Positions 1 through 64,000 of a stretch of 64,000 nucleotides of DNA are shown here, in pieces (position 1 is the stretch's first letter; each line of letters opens with the position of its first letter). The notes beneath the pieces are model-generated. The model was not told where the DNA came from and made no database searches. It was given only the letters and a program-made list of their open reading frames with translations. This DNA comes from an uncultured Actinomycetota bacterium (GTDB lineage: Bacteria; Actinomycetota; Actinomycetes; Mycobacteriales; CADCTP01): NCBI GenBank assembly GCA_963785005.1, contig CAWATS010000014.1:170179-234178 (forward strand), written 5' to 3'. A program made the position numbers and the translations under genes.

Positions 1-670
1 CGGGCTGGTGCTGCACTGGACGCTGGAGGCGTTCACCCGGCCGGACGCGAAGCCGCGGGTCGGCCAGACCCAGAGCCGCAACCTGATGGGGTTCAAGGAC
101 GGCACCGCCAACCCGGATGCCGCGAACGCGTCCCTGATGGACGATCTGGTGTGGACGTCCACAGCGGACGGCTCGGCCGAGCCCGCCTGGGCGGCCGGCG
201 GGACGTACCAGGCGGTCCGGGTGATCCGGATGTTCGTCGAGCACTGGGACCGGACCTCGCTGGGCGAGCAGGAGTCGATCATGGGCCGGCACAAGGTGTC
301 CGGCGCGCCGCTGGGAGCGGCTGCCGAGACCGACCCGCCGGTCTACGAAGACGACCCGGCCGGCAAGCGGGTCCCGCTGGACGCGCACATCCGGCTCGCC
401 AACCCCCGCACCCCGCAGACGTCCGGAACGCTGCTGCTGCGCCGCGGGTTCAGCTACTCCCGCGGCGTGGACGGGTCGGGTCAGCTGGACCAGGGGCTCG
501 CGTTCATCAGCTACCAGCGGCGGCTCGCGCACTTCCTCGACGCCACCGAGCGGCTCAAGGGCGAGCGGCTGGAGGAGTACATCCAGCCGGAGGGCGGCGG
601 CTTCTTCTTCGTGCTGCCGGCCGTCACCCGCGCCGGCGACTGGCTCGGCCAGTCCCTGCTCGCCGAGTAG
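1..670 (+). CDS. Dyp-type peroxidase (EfeB-like), 5'-partial
   Basis: LMGFKDGTANP (GxxDG) motif, IMGRHKVSGAPL, proximal His in DAHIRLANPR, LLRRGFSY, EYIQPEGGGFFFVLP. Open at the window edge. Confidence 0.92.
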   Translation, partial: GLVLHWTLEAFTRPDAKPRVGQTQSRNLMGFKDGTANPDAANASLMDDLVWTSTADGSAEPAWAAGGTYQAVRVIRMFVEHWDRTSLGEQESIMGRHKVSGAPLGAAAETDPPVYEDDPAGKRVPLDAHIRLANPRTPQTSGTLLLRRGFSYSRGVDGSGQLDQGLAFISYQRRLAHFLDATERLKGERLEEYIQPEGGGFFFVLPAVTRAGDWLGQSLLAE

Positions 671-688
671 ATCCACTACGCTCCGGGC

Positions 689-931
689 GTGAGCGTGAGC
701 CGGGACCCGGAGACCATCCAGCGGGAGATCGAGTCGTCGCGCGCGCAGCTGGCGGCGACCCTCGACCGACTCGCAGAGCGCACCAGCCCGCAACGGCTGG
801 CCGGGGTGGCCCGGGACCGGGCCACCACGTTCGCCGCCTCGCCGCCCGGGATGGCGATCCTCGGCGCGGTGGCGCTGCTGGTCGCGCTGCGCGTCGCCCG
901 CGCCGCCCGCAACCGCCGCAAGCCCGACTGA
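689..931 (+). CDS. DUF3618-like small membrane-anchored protein
   Basis: RDPETIQREIESSRAQLAATLDRL N-terminal helix plus one C-terminal TM segment. TACGCT (677-682) lies 6 nt before the GTG, consistent with a leaderless transcript. Confidence 0.8.
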   Translation: MSVSRDPETIQREIESSRAQLAATLDRLAERTSPQRLAGVARDRATTFAASPPGMAILGAVALLVALRVARAARNRRKPD

Positions 932-1004
932 CCGACCGGCGGTGCCCGGCCGTCCCCGGCCGTCCCGGTTGGCCGGCCGCGGGGCGGCGGGTGAGGATGG
1001 ACGG

Positions 1005-1502
1005 GTGCTCGGCAGGCAGCGGGTCCAGCCCGGCCCCGGCCAGGAATCGGTGTGGGACTACCCGCGGCCGCCGCGGCTGGAGCGATCGCACCGGCACGTC
1101 GTGGTCCGCCTCGGCGGGGAGGTGGTCGCGGAGAGCTCCTCGGCGTGGCGGGTGCTGGAGACCAGCCATCCGCCGGTCTGGTACGTCCCCCGCGCCGACG
1201 TCGCGCCCGGCGCCCTGCTGGCGAGCCGGCGCCGGTCGTACTGCGAGTTCAAGGGCGAGGCCGAGTACTGGACGGTGACCGGCGGCGGCGCGACCCGGCC
1301 GGACGCCGCCTGGTCGTACCCCCGCCCGTCGCCCGGGTTCGAGCCGATGGCGGACGCGGTCGCCTTCTATCCGGCCGGGATGGACGAGTGCGCGGTCGAC
1401 GGCGAGCCGGTGCGCCCGCAGGCCGGCGGCTTCTACGGCGGCTGGATCACCGACGACGTGGTCGGCCCGTTCAAGGGCGAGCCGGGCACCTGGGGTTGGT
1501 GA
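1005..1502 (+). CDS. DUF427 domain protein
   Basis: ESVWDYPRPP, RVLETSHPPVWYVP, SYCEFKGEAEYW, AAWSYPRP, FYGGWIT. The start is uncertain (track gives 942). Confidence 0.88.
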   Translation: MLGRQRVQPGPGQESVWDYPRPPRLERSHRHVVVRLGGEVVAESSSAWRVLETSHPPVWYVPRADVAPGALLASRRRSYCEFKGEAEYWTVTGGGATRPDAAWSYPRPSPGFEPMADAVAFYPAGMDECAVDGEPVRPQAGGFYGGWITDDVVGPFKGEPGTWGW

Positions 1503-1523
1503 TGCCCGCCTGCCCGGCCGCGG

Positions 1524-2471
1524 TCAGCTCGGGTCGGCGGTCACCGCCGACGGCTCGGTGTTGCCGCCGCAGACCACCGCCGCCACCCGCTCGCCCGGCT
1601 CCGGCAGGTAACCGCCGGTCAGCAGCGGCGCGAGCGCCGCCGCCCCGCCGTACTCGGCGAGCACCCGCAGCTCCTCCCACAGCCGGCGCCGGACCCGCGC
1701 CACCGCGTCGTCCGGCACCAGCACCGAGCGCAGCCCCGTCTCCCGGGCCACCGCCCAGCACACGGCACCGATCCGCCGGGCGCCGAGCGAGTCCGCGGCG
1801 ATCCCGCCCACCTCGACGTCCACCGGGCGGCCCGCGGCGAGCGCGGCGTGCAGGGTCGGGCAGCCCTCCGGCTCCACGCCCACCACCCGGGCCCGGCCCG
1901 CCAGCGCCGCCGCGACACCGGCGACCAGCCCACCGCCGCCCACCGCGACCAGCACGGTGTCGACCGGCCCGACCTGCTCGACCAGCTCCAGCGCGAGCGT
2001 CCCGTTCCCGGCCGCGACCTCCGGCTGGTCGTACGCGTGCACCAGCGCGGCGCCGGTCTCCGCGGCCCGCGCCGCCGCCACCGCGGCCGCGTCCGCGTAG
2101 AAGGCGCCGGCCCGGGTGACCGCCGCGCCCAGCCGGCGCAGCCGGTCCAGCTTCACCGCCGGCGTCGATGTCGGCACCACGACCTCCGCGACCAGGTCGA
2201 GCTCGCGGGCCGCGTACGCCACCGCCAGGCCGGCGTTGCCGCCCGACGCGGCGACCACCCGGCTGCCCGGCGGCGGCGCGACCGCGAGCAGCCGGTGCAG
2301 CATGCCGCGGGCCTTGAACGAGCCGGTGTGCTGCAGCAGCTCCAGCTTCAGCGCCACCGGGTGGCCGAAGGGGCGGGCGTCCACCACCACGGCCGGTGTC
2401 CGCCGCACCCGCCAGCCGAGCAGGTCGGCGGCCGCCGCCACGTCGGCCCGCCCGAGCGCGGCGTCGATCAC
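1524..2471 (-). CDS. PLP-dependent serine/threonine dehydratase family protein
   Basis: LKLELLQHTGSFKARG PLP-lysine motif, ASGGNAG, VAVGGGGL, VVCGGN. Start overlaps the upstream stop (GTGA). Confidence 0.92.
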   Translation of the reverse strand: MIDAALGRADVAAAADLLGWRVRRTPAVVVDARPFGHPVALKLELLQHTGSFKARGMLHRLLAVAPPPGSRVVAASGGNAGLAVAYAARELDLVAEVVVPTSTPAVKLDRLRRLGAAVTRAGAFYADAAAVAAARAAETGAALVHAYDQPEVAAGNGTLALELVEQVGPVDTVLVAVGGGGLVAGVAAALAGRARVVGVEPEGCPTLHAALAAGRPVDVEVGGIAADSLGARRIGAVCWAVARETGLRSVLVPDDAVARVRRRLWEELRVLAEYGGAAALAPLLTGGYLPEPGERVAAVVCGGNTEPSAVTADPS

Positions 2472-3889
2472 CGCGGCGGGGAGCCCGGCGGCTCACCCGG
2501 CGGCCCGGTCCAGCGCCGGGTCGGCTCACCCGCGCCGGCGCGGTACGGGTCCTGCTCGGGCGGGCCGGCGCGGTTGGGGTCCTGGTCGGCCGGGCCGGCG
2601 CGGTACGGGTCCTGCTCCGCCGTGCCGGCCCGGTACGGGCCTTGGTCGGCCGGGCCGGCCGGCCGGAAGGACACCGGCTCCCCGGCGTCCGGCCGGAACG
2701 GTGGCTGGCCGCCCGGCGGCGGCGCCTGTCCCGGCCACCAGGGCTCGTCGTCGCGCCGGTAGGCCGGCCGGTCGAAGGTGCCGGTCCCGTAGGGCGTGTA
2801 GGCCTCGGTCGAGTACGGGTCGGGCGCCGGTTCCGGCTCCGCGTCGTCCGCGTCGTCCGCGTCGTCGCCACCCAGCCGCGGAGACCCGGCCGCCTCGACC
2901 AGCCGGCCGACCATCAGGCCGACCACGATCGCGCCGCCCAGCAGCGCCGGCCGGGTCCACGCCTCCGCGTCGACCAGCCCCAGCCACAGCGCCGCGAGCT
3001 GCAGGAAGGCGGCCGCGAGCGCCGTGCCGAACACCCCGCCCCGGCGGCCGTACGCGCTCGTCCCGCCGAGCAGGGCCGCGGCCGCGGCCGCGGCGAGCAG
3101 GGTCACCCCGTCGTCCGGGATCACCGCGCCGGCCCGCAGCGCGAGCAGCAGTCCGGCGCCCGCGGCGAGCACGGTCGAGCCGACCAGCGCCCCGGCGGCG
3201 ACGAAGCCGGCGCGGCTGCCCCGCCCGGCGGCGGGATCCCGGTCCGGGCGGTAGCTGCCGACGGTGTCCCGCACTCCCGGCAGCAGGCCCAGCGCGCCGC
3301 CGCCGACCGACAGCAGCAGCGCGCCGCCGACGATCGGCCAGGCCCATGGGCGCAGGTCCGGCGCACCGGGGACCGGCAGCGACTGGCCGCCGGCGAGGGC
3401 GAGCACCGCCGCATAGAGGCCGAGCGCCGCACCGAGTCCGGCCGCCCACGCGGGCGAGCGGAAGCCGACCACCACGACCGTCAGCGCGAGGCCGAGCGCG
3501 ACCGCCGTACCGAGGGTGAGGAGCGCGCCGGTGAGCAGCGGGTAGTCGCGCTCGGTGACCAGCCACCCGGTCAGCGCGCCGCCGGCGACCGCGGTCGCGC
3601 CGACCGCGAGGTTGGGCACCGCCGCGCGCAGGCTGAGCGCGAACGCCGTGCCGAGCAGCACGCCGACGGCCACCGTGAGCAGCAGGTCACGCAGGCTGTC
3701 GCCGCCGAACGCCGCCGCGTCCTCGGCCCGCACCGCGAGCGCGGCGAGCACCACCGCACCGGCGAGCAGGACCTCCCAGACCAGGTGCACCCAGACCCGG
3801 TCCCGCGGGCGCCGCGTGCCGGCCGTACGCCCGCCCCCGCGCACCCGGTGCTCCGCCGTCGGGACCCGCTCCGGCTCCTCCGGCTCCAT
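2468..3889 (-). CDS. ABC-transporter-permease-like membrane protein with Pro-rich repetitive C-tail
   Basis: Multiple TM helices. PNLAVG and LLGGTSAYGRRGGVFGT resemble RbsC/BPD_transp_2 permease motifs. No ATPase or binding-protein gene adjacent. Confidence 0.75.
   Translation of the reverse strand: MEPEEPERVPTAEHRVRGGGRTAGTRRPRDRVWVHLVWEVLLAGAVVLAALAVRAEDAAAFGGDSLRDLLLTVAVGVLLGTAFALSLRAAVPNLAVGATAVAGGALTGWLVTERDYPLLTGALLTLGTAVALGLALTVVVVGFRSPAWAAGLGAALGLYAAVLALAGGQSLPVPGAPDLRPWAWPIVGGALLLSVGGGALGLLPGVRDTVGSYRPDRDPAAGRGSRAGFVAAGALVGSTVLAAGAGLLLALRAGAVIPDDGVTLLAAAAAAALLGGTSAYGRRGGVFGTALAAAFLQLAALWLGLVDAEAWTRPALLGGAIVVGLMVGRLVEAAGSPRLGGDDADDADDAEPEPAPDPYSTEAYTPYGTGTFDRPAYRRDDEPWWPGQAPPPGGQPPFRPDAGEPVSFRPAGPADQGPYRAGTAEQDPYRAGPADQDPNRAGPPEQDPYRAGAGEPTRRWTGPPGEPPGSPPR
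2534..2653. repeat. 4 x 30-bp in-frame coding tandem repeat
   Basis: Unit GCCGGCGCGGTACGGGTCCTGCTCGGGCGG and variants at 2534, 2564, 2594, 2624. Encodes (D/E)Q(D/G)P(Y/N)RAG(P/T)(A/P) decapeptides. Confidence 0.85.
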
Positions 3890-3895
3890 GGCCGG

Positions 3896-4963
3896 TCACC
3901 GTACCCCGCCACGCGCCGCCGGGTCCGGCGCGCTCAGCCCGGCTCGGCGACGGGATCCTGGCCGGTGCCCGGGACCGCGGCGTCCCGGGCCGCCGGGGCG
4001 GCGCCCGCGGCCGAGACGGCGCCGGCTGCCGGGACGGTGCCGGCTGCCGGACGGTGCCGGCGCCGGACGTGCCGCGGCCGAGACGGTGCCGGCTGCCGAG
4101 GCGGTGCCGGCTGCCGAGGCGGTGCCCGCGGCCGGGGCGGTGCCGGCTGCCGGGACGGTGCCGGCTGCCGGGGCGAGCTCCTGCTCGAGCTCGCCGAGCA
4201 GCTCCCGGGTGACCAGCCCGCGCAGCGTGATGTGCCGGTCCGGGTCGGTGGCGGCCCGCCGGCGCTCGATCCGGACGTCCCGCTCGTCGGTCAGCGACCG
4301 GCCCCAGCGACCGACCGCCGCCAGCACCAGCCGCTCCGGGCTCACCCCCAGCCGGCGGGCGGCGTTGCGCTCGGCGTCGCCGATGCGGGCCAGCGCCCTC
4401 CCCACCTCGGCCGGGCCGCGCACCCCGAACCGGCGGGCGGCGTGCACCAGCGCGTCCGGCGGCGCCGGCCGGCCGGCGGCGGCGCCGCGGGTGGCGGGCA
4501 CGTCCAGCGCCTCCGGCGGCAGCGACCGCAGTGCCTCGCCGTCGTCGCCCAGCACCGCGCGGACCGCCTGCGCCGGCATTCGGGCCGCCGCGGTCAGCTC
4601 GACCTGGTCGGCGGCCGCGCCGACCCCGTCGCCGGCTCGCCGCCCGGCTCCGCCGGCCGGCCGGGCGCCGCCGGCCAGCCAGGCCAGCCGCTGCGAGCCC
4701 CCGTCGGCGAGGGCGCCGGGACCCGCCAGCCCGGCCAGCTCCAGGACGCTGACCCGGTACGCGGCGCAGAGCAGCAGCAGCTCCTCGACGGCGAGCGGCC
4801 GGACACCGGCCTCCACCTGGGACACCGTGCCGCCCTGCCAGCCGGTCAGCCCGTACGAGCGGAGCAGCTCGGCGGCCGCCTCGTCGCCGAGCCCGCGCTC
4901 CCTGCGCACCCGGGCGGCGCCGGCACCGAGCACCTGCCGGAGCGAGCGCGGCCTGTCCGTCAC
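3896..4963 (-). CDS. XRE-family helix-turn-helix regulator with low-complexity tail
   Basis: RVRRERGLG..AAAELLRSYGLTGWQGGTVSQVEAGVRPLAVEELLLL HTH. TAGGCT -10 lies 6 nt before the GTG. The true stop is uncertain because of indels in the repeat tail. Confidence 0.75.
   Translation of the reverse strand: MTDRPRSLRQVLGAGAARVRRERGLGDEAAAELLRSYGLTGWQGGTVSQVEAGVRPLAVEELLLLCAAYRVSVLELAGLAGPGALADGGSQRLAWLAGGARPAGGAGRRAGDGVGAAADQVELTAAARMPAQAVRAVLGDDGEALRSLPPEALDVPATRGAAAGRPAPPDALVHAARRFGVRGPAEVGRALARIGDAERNAARRLGVSPERLVLAAVGRWGRSLTDERDVRIERRRAATDPDRHITLRGLVTRELLGELEQELAPAAGTVPAAGTAPAAGTASAAGTASAAGTVSAAARPAPAPSGSRHRPGSRRRLGRGRRPGGPGRRGPGHRPGSRRRAGLSAPDPAARGGVR
4010..4172. repeat. Degenerate 18-bp tandem repeat (~9 copies)
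   Basis: GGTGCCGGCTGCCGGGAC-like units. Encodes (V/A)(P/S)AAGT on the minus strand. Confidence 0.8.
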
Positions 4964-5050
4964 CCGGGCAGCCTAGCGGCGGGCCCGTCGGCACCGTCTG
5001 CGGATCGCGCGACCGGCAGTCAGCGTCGCGGGGGTCGATCGGCGGGCCGG

Positions 5051-5148
5051 TCGGTCAGCGGGGCGTGTACCGGGCGAGCTCGCGGCGGGCGATGGTCGCT
5101 CGGTCAGCGGGGCGTGTACCGGGCGAGCTCGCGGCGGGCGATGGTCGC
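5051..5148. repeat. Exact 49-bp tandem duplication of the acyl-CoA dehydrogenase 3' end
   Basis: TCGGTCAGCGGGGCGTGTACCGGGCGAGCTCGCGGCGGGCGATGGTCGC at 5051-5099 and 5100-5148. Confidence 0.93.
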
Positions 5149-6318
5149 CTTGTGCACCTCGTCCGGGCCGTCCGCGAGGTGCAGCGTGCGCATCTGCGCG
5201 GCCAGCTGGGCGAGCGGGAAGTCGCCGGAGACCCCGCCGCCGCCGTGTACCTGGATCGCCCGGTCCAGCACCCAGGACGCCATCTCCGGCACCGCGACCT
5301 TGATCGCCGCGATCTCCACCCGGGCGCCCTTGTTGCCGACCGTGTCCATCAGCCAGGCCGCCTTCAGGACCAGCAGCCGGGCCTGCTCGATCCGGATCCG
5401 CGCCTCGGCGATCCAGTCCTGCACCACGCCCTGCTGCGCCACCGCCTTGCCGAAGGCCACCCGGGACACCGCCCGCCGGCAGCTGAGCTCCAGCGCCCGC
5501 TCGGCCACCCCGATCGCCCGCATGCAGTGGTGGATCCGCCCCGGGCCGAGCCGCTCCTGCGCGATCCGGAAGCCCTCGCCCTCGCCGAGCAGCACGTTCG
5601 CGACCGGGACGCGGACATCGGAGAAGGACACCTCGGCGTGGCCGCCGTGCGCCGCGTCGTCGTACCCGAAGACCGTCAGCGGCCGGACGACCGTGACGCC
5701 CTGGGTGTCCCGCGGGACCAGCACCATCGACTGCCGCCGGTACGGGTCGGCGTCCGGGTCGGTCACCCCCATCACGATGAGGATCCGGCACTCCGGCGCC
5801 ATCGCCCCGGTCGACCACCACTTCCGTCCATTGAGGACATACGAGTCGCCGTCGCGCCGGATGGCCAGCTGGATGTTGCGGGCGTCGGAGGAGGCGACGT
5901 CCGGCTCGGTCATGCAGAACGCGGACCGGATCTGCGCGTCCAGCAGCGGCCGCAGCCACCGCTCCTGCTGCTCGGGCGAGCCGAACTGGGCCAGCACCTC
6001 CATGTTGCCGGTGTCCGGGGCGGAGCAGTTGAGCGCCTCCGGCGCGAGGCCGGGGGAGCGGCCGGTGATCTCGGCCAGCGGCGCGTACTGCAGGGTCGAC
6101 AGGCCGGCGCCGTGCTCCGAGTGCGGCAGGAAGAGGTTCCACAGGCCGCGGGAGCGGGCCTCCGCCTGCAGCCGCTTGAGCACCGGCGGCCGGGACCAGT
6201 GCTCGGCCCCCTCTCGGACCGCGTGGTACTCCGCCTCCGCCGGATAGACGTGGCTGTCCATGAAGTCGAGCAGCCGCTTGCGCAGGTCCTCGGTCTCGGC
6301 GTCGAAGGCGAAGTCCAC
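5104..6318 (-). CDS. Acyl-CoA dehydrogenase
   Basis: NCSAPDTGNMEVL, SAFCMTEPDVASSDA, LNGRKWW, RLGPGRIHHCMR, AIQVHGGGG, LADGPDEVH. Confidence 0.96.
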   Translation of the reverse strand: MDFAFDAETEDLRKRLLDFMDSHVYPAEAEYHAVREGAEHWSRPPVLKRLQAEARSRGLWNLFLPHSEHGAGLSTLQYAPLAEITGRSPGLAPEALNCSAPDTGNMEVLAQFGSPEQQERWLRPLLDAQIRSAFCMTEPDVASSDARNIQLAIRRDGDSYVLNGRKWWSTGAMAPECRILIVMGVTDPDADPYRRQSMVLVPRDTQGVTVVRPLTVFGYDDAAHGGHAEVSFSDVRVPVANVLLGEGEGFRIAQERLGPGRIHHCMRAIGVAERALELSCRRAVSRVAFGKAVAQQGVVQDWIAEARIRIEQARLLVLKAAWLMDTVGNKGARVEIAAIKVAVPEMASWVLDRAIQVHGGGGVSGDFPLAQLAAQMRTLHLADGPDEVHKATIARRELARYTPR

Positions 6319-6406
6319 GTCCGGACCCTACTCGGGAGTAGAGGGGTCTTCCGCTGCCTGCCCGTCCGGTGTCAGGATCACTGTCCCTCGATGTGGAGGT
6401 ATCGCG

Positions 6407-7922
6407 ATGACGCGACGGTCCGGCGTGCTCTCGGTGCTTGCCGCCACCCTGCTGCTGCTGACCGGCGCGCCCGCGGTGGCGACCGCGGCGCCCGCCGCTC
6501 CGGTCGCGACCGGCGTACCCGAGGATCCGGCGCCGACAGGCCCGGAGTGCACCACCACGCCCTCGTCCACGCAGCCCGGGTACGCCGTTGCCGACCCGCG
6601 CTGCGAGTTCTCCGGCGCCGCCTACACCGGCGCCCGCTTCACGCCGACGACCGACGCCGCCGGCCGGCCGGTCACCCGCACGTACACCGGCATCGTCCGC
6701 GGCGCCGGCTACCGCATCGAGGTGCCGAAGCGCTGGAACGGCGAGCTGGTCCTGTACGCGCACGGCTACCGCGGGACCGGCACCACGGTCTGGGTCAACA
6801 ACCCGACCCTGCGGGCCTACTACGTGCAGCGCGGCTTCGCCTGGGCGGCGTCGAGCTACGCGACGAACGGCTACGACGTCGGCCAGGGGGTACGCGACAC
6901 GCAGGCGCTGATCGGTCTCTTCCGCGGCACGATCCGCAAGGCCCGGTCGGTCTACCTGACCGGCGAGTCGATGGGCGGGCACGTCACCGCCGTCGCCATC
7001 GAGCGCTACCGGGGCGACTTCGTCGGCGCGATGCCGTACTGCGGGGTGCTCGGCGACAAGGAGCTGTTCGACTACTTCCTGGACGCCAACGTCACGGCGG
7101 CCGCGCTCACCGGGACCGACATCCGCTTCCCGGAGTCGCTGGCGGCTGGGCAGGCGTACGCGCCGACGTACGCCGGACAGGTCCTCGCCGAGCTGCCCGC
7201 GCTGGGGAGCGGCTTCAACTCCGGCAACCCGGCGGCCGTGTCGCTGACCGCGCTGGGCACCGCGTGGGCGGGCACGGTGCAGCAGCGCAGCGGCGGGACG
7301 CGGCCCGGCTTCGCCAGCGCCTTCGCGTTCTGGAGCAGCTTCGGCTATCGCGCCGCTGACGAACGTCCCGTTCCTGTTCGGGGTCTATCCGGGACTGACC
7401 GGCGGCACGATCGGGATCGCCGACGGCAACGTGACCGGCAACCGGCGGACCGTCTACCGGATCGAGGACGGGTACGGGCGGCTCACCCCGGCCGAGCGGG
7501 CGCTGAACCGGTCCGTGCTGCGGGTGACACCGACCACCGCGCCCTCGCGCGGGCTGGCCGGGATCCCGAAGGTCTTCGGCGACCCGCGGATCCCGGTGCT
7601 GTCGCTGCACGACATCGGGGACCTGTTCGTGCCGTTCTCGATGGAGCAGGTGTACGCCGCGCGGGCCTGGTGGCGCGGGCAGTCCCGGCTGTTCGTCTCC
7701 CGGGCGATCCGCGGCGTCGGGCACTGCGACTTCACCCAGGCCGAGCTGCGGGCGGGGTTCTCGGACCTGGTGGCGTGGGTGCGGCACGGCGCCCGGCCGG
7801 CGGGTGACCGGATCCTCGACCCGCGGGTCGTCGCCCGGCCGAGCTTCGGCTGCCGCTTCACCGACCCGACCCCGGGTGCGCACCCCGGATTCGTCGCCGA
7901 GCCAGCCTGTCCCGCCGGCTGA
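6407..7922 (+). CDS. Secreted alpha/beta-hydrolase (phthalyl-amidase/tannase-like), frameshift near 7350
   Basis: GGAGGT RBS before ATG 6407, signal peptide, LVLYAHGYRG, nucleophile elbow GESMGG. C-terminal LHDIGDLFVP...GHCDF lies in a second frame (ORF 7431-7922). Confidence 0.82.
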
Positions 7923-7994
7923 GCCATCCAAAGGCCTGTGGATGAGGATTCACCCTGTGGACGAAGGAGATCAGGGGTTCTCGGACCGATAGCA

Positions 7995-8010
7995 TCGAAC
8001 GCATGTTCGA
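7995..8010. promoter_or_regulatory. LexA (SOS) box overlapping the start of the DUF222/HNH gene
   Basis: TCGAAC-GCAT-GTTCGA, a perfect match to the actinobacterial consensus TCGAAC-N4-GTTCGA. Abuts the -10 hexamer TAGCAT (7990-7995). Confidence 0.9.
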
Positions 8011-9503
8011 CTCGACGGGTCCGGCGCTGGCAGGGGAGCTGGCGGCTGCCGATCCCGGGTCCCTCGAGGACGAGGCGCTGGTCGACGCGATCTGCGGGTG
8101 GGAGCGGCTGGCGTCGTGGGTGGCGGCCGGGCAGCTGGCGGCGATCGCCGAGCTGGCCCGCCGGCGACGGCCGCTGGACCGCGACGGTGCGGACCGGGGC
8201 GGCGGGGTTCGGGGCGGCGGCGACCCGGGGCATCCGGGGCTGCCGGCGGTCAGCGAGTTCGCCGTGGACGAGCTCGCGGCGGCGTTGCGGCTGAGCCGGT
8301 GCGCCGCCGGCACCCGGTTGCTCGTCGCGGTCGAGCTGGCGGAGCGGCTGCCCGAGGCGGCCGCCGCTCTCCGCGCTGGTGAGCTTGATGCCCTCAAGGC
8401 GCGACGGATCGTAGAGGCGACGACACGGCTGCCGGACTCCGCTGCCTCCGCTGTCGAGCGGCGGGTGCTGCCGCGGGCGGGCGAGCAGACCGTGAGCCAG
8501 CTGCGGACCAGCCTGTCGCGGGCGGTCCTGGCGGTCGACCCGGCGGACGCCGAGGTGCGCCACCAGCGGGCTGTGGCGGACCGGCGGGTCTGCATCACCC
8601 CGCAGGAGGACGGGATGGCGGAGCTGTGGGCGCTGCTCCCCGCCGATGGCGCGGCCGCCATCCGCGGCACCCTCGACCTGCTCGCCCGTCGAGGCCCCAG
8701 CAGCGATGGGCGGACCATGGACAACCGCCGCGCCGACGCGCTCGTCCACCTCGCCCTCGACGCCCTCGATCGGACTCGCGTCCCCGCCGCCCCGCGCCGC
8801 GCCGCCAGTTCGGCCGGCGCGGCTGCCGGCTCGCCGGTGCCGGTCGCCGGCGCGGTTCGGCCGGGCTGCCGGCCGGCTGCGGCTCGGCGCGGGCTGCCGG
8901 TTCGGCCGGGCTGCCGGCTCGGCCGGGCTGCCGGTTCGGCGGCGCTGCCGGCTCGTCGGTGCTGCCGGTTCGGCCGGCGCTGCCGGCTCGGCTGGCGCCG
9001 CCGGCGAGGCTCCGCCGAGCACCGGCTGGTCGCCGCGGCCTCGGGCGGACGTGCACGTCACCGTCCCGGCCGGGACCCTGCTCGGGCTCTCCGACGAGCC
9101 GGCGGAGCTGGCCGGCCATGGTCCGATCCCCACCTCGATGGCTCGCCGCCTCGCCGGTGACGGCACCTGGCGCCGGGTCCTCACCGACCCGGCCAGCGGC
9201 GCGATCCTCGACGTCGGCCGGCGCAGCTACGCAGCACCCGCCGCGCTCGCCGAGCATGTGATGGCACGAGACCGGACCTGCCGGTTCCCCGGCTGCCGGC
9301 AGCCCGCCCGGCGCTGCGACCTGGACCACACCGTGCCCTACCCGCACGGACCGACCAGTGACGGCAATCTCGCTGCCCTCTGTCGTCACCACCACCGTCT
9401 CAAGCACCTCGCGGGCTGGCAGGTCGAGCAGCCCGCACCCGGTGTGCTGCTCTGGACCAGCCCGTCGGGTCACCGATACCGCACAGACCCTCCCGCCGCC
9501 TGA
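8003..9503 (+). CDS. DUF222 / HNH endonuclease (REP13E12-like) protein, frameshifted within the repeat linker
   Basis: N-half (ORF 8003-9160): EFAVDELAAALRLS, RRADALV. C-half (ORF to 9503): LAGHGPI, WRRVLTDP, RDRTCRFPGC..CDLDH..NLAALCRHHHRLKH. Confidence 0.9.
8805..9010. repeat. Degenerate 18-bp tandem repeat in the HNH gene linker
   Basis: GCTGCCGGTTCGGCCGGC-like units encoding AAGSAG. Unit-length irregularities account for the frame change. Confidence 0.72.
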
Positions 9504-9525
9504 GCTGCTCCCCGACCCGCCCGGA

Positions 9526-9699
9526 TCATGCCCCGAGCGCCGACTCCAGGGCGGCGCGATGTGCCCCGGTCCAGCCGCGGCGTTCCAGGTGGTCGAGCAG
9601 CGCGTGCACGGGGTCGGCCCGCTCGGCCGCGCGGCGGACGGTGTCGCCGACCCGGTGCACGGCAGTGACGAGGCCGCCGCGGATCGGCTCTCCGGTCAC
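9526..9699 (-). pseudogene. N-terminal fragment of an aminoglycoside-phosphotransferase-like protein
   Basis: EPIRGGLVTAVHRVGDTVRR..PVHALLDHLERRGWTGA matches the N-terminus of actinobacterial APH-like proteins. GTG is coupled to the amidohydrolase stop. Only 57 aa remain. Confidence 0.62.
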
Positions 9700-10865
9700 C
9701 ACGTGGTGCGCCAGACCCGCCAGAGGGCGGCCGGGTCCGACAGCGGGTCGCCGTGCACGAGCACGAAGTCCGCCGGCCCGCCCTCGCGCAGCCGGCCGGC
9801 TTCGGGCTCGCCGAGGACCCGACCGCCGTTCACCGTCGCCGCGGCCAGCGCTGCGGCCGGCGGCAGGCCCGCGACGACGAGGGTCTGCACCTCCCAGGCG
9901 AGCTGGTTGGCGCGGAGCGAGCCGCCGCCGAAGTCGGTGCCGGCGGCGATCAGCACGCCCGCCCGGTGTGCCAGCCGCACCGACTCGTGTGCCCGCTCCC
10001 GCCGCTCCATGACCGCCGCGCGGCCCTCGGCGGACGCATAGCGCGGGATCGTGGTCGTCGCCGCAAAGGTCCGCCACGACTCCAGCACCGCCAGCGTCGC
10101 CACCAGCGCCACGCCGCCGGCCGCCATCGCCGCCGCGGTGTCCGCGTCCAGCGTGAAGCCGTGCTCCATGCAGTCGACCCGCGCTTCGGCGGCAACCCGG
10201 GCACCGGGCAGCAGCCCGCTGTGCGCGGTGACCGTGGCCCCCCGCGCGTGGACCGCCTCGACGACGCGGCCCACCTCGTGGGCGGTGAACGGGGAGGTCT
10301 CGGCGTCCGGCCCGTCCAGGTAGAGCTTCACCAGGTCCGCGCCGTTGTCGAGCTGCCGGTGCGCGGCGGCCAGCAGCGCGTCGCCGTCCTCTGCCTCGAC
10401 CAGCAGGCCCGCCGGCGGGGTCCCGGCGCGGGCCAGCCAGGTGCCGGCCGCCCGGACGTGCGGGTACTCGCGGCGGCCCCGCCACGCGTCCCGCACCTCG
10501 AGCGACAGCGCCCGACCGTCCCGCTCCGGCGAGCCGACGTCGCGGGCCCACCGCACCCCGGCCTGCCGGAGCAGCCGTGCGTTGTCCTCCGCCACCGCGA
10601 GCAGCGCCTCGGTCGGGTCGGCTCCCCGCTCGATCCAGTGCGACCCGCCCGGCATGGTCAGGTGACTGTGCGCGTCGACCATCCCGGGCACCGCAGTGGC
10701 ACCGCCGGCGTCGACGACGGCCACCTCGGCCCCGAGCGGACCCTCCTGGCCCGTCGGCCGGATCCAGCGCACCCTCTCGCCGTCGACCAGCACGCTGGTG
10801 CCAGGCCGGAGCACGCCCGCGTCGACGTCCAGCAGGGCGCAGTCACGATAGAGGACGCTCGTCAC
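9696..10865 (-). CDS. Metal-dependent amidohydrolase (imidazolonepropionase-like)
   Basis: VPGMVDAHSH (HxH), GADLVKLY, TAHS, MEHG, AAGTDFG, ADFVLVHGDPLSD. TACGGT lies 6 nt before the GTG. Confidence 0.93.
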   Translation of the reverse strand: MTSVLYRDCALLDVDAGVLRPGTSVLVDGERVRWIRPTGQEGPLGAEVAVVDAGGATAVPGMVDAHSHLTMPGGSHWIERGADPTEALLAVAEDNARLLRQAGVRWARDVGSPERDGRALSLEVRDAWRGRREYPHVRAAGTWLARAGTPPAGLLVEAEDGDALLAAAHRQLDNGADLVKLYLDGPDAETSPFTAHEVGRVVEAVHARGATVTAHSGLLPGARVAAEARVDCMEHGFTLDADTAAAMAAGGVALVATLAVLESWRTFAATTTIPRYASAEGRAAVMERRERAHESVRLAHRAGVLIAAGTDFGGGSLRANQLAWEVQTLVVAGLPPAAALAAATVNGGRVLGEPEAGRLREGGPADFVLVHGDPLSDPAALWRVWRTTW

Positions 10866-10879
10866 CCGGCGACCGTAGC

Positions 10880-11200
10880 CCGATCACCAGATCACCCGGC
10901 CACTCAGATCACCCGGTCACCCGGGTCACCCGGCACCCAGGTCCACCCGGCTCACGCCAGATCACCCGGGTCACGCCAGATCACCGGGTCACCGGATCAC
11001 CCGATCACCGGGCCACCGGATCGACGCCCGGTCACCCGGTCACCCGGGTCACCAGATCGCCGGGTCACCGGGTCACCGGGTCCGCCAGATCACCGGTCAC
11101 CCGGTCACCCGGCCGCCAGATCGCCGGGTCACCCGGTCACCCCGGCCGCCAGATCACCGGGTCACCAGATCACCGGGCCACCCGGTCACCCGGTCACCCG
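10880..11200. repeat. ~320-bp degenerate octamer tract (TCACCNGR)n
   Basis: Roughly 35-40 units such as TCACCCGG, TCACCGGG, TCACCAGA, 7-10 nt long. Intergenic. Confidence 0.9.
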
Positions 11201-11434
11201 ATGACGCGGAACTCGTGTCCCTCCGGGTCCGCCAGCACCACCTGGTGCGGCCGGCCCTGCCAGTCGTCCTGCCGCAGCACGGTCGCACCTGCCGCCGTGA
11301 GCCGCCGAACGGTCTCGGTCACCTCGGCCCACCGCTGCTCCGCCGGCACGTCACGACCGACGGTGACGATCCAGGTGCAGCCGGTTCTTCCCCGCCTTCG
11401 ACTCCGGCATCGTCACTTGCCAGCCGGCAGCCAT
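11194..11434 (-). pseudogene. C-terminal half of a VOC/glyoxalase-like protein, frameshift near 11370
   Basis: PESKAGKNRLHLD in one frame, then VTVGRD..RLTAAGATVLR..VVLADPEGHEFRVIG* in another. The N-terminal half is absent. Confidence 0.75.
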
Positions 11435-11595
11435 CCGCGCCCTCCCGTCGCGGCGGACCGTACGCGGGCGAGCTGACGCTTCCGGCGTCCGACCACGGGA
11501 CGGTCGGGGCGATCGGCGCGAGGCTAGGGTCGGCCTCTCCCGGGATGCCGGCACGGCAGCCGCCCTCCCAGCGTGGGCGGACATTGGAGCGACGG

Positions 11596-12303
11596 ATGAC
11601 GGCGACGGTGCGGGTGGAGCGGGTCACGCCGGACAACGTGCTCGCGGCGTGCCGGCTGGCGGTCCGGCCGGAGCAGGAGCGGTACGTCGCGCCGGTCGCG
11701 GTGTCGCTGGCAGAGGCGTACGCCCGGCCCAGGACGGCATGGACCCGGGTCCTGGTCGATGACGGCCGGGTCGTCGCCTTCGTCATGGCAGCGTTCGACC
11801 CGGGCAACTCGGCCGACGCCTTCCGCTGCCGGCTGTGGCGACTGGCGGTCGGGGCGGCCGACCAGGGACGGGGGTACGGCCGGGCGGCGGTCGACGCGGT
11901 GCTGGCCGAGGCGCGGCGACGGGGCCAGCCGCGGGTGACCGTCCTGTGGGTGCCGGGCGAGGACGGGCCGGAGGGCTTCCACCTCCGGCTCGGCTTCCGG
12001 CCGACCGGTCGGACCGTGGGCCCGCGGGTGGTCGGCTCGCTGGACCTCGATCCGGTCACCAGCAGCCTCGCCGCCCGCGGCCGCGCGGCCGGCATGCTGC
12101 GGGACGCGGCCGAGCGGCTCGACCGGGCGGCCGGACACTGCCGGATGGCGGCCGAGCACATGGACGACGACGACGTGCCGAGGATGGGCATTCACGCCTG
12201 GGCGGCCCGCGGCGACCTGCTCGGCGCCACCGCGCACCTCGACGAGGCGGCCCGCCAGCAGGCCGTCCGGTCGATGCTGCCCGGCGACCCCACCGCACCC
12301 TGA
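11596..12303 (+). CDS. GNAT acetyltransferase (spermidine/diamine N-acetyltransferase-like) with extra C-terminal helical domain
   Basis: GGAG RBS, VRPEQERYVAPVAVSLAEAY, LWRLAV, motif A QGRGYGR, GPEGFHLRLGFRPTG. Confidence 0.87.
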   Translation: MTATVRVERVTPDNVLAACRLAVRPEQERYVAPVAVSLAEAYARPRTAWTRVLVDDGRVVAFVMAAFDPGNSADAFRCRLWRLAVGAADQGRGYGRAAVDAVLAEARRRGQPRVTVLWVPGEDGPEGFHLRLGFRPTGRTVGPRVVGSLDLDPVTSSLAARGRAAGMLRDAAERLDRAAGHCRMAAEHMDDDDVPRMGIHAWAARGDLLGATAHLDEAARQQAVRSMLPGDPTAP

Positions 12304-12336
12304 GCAGTCGCCGATCGTCGCCGGGACGACGTGGGC

Positions 12337-12963
12337 TCAGCGCCGGTGCGAGCGGGGAGACGCTCCGCGGGCGCGGCGGCGGCCGGACGTCGGCGCGGCG
12401 ACCCCCCGGCCGCCCGCGCCGCGGCGTGGCACGGGAGGGCCCTGGGCTAGGCCGACAGCGGCGGCCGGCGTCCGGGAGCCGCGGCCGGGCGGCTTCCACG
12501 GCGTGACCAGGGCGCCCCGCGTGCGTACGGTCATCCAGCCGGCGGCCGCCTGGGCGATCAGCCCGAGCAGGCCGAGCGGCAGGCCGATCCCCGGCCCGAC
12601 GGACAGCACCGGAAACGTCTCGACCACCGGCAGTGCGAAGGGGAAGAAGCCGGCCCGCCCGAAGACCACCGCGTCCAGGCTGGCCGCCACCGCGACCGCG
12701 CCGATCCCGCCCACCGCGGCCGTGAGCGCGGCGACCCCGGTGGGCACCGGCCGGCTGGGCAGCAGCAGCACCCAGAGCCCGCCGAGCGTCACCCCACCGA
12801 GCAGCGGCAGCGCCCAGGCGGGCGAGCCGGTCCAGGCCGTCGCCTCGGCCATGCCGCAGCCGGCGACGGTGCAGATCCGGTCGCGCTGCCAGGGCAGGAC
12901 ACCGGCGAGCAGCAGCATCGGGACCGAGGCGGCCACCAGGACGTCGGCACGCAGCCGGGACAC
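12337..12963 (-). CDS. Hypothetical integral membrane protein
   Basis: About four hydrophobic segments. TAGGCT lies 6 nt before the GTG. Confidence 0.7.
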   Translation of the reverse strand: MSRLRADVLVAASVPMLLLAGVLPWQRDRICTVAGCGMAEATAWTGSPAWALPLLGGVTLGGLWVLLLPSRPVPTGVAALTAAVGGIGAVAVAASLDAVVFGRAGFFPFALPVVETFPVLSVGPGIGLPLGLLGLIAQAAAGWMTVRTRGALVTPWKPPGRGSRTPAAAVGLAQGPPVPRRGAGGRGVAAPTSGRRRARGASPRSHRR

Positions 12964-13060
12964 GGCGGCAGCCTAGCCGGACCGCCCCCACAGCCAGGCG
13001 TCCGGGCACCCACGGACGCCGATTGGCAGGGACGCCTGGCTGGGCCCGGCCGCGGCGCCT

Positions 13061-13138
13061 GGCCGGCGCTCCGTCAGGCCGGCGCTCGCAGCGCCTCAGG
13101 CCGGCGCTCCGTCAGGCCGGCGCTCCGTCAGGCCGGCG
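13061..13138. repeat. 16-bp intergenic tandem repeat
   Basis: GGCGCTCCGTCAGGCC three times, with one interrupted copy between the first and second. Confidence 0.8.
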
Positions 13139-13335
13139 TACGCGGCGCCGTGCCGGGTCGACCGACCGAACCGGCCGGCGCCGTCCCGCGGGTCGTGACC
13201 TCGGCACCCACTGGCCGGTTCGGCTGCCGGTCGCGCGGTCCGGTTCCCGAGTGCGCAGCTGGACGCCGGCTCGCGCTCGCGGCCCGCGCGCCGAACCACG
13301 CGCCCGAGGGCACCGGCGCCGTTCACGGGCGCCGG

Positions 13336-14664
13336 CTACCGGACCGCCTGGAGGCGCCGTTGCTCGGTGCCGGTCGGGAGCGGGGCAGCGACCGGGGTCG
13401 GCACCGGGACCTCGACCGGCGGCCTGGCTGGCGCGGGCAACGGCTCGGTGAGCAGCGTCCGGCAGGCGAGGTTGAACGCCCGGGGCGCGTTCACCGCCAC
13501 TACCCCGGCCAGCCGCCCGCGCTGCAGGTAGCTGGCCACCACGCCCGCCCGGGCGGTGTCCCGCCGGCCCGGCCGCAGCTCGGTCAGCACCACCTCGGCC
13601 GTGCGGTCGAGCCGGCCGCAGACCTGGATGCGCAGCCCGTTCTGGTCGGACCAGAAGCGGGGGAGCAGCGCGACCGGCGGCACCTCCCGGTTGCCGGCGA
13701 GCAGCGTGCGGGCAGCACCCTGGCCCTGCTCCACCGCGCTGATCCACTGGCCGACCCGGCCGGGCGTCGTGCCGTACCGCCGGTTCGGCCACCGGGCCAG
13801 CGCGCCCGCCGCGACCACCCCGTCCACGCCGGTAACCCGCAGCGTCTCGTCGCAGAGCACGCCGTCGGTCCGGTCGACCGGCGTGCCGGCCAGCCACTCG
13901 ACGTCGGGCCGTTCCCCGGCCGCGACGACGACGACGTCGGCCCGCACCGTCTCGCCGCTGTCCAGCAGCAGCCGCCAGCCGTCCCGCCGGCGCTCCGCCA
14001 GCGTGACCGACCGGCCGAGCCGCAGCTGGACGCCGGCGGCGCGGTGTGCCGCGGTGACCAGGGTGCCGACCTGCTCGCCGACCGAGCGCGGCATCACGTG
14101 CGGCGCGGCGTTGACCAGGACGGCCTCCCGCGCCATCGCGACCACCGTGCAGGCCACCTCGCAGCCGGTCAGTCCACCGCCGATGATCGCCACCCGGCGC
14201 GCCCTGGTCAGCGCCTCGCGCAGCGTCCAGGCGTCGGACAGGGTGTGCAGCATGTGCAGGCCCGGCTGGCCGGCGGGCCAGTCCGCCGGCAGCACGGCCC
14301 GGGTCCCGGTCGCGATGACCAGCCCGTCGTAGCCGAGCGCCTCGCCCGTGCTCAGCCCGACCCGCCGGGCGTACGGGTCGAGTGACTCGGCCCGGACGCC
14401 GGACCGCCACCGCACGTTCGGGCAGCCCCGCAGGTCGAGCATCGTGTCCTGCGGGCGCTGGTGCCCGTCGAGCATGCCCTTCGAGCAGGCCGTGCGGTCG
14501 TACGGCGGGACCGGCTCGGCGCTGAGCACCGTGACGTCGCCGGTGAAGCCCTGCCGGCGCAGCTCGCCCGCCGCGGCCCATCCGGCCGCGCCGCCGCCGA
14601 CGATCACGACCCGGTCCCGCGGACCGTACGTCGGCCGAACCGGACGGACCACATGGAGGCTCAT
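13336..14664 (-). CDS. NAD(P)H-dependent ferredoxin reductase (FAD, putidaredoxin-reductase type)
   Basis: IVGGGAAG, PPYDRTACSK, LVIATG, IIGGGLTGCEVA, VVAAG, Reductase_C FWSDQNGLRIQ. Confidence 0.92.
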   Translation of the reverse strand: MSLHVVRPVRPTYGPRDRVVIVGGGAAGWAAAGELRRQGFTGDVTVLSAEPVPPYDRTACSKGMLDGHQRPQDTMLDLRGCPNVRWRSGVRAESLDPYARRVGLSTGEALGYDGLVIATGTRAVLPADWPAGQPGLHMLHTLSDAWTLREALTRARRVAIIGGGLTGCEVACTVVAMAREAVLVNAAPHVMPRSVGEQVGTLVTAAHRAAGVQLRLGRSVTLAERRRDGWRLLLDSGETVRADVVVVAAGERPDVEWLAGTPVDRTDGVLCDETLRVTGVDGVVAAGALARWPNRRYGTTPGRVGQWISAVEQGQGAARTLLAGNREVPPVALLPRFWSDQNGLRIQVCGRLDRTAEVVLTELRPGRRDTARAGVVASYLQRGRLAGVVAVNAPRAFNLACRTLLTEPLPAPARPPVEVPVPTPVAAPLPTGTEQRRLQAVR

Positions 14665-14770
14665 GGCCGCCCTCCCCGTCCGGTCGCCGGCCGCTGCCCG
14701 GCGGGCCGGCTCCGGTGCTGACCGTCGGCGTCACGCCGGGGACGGGGACGGGGACGGCTCCCGCGCGGGC

Positions 14771-16032
14771 TCATCGCCGGCCCCCCGTCCGGCCGCCGCC
14801 GACCCCGCGCAGCGGCCGGAGGTGGTGCCGGCCGGTGTCCTCGAGCTCGGACGGCGGCTCGGCGGGGGGATGGTGCGGCGGCGACCCCGGCGGCTGCCGC
14901 ACCATCCCCGGCTGGGACCGCGCCGCCGCGGGGTGCAGTCGCACGGCGGCGGGCTGCTGGAACACCGGCCCGGAGTGGTCCGGGACCGCCTTGGGCCGCT
15001 GGAAGACCGGAGCCGGCCGCGGCGGTGGGCTCTGCTGTGGGCCCTGCGGCTGGCCCTTCGGCTGGCCCTGGGCCGGGCTCGGCGCCTGCCCAGGTGGTGG
15101 GCTCTGCCGGGGCGGCGGTGGGCTCTGCGGCTCGCTGTACGCCGGGCCCCGCGCCGGGCTCTGCGCAGGGCTCTGCAGCCAGGGCTCTGCACGGAACCCT
15201 GCGGGACGTCGTTCCCGGCCGGCTCGGCCGCGTCGGACCGGGCGACGACGACCGCGGTGGGCAGCCGGCCGAGCGTGATGGCGCGCGCCGGGCAGACGAC
15301 GGCGGCCCGCATCGCGGCCTCCGCCTGGTCGCTGGGAGCAACCGACTTGTACGCCAGCCGCTGGTCGCTGCGCAGCGAGAAGATCCCCGGCGCCTCGTGC
15401 TCGCAGAAGCCGAACGACGCGCACCGGCCCGGGTCCACGCTGACCGTGATCTCCTCCGCCCGGCGCCGGCTGCTGGCGCGGTCGAGCAGCAGCCGCGGCA
15501 GCCGCGCGACCGGCGCGAGAGTCATGGCGCCGGCCACGACGACGACTGCCCAGGCGACCGCCACGGCGACCCGCGGGCCGGCCGCGGCGAGCTCCGATCC
15601 GGACACCAGGATGTGCGCTGCCACCAGGGTGAATGCGAGGTAGCCGAGCGAGTGCAGGGCCCGCCAGCGGTGGTAGCCGAGCCGCCGCTGCACCAGTACG
15701 GACAGGCCGGAGGCCAGCAGCATCTCCAGCGCCAGCACGCCCATCCCGACGCCGACGGGATCGGCCCGGTTCGCGAACGGCACCACCACGTCCAGGCCGC
15801 TGACCTTGCCGTGCGGGTCCGCGAGCTGCGCCAGCCCGTGCACGATCCCGAGCCAGAGACCGAAGAGCGTGACGTGCATGTGGATGCCGTGGACGGTGGC
15901 GTGCCGGATCCGGGACCGGGCCCAGCCGCTGCGCAGCACGGTGCCCCACAGGGTGCCCACCCAGAGGGCGGCGAACGAGGTGAAGCCGGCGACGGCGGCG
16001 ATCAGGTGCACGCTCTCCTGCGCTGTCCGCAT
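14771..16032 (-). CDS. Ferric-reductase-like di-heme TM domain fused to [3Fe-4S]-type ferredoxin, Pro/Gln-rich tail (probable frameshift near 15180)
   Basis: TM His pairs H-x13-H (IHMHVTLFGLWLGIVH) and H-x12-H (LHSLGYLAFTLVAAH). Ferredoxin VDPGRCASFGFCEHEAPGIF...VCPARAI. The tail frame is ambiguous (stop 14771 or 14731). Confidence 0.85.
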
Positions 16033-16118
16033 CGGGGCGGGACCACTCCTTCTCGGGTACCGGGGGGCGGGGGCGGCCCCGGTCAGCACGGTCGGGCCGC
16101 CCCCGCGGTGCAGGTCGC

Positions 16119-16745
16119 TCAGTAGTCGCCGCCGCCGGACGGCGGCGCGACGGGCGCGGGCACCCCCTTGGGGATGCAGGTCAGGTTCTTCGCGCCGCTC
16201 GGTGCGGCCACCCACCAGGTGCCGGAGACGCCCTGGCCCTTCCACGCGCCGGGCTTCGGGTCGCCGGCGTACCGGTAGAGCGGCCAGCCGCTCAGCGTGA
16301 GCTGCTTCCGGCCGTCCGCCCAGGTGATCGTGTCCACCTTGGCCGGGTCGACCCCGGTCAGCCGGGGCTTGCCGTCGGTCCAGGCCGGCGGCCAGACCTT
16401 GGCGCAGGTGCCGGCGCAGGCCGACTTGGCGGCGGCCTTGGTGTCCTTGTCGAAGCGGTAGAGCACCCAGCCCTTGGCGTCGGTCACGACCGTGCCCATC
16501 TTGGGGATCGTCTTGGCTACCAGCGCTCCCGGGGCGGCCGCGGGGGCCGCTGCCGGGTCGGGCGTCGCCGAGGCCGCGGGCGCTCCGTAGCCGTCACCGG
16601 CGTCCCCTGCCGCCGGCTGCTCGGCCGCGGCCTCTCCATAACCGCCATCCCCGGCCGTGGTGGTGTAGCCGCCGCACGCCGACGCCAGCGCGAGCGCTCC
16701 GCACGCGGCGACGGCGAGTGCCGCCCGGCGCATGATTGTAGTCAC
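16119..16745 (-). CDS. COG4315 / Yx(FWY)xxD-repeat lipoprotein
   Basis: AGAGGA RBS before GTG 16745, lipobox LASAC, GWVLYRFDKD, SACAGTCAKVWPP, GWPLYRYAGD, GQGVSGTWW. Confidence 0.9.
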   Translation of the reverse strand: MTTIMRRAALAVAACGALALASACGGYTTTAGDGGYGEAAAEQPAAGDAGDGYGAPAASATPDPAAAPAAAPGALVAKTIPKMGTVVTDAKGWVLYRFDKDTKAAAKSACAGTCAKVWPPAWTDGKPRLTGVDPAKVDTITWADGRKQLTLSGWPLYRYAGDPKPGAWKGQGVSGTWWVAAPSGAKNLTCIPKGVPAPVAPPSGGGDY

Positions 16746-16871
16746 GTCGAATCCTCTCTCGATTCGGGAGATCGGCGGGAAATCGGCCGCCGACCCTTTT
16801 CCACGAAATGCGCCGCGGTCCGGTTCATGACCCCGTCGAGAATTGCTCGCAGCATTTCCCGCGACTTTGTA

Positions 16872-16907
16872 CGGCGTACCACCGCGGGCGCCCGCGGTGG
16901 TACGCCG
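16872..16907. terminator. Perfect 36-bp palindrome between the DUF1996 and lipoprotein genes
   Basis: CGGCGTACCACCGCGGGC|GCCCGCGGTGGTACGCCG with no spacer and no U-tract. Terminator or mRNA-stabilising hairpin. Confidence 0.65.
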
Positions 16908-16953
16908 CCCCGCGCCGCGACGCACCGCGGCGCAAGTCCTGCGGCTGCCGGCC

Positions 16954-18018
16954 TCAGCAGCGGCGGCCGGAATTGATGCACTCGACGGCCCGGCGCATCA
17001 GCGACTCCGGCATCACGTTCGTGAAGTCGTTGTGGTCGGTGACGGCCTTCCGCAGCTGCTCCGGGAAGGTGTCGAGGGCGAACGACCGGCCGGGCGCGAC
17101 CAGGTAGCTCAGCGTGATCCTCAGCTGCGGGATCGCGACCGTACCCTCCGGGCACGCGCCGGTCTCCCGGTCGGCGAATGCCACATGCGTCCGGTGGTTG
17201 AGGCTGTCGTTGTTGGCGCCGTCCCAGCAGCCCGGGAAGTCGCTGACGCGCTGTACCAGCTGACCGCGCGGGCACAGCGGGTATTGCGTCGAGCTGACCT
17301 TGCCGCGGGTGCCGGAGCAGGTCCACTGGGCTCGGGCATTGGGTGCATTCGGGCCGTTGGTGATGGCCTTCGCATCCCCGGTGATGATTCGCAGCAGAGG
17401 CGCCATCTCGACGACCTTGGCCTGCGCGTTGCCGCGGAACTGCAGCGAGACCCGGACCGGGGTGAGGATCCGGCCGAGGTTGCCGTCCAGGCCGCCGCCC
17501 GGCTGGTCGGCGTCGGCGCCCTGCCGCCGGATGTCGCGTACCACCGGCCAGAAGTAGGTGGACTTGTCGCCGAGCCGGCAGGTGGTGCCGGCGGCGGAGA
17601 GGGACTCGTCGGTCGAGTTGCCGTCGGTCGAGAGGTTTCCGACGTAGTCGTGCACGTGGTGCGCGGCGTTGGTCACCCCCGGCGAGGTGATGAAGTTGTC
17701 CGAGTTGCGGTGCCCGTTGAGGTTGCGGCCGCAGCGTGAGGTGAACGAGCCGGTGGACGCGTCCGGACCGGCCGCCGGCGCCGCGGCGGCGTCCGGCGCG
17801 TCCGCGATCCGGACGTAGTCCTCGGGATTGGTGGTCGGGTGGTTGCGGTGGTCCGTGCTGCCGGTGCCGTCGGCGCGCTCGAGCGTCGCCTGCACGGTCA
17901 CCGGATCCTCGGCGGCGGAGGCCAGCCGCACCCCCAGCCCGGTGGCGCCGCCGAGGGCGACCACCGCGAAGACGGCGGCCATTCTCCGCCTCCTGCGGAC
18001 TGTTTTCTGGTCCGGCAT
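16954..18018 (-). CDS. Secreted DUF1996 domain protein
   Basis: GAAGGGAG RBS, Arg-rich signal peptide, NFITSPGV..AHHVHDYVGN, TTCRLGDKSTYFWP, FPGCWDGANNDSLNHRTHV, CPEG..IPQL, DHNDF. Confidence 0.9.
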   Translation of the reverse strand: MPDQKTVRRRRRMAAVFAVVALGGATGLGVRLASAAEDPVTVQATLERADGTGSTDHRNHPTTNPEDYVRIADAPDAAAAPAAGPDASTGSFTSRCGRNLNGHRNSDNFITSPGVTNAAHHVHDYVGNLSTDGNSTDESLSAAGTTCRLGDKSTYFWPVVRDIRRQGADADQPGGGLDGNLGRILTPVRVSLQFRGNAQAKVVEMAPLLRIITGDAKAITNGPNAPNARAQWTCSGTRGKVSSTQYPLCPRGQLVQRVSDFPGCWDGANNDSLNHRTHVAFADRETGACPEGTVAIPQLRITLSYLVAPGRSFALDTFPEQLRKAVTDHNDFTNVMPESLMRRAVECINSGRRC

Positions 18019-18148
18019 GATGCTCCCTTCTCGGTGTTTCAAGACAGGTCGGACTCCGCGGCGAACCCGCGAGGTCCTTCTCGTGCCAGCCGGCCGGTCC
18101 ACGGTGGCGGCCGGTGCCGGGCGGCGGGATTCGGTGGCATGTCGCCGC

Positions 18149-18937
18149 TCAGCTCCACGACCGGCGGGCGGCGACGGCGAGGTTGGCGATCGCCACCAGG
18201 CCCACGAGGGTCACCACCAGGGGTGTCGTGATCGGTCCGCGCGGTGCCGGCGGGGCGAGCGTGTGCGCCTCCGTCGGTGCGACCAGGCCGGTGCTCTCCA
18301 GCAGCGACATGTGCCGCATCACCACCTCCACGGCGGTCTCCGCGAACGGCCGGACGGCGGTGTTCCGCGTCGTCGCCCGCGCCTCGGACACGACGCTGAA
18401 CACCCGGCCGTGCGCGACCCGCAATCGGTTCGCGAACGCGACGTCGAAGTCGCTGCCCCGCAGCTCGGAGAGCTCGGCCATCCAGCTCCGCTGGTCGGAG
18501 TTGGGCTGGTCGGGGAGTGGGACCTGCAGCTTGCGAGCGAGCTGGCGAACCTGCTCGTCGAGCCGCCGGTGGTCGGCGGCCAGCAGCCGGCCCACCTCCT
18601 TGACCCGCCGGTTGCCCGCGTGGGTCTGTGCCTGATCGCCCGTCGGGATCTCCCAGAGACCGGCCAGTCGGACGCGCACCAGCAGGTCCCGGTCACTCGC
18701 CGTGAGCGGCCCCCAGGAGGTGTCGGACGTCACGTCTGGTGCGGCAGCCGCCACGCCCGGGCCCAGCGGCGTGTCCTGGCCGGGGCCGGACAGCCAGCCC
18801 ACCGTCAGGACGGCCACTGTGCCGGTCACCAGCAGGTTTCCGAGCCGGAGCCACCGGTGGCGCCTTTCCCGCCGAGCGGAAAGGGCCGGTCGGGCCGGCC
18901 GCCGCGACGCACATGCGGCGGGACAATCCTCGGGCAT
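18149..18937 (-). CDS. DUF4142 (ferritin-like) protein with N- and C-terminal hydrophobic segments
   Basis: DRDLLVRVRLAGLWEIP, VKEVGRLLAADHRRLD, LRGSDFDVAFANRLRVAHG, VMRHMSLLE. Confidence 0.87.
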   Translation of the reverse strand: MPEDCPAACASRRPARPALSARRERRHRWLRLGNLLVTGTVAVLTVGWLSGPGQDTPLGPGVAAAAPDVTSDTSWGPLTASDRDLLVRVRLAGLWEIPTGDQAQTHAGNRRVKEVGRLLAADHRRLDEQVRQLARKLQVPLPDQPNSDQRSWMAELSELRGSDFDVAFANRLRVAHGRVFSVVSEARATTRNTAVRPFAETAVEVVMRHMSLLESTGLVAPTEAHTLAPPAPRGPITTPLVVTLVGLVAIANLAVAARRSWS

Positions 18938-19211
18938 CCATCCTCCGGGTCTATTTCCCGTGTCCGTCGGGTGGTGCGACGACTAATGTGAGCACCGATG
19001 CGTCGGTGCTCCGGTTGGCGGTCGGCGGTCGGGCGACCACGGGGGCGGTGCGTCGCGCCCCGGCTGGGTCCCGGCCGGCGGATAACTCCGCCGCCTCGTG
19101 CTGAGCGGGGATCAACCTGGCAGCCGTTCGGCCCAGAATCAATACCCCTCACGAAATTCGTAATGGTTAACTTCGGAACGTTACTTAGCCCATCTGAGTG
19201 ACGGAGGGCGC

Positions 19212-19255
19212 TTGCGACCGGCGCGGTCGTGCGGCAGAATCGAACATGTGTTCGA
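19212..19255 (+). promoter_or_regulatory. SigA-type promoter with overlapping LexA (SOS) box
   Basis: -35 TTGCGA (19212-17), 17-nt spacer, -10 CAGAAT (19235-40), then TCGAAC-ATGT-GTTCGA at 19240-19255. Confidence 0.85.
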
Positions 19256-19269
19256 CTCCGGAGGTGGCC

Positions 19270-19728
19270 GTGCCGAGCCGCCCGCTCACCCGCGACCGGG
19301 CCGCCGAGGTGCGGCTGCACACCTGGGCAGGCACCCACGCGAGCAAGGTCGTGAAGCGGACGATGAGCCGCGCGGCGGCGGTCGCCGTGCTCTCGCTGAT
19401 CGCGCCGTGCCGGCCGGAGCTGGTGCGGCTGGTGATCGACCGGATCGCCTCCGGGAGCCCGACGGCCGCGGACTGGCCACCGCGGTCCGTGCAGCTCGAC
19501 CTGCTCCGCTCGGCCGAACGGGTGGCACTGGGTCTCGTGCCTCTCGCCGGGCCGGAGGGCGTGTCCGTGGAGCAGGTCACCTACGCGGACAAGCTCGGCT
19601 ACCGCCGCCGCGTGCTGCGGTTGCGCCGGCACGGCGTCGTCGTCGGCGACTACGGCACCGTCGAGGAGCTCTCCCGGCACGTCGACCTCGCCGCGTTGCG
19701 TGAGGACGACGGCCACCCGCCCGACTGA
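19270..19728 (+). CDS. Hypothetical protein, putatively LexA-regulated
   Basis: GGAGGT RBS before GTG 19270. Normal amino-acid composition. No family recognised with confidence. Confidence 0.78.
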   Translation: MPSRPLTRDRAAEVRLHTWAGTHASKVVKRTMSRAAAVAVLSLIAPCRPELVRLVIDRIASGSPTAADWPPRSVQLDLLRSAERVALGLVPLAGPEGVSVEQVTYADKLGYRRRVLRLRRHGVVVGDYGTVEELSRHVDLAALREDDGHPPD

Positions 19729-19759
19729 CGGGGTTGCGGCCTGGAGTTGACTGTCCGGC

Positions 19760-20863
19760 ATGAGCGTCGTCATCGCCGTGGGCACCCGGAAGGGACTGTG
19801 GGTCGCCAGGTCCGATGCCGAGGGGGAGTGGGCCCTCGCCGGACCGAGCCTGCCGATGCGGGAGGTGCCGGCGCTCGCGTTCCTGCCTGATCCCGCCGGC
19901 GGGGTGCCGGAGCTGCTCGCCGGCGTCCGCAGCGAGCACTGGGGCCCGACGGTCGCCCGCTCCGCGGACCTGGGCGACACCTGGCAGGAGACCGAGCAGG
20001 CAGCGGTGCGCTTTCCCGCGGAGACCGGGGCCGCGCTGGAGCGGATCTGGCAGGTGCAGCCCGACCCGGCCCGCCCCGACGTGGTGTGGGCCGGCTGCGA
20101 GCCGACGTCGCTGTGGCGCAGTGGCGACGGCGGCCGGAGCTTCACGCTGGTCGAGGGCCTGTGGGAGCACCCGCACCGGGCGAGCTGGCTCCCCGGCGCC
20201 GGCGGCGCGGCCGTGCACACGATCGTCCCGGACCCGGCGGACGCCGACCGGGTGCTGGTCGCGATGAGCACCGGCGGGGTGTACGCGAGCGGCGACGGCG
20301 GCGCGAGCTGGGAGCCGCGCAACCGGGGCATCCGGGCCGGGTTCCTGCCCGAGCCGGAGCCGGAGCACGGCCAGTGCGTGCACAAGATCGCGGCCGACGC
20401 CGGCGGCCCGCAGCGGTTGTACGCGCAGAACCACGGCGGCGTCTACCGCACCGACGACGCCGGCCGGCGCTGGACCTCGATCGACGCCGGCCTGCCGGCG
20501 GACTTCGGCTTCCCCGTGCTCGCCCACCCCGGGCGGCCCGGGGTCGCCTGGGTCGTGCCGCTGGTCGCGGACGAGCACCGGCTCCCGCCGGGTGGCCGGC
20601 TGCGGCTGCACCGCACCGAGGACGCGGGCGAGTCCTGGCGCGAGGTGGGACGCGGCCTTCCGGACCAGTCGTGGACCGTCGTGCTCCGCGACGCCGCCTG
20701 CGTGCTGGCGCCCGACCCGGCCGCGCCCGACGGGCCGGCCGTGCTCGCCCTCGGCACCCGGGACGGCTGCGTGTACCTGAGCGCCGACTCCGGGGACTCG
20801 TTCGTGCAGGTCGCGGCGCACCTGCCCGACGTGCTCTGCGTACGGGCGGCTGCGGTGCCGTGA
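19760..20863 (+). CDS. BNR/Asp-box beta-propeller (sialidase-like) protein
   Basis: VGTRKGLW, Asp-boxes SADLGDTW, SGDGGRSF, SGDGGASW, TDDAGRRW, TEDAGESW, SADSGDSF, and GQCVHKI..YAQNHGGVY. No signal peptide. Confidence 0.9.
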   Translation: MSVVIAVGTRKGLWVARSDAEGEWALAGPSLPMREVPALAFLPDPAGGVPELLAGVRSEHWGPTVARSADLGDTWQETEQAAVRFPAETGAALERIWQVQPDPARPDVVWAGCEPTSLWRSGDGGRSFTLVEGLWEHPHRASWLPGAGGAAVHTIVPDPADADRVLVAMSTGGVYASGDGGASWEPRNRGIRAGFLPEPEPEHGQCVHKIAADAGGPQRLYAQNHGGVYRTDDAGRRWTSIDAGLPADFGFPVLAHPGRPGVAWVVPLVADEHRLPPGGRLRLHRTEDAGESWREVGRGLPDQSWTVVLRDAACVLAPDPAAPDGPAVLALGTRDGCVYLSADSGDSFVQVAAHLPDVLCVRAAAVP

Positions 20864-20924
20864 CCGGGGACAGCGACCCCGGCGTGGCCGGGCTGGGCGG
20901 CGCGCCCGCCGGAGTGGCACAGCC

Positions 20925-21212
20925 GTGAGCAGGATCGTGGTGCGGTTGCCGGCGGTGCTGGCCGAGCACGCGGAGGGCCGGCGCTCGGTCGAGGTCGAGG
21001 TGGCGGCGGGCGGCACGGTGGGGCAGGTCCTCGACGCGCTCACCGGGCCCCGGCCTCGGCTGGCCTGGCGGATGCGGGACGAGACCGGCGCCCTGCGCCG
21101 CCACGTCAACGTGTACGTCGGCGAGGACGACATCCGGGCCGCCGCCGGGCTCGGCACCCCGGTGTCGGACGGCGACGTCGTCACCGTGCTCCCGTCCGTC
21201 GCCGGCGGCTGA
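20925..21212 (+). CDS. MoaD/ThiS family ubiquitin-like protein
   Basis: Beta-grasp pattern LRRHVNVYVGEDDIR and C-terminal LPSVAGG. Confidence 0.93.
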   Translation: MSRIVVRLPAVLAEHAEGRRSVEVEVAAGGTVGQVLDALTGPRPRLAWRMRDETGALRRHVNVYVGEDDIRAAAGLGTPVSDGDVVTVLPSVAGG

Positions 21213-21302
21213 TCCCGGCGCTGGTCCCGGCGGCTGGTCCGGCGCTGGTCCGGGCGGCTGGTTCCGGCGGCTGGTCCGGGTGGCTGGGTCCGGGCGGCTG
21301 GC
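21213..21302. repeat. Degenerate 11-13-bp tandem repeat directly after the MoaD stop
   Basis: About seven units of TCC(C/G)GGC(G)GCTGG. Confidence 0.78.
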
Positions 21303-21362
21303 CCCGCACCGTGCCGGGGGTGGACGATCACCGCACGGCTTCCACGGCCTAGGGGGTGAGCC

Positions 21363-22448
21363 GTGACGGCAGCGGACCGGGCACCGCGCCGGCTCGCGCG
21401 CTCCGGCGCGCTCCGGCTGGTGCTGTCCGTCGTGCTGGCCGTCGTGCTCGTCTGGTTCGTCGCCACCAAGGTGGACCTCGCCAGCGCGCTGGCGGCGATA
21501 CGGGCGATGAGCTGGCTCGAGCTCGCCACGATCGCCGCCGTCACCGCCTGGAACCTGGTGACCTACTGGGTGCTGTGGATCGCGGCGACCCCGGGACTGC
21601 ACTGGCCGCAGGCGGTGACGCTGGCCCAGTCCGGCACGGCGCTGACCAACACGGTGCCGGGCGGGTCGGCGCTCGGCGTGCGGCTGGCGTACGAGATGCT
21701 CGACTCCTGGGGCTTCTCCCGGGGGCGCAGCAGTCAGGCGGTGCTGGTGACCGGTGCGTGGAACATGGCGATCAAGCTGAGCCTGCCCGTCCTCGCCGTG
21801 GCGTTGCTGGCCCTGCAGGGCGATGCGACCGGGACCCGATTGACGGCCGGGATCGTCGCGACCGGCGTGCTCGCGGTGGCGGCGGGCCTGGCCGGCCTGG
21901 TGTTCCGCGGGGACGGCACGGCCCGGCGGCTGGGTGCGACGGCCGGGCTGGTGGTCAGCCGGGCCTGCCGGCCCGTCGGCCTCCACCCGACCGTCTCCCG
22001 CTGGGGACAGTCGACAGTGGACTTCCGCGCCAAGACGGTCGAGCTGCTGCGGCGTCGCTGGGCGCCGATCACCGCGGCCGCCGCCGTCAGCCATCTGTCG
22101 CTCTATCTCGTGCTGCTGGTGACCCTGCGGCACGTCGGGGTGACCGACGCGGCGGTGGGCTGGGCCGAGGTGCTCTTCGTCTTCGCCACCACCCGCGCCC
22201 TCACCGCGGTCCGGATCACGCCCGGCGGCGCCGGCGTGGTCGAGGCACTGCTGATCGGCGGGCTCACCGCGGCCGGCGGCGTCGCGGCCACCGTGACGGC
22301 CGCGGTGCTGGTCTACCGTGCCCTCACCTGGCTGCTGCCGGTGCCGCTGGGCGGGCTGACCTGGCTCGGCTGGCGGCTGAGCAAGGCCCGGCGGGACGGG
22401 GTCGCCGGCGCGGCTCCGGCCGAGGCGACCCGGGTGGCCGGCGCGTGA
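21363..22448 (+). CDS. LPG-synthase TM / YbhN (UPF0104) flippase-like membrane protein
   Basis: NTVPGGSALG, ITPGGAGVVEALLIGGL, AVLVYRALTWLLPVPLG, and many TM helices. Confidence 0.9.
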   Translation: MTAADRAPRRLARSGALRLVLSVVLAVVLVWFVATKVDLASALAAIRAMSWLELATIAAVTAWNLVTYWVLWIAATPGLHWPQAVTLAQSGTALTNTVPGGSALGVRLAYEMLDSWGFSRGRSSQAVLVTGAWNMAIKLSLPVLAVALLALQGDATGTRLTAGIVATGVLAVAAGLAGLVFRGDGTARRLGATAGLVVSRACRPVGLHPTVSRWGQSTVDFRAKTVELLRRRWAPITAAAAVSHLSLYLVLLVTLRHVGVTDAAVGWAEVLFVFATTRALTAVRITPGGAGVVEALLIGGLTAAGGVAATVTAAVLVYRALTWLLPVPLGGLTWLGWRLSKARRDGVAGAAPAEATRVAGA

Positions 22449-24848
22449 CGGCACCCGGAAGCTGGCCGCTGGTCCTCTGTGGACCGATGCTCCGCCGGGT
22501 GGAACCCGGCGCGGTCAGCGTCTTCGTCGCCTGCGCGCACGCCCGCACGGTGAGCCTGTCCGTCTACGACGGAGCGGTGGCGGACCCGACCCGGCTGCTG
22601 CACGTCGAGCAGGACCGCACCCGACCGCTGGGCCGCTTCCTCCACGCCGTCGTGGTGACCGCGCGACCGGCGGTCCCGTTCCCGGCCGGCCGGATCCTCG
22701 GCTACGACCTCGCCTTCGGGCTCCCGGCCGGGACCGCGGGCGGTCCGGCCGGCCCCGCCGGCCCCGCCGGCACCGAGGGCACCGCCGGCACCGCTGGCAG
22801 CGAGGGCACCGGCGGCACCGGCGGCACCGGCAGCGAGCGGCACCGCCGGCAGCGAGGGCACCGGCGGTCCCCGGGACGCGGACCTCGGCTCGCTCGGCCT
22901 GCTGGACGGCCCCGGCGGGCTCGGCTACGCCGACGGCCGGCTGCCGGCGGCCGTGGTGCCGCCGGAGCGGCTGGCCGACGTCCGGATCGCGCACGGGTCG
23001 TGCCGCAAGCCGCACGCGCAGCGGCGGGACGCGCTGGCCACCCTGGACCGGATCCTCCGCGCCTCGCACGGCGCGGCGCCCGCGCGGCCGCAGCAGCTCT
23101 TCCTCACCGGCGACCAGATCTACGCCGACGACGTCGAGCCCTCGGTGCTGGCCCTGGCCGGCCGGGTCGGGTCGGCGGCGCTCGGCTGGGAGCGGCCGGA
23201 GGCGCTGCCGGGCGTGCCGGACGGCGACTTCGCGCTCGCGCCCGGCCGGCGGACCCTGCTGATGCGGCGGCGGGCCGGCTTCACCGCACCGGTCCTGCAC
23301 TCGCACCTGGTGTCGCTGGCCGAGTTCGTCGGCATGTACCTGCTCACGTGGAGCGAGCTGCTGTGGCCCATCGACGCCGCCGGTCGCCGGGGACCCCTCG
23401 AGCACGGAGCCGCGTTCGACGATCCGCGCTGGGCGGACCCGGCCCACCGGGGCAGCTACCGCGCGGCGGTGGCGCTCGCCCGCCGCAACCGCGACGATGT
23501 CGCCGGGTTCGTCCAGGGCCTGCCGCAGGTGCGGCGGGCCCTGGCCAACGTCGCGACGTACATGATCCTGGACGACCACGACGTGACCGACGACTGGAAC
23601 CTGCACCGGCAGTGGACGCGGACCGTGCACGGCCGCCCGCTCGGCCGTCGGGTCGTACAGAACGCGCTGGCCGCGTACGCGGTCTTCCAGGGCTGGGGCA
23701 ACGAGCCGGACCGGTACGCGCCCGGCGAGCCGGGCGGCCGGCTGCTGGCCGCGCTGGGCCGGTGGCGCGGCGCCGCGGACCCGACCGCGGAGGCGATCGC
23801 GGCGGCCGTCGGGTTGCCGTCCGCCGACCCGTCGCCGCGGATCGACTGGGACTACGCCGTCGACACCCCGGCGTACCAGGTGATCGTCCTCGACACCCGG
23901 ACCCGGCGGGGCTTCCGCGCCGGTGGCACCGGGCGCGCCGCCCCGGCCCTGCTCAGCGACGAGGCGCGGGAGGCGCAGCTGACCCGCCGGCTGCGCGCGC
24001 GGCGCCGGGAGGTGCCGCTGACGGTCGTCGTCTCGGCGGCACCGGTCTTCGGGCACCCGCTCGTCGAGGTGTGGCTGCAGCTGAAGAAGATCAAGGCCAT
24101 CGAGTGGATCCCCGGCGCGCCGGCCGCGGTGGACCGGGAGGCGTGGTCGCTGGACCCGACCGCGTACGAGGCGCTGCTCGCCACCCTGGTGCCGTTCCGC
24201 CGGGTGGTGATCCTGTCCGGCGACGTGCACTACGGCTTCGCCGGCGCGGTGGACTACCGGGACCTCCGCGGCGGGGAACGGGCCCGCTTCGTGCAGCTCA
24301 CCTCCAGCCCGCTGCGCAACGAGGAGCTGCGCTCCCGACTGCTCGGCGGGGTGCCGACCGTGTCCAGGGTGCCGGCCGTGCTGGGCAGCCGGGTCGAGCG
24401 GCTGGTGAGAAGGGTCACCACCCCACCGTCGGTCTCCTGGTCGGGGTGGCCGGCCGCGCGGCGGCGGTGGCCTCGGAGCACGGCCCCGCTCGTGCTGGCG
24501 CGGACGCTCGCCGGGGTGCCCGCCCGGCTCGGCGAGCCGGACTGGGCGTACACGGTGGACTTCGGCTCGGACCGGCGGGCCGGGGCGCCGGTGTCGGGCC
24601 GGTCCGACCCGGAGCACGAGCGCGCGGCGGCGCTGCGAGGCCAGCACTCGTGGGCCTTCATGACCGTCCTCGTGGGCCGCAACAACATCGGCGACGTCGA
24701 GTTCCTCGCCCCGGGTCCGGACGGGACACCGGGCGTGGTGCGGCAGTCGCTGTGGTTCGACAAGAGCTCGATCCGCGCCGGCGACGAGCCGGAGCGGCTG
24801 CCGTACACCGTCTACGACCTGCCGCTCGACCTCCCCGAGGAGGAGTGA
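22445..24848 (+). CDS. PhoD-like metallophosphoesterase without signal peptide, frameshift near 22840
   Basis: PLVLCGPMLRRVEP N-terminus, AHGSCRKPH, FLTGDQIYADD, YMILDDHDVTDDWN, VLDTRTRR, ILSGDVHY, QLTSSP. The Gly/Thr repeat at 22730-22870 holds the frame break. Confidence 0.87.
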
Positions 24849-24850
24849 CG

Positions 24851-25288
24851 ATGGCCTCGCTGCCCGCGTGGGTACGTTCGGAGCTGCGTTGGAAGCTGCT
24901 GCTGGCCCGGCTGGTGGTCAGCGTCCTCGCCGTGGTGGTGACCGTGGTGCTCGTTCCCGGCCTGTCGATCGACGGCGACTTCTGGCCCTGGGCGCTCGTC
25001 CTCGGCGCCGTCTTCGGCGTGCTGAACGGCGTGGTCAAGCCCATCCTGCAGGTGCTGACCATCCGCTACCTCTTCCTGTCCTGGGGGCTGGTGCTGCTGG
25101 CCATCAACATCGCCACCCTCTGGCTGCTCGAGGCGCTGGTCAGCCCGCTGGACATCGACGGCGCCCTCAGCCTGGTGTTCGGCGGCCTGGTGCTCGGCCT
25201 GCTGGTGCCGGTGCTGGAGACGCTCATCGGCCTCGGCCGGCCGATCGTCGAGCGGGCGACCCCGTCCGCCGGCGCGGGAGCGCGCTGA
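24851..25288 (+). CDS. YvlD-like 4-TMS 'phage holin family' membrane protein
   Basis: LVPGLSIDG..FGVLNGVVKPILQVLT..GLVLLAIN pattern. GGAGGAG upstream of ATG 24851. Confidence 0.87.
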   Translation: MASLPAWVRSELRWKLLLARLVVSVLAVVVTVVLVPGLSIDGDFWPWALVLGAVFGVLNGVVKPILQVLTIRYLFLSWGLVLLAINIATLWLLEALVSPLDIDGALSLVFGGLVLGLLVPVLETLIGLGRPIVERATPSAGAGAR

Positions 25289-26974
25289 TGCCCGCCGGGC
25301 CCGGAGCCGCCGCGTTGGAGAGCGTCCGGCTCGCCCAGGTCTACAACGTGGTCCTGCGCTACGCGCTGGACGCGGCGGTCGACCACGGCCCGCTGGCCGG
25401 CGCCCGGCGGCGGCTGCAGTTCTGGCTGCACGACGTCCATCAGGAGCCGGTCGCGCTGGGCACCGCCACCAAGGCGCGGCTGCTGCTGCAGGAGCTCGGC
25501 CCGACGTACGTCAAGGTCGGCCAGCTGGTGTCCAGCCAGTCGCAGGTGCTGCCGGACGACTGGGAGCGCGAGCTGGCCCGGCTGCGGCAGGACGTCGCGA
25601 CGTTCCCGTACGAGGACGTCCGCCGGATCGTCACCGAGGACCTGGGGGCGCCGCCGGAACAGCTCTACGAGCGGTTCGACGAGACTCCGCTGGCGGCCGC
25701 CTCGCTCGGGCAGGTGCACCGCGCCCGGGTGGACGGCGCGGAGGTCGTGGTCAAGGTCCGGCGCCCGGGCGCGGCCCGCCGGGTGCGCGCCGACCTGGGC
25801 ATCATGCGCAACCTGACCCGGTTCCTGGAGCGGCAGGCAGCCTGGGCGCGGGAGGTCGGGCTGGCCGGGGTGGTCGACGAGTTCGGCCGGAACGTGCTGT
25901 CCGAGCTGGACTACAACGGCGAGGCGTACAACGCCCGCAGGCTGGCGGCGGCCGTGCGGGACGTGCCCGGCGTGGACGTCCCGGGGATCCACCGGGAGCT
26001 GTCCTCGACCCGGGTGCTGACGATGGACTTCGTCGACGGGGTGACGATCACCGACCTCGAGCGCGTCCGCCGCGCCGGCGTGGACCTCGAGACACTGTCC
26101 GAGCGCTTCCTCACCGCGGCCGTGCAGCAGCTGCTCGTGGACGGCTTCTTCCACGGCGACCCGCACCCCGGCAACGTGCTGGTCGACCTCGGCACGTCCA
26201 ATGTCTGCCTGATCGACCTCGGCATGTGCGGGCAGCTCTCGCTGCAGCAGCGCTTCACGCTGATCCAGCTCGTCGTCGTCGCCCGCCGCCAGGACGTCGC
26301 CGCGATGGCGCACGTCATGCGCGGCCTGAGCACGCCGTTCCGGCCGGTCGACGAGACCGGCTACCGGCGGGACTTCGAGCGCCGGGTCGGCCGCTTCCTC
26401 GACCCGGCAGCGAACGCTCCGCTCGCGGACGCGATGAGCATCGGCTTCGACGTGCTGCGGGACAACGGGCTGCGGCTGGACCCGTCCTTCACGCTGGCCG
26501 TCAAGGCGATGGTCCAGGCCGAGGTCATCGCGACCGCGCTGCAGCCTTCCGGCGGGATCCTCAGCCGCGGGTACGAGATCGCCGAGCGGCTGCTGCGGGA
26601 GCGGCTCGCGGGCGAGGAGCTCGGCAGGGCGGGCGCCCGCGGCGCGGAGGCAGCCCTGCTGGATCTGGTTCGCGAGGCGCCGGTCCTGCAGGTCGTGGCG
26701 CAGCACCTCGGACAGTCCGGCACGTCGGCGCCAGCGGCGCCCGCGACGGTGGTCGTCCCCGCCGCTCGCGAGCAGTCAGCGCACCTCGTCGCGGCCATCG
26801 TGCTGGTCGGGCTGCTGGTCGGTACCGGCATCGTGGCCGCCGCCGGGGCGATCGCGCCCGGCTGGGACTGGATCAGGACCGCCGCCGCCGTGGGCTTCCT
26901 CGGGGCGGTGGCCGGCGCCGCGGCTGCTGCTGCTCGGCGCGGCCCGCCGCATCATCCGCGACCGGGGCCGCTGA
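25288..26974 (+). CDS. ABC1/UbiB/AarF atypical kinase, probable frameshift near 26920
   Basis: ELGPTYVKVGQ, PLAAASLGQVHRA, VVVKVRRP, ELDY, FFHGDPHPGN, IDLGM. TGATG coupling to the upstream gene. The hydrophobic tail continues as LLLLGAARRIIRDRGR* in another frame. Confidence 0.9.
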
Positions 26975-27023
26975 GGCGCGCACCGGCGCAGGGCGCCCGG
27001 GACCGGCGTCGGCCGCGAGGCGG

Positions 27024-27609
27024 CTACTGGTCCAGCTCGAGCCGGCCGTCGCTCGCCTCCCGGACCTGCCGGGCCACGCTGTCCCGGCTGACGAAGCCGA
27101 GCGACTCCGAGACCGCCGCCACCGCCTCGGCCCGGGTGCTGCCGTGCAGGTCGAAGCGGTACGTCACGCAGCCGCCGCTGAACGTGTAGTACCGCTCGCC
27201 GCCGTACCCGGCGCTGACCCGGGTGACCCGCTCGTAGCGGCGCATCTCCGGCTGCTCGCTGGGCACCTCGGTCGCGCCGCTGATGTCGCAGGACGGTCTC
27301 AGGAAGATCGTCAGGGCGTGCACGCCCTCCCGGTCGGAGTTGAACGTGATGATCGTCTCGCCGTCCCTGGCGCCGAGCCCGCTGAAGGTCCAGCCGACCG
27401 GGACCTGCCGCACGCACGGCAGCCAGGCCGCGGTGGGCACCGACTGGGCGAACAGCACCGTCCCGCCGCGCACCGTGTCCGTCGTCGGCGCGCACAGCGG
27501 GCAGCCCGGCGGCCGTGCCGACGACCTCCACGTCGCCGCCACACCCGCTCGCCGCTCCGGCAGCGAGCCCGAGCGCGAGCAGCGCGAGGGCCCGTCGGGA
27601 CGGCCTCAC
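27024..27609 (-). CDS. Hypothetical lipoprotein, frameshift near 27510
   Basis: GTG coupled to the upstream stop, signal with ASGC lipobox in one frame. Globular part LFAQSVPTAAWLPCV...YTFSGGCVTYRF in ORF 27024-27542. Confidence 0.68.
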
Positions 27610-29294
27610 AGCGGGCTCTCCAGCAGCTCGATGACCAGCGTGAGCACCACCAGTCCGGCGACCAGCACGGCCAGCAGCAGCCCGATCCGGCGGACGGTCC
27701 AGCGCTGGATCCGGATCGGGGTCGGCCGCTCCGGCAGCAGGTCCAGGAACTCCTCGTGCAGGTCCCGCCCGTGCTGCCGGATCAGCCGGCGCAGCTGCGA
27801 GGGCATCGTGAGCCCGCGGGTGGCGGCGAAGGCCTCCGCGATCTCCTCCTCGGAGAACTGCCGCAGCGCCCGGTCGTACACGGTCCGCGCGTCGCTGCGC
27901 AGCGCCAGGACCAGCATCATGTTGGCCAGGTCGACCGCCTGCCGCCACGGCGACGGGCGCACCTCGGCGAAGGCGGTGTCGATGAGCTTGACCTGGCCGT
28001 CGAGCACCATCACGTTCGCCGGCTTGATGTCGCGGTGCGCGATGCCCGATGTCCCACAGCTGCCGCACGACGAGCAGTCCCTGGTCGATCATCGACTCGT
28101 CGACGTCGACCTCGCCGATCTCCTTCGCCCCGTCGAACAGCGCGGTGACCAGCAGGTACTCCCGCTCCGGGGTGATCTCGACGATGCCGTACGGCTCCGG
28201 CACCGGCAGCCCGCGCCGCGTGCATCAGGTGCAGCACGTAGTCCTCGTACTGGACCAGCCGGCGGACCGTGTTGAACGGCTTCTCGTCCTCCAGCCGGCC
28301 GTAGAGCAGGGTGCGGCCGAGCTTGTACCAGCGGTCCGAGCGCAGGTGGGTGACCGCGTAGAGCTTCGCGAACAGGTACGTCTCCGGCTCGCCCTTGACC
28401 GTGATGCGCAGCGGGGTGGACCCGCCCGAACCCTCCAGGCCGAACGGCTTGACCTCGGTGACGACGACGCCGAGCTGGTCGTTCAGCGCCCGGACCACGG
28501 CCTCGCCGCGGCGGCCGGTCACGTCCAGGTGGGCCGCCCGGCCGCGCCGGTAGGTGACGGGGAAGACGTCGTTCGGGACCAGCAGCCGCCAGCCGGCCAG
28601 CGGGAATCGCGACCCCGAGCACGATGGCGACGAGGTCGTCGCTGACGTGGTCGACGCCCAGGTAGAGCCGGGCCAGCACCACCAGCGCGAGCAGGCCGGT
28701 GACGACCCACTTGCCGCGGTCCCGCAGCCGGCCGTGCGGGACCAGCGCGTACAGGACGTTCACCAGGGTGGCGGCCAGCACGGCGACCGGCTTCGACGGC
28801 ATCGCGAAGCCCTGCCAGTGGCCGATGATCTCGACGCCGAGCGGGCGGGGCCGCTGGATCAGCCCGATGGCCAGGCTGGCGAGGTTGCTGACCAGGAACA
28901 TGGTGCCGATGTAGACGAACAGGTGCCGCCACCGCCGCCAGATCACCATCACCAGCAGGCTCGCCCACCAGGTGAGCAGGATCACCGGGCTGACCGCGTT
29001 GTTGACGGCCCGGAAGACCGCCGTCATCGGGGCGGTGCGCAGCCGCTCGAGCAGCTGCAGCGGGACGGCCTCCAGCGTGTCCAGCCGCACCGTGGTCACA
29101 CCGCTGACCCCGATCAGGATCAGGACGGCCAGCACCGCGCCGGCCAGCGTGAGCCAGAAGCGGCCAGACCTGTTGAGCTGGCGGGGCAGCGGCGGCGCCT
29201 CGCCGGACGGCCGGCGCCGGCGCCGCCCGCGACCCGGCTCGGAGACGGCCCGCGACCGGGCGGCGTCCCCGGTCGAGACCGTGTCTGAGGTCAT
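27606..29294 (-). CDS. PAP2-like membrane domain fused to a kinase-like domain, several frameshifts (~28605, ~28215, ~28040)
   Basis: IQRPRP, AMPS, ARLYLGVDHVSD. Then GSGGSTP..LFAKLY, EKPFNTVRRLVQYE, HRDIKPANVMV..IDTAFAE. Confidence 0.8.
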
Positions 29295-29399
29295 GGACCC
29301 GCCTCACCGGGAGGAGTGCAGCCTCCCGATGCTATCGGCCGCGCCGCCGCCGCTACTAACATGATCCCGCCGGCTGCGCCAGCCCGGGGGAGGCATCGG

Positions 29400-30303
29400 A
29401 TGCGGGTTCTCCGGGTCGCCGCCGGTTGTCTGGTCGCCGTGCTGCTCGCCGCCGGCTGTGCCGGCGGCCGGCCGACGGTCGAGCAGCGGGCTCCGGACGT
29501 GCTGCGGGTGGCATCCTTCGACTTCCCGGAGAGCCGGCTGGTCGCGGAGCTGTACGGGGAGCACCTGCGCCGGTCCGGCTTCCAGGTGGAGGTGCTGGCC
29601 GGCCTCGGCACCCGCGACGTCGTGGCGCCGGCACTGCAGCAGGGCCTCGTCGACGTGGTGGTCGACTACACCGGCAGCCTGCTCGACCACCTCGGCGGCA
29701 GCGTCGCCGAGACGCACGGCCCGCCGGACCAGGTCTACGGGCTGCTCCGAGGAGCGGCTCGCGCCGCGCGGCCTGACCGCCTTGCGGTACGCGGCCGCCG
29801 AGGACGCGAACGGGTTCGCGGTCCGGGTCGCCTTCGCCCGGGAGAAGCGGCTGGCCCGGCTCAGCGACCTGCGCGAGCTGGCCGGCCAGCTGACCTTCGG
29901 CGGCCCGCCGGAGTGCCAGGCCCGCCGCTACTGCCTGCTCGGCCTGCAGGAGACGTACCGGCTGCGCTTCGCGGCCTTCCGCCCGCAGCCGAGCCGGGCG
30001 GCGACGGCGACCGCGCTGGAGTCCGGGGAGATCGACGTGGGCATGCTGGAGACCACCTACGGCCGGCTGGGCGACCGGCGGGTGACGCTGCTGGTCGACG
30101 ACCGCAGCCTGCAGCCGCGGGAGAACCTGGTGCCGGTCGTCCGGACCGACCTGGTGCGCCGGCTGGGGTCACGGTTCACCGGGGCCATGGACGGGCTGAG
30201 CGCCCGCCTCGACACGTCCGACCTGATCCGGCTGAACCGGCTGGGCGCCGTCGATTCCCGAGGCCCGGCGGACGTCGCGGCGAGCTACCTCGACGACCTC
30301 TAG
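29400..30303 (+). CDS. OpuAC/OsmF-like ABC substrate-binding lipoprotein, frameshift near 29745
   Basis: Lipobox LAAGC, VASFDFPESRLVAELY, VDYTGS, FGGPPECQARRYCLLGL, LVDDRSLQPRENLVPVVR. No permease adjacent. Confidence 0.87.
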
Positions 30304-30412
30304 GACCTCGGCCGGACCGCGGCCGGACCTCGGCCGGACCGCGGCCGGACCTCGGCCGGACCTCGGCCGGACCTCGGCCGGACCTCGGCCGGACCTCGGC
30401 CGGACCTCGGCC
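30303..30412. repeat. 10 x 11-bp tandem repeat starting at the stop codon
   Basis: GGACC(T/G)CGGCC x10, followed by inverted repeat GGCCGAGGC...GCCTCGGCC (~30409-30432). Confidence 0.93.
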
Positions 30413-30553
30413 GAGGCCGCGGCGCCTCGGCCTGGCGGGTGGTGTTCCGCTGATCGTCGCCCGCCGTCATGATCCGCTCGCCGGCGATCGTCCGGCAGGG
30501 TCCGCGCCCCGCGGTCGGGTGCTGCCGGAACCCGGTCGTCGCCGCCGGGGCGG

Positions 30554-31253
30554 TCACCGGCGTGGGGCCCGGCGCCGCGCGATGCGGTCGGCCGCGGCGT
30601 CGACGAGCCGCGGGGCGGCGAGCGCGTAGCCGGTGCCGAGGGCGAAGCCGCCGACGATGTCGGAGAGCCAGTGGGCGTTGAGGTAGGTGCGGCTGAGCGC
30701 GGTGGCGCCGGCCAGCGGGATCGCGACGGCCAGGCCGGCCCGTCGGCCCGGTCCGGGCGGGACGAGCGCCAGCACGATGCCGGGGGCTGTCGTCGCGGCG
30801 GCCAGGGCGTGGCCGGACGGGTAGGACATCATCGAGGTGGTCGTCCGCGGGTCGGGCGGGCGGATCCGGTCCACGAACGCCTTGAGCGGGCCGACCGACA
30901 CCTCGCCGAGCACGACGGTCGCCACCCAGCGCTCAGCGCGGCCCAGCGCCGGCGGCGGACCAGCTGAGCGGTCACCGCCGCCCGGACCGACCAGTCGACC
31001 GTGGTGCCGAAGCCGACGTCCAGCGTCCTCGCCGCCGCGGTGAGCGGGGCGGACCGCGATCGCTGGACCAGTGCGTACCAGCGGTCGTCCAGCCGCTGCA
31101 CGGCGGCGCGGGTCCGCGGCACGTGCACCAGGACGGTGATCCCGGCAGCCCGACCCCGAGCAGGCCTGCCGCGGCAGCGTGGTCGATCGGCATCCCGGCG
31201 GACCGCGCCCAGGACAGCCGAGATCGTCCCAGCAGTCCAGCCGCGCCGGCCAC
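30554..31253 (-). CDS. PAP2 family phosphatase, frameshifts near 31140 and 30930
   Basis: KAFVDRIRP (Kx6RP), SYPSGH, SRTYLNAHWLSD. The start is uncertain. Confidence 0.83.
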
Positions 31254-31306
31254 CGGGTCGGCCGGGCCGGCCGCCCGGGAGCCAGGCGGCGCGCTCCGAG
31301 CCGGGG

Positions 31307-33373
31307 TCAGGGCCGTCGGTGGCCGACGAGGGGGAGCACCGGCCCGGCGCCCGCGTCCCCGAGCAGCGCGCCGGCGACGGTCAGGGTCCAGCCGGTGCGC
31401 GCGACGTCGTCGACAAGCAGCACCGGCCCCGCCGGCAGCGGCTGCCCCGGGTCGTGGCTGAACGTGTCGAGCAGCTGCCGGACCCGGGTCGCCGAGGCGA
31501 CGTCGTCCGGCGGCGGCCGACCGCCGACCCGCAGCGCGTCGATCAGCGGGAGTCGGCCGACCTCGGCCAGGTGCTCGGCCATCCCGCGCACCCGGCGCGG
31601 CCGGGACCGGCTGGGCACCGCCACGACCGACGCCGGCCGCTCGTCCCACTCCTTCGACCACCGGCGCAGCACCTCGACCAGCGCGCCGCGCAGCTCCTCG
31701 CTGGGCTCGGCGTCGGACCGGCCCAGCTCGTCGGTCAGCGCCGGCCAGGCCGGGTCGTCCGCGAACGCCACCGCCCGGCCCGGCGCGATGCCGGCGATCC
31801 GGCCCCGGCGGGGGGTCCCGGCCGGCCACTGCCGGCGCGGCTCCAGCACGTGCCGCCGCGCACGCAGGTGCCGGCGGGCCGCGGCGACCCGCGCCTCGCG
31901 CCGGCCGCGGGCCGGGCGGGGGCAGTCGGCCGGTGCAGACCGAGCAACGCCCGCACGGGCCCGGCGGACGGGTCGTCGAGCGCCTCGGTCAGCACCTGCA
32001 TCAGGCACCGGCTGCCGGCCGCGTACGTCCGCATCAGGTCGGCCTCCGCCCGCCGCGCCGCCACCACCCGCCGGTACTTCTCCGCGTCGTAGTGCCACTC
32101 CCGCCCGGTCGCGACCCAGCCCGAGCCGACCCGCTCGACCGCGCCGTCGACCCGCAGTGTCTTCAGCAGCGCGTCGAGCCGGCCGCGGCGCAGGCCGGTC
32201 TCCGCCTCGATCGCCGGGCCGGTCGCGCCGCCGGACTCCCCGTCGCGCGGCAGCAGCGCGAGCACCCGGCGGGCCGCGTCGGGGTCGGGGATCGTCGCGG
32301 TGGCGAAGTAGTCCCAGATCCGCGGGTCGCTCTCCGCCGCGGGCAGCAGCACCCCGACCGCCTCGGCCAGGGCACGGCCGGCCCGGCCGACCTGCTGGTA
32401 GTACGCCACCGGAGAGTCCGGTGAGCCGACGTGCAGGCAGAAACCGAGGTCAGGCTTGTCGTAGCCCATCCCGAGCGCGGAGGTGGCCACCACCGCCTTG
32501 AGCCGGTTGTCCCGCAGCGCGGCCTCGATCCGGGCGCGCTCGTCGGGCTCGGTCTGTCCGGTGTACGCGGCGACGTCGTGGCCCTGACCGCGCAGGAACT
32601 CGGCCAGCGAGGTCGTCTGGTCGACCGTCAGCGCGTACACGATCCCCGAGCCGGGCAACCGGTCGAGCGCGTCCGCGACCCAGGCGAAGCGCTCGACCCC
32701 GTCCAGCCCCGGCGCCACCGCGAGCTGCAGGCTGGCGCGGGCGAGCGGGCCGCGCAGGACCAGGGTGTCCTGGCCGAGCTGGTCGGCCACGTCCGCGGTG
32801 ACCCGCTGCGTTGGCGGTCGCCGTGGTGGCGAGCACCGGGCTGCCGGCGGTGGTCCGGGACAGCAGGTGGGTCAGCCGCTGGTAGTCGGGGCGGAAGTCG
32901 AAGCCCCAGTCGGAGATGCAGTGCGCCTCGTCCACGACCAGCAGCCCGGCCTTGGCCAGCAGCGGCAACGCCCGGTCGGCGAAGCGCGGGTTGGCCAGCC
33001 GCTCGGGTGAGACCAGCAGGACGTCGACCGTGTCCGCGCCGAGCGCGTCGAAGACCTCCTGCCAGTCGTCCACATTGGACGAGTTGACCGTGGCCGCGCG
33101 CAGCCCGGACCGGCCGGCCGCGGCGACCTGGTCGCGCATCAGCGCCAGCAGCGGGGAGATGACCAGCGTCGGCCCGCGCCCGGCCGCGCGCAGCGCCGCG
33201 GTCGCCGCCCAGTACACCGCCGACTTGCCCCAGCCGGTCGCCTGGACCAGCAGCACCCGGCGCCCGTCGACGAGCGCCTCGACCGCCTCGACCTGGTCCG
33301 GCCGCGGCCGCGCGCCCGGGCCAGCCGTCGCCGCCAGCACCCGGTCCAGGTGCGCCCCCGCTCCGTCGCTCAT
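31307..33373 (-). CDS. RecQ-like helicase with C-terminal PRTase-like domain (RqlH type), several frameshifts
   Basis: QATGWGKS, ISPLLALMRDQ, VVDEAHCISDWGFDFRPDY, TTATAN, ATSALGMGYDKPD, YYQQVGRAGR. C-terminal VLLVDDVARTGWTL. Confidence 0.9.
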
Positions 33374-33444
33374 GACCCGGACTCTGCCACCGCCTCCCGA
33401 CAGAAACGCGGCCGCCCGTCCGTCCGACGGGTGATGTACTGGGT

Positions 33445-33576
33445 GTGCTCGAGCGGCTGGAGGCGGAGAAGTCGGCACGCGGTGAGGCGACCGATCGCGA
33501 GCTGATGAGCGCGAGGCTCGACCGCGCCCGCCGGCTGCTGGACGAGGTCCAGGACGCGCTGGAGCGAGGCCGCTGA
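33445..33576 (+). CDS. Small 43-aa charged helical protein (below the ORF-track cutoff)
   Basis: GTG...TGA reading MLERLEAEKSARGEATDRELMSARLDRARRLLDEVQDALERGR. Third positions are almost all G/C. Fills the gap between the RecQ-like and GNAT genes. Confidence 0.62.
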   Translation: MLERLEAEKSARGEATDRELMSARLDRARRLLDEVQDALERGR

Positions 33577-33597
33577 GCCGCCACCGCCGCCGGCTGC

Positions 33598-34599
33598 TCA
33601 GACGTGCCGCTGCCAGCCGGCGGCGGTGGCGACCACCTCGTAGCCGAGGATCTCGTTCACCCGGATCATGTGCTGGTTCGAGGCCGCGTTCCAGGTGTCG
33701 ATCATCCGCAGCTGCGGCTCCGCCTCCCCGAGCCAGCCCAGCATCGACGCCTTCAGCAGCAGCCCGAGCCGGTGGCCGCGGTGCGCCCGCAGCACGCTGG
33801 TGTCGTACTGCCACGCCCGCGCCGGGCGCTCGGCGTCCACCACGACCATGGTGTGGCCGGCCAGCACGCCGGTGGCGCGCTCCCGGGCGACCAGCCGGTA
33901 GACCCGGCGACGCTGGGCGAGCTGGGTCCGCTCGAAGGACCGGATCCGGTCCGCGGTGAAGACCTCGTCCTCGATCTCCAGCGCGTCCGTCGGCGCGTCG
34001 TTGATCGCCCCGGTCATCCGGGCCACGTCCGCGAGCATGTCCTCCGGCGTCGCGCCCGAGATGCGGACCAGCTCGTAGGCCGCCGCACGGTCGAGGGCGG
34101 CCGAGCGCTCGTCCTCGAGCCGCTTGCGGTCCAGGGTCACCAGGTGCTGCCGGCGCTGGACGTCCTCGGACGCCCGCTCCAGGCCCATCGCCAGCAGGAA
34201 CGGCACGCCCGCCGTCGCGTCGAAGCACTCGGCGACGACCAGCGTCCGCCCGGCGGCCCGCACCCGCTCCACGCCGAGGTCGAACAGCCGCCGGCCGAGC
34301 CCCTGCCGGCGCTCGACCGGGTCGACCGTGATGTCGATCTCGGCGAGGTGGGTGTTGTCCCAGCGGGGTAGCGACAGCTCCAGCACACCGGTGATGCGGT
34401 CGTGCTCGTCGCGGACGACCGCCGTCAGGGGCGGGTCGCCGTCCCAGCCGAGCGCCAGGTGCGCGGCCACGGTCGGCGCGAGCGGCGCCGGCAGGTGCGG
34501 CGTGTCCACCGCGCGGGCGGCCTCGAGCAGCGCCGCGACCCCGGCGACGTCCCGCGGGTCGAGCCGCTCCGGATCGAGCCAGGCCACGTCCACGCGCAC
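33598..34599 (-). CDS. Tandem-domain GNAT acetyltransferase
   Basis: VDPVERRQGLGRRL and TSVLRAHRGHRLGLLLK motifs A, plus TWNAASNQHMIRVNEILGY. Confidence 0.9.
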   Translation of the reverse strand: MRVDVAWLDPERLDPRDVAGVAALLEAARAVDTPHLPAPLAPTVAAHLALGWDGDPPLTAVVRDEHDRITGVLELSLPRWDNTHLAEIDITVDPVERRQGLGRRLFDLGVERVRAAGRTLVVAECFDATAGVPFLLAMGLERASEDVQRRQHLVTLDRKRLEDERSAALDRAAAYELVRISGATPEDMLADVARMTGAINDAPTDALEIEDEVFTADRIRSFERTQLAQRRRVYRLVARERATGVLAGHTMVVVDAERPARAWQYDTSVLRAHRGHRLGLLLKASMLGWLGEAEPQLRMIDTWNAASNQHMIRVNEILGYEVVATAAGWQRHV

Positions 34600-34774
34600 C
34601 AGGAAAGCGTGGTCCGTCCGTCGCCGCGACCCATTTTCGGCCCGACCCGGGGCACTGGCTGGAGGAGGGCTGGACGTGTGCAAGGGCCGGCTGGTGAGGA
34701 TGCGTCTGTGCGGCATGGGACAACCGGGCCGCGCGAGGAGTACGAGATGACCTCGCGTCTGGCGAATCCACGCG

Positions 34775-35260
34775 TCACAACGGGCGCAGGTGCTCGATCG
34801 TGACGCGGTGCTGCTCGGTCAGCCGCTGGGCGATCAGCGAGCGGTGGCAGGCCTCTGGGTCGCGCTCGACACAGAGCAGCGCTGCGGTCCCACTGCTCGA
34901 CAGCGCCGACACGATCGGCGTGAGGTCGGCGCGGTCGAGGATCTCGGTGGTGTAGCGGCGGGTGTACTCGACCGCCAGCTCGCGGCGCGAGCGCTTGCCG
35001 ACCCCGCGGCGGTCGTCCTCGGCGTACTGGAGCTGGCGTAGCTCGGTGGATGGGGCGAGTTCGGGGTGGTGCTCGTAGGCGATCCGGGCCTGGGCGAGGG
35101 CCGCCTGTAGCCGGAGTGAGTTCGCCCAGGCGTACTCGGGTCCGCGGACACCGCGGCGCTGGCGTACGTCGAGTAGCAGGCGGACGTCCGCGTGCCGCAG
35201 TCGTTGCAGGAAGGACTCGCCGTCGAAGCCATAGACGCCGATTGTCACCATTCGGAGCAT
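34775..35260 (-). CDS. DUF488 domain protein
   Basis: VTIG, LLLDVRQ, ELAPSTELR, ALLCVERDPEACHRSLIA. Confidence 0.9.
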   Translation of the reverse strand: MLRMVTIGVYGFDGESFLQRLRHADVRLLLDVRQRRGVRGPEYAWANSLRLQAALAQARIAYEHHPELAPSTELRQLQYAEDDRRGVGKRSRRELAVEYTRRYTTEILDRADLTPIVSALSSSGTAALLCVERDPEACHRSLIAQRLTEQHRVTIEHLRPL

Positions 35261-35358
35261 CGGAAATCACCCACCTGCCTGCTGGCCGCCGCGACCTCTA
35301 CCGCTTCGCACGCTGGCCAGGGCATGGTCGACGTCACGAACGTCCCGCCCCGCAACCA

Positions 35359-36384
35359 CTAGCTGTCCGTGACGGTGATCAGCACCTTCCCGACCGCCGC
35401 GGCCTCCACCGCCGCATGCGCCTCCGCGGCGTCGGCCAGCGCGAAGTAGTGCAGCGGCAGCCCGGCCTCCGCGCCGACCCGGACCGCACCGTCGACGACC
35501 GCCGCGTTGACGTCCTCGACGCCGGCGGCCTTGGCGGCGGGCGGCTCGGTGTAGACGAGCACGAACTGCCAGCGCGCGTTCGGAGCCATCAGCGCCCCGA
35601 CCGGCAGCGTCAGCGCCGCCTCGTCGCTCGAGTACGCGGCGACCGCGCCGTAGCGACCGATGACCGCGGCGTCGACCGCGGCGTTCCGGCCCGGCGCCAC
35701 CTCGACGATCGCGTCGACGCCGTGCGGCACGATCTTGCGCACCTCCGCGGCGACGTCCTGCCGCCGGTAGTCGAGCACGTGCGTGGCGCCGGCCAGGGCG
35801 GCGAGCTGCGCCTTGGCCGGGCCGCTGACGGTGGCGATGACCGTCGCCTCCGCCCACCGCGCGAGCTGGATGGCGGCGTTGCCGACCGCGCCGGCCCCGC
35901 CCTGGACCAGCACGGTGCGCCCGGTCAGCGCGCCGCTGTCCAGCCGGTCCGGCATCGCCTCGCCGACGGTGAGGCAGCGGTGCGCGGTCAGGAACGGGAT
36001 GCCGAGGCTCGCGCCGAGGTCGTCCGAGCCGGCCGGCGGGAGCAGCACGGCCTGCCGGGCGGGCACGACCGTGTACTCGGCGGCCGTGCCCCAGGGCCGC
36101 TGCCAGGCCGCCTCCCACATCCACACCGCCTCGCCGATGAGCACCGGGTCGACGCCGTTCCCCACCGCCGTGACCACGCCGGAGCCGTCCTGGCCGGGGA
36201 TCTGCCAGCCGGCCGGGGGCGCGCCGCCGGAGCCGGAGCCCTTGCGGGCCTTCCAGTCCGTCGGGTTCACGCCGGAGACCGCGACCCGGACCAGGACCTC
36301 GCCGGGGCCCGGCTCGGGGACCGGCCGGTCGACGAGCTCCAGCACGCCCGGCTCGCCGGTACGGGTGTAGACGATCGCTCGCAC
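35359..36384 (-). CDS. NADPH:quinone reductase (zeta-crystallin-like MDR)
   Basis: SGVNPTDWKAR, PGQDGSG, VLVQGGAGAVG, GKVLI. Confidence 0.94.
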   Translation of the reverse strand: MRAIVYTRTGEPGVLELVDRPVPEPGPGEVLVRVAVSGVNPTDWKARKGSGSGGAPPAGWQIPGQDGSGVVTAVGNGVDPVLIGEAVWMWEAAWQRPWGTAAEYTVVPARQAVLLPPAGSDDLGASLGIPFLTAHRCLTVGEAMPDRLDSGALTGRTVLVQGGAGAVGNAAIQLARWAEATVIATVSGPAKAQLAALAGATHVLDYRRQDVAAEVRKIVPHGVDAIVEVAPGRNAAVDAAVIGRYGAVAAYSSDEAALTLPVGALMAPNARWQFVLVYTEPPAAKAAGVEDVNAAVVDGAVRVGAEAGLPLHYFALADAAEAHAAVEAAAVGKVLITVTDS

Positions 36385-36438
36385 GGCTGCTCCTCGTCGG
36401 CCGCGTCCGGAGGCGGCCAGCGCCGACCGTACCGTCGC

Positions 36439-37230
36439 TCAGCGGGTGAGACCGCCGGCGACCGCCGGGTCGTCCGCGTCCGCGAGCGCCCGCAGCAGCG
36501 CGAGCACGTCGTCGACGGCCCCGCGCAGGACCGGCACCCGGCCGAGGCCGATCAGCTTGACCACCAGCGGGACGGCACCCTCGACCAGCAGCCGGGTCTT
36601 CGCCGCGCCGGGGGAGCGGTCGTGCACCCAGTAGAGGATCACGCCCATGTGGAAGAGCCACAGCAGCCCAGGCAGCTCCTCCCGCAGCGCGGCCGGGATC
36701 TTCGCTCCGGACCCGTCCAGCACCGTCGCGAAGAAGCGGGTCGCCTCGTCCCGGGCCGGCCCGCTCTGGCCACTGAACGGGGACAGCGGGCTGGCCGGGT
36801 CGGCCGCGACCTTGAAGAAGCTGCCGGCGAAGGCGTGGTACGGCTCGATGACGTCGACGTGCGCGAGCAGCACGACGCGCAGCCGGTCGGCGAGGTCGCG
36901 GCGACCGGCCAGCCGCCGCTCCGCCAGCGCCCGGTGGGCCCGGCCGATGTCGTCGTAGAACGCCTGGATCAGGTCTTCCTTGGAGCGGAAGTAGTAGTAC
37001 GCGTTGCCCACCGAGACCCCGGCGGCGGCGGCGATCGCCCGCATCGTGGTGGCGTCGTAGCCCTGGTCGCGGAACATGCCCAGCGCGGTGGCGAGGATGC
37101 GCGACCGGGTCTGCTCGCCCCGGGCCGACCGCGGCTCCGGTCCCGGACCGGGTGGCTCCGCGGAGCCACCGGCGCCCCCAGCGGCCGCGAGGCCGGACGC
37201 CGGGTCGGTCACGGGGTCGAGCGTAGCCAT
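36439..37230 (-). CDS. TetR family transcriptional regulator
   Basis: QGYDATTMRAIAAAAGVSVGNAYYYFRSKEDL HTH. Confidence 0.94.
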   Translation of the reverse strand: MATLDPVTDPASGLAAAGGAGGSAEPPGPGPEPRSARGEQTRSRILATALGMFRDQGYDATTMRAIAAAAGVSVGNAYYYFRSKEDLIQAFYDDIGRAHRALAERRLAGRRDLADRLRVVLLAHVDVIEPYHAFAGSFFKVAADPASPLSPFSGQSGPARDEATRFFATVLDGSGAKIPAALREELPGLLWLFHMGVILYWVHDRSPGAAKTRLLVEGAVPLVVKLIGLGRVPVLRGAVDDVLALLRALADADDPAVAGGLTR

Positions 37231-37249
37231 CCGTCGCGCCGACGGCGGC

Positions 37250-37648
37250 TCAACGCGGCGACGCCGGGTGCTGGTAGACCGGCGCGGCCGCGAACAGGTG
37301 CGCGTCCTGCCGCTGCCGGCGCACCTTGCTGAGCACCAGCACGTTGAACAGGTGCAGCAGGCCGATGGTGACCAGGACCAGCCCCAGCTTCCGGCTCAGT
37401 GCCTCGATGGCCTCGGTCGCGGTGGCGACCGGCGCCTCGGTCCGCAGCGCGAGCGAGACCAGCCCGAGGTTCACCAGGTAGAAGCCGACCACGAGCAGGT
37501 GGTTGACGCTGCGGGCGAGGTCGGTCCGGCCGTCGAAGACGTCGGCGAGGAAGACCGACCCGTTGGTGAACAGCGTCCGGGCCACCCACAGCGTGAGGCC
37601 CACGCTGAGGGCCAGGTAGAGCAGGTACATCGCCGTCTTCCAGTCCAC
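37250..37648 (-). CDS. Conserved 3-TM membrane protein co-transcribed with the TetR gene
   Basis: AAGGAGG RBS. VARTLFTNGSVFL, SVNHLLVVGFYLVNLG. Confidence 0.85.
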   Translation of the reverse strand: MDWKTAMYLLYLALSVGLTLWVARTLFTNGSVFLADVFDGRTDLARSVNHLLVVGFYLVNLGLVSLALRTEAPVATATEAIEALSRKLGLVLVTIGLLHLFNVLVLSKVRRQRQDAHLFAAAPVYQHPASPR

Positions 37649-37660
37649 CGGAGGTCCTCC

Positions 37661-37710
37661 TTTGAACGCGTTCAGAATTGCTCGCCCGGAGCATACTGAA
37701 CGCGTTCAAA
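37661..37710. promoter_or_regulatory. Paired palindromic operators, probably for the adjacent TetR
   Basis: TGAACGCGTTCA at 37663-37674 and 37697-37708. The 15-mers TTTGAACGCGTTCAG and CTGAACGCGTTCAAA are reverse complements. Confidence 0.8.
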
Positions 37711-37776
37711 TTACGGAAGGGGGTCAATGCCGCCCCGGAGCGGCGAACGGACCCGGGATGAGGGAGGCTGGGATGC

Positions 37777-38943
37777 GTGGCCGGCACCGGTCTGGACGGG
37801 GTGACGGTGGTGCGGGACGGCGCCACCGCGCTCCGCGACGTCACCCTGTCCGCCGAGGACGGGGAGCTGCTCGCCGTGCTCGGCCCGTCCGGCTGCGGCA
37901 AGTCCACCCTGCTGCGGGTGATCGCGGGTCTCACCCCGGTGCGCACCGGCGAGGTCTACATCGGCGGCCGGAGGGTGACCGCGGTGCCGACCCAGCAGCG
38001 CGGTGTCGCCATGGTCTTCGAGTCCACCACGCTGGTGCCCTTCCTCGACGTCGCGCACAACCTGGGCTGGGGGCTGCGGGCCCGGCACACGCCGGAGGCC
38101 GAGGTGTCCGAGCGGGTGGCCGGACGGGCCCGGCAGCTGCGGCTGAGCGGGCTGCTGTCGCGGATGCCGAACGCGCTGTCCGCGGGCGAGCGCGGCGTCG
38201 TCGGGGTCGGCCGGGCGCTGGTGCGGGCGCCGGACGTCTTCCTGCTCGACGAGCCGCTCGCGCACCTCGACGCCACCCAACGGCTCTCGGTACGCCGCCA
38301 GATCGTCGAGGTGGTCAGGTCCCTCGGCGTCACCACGTTCTACGTCACCCACGACCCGGTCGAGGCGCTGGCGGTGGCCGACCGGGTCGCGCTGATGAAC
38401 GACGGCGTCCTCGTCCAGGTCGGCACGCCGCGGGAGGTCTACCGGGAGCCGGCGGACCTGTTCGTGGCCGGGTTCGTCGGCTTCCCACCGCCCGGCCTGC
38501 TGGCCGCGCGGCTGGTGGTGGACGCCGGCGCGGCCGGCTTCCAGGTCGGCGCCCGCACGCTGCCGCTGTGGGCACCGGTCCCGCCCGAGCTGCGCGACCG
38601 GATCGGCGGTGAGGTGGTGCTCGCCCTGCGCGCGCAGGACGTCGGCGACGCGTCCCGGCCGTACGACCCGGCGCTGGTGACGCTGGCCGGCACGGTGATC
38701 CGCAGCGAGTTCACCGGCCCGCACCGGGTCGTGGCGATCGCCGTGGACGGGCCGGCGGTGACCGCGCCGGGCGCCGAGTTCTCCGTGGGCGGCGGCCCGG
38801 GCTCGCTGCTGCGGGCGCTCCTCCCGCCGCGCACCGACGTGCGGCTCGGCGACTCGGTCCGGGTCGCCGTCGACGCCACCCGGGCGCACGTCTTCGACCC
38901 GGCGACCGGGCGGGCGCTGTGGCACCCGCCGGAGGACGACTGA
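37777..38943 (+). CDS. MalK/MsiK-like ABC ATP-binding protein
   Basis: GPSGCGKS, degenerate signature LSAGE, LLDEPL, YVTHD, FVAGFVG, C-terminal TOBE (HVFDPATG). Confidence 0.92.
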   Translation: MAGTGLDGVTVVRDGATALRDVTLSAEDGELLAVLGPSGCGKSTLLRVIAGLTPVRTGEVYIGGRRVTAVPTQQRGVAMVFESTTLVPFLDVAHNLGWGLRARHTPEAEVSERVAGRARQLRLSGLLSRMPNALSAGERGVVGVGRALVRAPDVFLLDEPLAHLDATQRLSVRRQIVEVVRSLGVTTFYVTHDPVEALAVADRVALMNDGVLVQVGTPREVYREPADLFVAGFVGFPPPGLLAARLVVDAGAAGFQVGARTLPLWAPVPPELRDRIGGEVVLALRAQDVGDASRPYDPALVTLAGTVIRSEFTGPHRVVAIAVDGPAVTAPGAEFSVGGGPGSLLRALLPPRTDVRLGDSVRVAVDATRAHVFDPATGRALWHPPEDD

Positions 38944-38955
38944 GCGCGCCGGCGC

Positions 38956-40596
38956 TCAGTGCCCGCGGAAGGCCTCCTCCAGCCACCACGCGCCGCCGCG
39001 CGCGGTGACCTTCGCGTCCACCACCACCGGCGTGTCCCGCGGACCGTCCAGCCAGGCCGAGACCGCCGTCAGGTCCGCCGGCTTGCGGACGGTCACGCCG
39101 GTGCAGCCGAAGCCGCGGCCGATGGCGGCGATGTCGGTGTCCGGGAAGCGCACGGTGTCCAGCGGGTGGCCGTCGGGCCCGAAGTGGTGCACCTCCGCGC
39201 CGTACGCGGCGTCGTCGTAGACCACCACCACCATCGGGATGCCGAGCCGGACCACCGTGTCCAGCTCGGCGATGCCCATCAGCGCGCCGCCGTCCCCGAG
39301 GGCCGCGACCGGCAGCCGGTCCGGCCGGGCCAGCGCGGCGCCGGTCGCCGTCGCCAGCCCGAGGCCGATCGACTGGAACGCCTGGGTGAAGCAGAAGCCG
39401 TGCTCGTCCGGCACGGACAGGTACGCGCTGGGGTAGCCCATGAAGTTGCCGGAGTCGACGGCGACCACCCGCTGCGCGGGCAGCAGGTCGTCCAGCGCGA
39501 TCGACAGCGTCCGCGGGTCGATCCGGTCGCCGTCGGAGTCGTCGTCGTACGGCACGTCCCGCCAGCGGACGCCGGCCGCGAGCCGCGCCCGCAGCGGTGC
39601 CGTGCGGTATCCGGTCGCGGTGTGCCCGCGGGCGGCCAGCTCCGCGGCGACGTCCGCGGCCGCCTGCGCGGTGTCGCCGACGATCCCGAGCCGCACCGGC
39701 TGGTTCGCCCCGAGCGCGTCGGGGTCGAGGTCGACCTGCGCCACCGCGGCGTCCGGGCCGACGAGCCGGCCGTGCCGCAGCGTCCACATGTTCAGCGCGC
39801 AGCCCCAGCCGACCAGCACGTCGGCCCCGGCGACCAGCTCGGCGGCGAGCGGCGAGGAGAACCCGCCGGAGACGTCGAGCGACCACGGGTGCCCGTGGAA
39901 GAGCCCGCGCGCCACCGCCGAGGTGGCCAGCAGCGCGCCGCACCGCTCGGCCAGCCCGGCGATCTGGCGGCCCGCGTGCCGGGCACCGCGGCCGGCGAGG
40001 AAGACCGGCCGGCGGGCGCCGGCGAGCAGGTCGGCCAGCTCGGAGACCGCCGTCGCGGCCGGGCGGGGCAGGGCCGGCACGGTGACCGCCGGTGCCGGAC
40101 CGGGCTCCGTCTCGGCGGCCTGGACGTCGAGCGGAAGGTTCAGCAGCACGGTCCGGCGCTCCACCACGGCCCGCCGGTACGCGCGGAGCGTGTCCTCGAC
40201 CGCCGAGGCCGGTGCGGACACCCGCTCCGGCACCGCGCCGACCGCGGCGGCCAGGGCCGGCTGGTCGACCCGGAAGTTGGACCGCACCGCGCCGGCCGCC
40301 GTCTCCGCGGCCAGCACGACCAGCGGCGTGCGGCTCTTCGCCGCCTCGGTGATGCCGGTCATGGCGTTGGTCAGCCCGCAGCCCTGGTGCACGGACAGCA
40401 CCCCGACCCGCCCGCTGACCCGCGCGTACGCGTCCGCCATGGTGGCCGCGCCGCCCTCGTGCCGGGTCGCGACGAACCGGGCGCCACCGGCGACCAGCGC
40501 GTTCGTCACGTGGAAGTTGCCGCTGCCGACCACGCCGAAGACGTGCCCGACGCCGAGCCCGGCGAGGGTCCGGCCGACTGCCTCGGCGACCAGCAT
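38956..40596 (-). CDS. Thiamine-diphosphate-dependent enzyme (acetolactate synthase/decarboxylase family)
   Basis: TRHEGGAATMADAYAR, GDGGALM...YDDAAYG ThDP motif. Confidence 0.93.
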   Translation of the reverse strand: MLVAEAVGRTLAGLGVGHVFGVVGSGNFHVTNALVAGGARFVATRHEGGAATMADAYARVSGRVGVLSVHQGCGLTNAMTGITEAAKSRTPLVVLAAETAAGAVRSNFRVDQPALAAAVGAVPERVSAPASAVEDTLRAYRRAVVERRTVLLNLPLDVQAAETEPGPAPAVTVPALPRPAATAVSELADLLAGARRPVFLAGRGARHAGRQIAGLAERCGALLATSAVARGLFHGHPWSLDVSGGFSSPLAAELVAGADVLVGWGCALNMWTLRHGRLVGPDAAVAQVDLDPDALGANQPVRLGIVGDTAQAAADVAAELAARGHTATGYRTAPLRARLAAGVRWRDVPYDDDSDGDRIDPRTLSIALDDLLPAQRVVAVDSGNFMGYPSAYLSVPDEHGFCFTQAFQSIGLGLATATGAALARPDRLPVAALGDGGALMGIAELDTVVRLGIPMVVVVYDDAAYGAEVHHFGPDGHPLDTVRFPDTDIAAIGRGFGCTGVTVRKPADLTAVSAWLDGPRDTPVVVDAKVTARGGAWWLEEAFRGH

Positions 40597-40597
40597 C

Positions 40598-41371
40598 TCA
40601 GCGCTCGACCAGGGCGAGCACCCGCGCCGGGCTGCCCGAGCCGCCCGCGATCGGCAGCGGCGCCGCGACCAGGACCGCCCCGGTCGGCGGCAGCAGCGCG
40701 AGGTTCTGCAGCTGGGTCAGGCCGTACTTGCCGGCGCCGAGCAGGAAGGTGTGGCAGGGGAACGGCGGGTCGAAGGAGTGCGCGGCGCCGGCGTCGGTGC
40801 CGACCGTCTCCACCCCGACGCCCTGCACCGGCGCCTCCTCGGCGAGCCAGCGGGCACACTCGACGGACATGCCGGGGGTGTGCGGGCCGTCCTCGCCGGC
40901 GTTCAGGAACTCCGCCTGGTCGTGCGAGCGGCGGTCCCAGCCGGTCCGGTAGAGCAGCCAGCCGCCGGCCGGCAGCGGGCCGTGCTCGGACTCCCAGGCC
41001 CGCACGTGCTCGATCTCGAGCAGGAAGTCCGGGTCCGCGGCGGCCGGCCCGGTGCAGTCGAGCACGGCGGCGGGCGCGACCAGCCGCCGCACCGGCACCT
41101 GGGACACGTCCTCGCCGTCCTTCGCGGTCACCCAGTGCACCGGCGCGTCGAAGTGGGTGCCGGTGTGCTCGCCGGTGGAGATGTTGTTCCAGTACCACGC
41201 CGGCCCGCGCTCGTCGTACCGGCTGATCTCCTCGAGCTGGAAGGTCCGGGTGTTTCCGAACGGCTCCGGCAGCCGCAGGATCGGGGTGGTGGCCTCCAGC
41301 GGCGCGGTCAGGTCGATGACCTCGACCCGGCCGCCGGCGACGGCGGCGAGCAGCTCCTGCAGCACTGGCAT
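40598..41371 (-). CDS. Cyclase family metal hydrolase, isatin-hydrolase-like
   Basis: GEHTGTHFDAPVHW (HxGTHxDAPxH), TPILRLP, ISRYDERGP, ADPDFLL, GPHTPG, GTDAG, GSGSPARVLALV. As recalled, closer to isatin hydrolase than to KynB. Confidence 0.88.
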   Translation of the reverse strand: MPVLQELLAAVAGGRVEVIDLTAPLEATTPILRLPEPFGNTRTFQLEEISRYDERGPAWYWNNISTGEHTGTHFDAPVHWVTAKDGEDVSQVPVRRLVAPAAVLDCTGPAAADPDFLLEIEHVRAWESEHGPLPAGGWLLYRTGWDRRSHDQAEFLNAGEDGPHTPGMSVECARWLAEEAPVQGVGVETVGTDAGAAHSFDPPFPCHTFLLGAGKYGLTQLQNLALLPPTGAVLVAAPLPIAGGSGSPARVLALVER

Positions 41372-41380
41372 CGTCTCTCC

Positions 41381-43780
41381 TCAGGGGTTGGCGGGCGGCC
41401 GCCAGCGGGCGTGGCGCGTGCCTTGCGTCCCGCTCCGGATCAGCTGCAGCCGCGGCTTGGGGCCGTCGGTGCGGCCGGTCGGCGGCCGGCGGCTGCCCGC
41501 CTGGAACGGCAGCGGCCAGCGGACGCCGGGCCCCCGGTAGTCCTGCTCGGCCGCCGCGTGCAGAGTCCACTGTGGATCGTAGAGGTGCGCCCGGCCGAGC
41601 GCGCAGAGGTCGGCCCGCCCGGCCAGGATGACCGAGTTGACGTCGTCCCATGAGGACAGTGCGCCGACGGCGATGACGGCGAGGTCGAAGAAGCGGGCCA
41701 CCTCGTTGCGGATCCGGTCGGCGAAGGGCATCTGGTACGACCGGCCGAAGGACGGCCGTTCCTCCTTGACCACCTGACCGGTCGACACGTCGACGGCGTC
41801 CACGCCGTGCTCGGCGAAGGCGCGGGCGATCAGCACCGCCTCGTCCGCGTCCACCCCGCCGTCGTACCAGTCGGTGGCGGAGATGCGGACGCTCATCGGG
41901 CGGTCCGCCGGCCACACCGCGCGGACCGCGTCGAAGACCTCCAGCGGGTAGCGCAGCCGGTTCGGCAACGACCCGCCGTACGAGTCGGTGCGCCGGTTGG
42001 TCAGCGGCGACAGGAAGGACGAGAGCAGGTAGCCGTGCGCGCAGTGCAGCTCGAGCAGGTCGAAGCCGGCCCGAGCGCCCCGCCCGGCGGCGTCGACGAA
42101 CTGGTCCCGGATCGACGCCATCTCGGTGCGGGAGAGCTCCCGCGGCACCTGGTTGGCGGGGGAGTACGGCAGCGCGGAGGGCCCGCAGACCTCCCAGTTC
42201 CCGTCCGGCAGCGGCTCGTCGATGGCCTCCCACATCAGCTGGGTGGACCCCTTGCGGCCGGAGTGGCCGAGCTGCAGGCCGATCGCGGCGGCGGAGCTGC
42301 CGTGCACGAACTCGACGATCCGCCGGTACGCGGCCTCCTGCTCGTCGCTGTAGAGGCCGGTGCAGCCCGGGGTGATCCGCCCGGTGGGGGAGACGCAGAC
42401 CATCTCGGTCATCACCAGCCCGGCCCCGCCGAGCGCCTTGCCGCCGAGGTGGACGAGGTGGAAGTCGGTCGGGTCGCCGTCCACCGCGGAGTACATGTCC
42501 ATCGGCGAGACGACCACCCGGTTGGCCAGCTCCAGCCCCCGCAGCCGCAGCGGCTGGAACATCGGCGGGGCGTCGGTCGCCTGTGGACTGCCGGCACGCT
42601 CGGCCGCGGCCCGGGCGAACCAGCCGTCCACGCCGGCCACGAACTCAGGGTCCCGCAGCCGCAGGTTGTCGTGGGTCACCCGGCGGCTGCGGGTCAGCAG
42701 GTTGAAGGCGAACTGCGGCGGCTCCTGGTGCACGTACTGCCCGAGGTTCTCGAACCACTCCAGGCTGGCCTGCGCCGCGCGCTGGGTGGACAGCACCACC
42801 GGCCGCCGCTCCGCGTCGTACGCGGCCAGCGCGCGGTCGACCGTCGGGTGCTCGTGCAGGCTGGCGGCGAGCGCCAGCGCGTCCTCCATCGCCAGCTTGG
42901 TCCCGGAGCCGATGGAGAAGTGCGCGGTGTGCGCGGCGTCGCCGAGCAGCACGACGTTGCCGTGCCGCCAGGACTCGCAGCGCACCGTGGTGAAGGTGAT
43001 CCAGCGGGAGTTGTTCGCCAGCAGCGGGTGCCCGTCGAGCAGGTCGCCGAGCAGCTCGCCGATCCCGGCGACCGACTCGGAGTCGCTCTCGCCGGGCGCG
43101 AAGACCCGCGCCGCCGAGCGGTCGAAGCCGGCCCGCCGCCACACCGAGTCGTGCATCTCCACGATGAACGTGCTGCCACCCGCGTCGTACGGGTACGCGT
43201 GCACCTGCACCACCCCGTACGGGGTCCGCCGGACGTCGAAGGTGAACGCCTCGAAGACCTTGGTGGTGCCGAGCCACATGTACTTCGAGCGCCGCACGTC
43301 CAGGACCGGGCGGAAGCTGTCGGCGTACTTCGAGCGGGTCGCCGAGTTCAGCCCGTCCCCGGCCACCACCAGCTCGTGCGTGCGGCTCAGCTCGTCCGGG
43401 TCGGGAGCCTCGGCTCCGAAGTGGACGATGACGCCGAGCGCCCGGCAGCGCTCCTGCAGGATCCGCAGCAGCCGGCGCCGGCTCATCGCGGCGAAGCCGT
43501 GGCCGCCGGAGGTGAGCACCGGACCGGCCGGCCGGTCGTCCGGCCGGTAGTGGATGTCGATGTCGTCCCAGCGCGCGAACTCCCGCTCCATCGCGGCGTA
43601 GACGGCCCGGTCCGCGTGCTCGATGCCGCCGACCGTCTCGTCCGAGAAGACCACCCCGAAGCCGAACGTGTCGTCCGCGGCGTTGCGCTCCCACACGGTG
43701 ATCTCGTGCCCGCCCAGCTGCCGGGCGAGCAGCGCGAAGTACAGCCCGCCCGGACCGCCGCCGACGACCGCGATGCGCAC
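41381..43780 (-). CDS. Bifunctional anthraniloyl-CoA/salicylyl-CoA monooxygenase-reductase (AbmA type)
   Basis: IAVVGGGPGGLY, DTFGFGVVFSDET, LGDAAHTAHFSIGSGTKLAMED. C-terminal OYE domain NRVVVSPM, ELHCAHGYLLSSFLSPLTN. Confidence 0.94.
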   Translation of the reverse strand: MRIAVVGGGPGGLYFALLARQLGGHEITVWERNAADDTFGFGVVFSDETVGGIEHADRAVYAAMEREFARWDDIDIHYRPDDRPAGPVLTSGGHGFAAMSRRRLLRILQERCRALGVIVHFGAEAPDPDELSRTHELVVAGDGLNSATRSKYADSFRPVLDVRRSKYMWLGTTKVFEAFTFDVRRTPYGVVQVHAYPYDAGGSTFIVEMHDSVWRRAGFDRSAARVFAPGESDSESVAGIGELLGDLLDGHPLLANNSRWITFTTVRCESWRHGNVVLLGDAAHTAHFSIGSGTKLAMEDALALAASLHEHPTVDRALAAYDAERRPVVLSTQRAAQASLEWFENLGQYVHQEPPQFAFNLLTRSRRVTHDNLRLRDPEFVAGVDGWFARAAAERAGSPQATDAPPMFQPLRLRGLELANRVVVSPMDMYSAVDGDPTDFHLVHLGGKALGGAGLVMTEMVCVSPTGRITPGCTGLYSDEQEAAYRRIVEFVHGSSAAAIGLQLGHSGRKGSTQLMWEAIDEPLPDGNWEVCGPSALPYSPANQVPRELSRTEMASIRDQFVDAAGRGARAGFDLLELHCAHGYLLSSFLSPLTNRRTDSYGGSLPNRLRYPLEVFDAVRAVWPADRPMSVRISATDWYDGGVDADEAVLIARAFAEHGVDAVDVSTGQVVKEERPSFGRSYQMPFADRIRNEVARFFDLAVIAVGALSSWDDVNSVILAGRADLCALGRAHLYDPQWTLHAAAEQDYRGPGVRWPLPFQAGSRRPPTGRTDGPKPRLQLIRSGTQGTRHARWRPPANP

Positions 43781-43782
43781 GG

Positions 43783-45450
43783 CTACCGCTGCCGGGCCAG
43801 CTCGCGCAGCTTGAACCGCTGCAGCTTCCCGGTCGGGGTGTGCGGCAGCTCGGCGACGAACTCGACCACCCTCGGATACTTGTACGGCGCGATCTCGCGC
43901 TTGCAGAACTCCTGCAGCGCGGCGGCCGTCGCCGCGTCGCCGGCCACGCCGGCACGCAGCACGACGTAGGCGGCGACCACCTCGCCGCGCGCCACGTCCG
44001 GCATCCCCACCACACCGCACTCCACCACGTCGACGTGGCGGAGCAGAGCGTTCTCCACCTCGGGTCCGGCGATGTTGTAGCCCGCGGAGACGATCATGTC
44101 GTCGCTGCGCGCGAGGTACCAGAAGTAGCCGTCCTCGTCGCGCCGGTAGGTGTCGCCGGTGACGTTCCAGCCGCCCTGGACGTACGCCTGCTGCCGCGGG
44201 TCGGCGAGGTAGCGGCACCCGGTCGGGCCGCGCACGGCGAGCCGACCGGCGACCCCGTCCGGCACCGGCCGCCCGGCCGGGTCGAGGACGGCTGCCTCGT
44301 AGCCGGGCACCGGGCGGCCGGTCGACCCGGGCCGGATCTCGTCGTCCGCCGAGCCGATGAAGATGTGCAGCAGCTCGGTCGAGCCGATCCCGTCGATGAT
44401 CCGCAGTCCGGTCGCCTCGTGGAAGCGATCCCAGACCGCGCGGGGGAGGGTCTCGCCGGCGGACACGCAGCGGCGCAGGCTGCGCAGCGCCGGCGCCCTG
44501 CCGGCCGCCACCATCGCCCGGTACGCGGTCGGCGCGGTGGACAGCACGGTGGCGCCGTGCTCGGCGATCGCGTCCGCGAGCAGCTCCGGCGTCGCCCGCT
44601 CCAGCAGCAGGCTCGCCGCGCCGGCGCGCAGCGGGAAGATCAGCAGCGCGCCCAGCCCGAAGGTGAACGCCAGCGGCGGGGTGCCGACGAACAGGTCGTC
44701 CGCCGTCGGCTTCAGCACGTGCGCGGAGAACGTGTCCGCGACCGCGAGCACGTCGCGGTGGAAGTGCATGGTCGCCTTCGGCTGGCCGGTGGTGCCGGAG
44801 GTGAAGGCGAGCAGCACCACGTCGTCGGCGGCCGTCTGGACGGCCGGGAACGGCTCGCGGTGCGCGGCGGCCCGGGCCGTCAGGTCGTCGTCGGCCGCGC
44901 CGCCGTAGAGCACCGTGCGCAGGCCGGGGATCTCGGCCGCCGCCAGGTCGTCGGCGAACCGGGCGTCGCACAGCGCGAGCCGGGGCCGCGCGATGGCGGC
45001 GATGGTCCGCAGCTCGCCCGCGCGGAGCATCGGCATCGTCGTCACCGCGACGCCGCCGGCCTTGACCACCCCGAACCAGCAGGCCAGCAGCCACGGCGCG
45101 TTCGGCCCGCGGATCAGCACCCGCTCGCCGGCGACCAGCCCGAGCTCGTCGACGAGCACCCGCGCGATCCCGTCCGCCCGCTCGCGCAGCTGCCCGTACG
45201 ACCACTCGCCGCCCGGCCAGACCAGGCAGCGGCGGTCCGGGCCGCGCTCGGCGATCGTCGCGTCGAGCAGCGCCTCCGCGCAGTTGAGCCGCGCCGGGTA
45301 GCCCAGCTCGGGGAGAGTGAACAGGAACTCGGGCCACTGCTCCGGCGGCGGGAGCGAGTCCCGGCAGAAGGTGTCGACATGGGCCGACGGGCTCAGCTCG
45401 ACCCGGCCAGGCTGCGCGAGGCCCAACGGCGCAGGTTGCGCGGCATCCAT
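43783..45450 (-). CDS. 2-aminobenzoate-CoA ligase-like AMP-binding enzyme
   Basis: SAHVDTFCRDSLPP, FTSGTTGQPKATMHFHRD, PPLAFTFGLG, IDGIGSTE, APYKYPR, TGKLQRF. Confidence 0.93.
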   Translation of the reverse strand: MDAAQPAPLGLAQPGRVELSPSAHVDTFCRDSLPPPEQWPEFLFTLPELGYPARLNCAEALLDATIAERGPDRRCLVWPGGEWSYGQLRERADGIARVLVDELGLVAGERVLIRGPNAPWLLACWFGVVKAGGVAVTTMPMLRAGELRTIAAIARPRLALCDARFADDLAAAEIPGLRTVLYGGAADDDLTARAAAHREPFPAVQTAADDVVLLAFTSGTTGQPKATMHFHRDVLAVADTFSAHVLKPTADDLFVGTPPLAFTFGLGALLIFPLRAGAASLLLERATPELLADAIAEHGATVLSTAPTAYRAMVAAGRAPALRSLRRCVSAGETLPRAVWDRFHEATGLRIIDGIGSTELLHIFIGSADDEIRPGSTGRPVPGYEAAVLDPAGRPVPDGVAGRLAVRGPTGCRYLADPRQQAYVQGGWNVTGDTYRRDEDGYFWYLARSDDMIVSAGYNIAGPEVENALLRHVDVVECGVVGMPDVARGEVVAAYVVLRAGVAGDAATAAALQEFCKREIAPYKYPRVVEFVAELPHTPTGKLQRFKLRELARQR

Positions 45451-45509
45451 GGCGCGCACCCCCTCTCGATGCGGCCAGTATGCCGAGCGCGGCCGGCCGC
45501 TGGCGACGC

Positions 45510-45902
45510 TCAGGGCAGCACGGCCCAGCCCTGGACCTCGACCAGCGCCGCCGCGTCCCACAGCCGGGCGACTCCGATGCCGGCCATCGCGGGGTAGTCG
45601 CGGCCGACCAGCCGCCGCCAGACCGCACCGATGTCCCGGGCGCGGCGGCGGTAGTCGTCCATGTCCACGATGTAGACGGTCAGCGACGCCAGCTGCTGCG
45701 GCGTGCCGCCGGCGGCGGCGAGGGCGGCCAGCAGGTTGCCGAGCGCCCGCTCGAACTGCTCGACGACGTCGCCGCCGACCAGCCTGCCGTCCGCGTCCAG
45801 CGCGGTCTGCCCGGCGAGGAAGACCAGGCGGGAGCCTTCGGCGACGACCGCGTGCGAGAAGCCGGACGGCCGCGCCAGCCCCTCGGGGTTGATCCGCTGC
45901 AC
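45510..45902 (-). CDS. RidA/YjgF family enamine deaminase
   Basis: PSGFSHAV, FLAGQTA, YPAMAGIGV..LVEVQGWAV. Confidence 0.92.
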   Translation of the reverse strand: MQRINPEGLARPSGFSHAVVAEGSRLVFLAGQTALDADGRLVGGDVVEQFERALGNLLAALAAAGGTPQQLASLTVYIVDMDDYRRRARDIGAVWRRLVGRDYPAMAGIGVARLWDAAALVEVQGWAVLP

Positions 45903-45950
45903 GCGGCGACCTTGTCAAGGCACGGCGACGGCGGTCAACATCCTTGGTCC

Positions 45951-46758
45951 ATGAGCCAGTGGCTGGAGGACCTCACCGACGTCCGGTACGCGGTCACCGA
46001 CGGCTGCGCCGTCGTGACCATCGACCGGCCCGACCGGATGAACGCCTTCCGCGGCCGCACGGTCGACGAGCTGATCAGCGCGTTCAAGCACGCCTGGGCG
46101 GACCCGGCGGTGGCCTGCGTGGTGCTGACCGGCGCCGGTGAGCGCGCGTTCTGCGCCGGCGGCGACGTCAAGGAGCGCGCCGAGACCGGCGGCTACGGCG
46201 AGACCGAGTGGGGGACCTTCGAGATCGAGCGGCTGCACCGGATCATCCGGGACGTCCCCAAGCCGGTGATCGCCGCGGTCAACGGCGTCGCGATCGGCGG
46301 CGGGCACGTGCTGCACGTGCTGTGCGACCTCACCGTCGCGGCAGCGCACGCGCCGCTTCGGCCAGTCGGGGCCCCGGGTCGGGTCCTTCGACGCCGGCTT
46401 CGGCTCGGCGTACCTGGCCCGGGTGGTGGGGGAGAAGCGGGCGCGGCAGCTGTGGTTCCTGCTGGACACGATCGACGCGCAGACCGCCGAGCGGTGGGGG
46501 CTGGTCAACGCCGTCGTGCCGGCCGAGGAGGTGCTGCCGACCGCGCTCGGGTGGGGCCGCCGCATCGGCGGCTACTCGCCGACGGCGCTGCGGTTCCTCA
46601 AGCACTCGTTCAACGCGGACACCGACCACCTCGGCGGGCTGTCCCACCTCGCCTTCGACGGGCTGGAGCTGTTCTCGCGCACCGAGGAGGGGATGGAGGG
46701 CGCCCGCGCCTTCGCCGAGCGGCGGGATCCCGACTTCTCCCGCTTCCGCCGGCCCTGA
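45951..46758 (+). CDS. Crotonase family enzyme (MenB/BadI-like), frameshift near 46350
   Basis: DRPDRMNAFR, AFCAGGD, PKPVIAAVNGVAIGGGHVLHVLCDLT. Second frame: FGQSGPRVGSFDAGFG, GEKRAR, EGARAFAERRDPDF. Confidence 0.9.
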
Positions 46759-46916
46759 CCCGCCGGACCGTCCGGACCGCCCCGGAGCAGATGGTGTGCG
46801 CCGGCGGCTGCGGGAGCATACTGGTGCTGCCGTCGATATTCCGCGCATCGTCATGCAGGGCGGTGTCGTCTTCGGTTCTCGATGAACCGGGCTCACCCCT
46901 GGATTGGCCGTGCGCC

Positions 46917-47699
46917 ATGACCGGCCTCGCCGGATCCACGCAGACGAGCCACGCTCCGGTCGACCTGGTCGAGGCGTTCGGCATGCTGCAGTCGCTGCTG
47001 CTGACCGTGCAGAGCGTCGACGACTTCCTGACCGAGTTGGCGAAGCTCTCTGCCGACGTCGTGCGGCCCCCGGGGTCGTGCGGCATCACCGTCCGCCGGG
47101 ACGGGCGCCCGCTCACCGTCGCCAGCAGCGACGAGCGGGCGGAGCGGCTCGACGAGGTGCAGTACGCCGGCGGGCACGGTCCCTGCCTGGAGACGCTGGA
47201 GACCGGCGCCGTGATCGACGTCCCGGACCTCGCCGCCGACACCCGCTGGGAGGACTACCGCCCGCATGCGCTGAAGCAGGGGGTGCGCTCGTCGGTGTCG
47301 ATCCCGCTGACGGTGGACGGCGGCACCGTCGGGGCCCTGAACCTCTACGGCTTCAGCCCGCACGCCTTCGACGCCTCGGCCCGCCAGCAGACCGAGATCT
47401 TCGCCTCGCAGGCCGCCGCCGCGCTCACGCTGGTCCTGCGCAACGCGACCCTCGCCGAGAACAGCCAGCAACTGGAGCGGGCGTTGACCTCCCGCACCGT
47501 CATCGACCAGGCGCTCGGCATCCTGATGGCACAGCAGCGCTGCACCGCCGACGAGGCGTTCGCGCTGCTGCGCGCGCACTCCCAGAACAACAACCGCAAG
47601 CTGCGCGACCTCGCCGCCGAGCTGGTCACCCGGGTCAGCGGCCAGGCACCCGTCCCCGGCCGCGGCTTCGACAACCAGCACCCGCCGGTGGTCGGCTGA
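46917..47699 (+). CDS. GAF + ANTAR domain regulator
   Basis: LDEVQY..GPCL, GALNLY, and ANTAR ALTSRTVIDQALGILMAQQRCTADEAFALLRAHSQNNNRKL. Confidence 0.93.
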   Translation: MTGLAGSTQTSHAPVDLVEAFGMLQSLLLTVQSVDDFLTELAKLSADVVRPPGSCGITVRRDGRPLTVASSDERAERLDEVQYAGGHGPCLETLETGAVIDVPDLAADTRWEDYRPHALKQGVRSSVSIPLTVDGGTVGALNLYGFSPHAFDASARQQTEIFASQAAAALTLVLRNATLAENSQQLERALTSRTVIDQALGILMAQQRCTADEAFALLRAHSQNNNRKLRDLAAELVTRVSGQAPVPGRGFDNQHPPVVG

Positions 47700-47726
47700 C
47701 CCGCGGGGACGTGCCACCATCGGCAG

Positions 47727-49377
47727 GTGAGCTCGGCGCTGATCGGAGCGGGCGTGGCCGCCCTGCGGGCCGGTGATCGCGGCCGCCGCCCGCCGGGCGT
47801 TCGAGTCGGCCGTCGGCGAGGTCGCCTCGGGGGAGGCGCTCGAGGGTCTCGCCCAGGCGCTCTACTTCGAACGGGAGTACCCGGCGTCGGCGGCCTGCTA
47901 CGAGCGCGCCTACGCCGCCTACCGCGGCGAAGGCCAGACCATGGCGGCGGGTCGGGCGGCGCGCACGGTCGCCTGGATCACCGGGAGTGTCCTCGGCGAC
48001 TGGGCGGTCCAGAACGGATGGCTCGCCCGGGCCCGCACCGTCCTGGACGAGGCGGGCGCGGACCGGGCGGAGCGCGGCTGGGTGCTGATCATCGAGTCGT
48101 TCTCGGAGCCGGACCCGCAGGCTCGCGAGTCGCTGCTGCGCGAGGCCATCGCGATCGGGCGCCGGTTCGGCGATCCCGACGTCGAGTTCGACGCGCTGTC
48201 GTACCTCGGCGGCCTGCTCGTGCTGACCGACCGGGTCGCTGACGGCCTTGTCCTCTTCGACGAGGCCCTGGCCGCCGCCTGTGCCGGCGAGCTGACGGAC
48301 CTGGCCTCGGTGGACTCGATGTTCTGCGGGTTCTTCTGGGCCTGCGAGCTGGTCAACGACGTTCCCCGCGCCGACCAGTGGATGCGCGCGGCCGCGGGCC
48401 GCATGCAGCGCAGCAGCGTCGTCGCCGCGTTCTGCCGCGCCCACTACGGCGGGATCCTCACCGCGGCCGGGCGGTGGACCGAGGCGGAGACCGAGCTCGT
48501 CGAGGCCGCCCGGCAGTTCGACCGGGGCGTCTCGGCGCGGCGCGCCGCCGCGGTCATCCGCCTCGCCGCCCTGCGCGTGCGGCAGGGCCGGCTGGAGGAG
48601 GCCGGCCAGCTCCTGGCGGGACTGGAGCAGCACCCGGACGTCGTCCCCACGCTCGCCGCCCTGCACCTGGCCCGCGGCGACACGGCGCTGGCGCGGGACC
48701 TGCTGGAGCGGGCCACCGAACGCCGTGACGACGAGGTCCCGACAACCGGGGACTCGGTCATGGTTGGACCGCTGCTGTCCCTGCTCGTCGACGTCCACCT
48801 GGCGGAGGGGAGCGTCGAGGACGCCGCCCGCGCCGCGGAGCGCCTGGGTCGGATCGCCGCGGCGCAGCGGGGGCCGTACCTGCACGCCGCCGCGGCGCTC
48901 GCGAGGGGACGGGTCTGCATCGCCAGCGGGCACCCGGACGCGCGCGCCTGCCTGCACGAGGCACTGGCGGGATTCGCGCGGGCACAGCTGCCCATGGAGC
49001 TCGCCCGGACGCGCCTGGAGATGGCCCTGGCGCTCGCCGACCGCTCGCCGGAGGTCGCCATCGCGGAGGCGAAGGCGGCGCTCGAGGACTTCGAGCGGCT
49101 CGCCGCCGCCCGGCACGCCGATGCGGCCGGGGCGCTGCTGCGGTCGCTCGGCGCGCCGGTCCGGACCGGTGCCAAGGGGGTCGGCGTCCTGACGAAGCGG
49201 GAGGCCGAGGTCCTCCTGCTGCTCGGCGCCGGGCTGTCGAACCCGGAGATCGCAGATCGCCTCTACATCACCCGCAAGACCGTCGAGACCCACGTCGGGA
49301 ACCTGCTGGCGAAGCTCGGCCTGCGGAACCGGGCCGAGGCGGCGGCCTACGCGATGCGGGAGAAGATCAGCGGGTAG
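47727..49377 (+). CDS. TPR-like + LuxR HTH transcriptional regulator (probable frameshift near 47780)
   Basis: C-terminal LTKREAEVLLLLGAGLSNPEIADRLYITRKTVETHVGNLLAKLG. All-helical N-terminal part with no ATPase motif. Confidence 0.9.
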
Positions 49378-49378
49378 G

Positions 49379-49394
49379 TCGGGGACCTCCCCGA
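49379..49394. promoter_or_regulatory. Palindromic site between the LuxR gene and the oxidoreductase gene
   Basis: TCGGGGA-CC-TCCCCGA, 35 nt upstream of ATG 49430. Confidence 0.65.
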
Positions 49395-49429
49395 TACTTC
49401 CCCGCCGGCCGCGTGGAGATGCTGCCGCC

Positions 49430-50662
49430 ATGGCTGACAACTCGTACGACGCGATCGTGGTGGGCGCGCGCTGCGCCGGCTCCCCGACCGCGATGCTGCT
49501 CGCCCGCAAGGGCTACCGGGTCCTGGTCGTCGACCGGGCCGCATTCCCCAGCGACACGCTGTCCACCCACCTCGTCCATCCGCCGGGCGCGGCAGCGCTG
49601 GCCAGGTGGGGCCTGCTCGACCGGCTGGTCGCGTCGGGATGCCCGCCCATCCACACCTACGTGTTCGACTTCGGTCCACTGGTCGTCTCCGGGGCGCCGG
49701 GGACCGAGGACGCTCCGGTCGCGTACGGGCCGCGCCGGACCGTGCTGGACAAGCTGCTCGTGGACGCCGCGTCCGAGTCGGGAGCGGAGATCCGGGAGGA
49801 GTTCGTCGTCGACGAGGTCGTCGTCTCCGACGGTCGGGTCACCGGCGTCCGCGGCCACGGCAAGGGCGGCCGGAGCGTCACCGAGCAGGCCCGGGTGGTC
49901 GTCGGGGCCGACGGCCGGCACTCGCTGGTCGCCGGGGCGGTGCGTCCCGAGCAGTACCACGAGAAGCCGCGGCTGCTGGCCGGCTACTACTCCTACTTCA
50001 GCGGCCTGCCGATGGACGGCCGCTTCGAGAACTACATCCGGCCGGACCGGGCGGTCGCGGCGTGGCCCACGAACGACGACCTGACGCTGGTCGTCGGCGG
50101 CTGGCCGTACGCGGAGATGGAGGCCAACCGGGGGGACATCGAGGGAAACTTCCTGGCGATGCTCGAGCTGGCGCCGCCGTTCGCCGAGCGGATCCGGGCC
50201 GCCACCCGGGAGGCCCGCTACGTCGGCACGGCGGTGCCGAACTACTTCCGCAAGCCGTACGGGCCGGGCTGGGCGCTGGTCGGGGACGCCGGCTACAACA
50301 AGGACTTCATCACCGCGCAGGGGATCCAGGACGCCTTCCGGGACGCCGAGCTGTGCGTCGCGGCGCTGGACGAGACCTTCTCCGGGCAGCGCCCGTTCGA
50401 CGTCGCCATGAAGGAGTACCAGTCCGCGCGGGACCAGCAGGTGCTGCCGATGTACGAGCTCACCACCGAGCTCGCGACGCTCGAGCCGCCGCCGCCCGAG
50501 CTGCAGCAGCTGCTGGGCGCCATGCCCGGCGACCAGGACGCCATGGACGGCTTCGCCCGGATGATCGCCGGAGTGACGTCACCGGCCGAGTTCCTCTCCC
50601 CGGAGAACGCCGGGCGGATCATCTCGCAGGCCGCCGGCCGGGGTCGACGCGACCCCGAGTGA
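49430..50662 (+). CDS. FAD-dependent oxidoreductase (geranylgeranyl-reductase/FixC-like)
   Basis: IVVGARCAG, FPSDTLSTH, VVGADGRHS, WALVGDAGYNKD..AQGIQDAFRDA. Confidence 0.92.
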   Translation: MADNSYDAIVVGARCAGSPTAMLLARKGYRVLVVDRAAFPSDTLSTHLVHPPGAAALARWGLLDRLVASGCPPIHTYVFDFGPLVVSGAPGTEDAPVAYGPRRTVLDKLLVDAASESGAEIREEFVVDEVVVSDGRVTGVRGHGKGGRSVTEQARVVVGADGRHSLVAGAVRPEQYHEKPRLLAGYYSYFSGLPMDGRFENYIRPDRAVAAWPTNDDLTLVVGGWPYAEMEANRGDIEGNFLAMLELAPPFAERIRAATREARYVGTAVPNYFRKPYGPGWALVGDAGYNKDFITAQGIQDAFRDAELCVAALDETFSGQRPFDVAMKEYQSARDQQVLPMYELTTELATLEPPPPELQQLLGAMPGDQDAMDGFARMIAGVTSPAEFLSPENAGRIISQAAGRGRRDPE

Positions 50663-50800
50663 CCGGCGGAGGGTGATTCGGCTGCGTCGGACTGTGCACC
50701 GGGCTGCCGCGCCCGTCAGGCCAGCACCACGAAACCCGGACATCCGGCGCTTCTCACCAAGATGCGACGCTCCCGGACGTAGATGAGCCACAGTGGTCGC

Positions 50801-50977
50801 ATGGAACAGAGCCGATCCGTCGTGTTGCTGCTGGCCGGGGTGGTGGTCGTCTCGGCCGCCGTCATCGTGGCCACCAGCGGTGAGTCGATAGCCGTCCGCT
50901 ACCTGACCGTGTTGGTCGCGCTCGACATCGCGACCCGCCTCGTGCTCTCCACCCGGCGCCGCAGCTCGGACCGGTGA
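50801..50977 (+). CDS. Small two-TM hypothetical protein
   Basis: Two hydrophobic segments. Stop overlaps the next GTG (GTGA). Confidence 0.55.
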   Translation: MEQSRSVVLLLAGVVVVSAAVIVATSGESIAVRYLTVLVALDIATRLVLSTRRRSSDR

Positions 50978-53493
50978 CTCGTCCCGGCCGAACCGAGCCG
51001 GTCTCCGAGCAGCGCGAGGCGTCGACGACGGTCACCGATCCGGCCGGACCAGGTGCGGACACCGGAGGCGGCGACGGCAACGCCGGCTACCGCCGGTCGC
51101 CGCGGGATCTGCTGCGCCTCGTCGTCTACCTCGGCCTGCTCCTGGTGGCCGCGCTGCCCACCCTGTACGCCGAGGACTCGGTGCTGGGACTGGAAGAGGA
51201 CATCCTGCGCCTCTTCGACCGGCTGCCGGTCGGCGTCGAGCGGGTGTTCGTGGGACTGCTGCAGCTCACGGTGGTCCTGGTCGCGGCCATCGTCCTGGTC
51301 GGCGTGCCGCTCGTGACCCGCCGCCTGCGCCTGGTCTGGATGGTGCTGGTCGGTGGCCTGGCGGCCGACCTGGCGGTGCGGGGCCTGGCGTGGTGGCTGG
51401 AGCGGCGGAACCCGCCCAGCCTGGTCGTCGAGCTGGCGAGCCGGGGTGGCATCGCCTCCCGACACTTCCCGTCCGCCGCCACGCTCGGGGCGATGGCGGC
51501 GGTGCTGGTCATCGCCGGTCCGTTCGTGTCCCGGCGATGGCGGCGGGCGGGGGCCATTGTCCTCGCGCTGGTGACGCTGTGCCGGCTCCTGGCGGCGGCC
51601 ACGCTGCCCGCCGACCTGTTCGTCGCGCTCGCCGCCGGGGCCGTCGTCGGTACCGCGGTCCTGCTGGCGTTCGGCCGGCCCGATCGCCGGGCCCCGGCGG
51701 CGGCGATCAGCGCCGCTCTCATCCGCGCCGGGCTGCCGGTCGTCTCGCTCCGGCCCGCCAGCGTGGACGCGCGAGGATCGACGCCCTACTTCGGGTCGCT
51801 CGCCGACGGCCGGTCGGTGTTCGTCAAGCTGCTGGGCAGCGAGGAGAGAAGCGCTGACCTCCTCTTCCGCCTCTACCGCTTCGTGCGCCTGGAGCACGTC
51901 GGCGACGAGCGACCGTTCTCGTCCCTGCGCCGCGAGGTCGAGCACGAGGCGCTGGTGTCCCTGCGGGCCCGCGACATCGGCGTCCGCACCCCCCGATTCG
52001 AGGGCCTGGCTACGGTCGACGACGACTCGATGGTGCTCGCGTACGAGGGGATCGCCGGGCGTTCGCTCGACAAGGTGGACCCGGAGTCGCTCACCGACGA
52101 CGTCCTCCGCCAGATCTGGGAACAGGTCGGGATCCTCCGTCATCGCCGGATAGCCCACCGCGACCTGCGGCTGGCCAACGTCTTCCTCGACGACCAGGAC
52201 CTCGCCTGGTTGATCGACTTCGGCTTCAGCGAGCTCGCCGCTCAGGACGGCCAGCTCAATGGCGACGTGGCGGAGCTGCTCACCTCGACGTCGCTCAAGG
52301 TCGGGCCGGCCCGGGCGGTGGACGCGGCGGTCAGCGTGCTGGGACCGGCGGCGGTGGCGTCGTCGATGGGCCGCCTGCAGCCGAATGCGCTGAGCGGCGC
52401 CACCCGCCGGGGCCTGAAGGAGCGCAAGGGCCTGCTCACCGAGCTGCGCGACACGGTCAGCGCGGGCACCGGCACGCCACCACCGCCACTGGAGCACCTG
52501 GAGCGGATCAGCGGGCGCACCGTCCTCCTGGTCCTGATGTGCGGCGCCGCGCTGTACTTCCTCCTGCCGCAGATCGGCAGCGTCGACGAGATGTGGCGGC
52601 GGGTCCAGGCGGCGGACTGGAGGTGGCTGCCGGCGATCCTCGCCATGTCCGCGCTCACGTACGTCGGCGCGACGGTGAGCATGTTCGGGGCGGTGCCGAT
52701 TCGGCTGCGGGCCCTGCCCACGCTGCTGGCGCAGACCGCGTCGTCGTTCGTGAACCGGGTGACCCCCGCCAACGTCGGGGGGATGGCGTTGAACGCCCGC
52801 TTCCTGCAGAAGTGCGGCCTCGACTCCGCCACCGCCGTCGCCGGCGTCGGTCTGAACTCGGTCGGCGGTGCCGTGGTCCACCTGGTGCTGACGGCACTGT
52901 TCCTCGTGTGGGCCGGGCAGTCGGCCTTCCGGTCCTTACCGCTGCCGTCGCCGCGCACGGTGCTCCTCGGTGTGGCGGTCGTGGCGGTCGTGACCGTGGG
53001 CGCGTTCCTCGTGCCCGCTGTCCGGCATGCCGTGGTGCACAAGGTCGGGCGGTTCCTGAGCCGCTCGCTGACCGGCGCCGTCCAGGTGGTGCGGCGGCCG
53101 GGCAAGGTCGCGCTGCTGCTCGGCGGTTCGGCCATCGTCACCACGACCTACATCCTCGGCCTCTACTACTCGTCGCTGGCCTTCGGTGCACAGCTGAGCC
53201 TGGTCACGGTGGGTGCCGTGTATCTCGCCGGATCGGCCATCGCCTCGGCCGCTCCCACCCCGGGCGGACTCGGTGCGGTTGAGGCCGTGCTGATCGGCGG
53301 CCTCATCGGAGCGGGGATGCCGAGCGCGGTCGCCGTTCCCGCCGTGCTGCTGTTCAGGCTTGCCACGTTCTGGCTGCCGGTGCTGCCGGGCTGGCTTGTC
53401 GTTTCGCGCTACCTGCGGCGGGCCGACATGGACGGCTGCGGTCGCCGGATGACGCCGGCGTCCCGGCCGGTCCCTGGAGCGCCGCGTCGCTGA
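50974..53493 (+). CDS. PAP2-like + kinase-like + LPG-synthase TM (flippase) three-domain membrane protein
   Basis: HFPS, DARGSTPY..VFVKL, ERPFSSLRREVEHEAL, IAHRDLRLANV..LIDFGFSE, NRVTPANVGG, APTPGGLGAVEA, LLFRLATFWLPVLPGW. The exact C-terminus is uncertain. Confidence 0.9.
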   Translation: MTRPGRTEPVSEQREASTTVTDPAGPGADTGGGDGNAGYRRSPRDLLRLVVYLGLLLVAALPTLYAEDSVLGLEEDILRLFDRLPVGVERVFVGLLQLTVVLVAAIVLVGVPLVTRRLRLVWMVLVGGLAADLAVRGLAWWLERRNPPSLVVELASRGGIASRHFPSAATLGAMAAVLVIAGPFVSRRWRRAGAIVLALVTLCRLLAAATLPADLFVALAAGAVVGTAVLLAFGRPDRRAPAAAISAALIRAGLPVVSLRPASVDARGSTPYFGSLADGRSVFVKLLGSEERSADLLFRLYRFVRLEHVGDERPFSSLRREVEHEALVSLRARDIGVRTPRFEGLATVDDDSMVLAYEGIAGRSLDKVDPESLTDDVLRQIWEQVGILRHRRIAHRDLRLANVFLDDQDLAWLIDFGFSELAAQDGQLNGDVAELLTSTSLKVGPARAVDAAVSVLGPAAVASSMGRLQPNALSGATRRGLKERKGLLTELRDTVSAGTGTPPPPLEHLERISGRTVLLVLMCGAALYFLLPQIGSVDEMWRRVQAADWRWLPAILAMSALTYVGATVSMFGAVPIRLRALPTLLAQTASSFVNRVTPANVGGMALNARFLQKCGLDSATAVAGVGLNSVGGAVVHLVLTALFLVWAGQSAFRSLPLPSPRTVLLGVAVVAVVTVGAFLVPAVRHAVVHKVGRFLSRSLTGAVQVVRRPGKVALLLGGSAIVTTTYILGLYYSSLAFGAQLSLVTVGAVYLAGSAIASAAPTPGGLGAVEAVLIGGLIGAGMPSAVAVPAVLLFRLATFWLPVLPGWLVVSRYLRRADMDGCGRRMTPASRPVPGAPRR

Positions 53494-54351
53494 GGGCACC
53501 AGGAAGGCGCGCAGCGCCCGGACCAGCTCCTCCGGCGCGTCCTCGGCGATGTGGTGGCCGGACTCGATGCGCTGGCCGCGCAGGTCGTCCGCCCACCCGC
53601 TCCAGACGGTCAGCGGGTCGCCGTAGAGCTCCTCCATGTCGTCCCGGGTGGACCACAGGACCAGGACCGGGCAGCCGAGCCGGCGGCCGGCCCGGCGGTC
53701 GGCCTCGTCGTGGGCGCGGTCGACGCCGAGACCGGCCCGGTAGTCCTCGAGCATCGCGTGCACGGTGTCGGGGTCGTGGATGGCCCGCCGGTAGTCCTCG
53801 TACGCCTCGGCGCCCATGGCCTCGGCGCTGCCGCCGTACCAGGCGTCGGGGTCGGCGTTGATGGCGCGCTCGGGCTTGTCCGGCTGGGCGAAGAAGAACC
53901 AGTGCCACCACGCCGTGGCGAACTTCTCGCCGCACCGGTCCAGGGCCGCGCCGATCGGGACGCTGTCGAGCACGGCGAGGTGGCTGACCGCGCCGGGGTG
54001 ATCGAGGGCCAGCCGGAAGGCGACGTAGCTGCCGCGGTCGTGCCCGGCGACCGCGAACCTCGGGTGTCCCAGGTGCCGCATCACGGCGAGCACGTCCCCG
54101 GCCATGGCGCGCTTGGAGTAGGGCGAGTGGTCCGCGGTGGTCGCCGGCTTCGAGGACCGGCCGTAGCCGCGCAGGTCCGGGCAGACGACGGTGTGCCCGG
54201 CCGCGACCAGCGGCGGGGCGACTCGGTGCCAGGTGGCGGACGTGCGCGGGTGGCCGTGCAGCAGCAGCACGGCCGGGCCGGTGCCGGCGTGCCGTACCCG
54301 CAGCGTCGCCTCGCCGACGTCCACCGACTCGGTCGTGAATCCCTCGAACAC
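53490..54351 (-). CDS. Alpha/beta hydrolase, haloacetate-dehalogenase-like; stop codon not resolved
   Basis: LLHGHP, PDLRGYG, YSKRAMA, nucleophile motif GHDRG, WWHWFF, EDYRA, SGHHIAED. The fold ends near 53490 but the frame stays open to 52936. Confidence 0.88.
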
Positions 54352-54481
54352 GCCGCCCAACCTGCCACAGCCCGGCCGCAAGAGGGCGGGCACAGCGGCG
54401 GCGGGGTTTGGGGTCACCCCAGTCGGCTAGGACGGACTAGACGGGTGCACAGATGCGTCCGCGAGCGGAGGGAGCGTTTCC

Positions 54482-55705
54482 ATGGCCGGAAACAAGGCGG
54501 TCGCCTACATGGGACCGGGCCGGGTCGAGGTGCAGACCATCGACTACCCGACGCTGGAGTTGCAGGACGGGCCGGGGGTGAACCCGGCGAACGTCGGCCG
54601 CAAGCTCCCGCATGCGGCGATTCTGAAGAACGTCGCGACCAACATCTGCGGCAGCGACCAGCATATGGTCCGCGGCCGCACCACCGCACCGACCGGCCTG
54701 GTGCTCGGCCATGAGATCACCGGCGAGGTGGCCGAGGTGGGCCCGGGGGTGGAGTACATCAAGGTCGGCGACGTGTGCTCGGTCCCGTTCAACATCTCCT
54801 GTGGACGGTGCCGCAACTGCAAGGAGGGCAAGACCGGCATCTGCCTGAATGTCAACCCGGACCGTCCCGGCTCCGCGTACGGCTACGTGGACATGGGCGG
54901 CTGGGTCGGCGGGCAGGCCGAGTACGTGCTGGTCCCGTACGCCGACTGGAACCTGCTGAAGTTCCCCGACAAGGACCAGGCGATGGCGAAGATCCTGGAC
55001 CTGACGATGCTGTCGGACATCTTCCCGACCGGGTACCACGGCTGCGTCTCCGCCGGCGTCGGCACCGGCTCGACCGTCTACGTGGCCGGCGCCGGCCCGG
55101 TCGGGCTGGCCGCGGCCGCGTCGGCGTACCTGCTGGGCGCCGCCGCAGTCATCGTCGGCGACCTGAACGCCGACCGGCTCGCCCAGGCGCGCAGCTTCGG
55201 CTGCGAGACCGTCGATGTGTCCAAGGGCGACCCCGGCGAGCAGATCGAGCAGATCCTCGGCGAGCCGGAAGTGGACTGCGGGGTCGACGCGGTCGGCTTC
55301 GAGGCCCGCGGGCACGGCGCGGACGCGCAGACCGAGCGGCCGGCGACCGTGCTGAACTCGCTGATGACCATCACCCGGGCCGGCGGCGCGCTCGGCATCC
55401 CGGGCCTCTATGTCACCGGCGACCCGGGCGCCGCCGACGACGCGGCGAAGGAGGGCTCGCTGTCGATCCGGCTCGGGCTCGGCTGGGCGAAGTCGCACGC
55501 GTTCTACACCGGCCAGTGCCCGGTGATGCGCTACAACCGGCAGCTGATGATGGCGATCCTGCACGACCGGGTGCAGATCGCCAAGGCCGTCAACGCGACA
55601 CCGATCCCCCTCGACCAGGCGCCACAGGGGTACGCGGAGTTCGACCAGGGCGCCGCCCGCAAGTACGTACTCGACCCGCACGGCATGGTCGCCGCACGGA
55701 ACTGA
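54482..55705 (+). CDS. fdhA: Glutathione-independent formaldehyde dehydrogenase
   Basis: [67 protein letters not shown]. Confidence 0.94.
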
Positions 55706-55779
55706 GCTCAGGCCTCGCAGCCTGCCCGCGCGAGGTGGCACGATGGCCGCGCGCGGGCGGGGCTGACGAGGGGGACGCC

Positions 55780-57141
55780 ATGACGGAGCGGACCAAGATC
55801 CTGCTGGACGAGGCGTCGATGCCGACGCGGTGGTACAACCTCGTGCCCGACCTGCCCGCGCCGCCTCCGCCGCCGCTGCACCCGGGCACCCACCAGCCGG
55901 TGGGACCCGAGGACCTCGCCCCGCTCTTCCCGATGGCGCTGATCGCGCAGGAGGTCTCGGCGGAGCGCTACGTCGACATCCCCGAGCCGGTCCAGGAGGT
56001 CTACCGGCTCTGGCGGCCGTCCCCGCTCTACCGGGCGCACCGGCTGGAGAAGGCGCTCGGGACGCCGGCGCGGATCTACTACAAGTACGAGGGGGTGAGC
56101 CCCGCCGGCTCGCACAAGCCCAACACGGCCGTCCCGCAGGCCTACTACAACGCCGCGGAGGGCGTGCGGCGCCTGACCACCGAGACCGGCGCCGGGCAGT
56201 GGGGCAGCGCGCTGGCGTTCGCCTGCAGCCAGTTCGGGCTGGAGTGCGAGGTCTGGATGGTCGCCGCCTCGTACCGGCAGAAACCGTACCGGCGCTCGAT
56301 GATGGAGACCTGGGGTGCGACGGTCCACCCCAGCCCGTCCCCGCTGACGCAGTCCGGCCGGGCGGTGCTCGCCGAGGACCCCGACAGCCCCGGCAGCCTG
56401 GGCATCGCGATCAGCGAGGCGGTGGAGATGGCCGCCCAGGCCCCGGACAGCCACTACGCCCTGGGCAGCGTCCTCAACCACGTCCTGCTGCACCAGACGG
56501 TGATCGGCGAGGAGGCGATCGCCCAGCTCGCGGTGGTGGGTGAGAGCCCCGACGTCATCGTCGGCTGCACCGGCGGCGGGTCGAACTTCGGCGGGCTCGC
56601 CTTCCCGTTCCTGCGCGAGAAGCTGGCCGGCCGGATCGACCCGGTCATCCGGTGCGTCGAGCCGGCGGCCTGCCCCAGCCTCACCAAGGGGGAGTACCGC
56701 TACGACTACGGCGACACCGCGGGCCTCGCGCCGATGGTGAAGATGCACACGCTGGGCCACGACTTCATCCCGGACCCCATCCACGCGGGCGGGCTGCGCT
56801 ACCACGGCATGTCGCCGCTGCTCAGCCACGTCTACGAGCTGGGCCTGGTCGAGGCCGAGGCCATCGGCCAGACCGAGTGCTTCGAGGCCGGTGTCCGCTT
56901 CGCCCGCACCGAGGGGATAGTCCCGGCCCCCGAGCCGACGCACGCGGTCGCGGCGGCCATCCGCGAGGCCCGGCACTGCGCGGAGACGGGCGAGGCCAAG
57001 GTCATCCTCACCGCGCTGTGCGGGCACGGCCACTTCGACATGGCCGCCTACGACGCGTACTTCCGCGGCGAGCTGTCCGACCTCGACTACCCCGTCGAGC
57101 GCGTCCGCGCCTCGATGGCCCGGGTGCCGGTGATCGCCTAG
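55780..57141 (+). CDS. trpB2: TrpB2 (stand-alone tryptophan synthase beta-like PLP enzyme)
   Basis: [67 protein letters not shown]. No trpA adjacent. Confidence 0.93.
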
Positions 57142-59768
57142 CTCTGAGCCGCTGCGAGGGCGGTGACCCGGATGTCGCGGAAGGCGGTCGTCGCGGAGCG
57201 GTCCGAATAGGACTGCAGGCCGACGAAGGTCGCCGCGTCCGGCCGGAACCGCCCCCGGTCGGGATCGGGGTTGGTGTAGCGGGCGGTGTCGACGCCGTTG
57301 AGGCTGACCGTGAACAGATCGCCCCGCACCTCGACCCGGAGCTGGTTCCAGGCGAGCACCCGGGCGTCCCGGGGGCGTACGAAGTCGCCGGGCGTCGGCG
57401 GGAGTGTTCCCGGCGGCGCCGGCTCTCCGGGGTAGTTGACGTCGTAGACGGCTCCGGTCCGGTGCTTCGGGCTCGCCGGCAGCCCGTCCCGCGCGCCGCC
57501 GGTGTTGTCGATCTGGACCTCGAAGCCGGACCGCACGGCCGACCACGCCGGGTTGTAGAAGCCGGCGAGCTCGGGGTTGGCGAAACGCAGGAAGACCCCG
57601 CTGTTGGTGCCGTTCGCACGGATGCGGAACTCCAGCTCCAGCCGGTAGTCGCGGGGCATCGGAACGGTGCACCAGAGCAGGCCGAGGTCGAAGCCCGGGA
57701 CCGACTGGAGCGCGCCGTCGATCGCGTGGAAGGTGCCACGACCGGCCATCCGCCAGTTGGCGAGGCTCTCGCCGTCGAAGAGCCGCAGCACCGTCCCCGG
57801 CGTCGGGTCCGGTGCCGGCCCGATCCGCGGGAACGTCCGGGGCTCCCGACCGCTCTCCTTGCCGCCCACGCCGTCGCCCTCCGGCACCAGCCTCTTGGCC
57901 AGCCGCCGCCGCAGCGCGATGCCGTTCATGACCGGGTTGGCCGAGCCGCAGGTCGGCAGCACCGAGGCGTCGCCGGCGTAGAGGTTGGTGACGGCGTGGA
58001 ACTGCCCGTCCGGGTCGACCACCGAGGTGGCCGGCCGCTCACCCATCCGCAGCGTGCCCGCCTCGTGGAACGAGGTTCCCAGCCCGTCGGCGGGCGGGAT
58101 GTCCACCGGTCCCGCGGTGCCGAAGACGTACCGGGCCAGGTGCTGGATCACCTCGTCCAGCTGCCGCTGCAGCTCCCCGTCCTCCGGTCCCCGCCGCAGC
58201 GCGACCGACGCGCGCGGGACGCCGTACTCGTCCAGGTCCGCGGGCGTCCGGGGCACGGTGACGGCGTTGACGTCCGGCGCCGGCACCATCTCGCCGAGGG
58301 CCCGGACGAAGACGTCGACCTTGCCGGGCCGAAGCTCCTTCAGCCGCCGGATGTTGTCGAGGTCCGGCACGTTCTGGAACAGGAAGGCGTCGGCCTGGCT
58401 GCCCGGGAACTCGGGCACCGCCGAGGCGGTGATCTGCAGGTGGAAGTGCACCGGGGTCCGGTCGCCGGCGACGTCGATCTCGGTCCGGCAGCGGACGAGC
58501 AGCGCGGCCACCTCGCCGTCGCCGAGCTGCAGGCCGGGTGGCGCCGGGACGGTGAAGCCGACGTTCTTGCGTAGGTGCGCCATCAGGTTGCTGCCGGCGA
58601 TGGCCGCGCCGGGGACGCCGGGCGTGCTGACCAGGGCCATCCGGGCGCTCTCGATGGCACCCATGGCCAGCACGACGACCGGTCTGCGGTGCGGGTCGCC
58701 GGCGATCGGCGCCGTCAGGTCCAGCGACCCGGCGGCCGTCTCGATGCCGGTCACCTCCTCGACGGTCGCGCCGGTGGCGAGCGTGTACGGCCGGGTGAGC
58801 AGCCGCTTGACGTGGCAGTTGGGGACGATCATCAGGCGCTTGGCCGCGTCCGTGGCACCCGCGGCCTCGTCGGCGGCGGCGCGGGCACCGGTGATCGCCA
58901 GCGGGACGCTGCTGAACTTGCTGAACGGGAAGAACCCGGGCCGGGCCTGGACCTGGACGGCCAGCGGGGCGTCGAGCCGCGTGCTGTCCGCGAAGCCGGC
59001 GTACGGGGGGTCGGCCAGCTGGGCCCGCAGCCGCGGCCCGGCGAACGGGGTGTAGTCGGGCAGCTCCGCCAGCGGGACGACGTACGGGACGTCGGCGTAG
59101 CCCCGGAAGAGCAGCCGGCGGTAGTGGTCCTGCAGGGCGCCGTTGAGGAAGTCGTTGGACGTGGCGACGCCGGTCTCCTCCTCGGCCTCGGCGAAGAAGC
59201 CCTGCTCGAGGTCCTGGACGGTCGCGGCCGGCCAGAGCGTCCGGGCCGTGATCGCCCCGGCCGGCTCGACGTGCATCTCGGTCTCGAGATACCGGGGCGA
59301 CCAGCCGCCCCAGTAGAGGGACATGCCGCCGAGGCAGTACGCGAGCCCGGAGAACGGCTCGGCCGAGTTCCACGGCAGGCCCCAGTTCTCCAGGCTCGGC
59401 CGCCCGTCCGCGCCTTCGGCGAGGAGCTGGGCCCGGGTGGCGGGCAGGCCGCCGGCGGGGTGCCCGGTGCCGGGTGCGAACAGGCCGAGATTAGGGATGT
59501 CCTGCACGTGGGTCGGGAGCACGAACGGCCCGGCTTCCAGCACGAGGACCCGGAAGTTCGCCGGTTTCAGCACGTCGTCCGCGACCGCGCCGGGGCCGGA
59601 GTCGAAGCGCTTCGCCCGGAAGAACACGTCCTGGGCGAGCGCGAGACCGAACGTGCCACCGCCGATGACGACGACGTCGAACGGCCCGCTCGCCGCCGCC
59701 TCCGCGAAGGTGTTGCACACGTAGCGCCCGAGGACGTCCCGGCTGAAGATCGTTTCCGGCGTCGCCAT
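57138..59768 (-). CDS. GMC (pyranose-oxidase-like) oxidoreductase fused to a C-terminal DUF1080 domain
   Basis: [52 protein letters not shown]. Then [45 protein letters not shown]. Confidence 0.92.
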
Positions 59769-59918
59769 CGACGACCAGCTCCCTCCCGGCGGCGCACGAC
59801 GTCCGCCGGCGGCAGCGGGGTCGCCGCAATGCCGACGATGTACGGACTTGATCAGTCTGGCATCCGCCCCGGGCCCGCGGCGACGAGATCACCGGATCGG
59901 CAGGGGATCCCGGTCCGC

Positions 59919-60297
59919 TCAGCGGATGACGTCGCGGCCGCCGCTGCTGCCGTCCAGACCCCAGGACACGACCCGCTCCGGGTGGATGCGGATCCGTGGC
60001 TCGGGGTCGGTCAGCGCCTCGGCCCGGCCGCGGACCTCGACGCCCGCGCACCAGCCAGGGGTTCACGCTCGCCAGGTCGTCGATCACGATCGCGGCCCGG
60101 CCGGACCGGGCCACGTCGCGGAACTTCTTGGTGCGAGCCGGGTCGTGGCCGCCGACGTCGATCACCGTGTCGGCCTCGGCGAGGGTCCAGCCGACCGGCG
60201 TCACGTGCGGCATGCCGTCCGCGCCGACGGTCGCGATGCGGGCCAGCCGCCGCTCGGAGCGCAGGTAGGCCAGCTCGGCCTCGGTGAAGACGGTCAC
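59919..60297 (-). CDS. PPOX-class F420-dependent oxidoreductase, frameshift near 60045
   Basis: FTEAELAYL..RLARIATVGADGMPHVTPV, TKKFRDV, VIDDLASVNPW. Second frame: VEVRGRAE..IRIHPERVVSWG. Confidence 0.88.
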
Positions 60298-60731
60298 GGG
60301 CGCGCCCGCGGCAGCGCCGGGATAAGCACCGCGGCGACCACCACGTGCATCATGGCGAGCGTCACCCGGGTGCCGGTGTCGATGCCCTCGGTGAGCAGCG
60401 GCGGGGCGAACGACACCAGGAGGGCCAGCGCCGCCACCGCTCTCCAGACGGCCGCCGCCCGGCGGGTCACCACCCGTTCCAGGACCTCGAGCAGACCCCA
60501 ACCGGCCAGCGACGCGACGAGCGCCGTCCCCACCACGAGGGGAAGGGTGATCTCCATCGGGTCGCGGTCGCCACGTCCCGGCACCAGCAGGTCGTGGCCG
60601 AGCACCGGCACGGCCACCACCCACACCAGTGCCGCCGCGACGGTCGCTACCGCCGTCACGGCGGCGCGCCACCGCAGCCGACCCGCCGCCCGGGTCTCGG
60701 TGCCGGATGCTCCGCCGGCAGAGGACGTCAT
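60294..60731 (-). CDS. DUF6069-like membrane protein
   Basis: GGAGG RBS, four TM segments, LAGWGLL..LER, LLVSF.PP, LAMMHVVVAAVLI. Confidence 0.82.
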   Translation of the reverse strand: MTSSAGGASGTETRAAGRLRWRAAVTAVATVAAALVWVVAVPVLGHDLLVPGRGDRDPMEITLPLVVGTALVASLAGWGLLEVLERVVTRRAAAVWRAVAALALLVSFAPPLLTEGIDTGTRVTLAMMHVVVAAVLIPALPRARP

Positions 60732-60751
60732 CGCTGCCACCTCCAGTTTCC

Positions 60752-60801
60752 TACACGCCATGTGTACTTCCTACGGAGGGTTAAGCTACACGAGCCGGGT
60801 A
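60752..60801. promoter_or_regulatory. Two operator-like sites in the divergent DUF6069/TetR promoter
   Basis: TACAC-N5-GTGTA (60752-66) and TACAC-N5-GGGTA (60787-801), both followed by CTTC, 35 bp apart. Confidence 0.7.
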
Positions 60802-60827
60802 CTTCTTCCCAAGGACGGTAGGTCGGC

Positions 60828-61436
60828 ATGCCGAGCCCGATCGGAGCGCCGGAGAACGCCCGCAGCAGGCGCACCAGGGCGGCGCTGCTCGACGCGACCC
60901 GGACGCTGCTCGAGGAAGGCGGCTCGGAGGCGTTGACCATGACCGCGGTCGCCGCGCGGGCCGGCGTGACCCGGCGCGCGGTCTACCTGCACTTCCCGTC
61001 GCGGACCGAGTTGCTGGTCGCCCTGTTCGACCACGTCAACGAGGTCGAGGGCCTGTCGACCTCGCTGGGCGCGGTCTGGACGGCACCCGACGCTCCGGCC
61101 GCGCTCGAGGAGTGGGCGCGACACGTCGAGCGATTCCACCCGCGGGTCCTGGCGGTGGCGACCGCCGTCAAGCACGCCCGGCGCGTCGACCCGGACGCCG
61201 AGGCGCACTGGCGGGTGGTGGTGCGCGACCAGCAGTCGGCCTGCCGGCGACTGGCTCGGTGGCTGCACCGGGAGGGACGCCTCGCGCCGCCCTGGTCCCC
61301 GTCCAGCGCCGCCGACATGCTCTGGGCGCTGACGTCCTTCGACCTGCTGGAGGAGCTCACCGTCGACCGTGGCTGGTCGACCCGGCGCTACGGCCGGCAC
61401 CTCGCCGCCGTGCTCCGGGCCACCTTCGTCCGGTAA
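60828..61436 (+). CDS. TetR family transcriptional regulator
   Basis: LTMTAVAARAGVTRRAVYLHFPSRTELL HTH. Confidence 0.94.
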   Translation: MPSPIGAPENARSRRTRAALLDATRTLLEEGGSEALTMTAVAARAGVTRRAVYLHFPSRTELLVALFDHVNEVEGLSTSLGAVWTAPDAPAALEEWARHVERFHPRVLAVATAVKHARRVDPDAEAHWRVVVRDQQSACRRLARWLHREGRLAPPWSPSSAADMLWALTSFDLLEELTVDRGWSTRRYGRHLAAVLRATFVR

Positions 61437-61495
61437 CGGCCCGCCGTCGTCGGTTGGCCGGCCACGCGGCGACCTGCCCGCCGCGGTCCCCTCGG

Positions 61496-61564
61496 GTGAT
61501 CTTGCACTTGCCCGCTCGCGAACCGGACATTGGTCCCACTGGTGGCCGGGAAGTGCAAGATCAC
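61496..61564. repeat. REP-like inverted repeat between convergent genes
   Basis: GTGATCTTGCACTT (61496-509) and AAGTGCAAGATCAC (61551-564), perfect 14-bp arms around a 41-nt spacer. Confidence 0.82.
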
Positions 61565-61567
61565 GGG

Positions 61568-63568
61568 TCAGGCGAAGGGCACCCACTCGCGGTCGGAGAG
61601 GTCGTCGACCGAGGTGGCCATCGCGCCGGCCCGGGAGACCGTCCAGAGCGTGTCACCCGCGACGAGCGAGCGGCGGACCTGGCCGTCGCCGGGACCGGCG
61701 TCGAGCGGATGGCTCAGGACGCCGAGCCGGTCGAGGCGCTGGCCGTCCAGCCGGAGCACCAGCGCGCCGCCCACCGCTGGACGCGGCCCCGCCGGCCCCG
61801 GCTGCTCGTACGGCGCGATCACCGGCACGACGAGGAGGCCGGAGGCGGGCCAGAAGAGGAACGCGTGCGGGTCGTGCTCGACCTCCGACTGCCCGGATCC
61901 GACCTGCTGCTGGGCGATCCGGCGCGGCCGGGCGGGGTCGCCGACGTCGAACACCGACACCTGGGTGCCGAGCTGCCGGCCCTCGGCGGTGGCCTCCTGG
62001 CCGACGCCGAGCAGCCTTCCCTCGCCGGCGGGGTGCAGGTACGCCGAGTAGCCGGTGATCTTCAGCTCGCCGACCGCGCGTGGCCGCGTCGGGTCCGACA
62101 GGTCCAGCGTGTAGAGCGGGTCGGTCTGCCGGAACGTCACGACGTAGCCGACCGGCCCGAGGAACCGCACCGCGTAGATCCGCTCACCCCGGCCGAGACC
62201 GCCGATCCGGCCGACCCGCACCAGCCGGGTCCCGCGCTCGGCGAGGACGGTGACCACGCTCTCCGACCGGGAAGCCGGCGCGCAGCAGCCGTCGATCGTG
62301 GTGGCGACCCGCAGCCGCCCCTCGTGCTCGGACAGTGCGTACTGGTTCAACAGCAGTCCGTCGACCAACCCGGAGGCGGCGTAGCGGGGCCGCCCCGGTC
62401 CGGTCGTGTCGAACCGGTGTACCTCGGTGCGCCGGACCCGGTCCGGCGCCGGGAGCGGCGAGCCGTCGGCCTGCAGCGGCTCCGGCTGGCCGCGGTGGTC
62501 GTCGGCGACGTACAGGCTCGACCCGGTGCCGTAGACGGTGTTGCCGTCGGCGACGACGGACACCGGGTCGCCGGTGCCGAGCGGGCCGCGGAGATCCAGG
62601 CTGAGCACGGTGAGCATGGCGGTGCCCGAGTACGCCGCCGGGCGGCTGACCCGCTCGCAGTCGACGAGCCGCCCCTCCCGGTGCTCGCCGCCCTGCTCCA
62701 GCTCGTACCGCGGCAGCCAGTCCTCGATGGACGACTCCTCGACGACGCGCCGGTTCTGCCGTCGCGCCGCGGCGTCGGAGCGCCGGCCGTCCGGCTGGAC
62801 GAACCGCAGCCTCGGGCCGGACCGGACCACCACCCGCGCCACCGCGCCGACCTGCCGGCCGTCGAGGTAGGCGCCGTCCACGGTGAGCGTCTCGAGGACC
62901 CGCCCGGACCCGGTGATGTCGACGAGGACCAGCCGGACACCGTCCGGTCTGGCGGGCCGGTCGGCGAAAGGCGTTCCCGGCACCCACCGGCCGGCTCCAC
63001 CGGGGACGACGAGCAGTGCCCGGTCGCCGTGCTGCAGCAGGTGCTCCGCCTGGCCGGGTACGGCGAGCGTCGCGGTCACCCGCCGGCTGGCGAGGTCGAG
63101 GACCCGCAGCCGGCCGTCCACCACCGAGAGCAGCCGCCGGCCGTCGGTCTTGACCAGGTCCGGCTCGTCGACGCCGGCCTCGTGGACGGTGGTCGTGGAG
63201 TGCTCGGGTGCGGTGGCCTCCGCCGCGCCCGCCGCGCCCGCCGCGTCCGCCGCGAGGAGCGGACCGTCCCGCCCCACGGCTACGCCGACCCGAGTGCCGC
63301 CCGGGTCGGGCAGCCCGTAGGGCCCCACGTACGGGGCGGCAGCGCGGGTGAGCCCGTGCAACGCCGCACCGCACGAGTCGAACGCGGCCAGCATGGCCGC
63401 CCCGGCCGGGCCCGGAGGGGGTCCCGGCGGAGAGTCCGGCGACCTCCCGGCGGTGGACCAGACCACGCCGGCGACGGCCAGCGCGATCACCAGCGCGAGG
63501 CCGACGAGAGTCCCGGTGCCCGTCCACGCGGCTCGGCCGGCGGTGGGCCGCATCCTGTTCGGCAGCAT
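61568..63568 (-). CDS. Secreted/anchored beta-propeller domain protein (Beta_propel family)
   Basis: N-terminal TM, HSTTTVHEAGVDEPDLVKTDG, LLNQYALSEH, ERIYAVRF, VTFRQTDPLY, GELKITGYSAYLHP. Confidence 0.9.
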   Translation of the reverse strand: MLPNRMRPTAGRAAWTGTGTLVGLALVIALAVAGVVWSTAGRSPDSPPGPPPGPAGAAMLAAFDSCGAALHGLTRAAAPYVGPYGLPDPGGTRVGVAVGRDGPLLAADAAGAAGAAEATAPEHSTTTVHEAGVDEPDLVKTDGRRLLSVVDGRLRVLDLASRRVTATLAVPGQAEHLLQHGDRALLVVPGGAGRWVPGTPFADRPARPDGVRLVLVDITGSGRVLETLTVDGAYLDGRQVGAVARVVVRSGPRLRFVQPDGRRSDAAARRQNRRVVEESSIEDWLPRYELEQGGEHREGRLVDCERVSRPAAYSGTAMLTVLSLDLRGPLGTGDPVSVVADGNTVYGTGSSLYVADDHRGQPEPLQADGSPLPAPDRVRRTEVHRFDTTGPGRPRYAASGLVDGLLLNQYALSEHEGRLRVATTIDGCCAPASRSESVVTVLAERGTRLVRVGRIGGLGRGERIYAVRFLGPVGYVVTFRQTDPLYTLDLSDPTRPRAVGELKITGYSAYLHPAGEGRLLGVGQEATAEGRQLGTQVSVFDVGDPARPRRIAQQQVGSGQSEVEHDPHAFLFWPASGLLVVPVIAPYEQPGPAGPRPAVGGALVLRLDGQRLDRLGVLSHPLDAGPGDGQVRRSLVAGDTLWTVSRAGAMATSVDDLSDREWVPFA

Positions 63569-63629
63569 TCCCGTTCGACGCAGGCCGCGGCGCGCGGTTC
63601 CGTCGAGTTCGGCCGGTGTCGCCGGCGCC

Positions 63630-64000
63630 CTAGGACTCGGCCAGCGCGGCGAGGCGGGGCGCGGAGCTCTCCCGTATCCGCAGCTCGGTGGGCAGGGTGA
63701 CCAGCGACGGCGCCCGGGCGGGGGAGGAGATCCGCTCCAGCAGCAGCAGCGCGGCGGTCCGGCCCAGCTCGTACGTCGGCTGCACGACGGTGGTCAGCGA
63801 CGGCCGGACCAGGTCGGCCCAGGGGATGTCGTCGAAGCCGACGATGCCGATGTCCTCGGGCACCCGCAGGCCCCGGGCGGCCAGGCACTCCAGCGCGCCG
63901 ACGGCCATCAGGTTGTTCGCCACGAACACCGCGGCCGGCACCCGGTCGCCGTCGAGCAACGACTCCATGGCGGCGTAGCCACCGGCCTCACGGAAGTCCG
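63630..64000 (-). CDS. LacI family regulator, C-terminal part (5'-partial)
   Basis: AVFVANNLMAVG, VPEDIGIVGFDD, PSLTTVVQP, LRIRESS. Confidence 0.93.
   Translation of the reverse strand, partial: DFREAGGYAAMESLLDGDRVPAAVFVANNLMAVGALECLAARGLRVPEDIGIVGFDDIPWADLVRPSLTTVVQPTYELGRTAALLLLERISSPARAPSLVTLPTELRIRESSAPRLAALAES

What the first reader, a model, noticed from the sequence alone, without database searches (positions are those of the whole stretch)
13336..18937. Candidate undescribed trans-membrane electron-transfer system serving secreted DUF1996/DUF4142/lipoprotein partners
Seen: five co-oriented genes encode (a) a membrane-anchored DUF4142 protein, (b) a secreted DUF1996 protein with His clusters (HHVHD, NHRTH, DHNDF) and several Cys, (c) a lipoprotein with CxxxC, (d) a membrane domain with both bis-His heme-b pairs fused to a [3Fe-4S]-type ferredoxin, and (e) an FAD/NAD(P)H ferredoxin reductase. 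No P450 or dioxygenase, the usual clients of such reductase/ferredoxin pairs, is in the window. Known: ferric-reductase-family domains (MsrQ, FRE, NOX) move electrons from cytoplasm to the outside through two hemes. To my knowledge DUF1996, COG4315 and DUF4142 have no settled function. Inference: NAD(P)H to reductase to ferredoxin to di-heme to lipoprotein to DUF1996, making DUF1996 an extracytoplasmic redox metalloenzyme. This is analogous to MsrPQ or to reductant supply for copper monooxygenases, with DUF4142 as a possible metal chaperone.
Basis: partly seen in the sequence, partly recalled or inferred. Interest (0 to 1): 0.85.

Follow-up and report, generated by a model that had tools for sequence, protein, structure and literature searches.

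The report
NAD(P)H-driven electron export to secreted metalloproteins
Five neighbouring genes of a soil actinobacterium appear to form a wire that carries electrons from the cell interior across the membrane to secreted histidine-rich proteins of unknown function, and the same design recurs in many relatives.

Summary
The five co-oriented genes are real: DUF4142, DUF1996, a Lipoprotein_15 lipoprotein, a five-helix ferric-reductase-type (FRD) membrane domain fused to a three-Cys ferredoxin, and an FAD ferredoxin reductase.

In 37 related loci with 5 kb or more on both sides, the reductase follows the fusion in 37. DUF4142 is adjacent in 31. It is always accompanied by DUF1996 (17) or by an unrelated secreted His/Met-rich protein, "c3" (14). 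The lipoprotein is present in 15.

All 6 genomes of a 301-genome class sample with adjacent DUF4142 and DUF1996 genes also encode an FRD-type four-His membrane protein plus an NAD(P)H module. Five of them use a different module, a NuoF-like/ferredoxin fusion.

A complex model docks DUF4142's C-terminal helix on the heme-bearing helices (ipSAE 0.64, best control 0.00).

Window-type DUF1996 often stands alone: 12 of 15 assessable metagenome clusters. Its confident model has no solved relative.

Verdict: a probable, undescribed variant of FRD trans-membrane electron transfer. DUF4142 is the dedicated partner and the lipoprotein is optional. The chemistry is unknown.

The parts
18149..18937 (-). 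Gene a: DUF4142 (ferritin-like) protein, 262 aa, with an N-terminal signal/anchor and a C-terminal membrane helix. Conserved E96, H123, D127, H176, H209, E214.
   Evidence: Pfam. Alignment of 18 orthologues. The complex model places residues 230-261 against helices 4 and 5 of d.
16954..18018 (-). Gene b: secreted DUF1996 protein, 354 aa from the ATG at 18018. His 120/121/123, 275/278 and 329 (with Asp331) and 8 Cys are conserved.
   Evidence: AlphaFold2 model pLDDT 92.7. No solved fold relative.
16119..16733 (-). Gene c: Lipoprotein_15 (COG4315-type) lipoprotein, 204 aa, with an invariant CxxxC followed by WPP.
15247..16032 (-). Gene d, core: a five-helix FRD-type membrane domain (His51/65 on helix 2, His127/140 on helix 4) fused to a cytoplasmic three-Cys ([3Fe-4S]-type) ferredoxin domain.
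14771..15246 (-). Gene d, Pro/Gln-rich tail. The frame changes by one base near 15170-15185 inside a short repeat. In the shifted frame the tail ends in a conserved C-terminal peptide. Read straight through, the ORF ends at 14731 and loses that peptide.
   Evidence: GC3 frame plot. tblastn of a 99%-identical relative. DNA. Repeat. Tail motif in relatives.
13336..14664 (-). Gene e: FAD/NAD(P)H ferredoxin reductase, 442 aa.
   Evidence: Pyr_redox_2 and Reductase_C. Below every NCBIfam equivalog cut-off. Directly downstream of d in 37 of 37 full-flank loci.

Best explanation
The cluster encodes a modular system that carries electrons from cytoplasmic NAD(P)H to the outer face of the membrane.

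Proposed path:
1. The FAD reductase (e) oxidises NAD(P)H.
2. It reduces the single-cluster ferredoxin domain at the cytoplasmic end of d.
3. Electrons cross the membrane through two b-type hemes held by the His51/His65 and His127/His140 pairs.
4. They are taken up outside by the membrane-tethered ferritin-like DUF4142 protein (a). Its C-terminal helix packs against the heme-bearing helices, and its conserved Glu/His/Asp set probably holds a metal.
5. DUF4142 then serves a secreted His-rich client: DUF1996 (b) here, the unrelated protein c3 in other lineages.

The lipoprotein (c) and, elsewhere, an ECF sigma/anti-sigma pair are accessories.

Shown: domain content, conserved ligand-type residues, gene linkage.
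Inferred: heme and cluster binding, the direction of electron flow, DUF4142 as acceptor, and any catalytic role of DUF1996.
For: Domain calls and invariant residues.

Given d (50 loci from at least six actinobacterial genera or families):
- The reductase is adjacent in 48 of 50. The two misses are loci cut 10 and 35 bases after d.
- In the 37 loci with 5 kb or more on both flanks: reductase 37, DUF4142 31, DUF1996 17, c3 14, lipoprotein 15.
- DUF1996 and c3 never occur together. DUF4142 never occurs without one of them.

Given adjacent DUF4142 and DUF1996 in an even sample of 301 genomes of the class:
- Six genomes have the pair, and all six encode an FRD-type protein and an NAD(P)H module within about 5 kb.
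- One is like the window. Five have an FRD-like protein that keeps the four His (hhalign probability 92%, E 5.8e-7), followed by a Complex1_51K/NADH_4Fe-4S/Fer4_15 fusion.
- Two unrelated NAD(P)H input modules beside the same secreted set is hard to explain without a functional link.

Metagenome clusters with flanks: DUF4142 and FRD occur together (3) or not at all (12), never singly.

Complex model of d(1-190), two hemes and a(70-262): median ipSAE 0.64, best of 3 controls 0.00. That mark was reached by 58 of 80 solved complexes and 2 of 110 mismatched pairs. Runs agree in at least 57% of contacts, and the partner's pLDDT is at least 83. The tool warns that these counts hold only roughly here, because my own alignments and a ligand were used.

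No P450, Rieske, ApbE or molybdo-enzyme match lies in the window.
Against: - Close DUF1996 homologues (57-69% identical) lack both DUF4142 and FRD in 12 of 15 dereplicated metagenome clusters with adequate flanks. The same holds in 5 of the 7 class-sample DUF1996 loci that I fetched (L053, L054, L055, L061, L062). DUF1996 therefore does not generally need this supply.
- Six of 37 full-flank loci have d and e with no DUF4142. So do three loci from the class sample, L057-L059.
- More distant DUF4142 paralogues (35-49% identical) sit without any FRD.
- Ferric_reduct scores below Pfam's cut-off in the window protein itself.
- The window copy of d carries a frame change that removes a conserved C-terminal peptide if it is real.
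- In the second architecture DUF4142 has no C-terminal helix, so the modelled interface cannot be general.
- No metal, heme or activity has been measured for any part.
Confidence: 0.6

Rival explanations
1. Extracytoplasmic metal reductase and metal handling. The di-heme protein reduces Cu(II) or Fe(III) held by DUF4142, as eukaryotic FRE and STEAP proteins do. DUF1996, c3 and the lipoprotein are then metal-binding or metal-trafficking proteins rather than enzymes.
For: - DUF4142 gives a weak match to DUF305 (E 0.0071). One Atlas cluster of DUF4142 proteins carries DUF305 on 15% of its members.
- CopM, made of two DUF305 domains, is a periplasmic and extracellular copper-binding protein (PMC4335983; title, abstract start and passages read).
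- c3 has invariant His and a Met-Met pair on an Ig-like sandwich.
- Fungal DUF1996 deletions change sensitivity to several metal ions (PMC4738358; abstract read).
- ECF sigma/anti-sigma pairs lie nearby in 8 of 37 loci.
Against: - No transporter, P-type ATPase or multicopper oxidase appears among the conserved neighbours.
- The DUF305 match is below cut-off (16.9 bits against 27).
- The fungal study reports no change in Cu2+ sensitivity.
- The c3 model is of low confidence (pLDDT 64.7), and its matches are generic sandwiches.
Confidence: 0.22
2. Electrons pass from the outer heme to the CxxxC lipoprotein and from there to DUF1996, while DUF4142 only delivers a metal.
For: - CxxxC is invariant in 14 lipoprotein orthologues.
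- The lipoprotein gene lies between b and d in the window and in L006, L007, L063 and L093.
Against: - The lipoprotein is present in only 15 of 37 full-flank loci, against 31 for DUF4142.
- The closest relatives, L001-L005, have a, b, d and e but no lipoprotein gene.
- The complex model favours DUF4142 at the heme helices. The lipoprotein itself was not modelled against d.
Confidence: 0.08
3. A NOX-like oxidase. The outer heme reduces O2 to superoxide, and the secreted proteins use or detoxify the product.
For: - The His spacing of 14 and 13 is the same as I recall for NOX heme ligands (recalled, not tested).
- Bacterial NOX enzymes exist (PMC5676040, PMC11031084; search listing only).
Against: - There is no fused FAD/NADPH dehydrogenase domain.
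- The tight linkage to a docked DUF4142 argues for a protein acceptor.
Confidence: 0.06
4. Chance neighbourhood. d and e are an ordinary ferredoxin/reductase pair for a cytoplasmic oxygenase, and a-c are unrelated envelope proteins.
For: - e resembles dioxygenase-type reductases (HcaD model 193 bits, below its cut-off of 450).
- d-e occur without a-c in 6 of 37 loci.
Against: - The ferredoxin is fused to a membrane domain with four invariant His.
- Linkage to DUF4142 holds across lineages in which d is only 43-57% identical.
- A non-homologous NAD(P)H module occupies the same place in five other genomes.
- No P450 or Rieske gene lies in the window.
Confidence: 0.04

Closest known systems
MsrPQ (YedYZ) periplasmic methionine sulfoxide reductase system
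   Same: A heme-b membrane protein of the FRD family passes electrons outward to an extracytoplasmic partner encoded next to it.
   Different: - The MsrQ NCBIfam model scores 16 bits against a cut-off of 130.
- No molybdo-enzyme gene lies in the window: five Oxidored_molyb matches, all on other contigs.
- The input here is a fused ferredoxin plus an NAD(P)H reductase.
- The partner is DUF4142.
NOX / FRE / STEAP ferric-reductase-domain enzymes
   Same: Two His pairs on two helices with spacing 14 and 13 (the NOX comparison is recalled). NAD(P)H is the ultimate donor. Transfer is trans-membrane.
   Different: - The dehydrogenase is not fused.
- A Fer4_13/15 ferredoxin domain sits in its place, and a separate Pyr_redox_2 reductase follows.
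- The protein has five helices rather than six, by eye. A sixth may be lent by DUF4142 (model only).
Flavinylated MsrQ-like systems of Actinobacteria (PMC8238504; passages read)
   Same: An actinobacterial PF01794 protein with NAD(P)H input. That paper notes 31 clusters with a NuoF-like protein, which resembles the second architecture found here.
   Different: - Those systems are defined by ApbE and an FMN-binding protein.
- The window has no ApbE, while the two other FRD genes of the same genome each sit beside one.
- The paper's passages do not mention DUF4142 (0 occurrences).
- Its supplementary tables could not be opened and may list such clusters.
FRD superfamily fusions catalogued by Zhang et al. 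2013 (PMC3591440; passages read)
   Same: FRD domains fused to an electron-transfer domain (Fer2, Rieske, DOMON).
   Different: The fusion here is to a Fer4_13/15 single-cluster domain. The passages name Fer2 only, and '4Fe-4S' and 'Actinobacteria' have 0 occurrences in that text.
Class I P450 / Rieske dioxygenase redox chains (reductase plus ferredoxin)
   Same: A Pyr_redox_2/Reductase_C reductase with a small three-Cys ferredoxin of the actinobacterial type.
   Different: The ferredoxin is welded to a membrane heme domain, and no oxygenase client is nearby.
CopM (DUF305) copper-binding protein of Synechocystis
   Same: A secreted helical protein rich in His, in the Pfam family nearest to DUF4142.
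   Different: The DUF305 match is below cut-off. CopM is not membrane-docked and is not linked to an FRD protein in what I read.

Membership tests
Ferric reductase domain (PF01794) superfamily | Profile match over the curated cut-off | tested here: inconclusive
   The window protein scores 20 bits against a cut-off of 28. Many homologues at 50-65% identity carry PF01794 in the precomputed column.
Ferric reductase domain (PF01794) superfamily | Two His pairs on two membrane helices able to bind two b hemes | tested here: met
   His51/65 and His127/140 are invariant in 12 sequences. They are also kept in the remote FRD-like protein of the second architecture.
Ferric reductase domain (PF01794) superfamily | Heme b actually bound, and electron transfer across the membrane | not testable with these tools
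   Needs spectroscopy on the purified protein.
MsrPQ | MsrQ equivalog score, and a neighbouring MsrP (Oxidored_molyb) gene | tested here: not met
   16 bits against 130. None of the 5 Oxidored_molyb matches in the genome lies on the window's contig.
NOX / FRE | Fused FAD- and NAD(P)H-binding dehydrogenase domain | tested here: not met
   Only Fer4_13, Fer4_15 and Ferric_reduct were found on d.
Flavinylated MsrQ-like system | ApbE or an FMN-binding protein in the cluster | tested here: not met
   The two ApbE matches are on contigs 5 and 7, beside the other FRD genes, not in the window. FMN_bind itself was not searched.
[3Fe-4S]-type single-cluster ferredoxin (Fer4_13 / Fer4_15) | Profile match, and a Cys-x5-Cys ... 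Cys-Pro pattern without the fourth Cys | tested here: met
   25.6 bits against 24.5, and 24.0 against 22.4. C204, C210 and C247 are invariant, with Phe207 at the fourth position. The cluster type itself is inferred.
DUF1996 (PF09362) | Profile match, and the published H-x-H, D-x-S-x-Y-W-x-P, C-P and H-x-D signature | tested here: met
   75 bits against 27, matching profile positions 4-204 of 237. The signature residues are present and conserved (signature taken from the abstract of PMC4738358). The final G-W of the tail is absent.
DUF4142 (PF13628) | Profile match | tested here: met
   82 bits against 27.
DUF305 / CopM | Profile match over cut-off | tested here: not met
   16.9 bits against 27, E 0.0071.
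SCO0930 family lipoprotein (NF040526) | Equivalog score | tested here: not met
   166 bits against 275, matching 2-185 of 311 positions. The Pfam Lipoprotein_15 match is met at 93 bits.
Ferredoxin-NAD(P)+ reductase of oxygenase systems (HcaD, AndAa) | Equivalog score | tested here: not met
   The best is 192.9 bits against 450. The general Pyr_redox_2 plus Reductase_C architecture is met.

The most novel reading that the evidence does not exclude
Actinobacteria have a modular 'outside redox' system with three new elements:
- DUF4142 is a new kind of membrane-docked extracytoplasmic electron acceptor. It completes a five-helix FRD protein.
- DUF1996, a family shared with fungi, and the unnamed c3 family are new secreted redox metalloenzymes.
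- These enzymes are powered by cytoplasmic NAD(P)H through either a ferredoxin-FRD fusion or a NuoF-ferredoxin plus FRD pair.
Probability: 0.3. Interest if true: 0.85.

Novelty: new variant of a known kind. Interest (0 to 1): 0.7.

Why it matters
- It would give a first functional handle on three widespread families without known function: DUF4142, DUF1996 (also in fungal secretomes) and Lipoprotein_15. It would do the same for a fourth, unnamed family, c3, which has 1536 homologues and is mislabelled 'Pecanex-like' in public records.
- It would add a new way for Gram-positive cells to power chemistry outside the membrane, beside MsrPQ, DsbD and the flavinylated systems.
- The system is directly testable, because cultured Micromonospora, Asanoa, Catellatospora, Cryptosporangium and Streptomyces-type strains carry one or the other version.
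- If DUF1996 proves to be a redox enzyme, the many fungal members become candidates for the same chemistry.

Tried and rejected
Lines that led nowhere or were rejected:

- **c3 as a divergent DUF1996.** Rejected: hhalign aligns only the signal peptides (probability 27.5%).
- **c3 as a cupredoxin.** Not supported. The model is weak (pLDDT 64.7). Foldseek returns generic Ig-like sandwiches: best E 3.3e-4 to a macroglobulin-domain complex, then SoxYZ.
- **Sequence and profile searches of the PDB for a, b, c and c3.** Nothing below E 0.08.
- **ESM Atlas.** No usable hit for b outside its own family. For a, only DUF4142 clusters below 0.9.
- **Promoter and terminator scan.** One promoter-like site, overlapping the start of c, and one terminator-like site on the opposite strand. 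Neither is informative.
- **Rfam.** No match in 12500-19800.
- **Other conserved neighbours in the related loci.** Read by eye only: helicase-, ligase-, deaminase- and MFS-like starts. They are lineage-specific, so I did not scan them.
- **Distant DUF4142 paralogues of large Streptomyces-like genomes.** They have no FRD nearby and sit near what look by eye like heme-synthesis genes. Not followed up.
- **Literature.** Searches for DUF1996 (23 papers), DUF4142 (12), COG4315/PF03640/Lipoprotein_15/SCO0930 (18), and 'ferric reductase domain' with ferredoxin, MsrQ and fusion (12) found no description of this system.
  - One paper's gene table lists an SCO0930-type lipoprotein, a 480-aa 'ferredoxin', a hypothetical protein, DUF1996 and DUF4142 side by side in a Kitasatospora, without comment (PMC10714260; passages read). 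I could not fetch those sequences.
  - Supplementary tables of PMC8238504 were not available and may bear on the novelty claim.

Full report
**What is there**

The window is very G+C-rich (0.71-0.79 across 10-23 kb). It comes from a 4.0-Mb, 81.6%-complete assembly of 28 contigs. Between 13336 and 18937 five genes lie head to tail on the minus strand.

Pfam assigns them as follows:
- DUF4142, 82 bits.
- DUF1996, 75 bits.
- Lipoprotein_15, 93 bits, two repeats.
- Fer4_13 and Fer4_15, together with a sub-threshold Ferric_reduct match (20 bits against a cut-off of 28).
- Pyr_redox_2 with Reductase_C.

NCBIfam places none of them in an equivalog:
- The lipoprotein reaches 166 of the 275 bits needed for the SCO0930 family.
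- The membrane protein reaches 16 of 130 for MsrQ.
- The reductase reaches 193 of 450 for HcaD.

Likely starts, chosen by third-position G+C and upstream purine-rich stretches, are 18937, 18018, 16733, 16032 and 14664. The gaps between the genes are 86-220 bases.

**The membrane-ferredoxin fusion**

240 homologues were found among the 8000 candidates scored. Many of the more distant ones carry PF01794 together with the two Fer4 families.

In an alignment of 12 diverse members the following are invariant:
- His9, His44, His51, His65, His127 and His140.
- The three ferredoxin Cys (204, 210, 247).
- Phe at the position where a four-Cys cluster would have its second Cys.

His51/65 and His127/140 lie on the second and fourth of five hydrophobic segments and are spaced 14 and 13 residues apart. 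I recall this as the spacing of the heme ligands of NOX-type proteins. That comparison is from memory.

The loops after segments 1, 3 and 5 are Arg-rich. This places the ferredoxin domain, and hence the reductase, in the cytoplasm. That is my reading by eye, not a program's.

After the ferredoxin comes a Pro/Gln-rich tail of very variable length in relatives (267-560 aa in total). In many relatives it ends in a short conserved peptide.

In the window this tail changes frame by one base near 15170-15185, inside a 12-14-base repeat. Four results show this:
- The third-position G+C moves to another frame.
- A 99%-identical relative aligns in two frames.
- The DNA shows five bases where three or six would be needed between two repeat copies.
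- Tandem Repeats Finder marks the spot.

I cannot tell whether this is an assembly error or a real mutation. The core domains are untouched either way.

**Is the neighbourhood more than chance? Starting from the fusion**

A scan of one genome per species returned 52 loci. Fifty of them encode the whole fusion. They come from:
- Mycobacteriales-type and other Actinomycetota assemblies.
- Micromonospora, Asanoa and Catellatospora.
- Kineosporiaceae.
- Cryptosporangium.

By tblastn with the window's proteins:
- The reductase follows the fusion in 48 of 50. The two misses are loci cut 10 and 35 bases after it.
- DUF4142 lies within 6 kb in 40, DUF1996 in 17 and the lipoprotein in 19.
- An ECF sigma factor lies nearby in 11 and a zf-HC2 anti-sigma factor in 10 (Pfam on one representative each).

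Clustering all predicted genes of these loci exposed a further frequent neighbour, which I call c3. It is present in 19 loci. It is a secreted protein of about 350 aa. Its 180-residue C-terminal domain has invariant His, a Met-Met pair and four Cys.

What is known about c3:
- It has no Pfam family.
- It is not detectably related to DUF1996.
- It has 1536 homologues, named 'hypothetical' or 'Pecanex-like protein 1' in public records.

Restricting to the 37 loci with at least 5 kb on both sides gives: reductase 37, DUF4142 31, DUF1996 17, c3 14, lipoprotein 15. DUF1996 and c3 never occur together, and DUF4142 never occurs without one of them.

Many of these loci are kin (seven Asanoa, six Catellatospora), so the counts are not independent events. 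The pattern nevertheless holds across lineages in which the fusion is only 43-57% identical to the window's.

**Starting from the secreted genes**

In an even sample of 301 genomes of the class:
- DUF1996 occurs in 38 genomes.
- The DUF4142 subfamily occurs in 32.
- A single stretch covering both halves of the fusion occurs only in the window's genome and one other. Two more genomes have the halves about 1 kb apart.

These searches score only the best 6-8 candidates per genome, so misses are possible.

Comparing coordinates, DUF4142 and DUF1996 are adjacent in six genomes. One is the window's own. In the other five (loci L056, L060, L143, L144, L147) the pair is followed on the same strand by two genes.

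- The first has no Pfam match. It does have a membrane domain that aligns with the fusion's profile at 92% probability (E 5.8e-7), and all four His are in register.
- The second is a Complex1_51K FMN domain, a NADH_4Fe-4S domain and a C-terminal Fer4_15 ferredoxin in one protein.

This second architecture has the same logic built from different parts. A NuoF-like dehydrogenase carries the ferredoxin, and the FRD-like protein stands alone. A search of two of these genomes with the window's fusion found only ferredoxin-type matches and no close FRD copy.

A gene table in a paper on a Kitasatospora strain lists the same five products side by side, without comment (PMC10714260; passages read).

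**Results that cut the other way**

A metagenome scan centred on window-type DUF1996 gave 80 loci, which fall into 47 clusters at 90% identity. Only 15 clusters have at least 1.5 kb upstream and 2.5 kb downstream. Of these, 3 have both DUF4142 and an FRD gene, and 12 have neither. Among the 12, one cluster (L122) shows a 79-residue DUF4142-like open frame that fell below my coverage threshold.

Other results against a strict dependence:
- Five of the seven class-sample DUF1996 loci that I fetched (L053, L054, L055, L061, L062) also stand alone.
- Three fusion-reductase pairs from that sample have none of the secreted genes. So do six of the 37 full-flank loci.
- DUF4142 paralogues at 35-49% identity in large Streptomyces-like genomes have no FRD nearby.

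The firm link is therefore between the FRD module and the DUF4142-plus-client pair. It is not between the FRD module and DUF1996 as such.

**The secreted proteins**

DUF4142:
- Eighteen orthologues share Trp95-Glu96, His123, Asp127 (nearly invariant), His176, His209 and Glu214. In a ferritin-like helical bundle these would be candidate metal ligands. That reading is an inference.
- In the first architecture the protein ends in a hydrophobic helix followed by basic residues.
- In the second architecture it has only an N-terminal anchor.

DUF1996:
- Five of the His remain nearly invariant in a 49-sequence alignment reaching 29% identity.
- The published fungal signature (H-x-H, D-x-S-x-Y-W-x-P, C-P, H-x-D) is present apart from its last two residues (abstract of PMC4738358).
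- An exhaustive search found 2034 representatives at E up to 0.001.
- The AlphaFold2 model is confident (pLDDT 92.7, pTM 0.89), yet it has no Foldseek match in the PDB at E up to 0.001.
- No sequence or profile search found a solved relative for any of the four secreted families.

**Contact between the membrane protein and DUF4142**

- The three runs scored 0.48, 0.67 and 0.64, median 0.64. The best of three controls scored 0.00.
- That mark was reached by 58 of 80 solved complexes and by 2 of 110 mismatched pairs.
- The runs agree in at least 57% of contacts, and the partner's pLDDT is at least 83.
- The tool cautions that these counts hold only roughly here, because my own alignments and a ligand were used, and that a model is not a measurement.

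The confident interface is the C-terminal helix of DUF4142 (230-261) against residues 121-172 of d, plus residues 93 and 97. That region includes the helix carrying His127 and His140. Membrane helices are easy to pack in silico, and the second architecture lacks this helix. I count this result as moderate support only.

**What it is not**

- The genome's single P450 match and its five Rieske matches are on other contigs.
- Its five molybdo-enzyme matches are also elsewhere.
- The genome has two more FRD genes, and each sits next to an ApbE gene. Those fit the flavinylated MsrQ-like systems described for Actinobacteria (PMC8238504; passages read).
- The window's system is a third, different one.
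- The FRD superfamily survey lists Fer2, Rieske and DOMON fusions but, in the passages I read, not this one (PMC3591440).

**Most likely mechanism and its limits**

I commit to the following path, at about 0.6 for the path as far as DUF4142: NAD(P)H, then the reductase FAD, then the ferredoxin cluster, then the inner heme, then the outer heme, then DUF4142, then DUF1996 (or c3).

I give about 0.3 to the further claim that DUF1996 is a redox enzyme.

The main rival is that the electrons reduce a metal handled by these proteins. Three observations fit it:
- DUF4142's nearest Pfam neighbour, DUF305, includes the copper-binding CopM (PMC4335983).
- c3 has His and Met-Met motifs.
- Fungal DUF1996 mutants change in metal sensitivity, though not for Cu2+.

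The two readings overlap, and only metal analysis and activity assays can separate them.

**Novelty**

Trans-membrane electron transfer by FRD proteins is a known kind. The input (a ferredoxin fusion with a separate reductase, or a NuoF-ferredoxin fusion) and the output (a docked DUF4142 with interchangeable secreted clients) are not described in any paper that my four literature searches returned. I rate it a new variant of a known kind, with interest 0.7.

Noticed in passing
window 10879-11200: An 8-base unit repeated 38.5 times in tandem (71% matches) in what looks like an intergenic stretch. Its translation gives the odd Pro/Gly/His-rich ORFs listed there.
   Followed up: no
window 13061-13138: A 16-base unit repeated 4.5 times just downstream of the reductase gene's stop.
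   Followed up: no
window 14771-15246: The disordered tail of the membrane-ferredoxin protein ends, in many relatives, in a short conserved peptide. The window's one-base frame change would remove it. Its role, perhaps docking of the reductase, is unknown.
   Followed up: partly
own genome, contig 5 at 92329-93737 and contig 7 at 842832-844216 (outside the window): Two further FRD-type genes, each beside an ApbE flavin transferase gene. These are probably the flavinylated MsrQ-like systems already described for Actinobacteria.
   Followed up: partly
L056:10525-13079, L060:10577-13344, L143, L144, L147: A second architecture: an FRD-like four-His membrane protein followed by a NuoF-like FMN/4Fe-4S protein fused to a Fer4_15 ferredoxin, downstream of DUF4142 and DUF1996.
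   Followed up: yes
L008:7684-8715, L020:7621-8724 and 17 other loci: The c3 family: a secreted protein with a conserved 180-residue domain (invariant His, Met-Met and four Cys), no Pfam family and 1536 homologues. Public records call it 'Pecanex-like protein 1', which looks like a naming error.
   Followed up: partly
window 19760-21212 and 21363-22448: Upstream neighbours on the plus strand: a BNR/sortilin-like repeat protein, a ThiS-family small protein and an LPG_synthase_TM membrane protein. They are not conserved with the cluster in other lineages.
   Followed up: partly
L148-L153 (Streptomyces-like genomes): More distant DUF4142 paralogues, sometimes two copies 2 kb apart, lie near genes that by eye resemble hemY and hemQ. 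No FRD gene is nearby.
   Followed up: no
window 16000-19500: G+C is a few points lower (0.71-0.74) over genes a-c than over d-e and the flanks (0.76-0.79).
   Followed up: no
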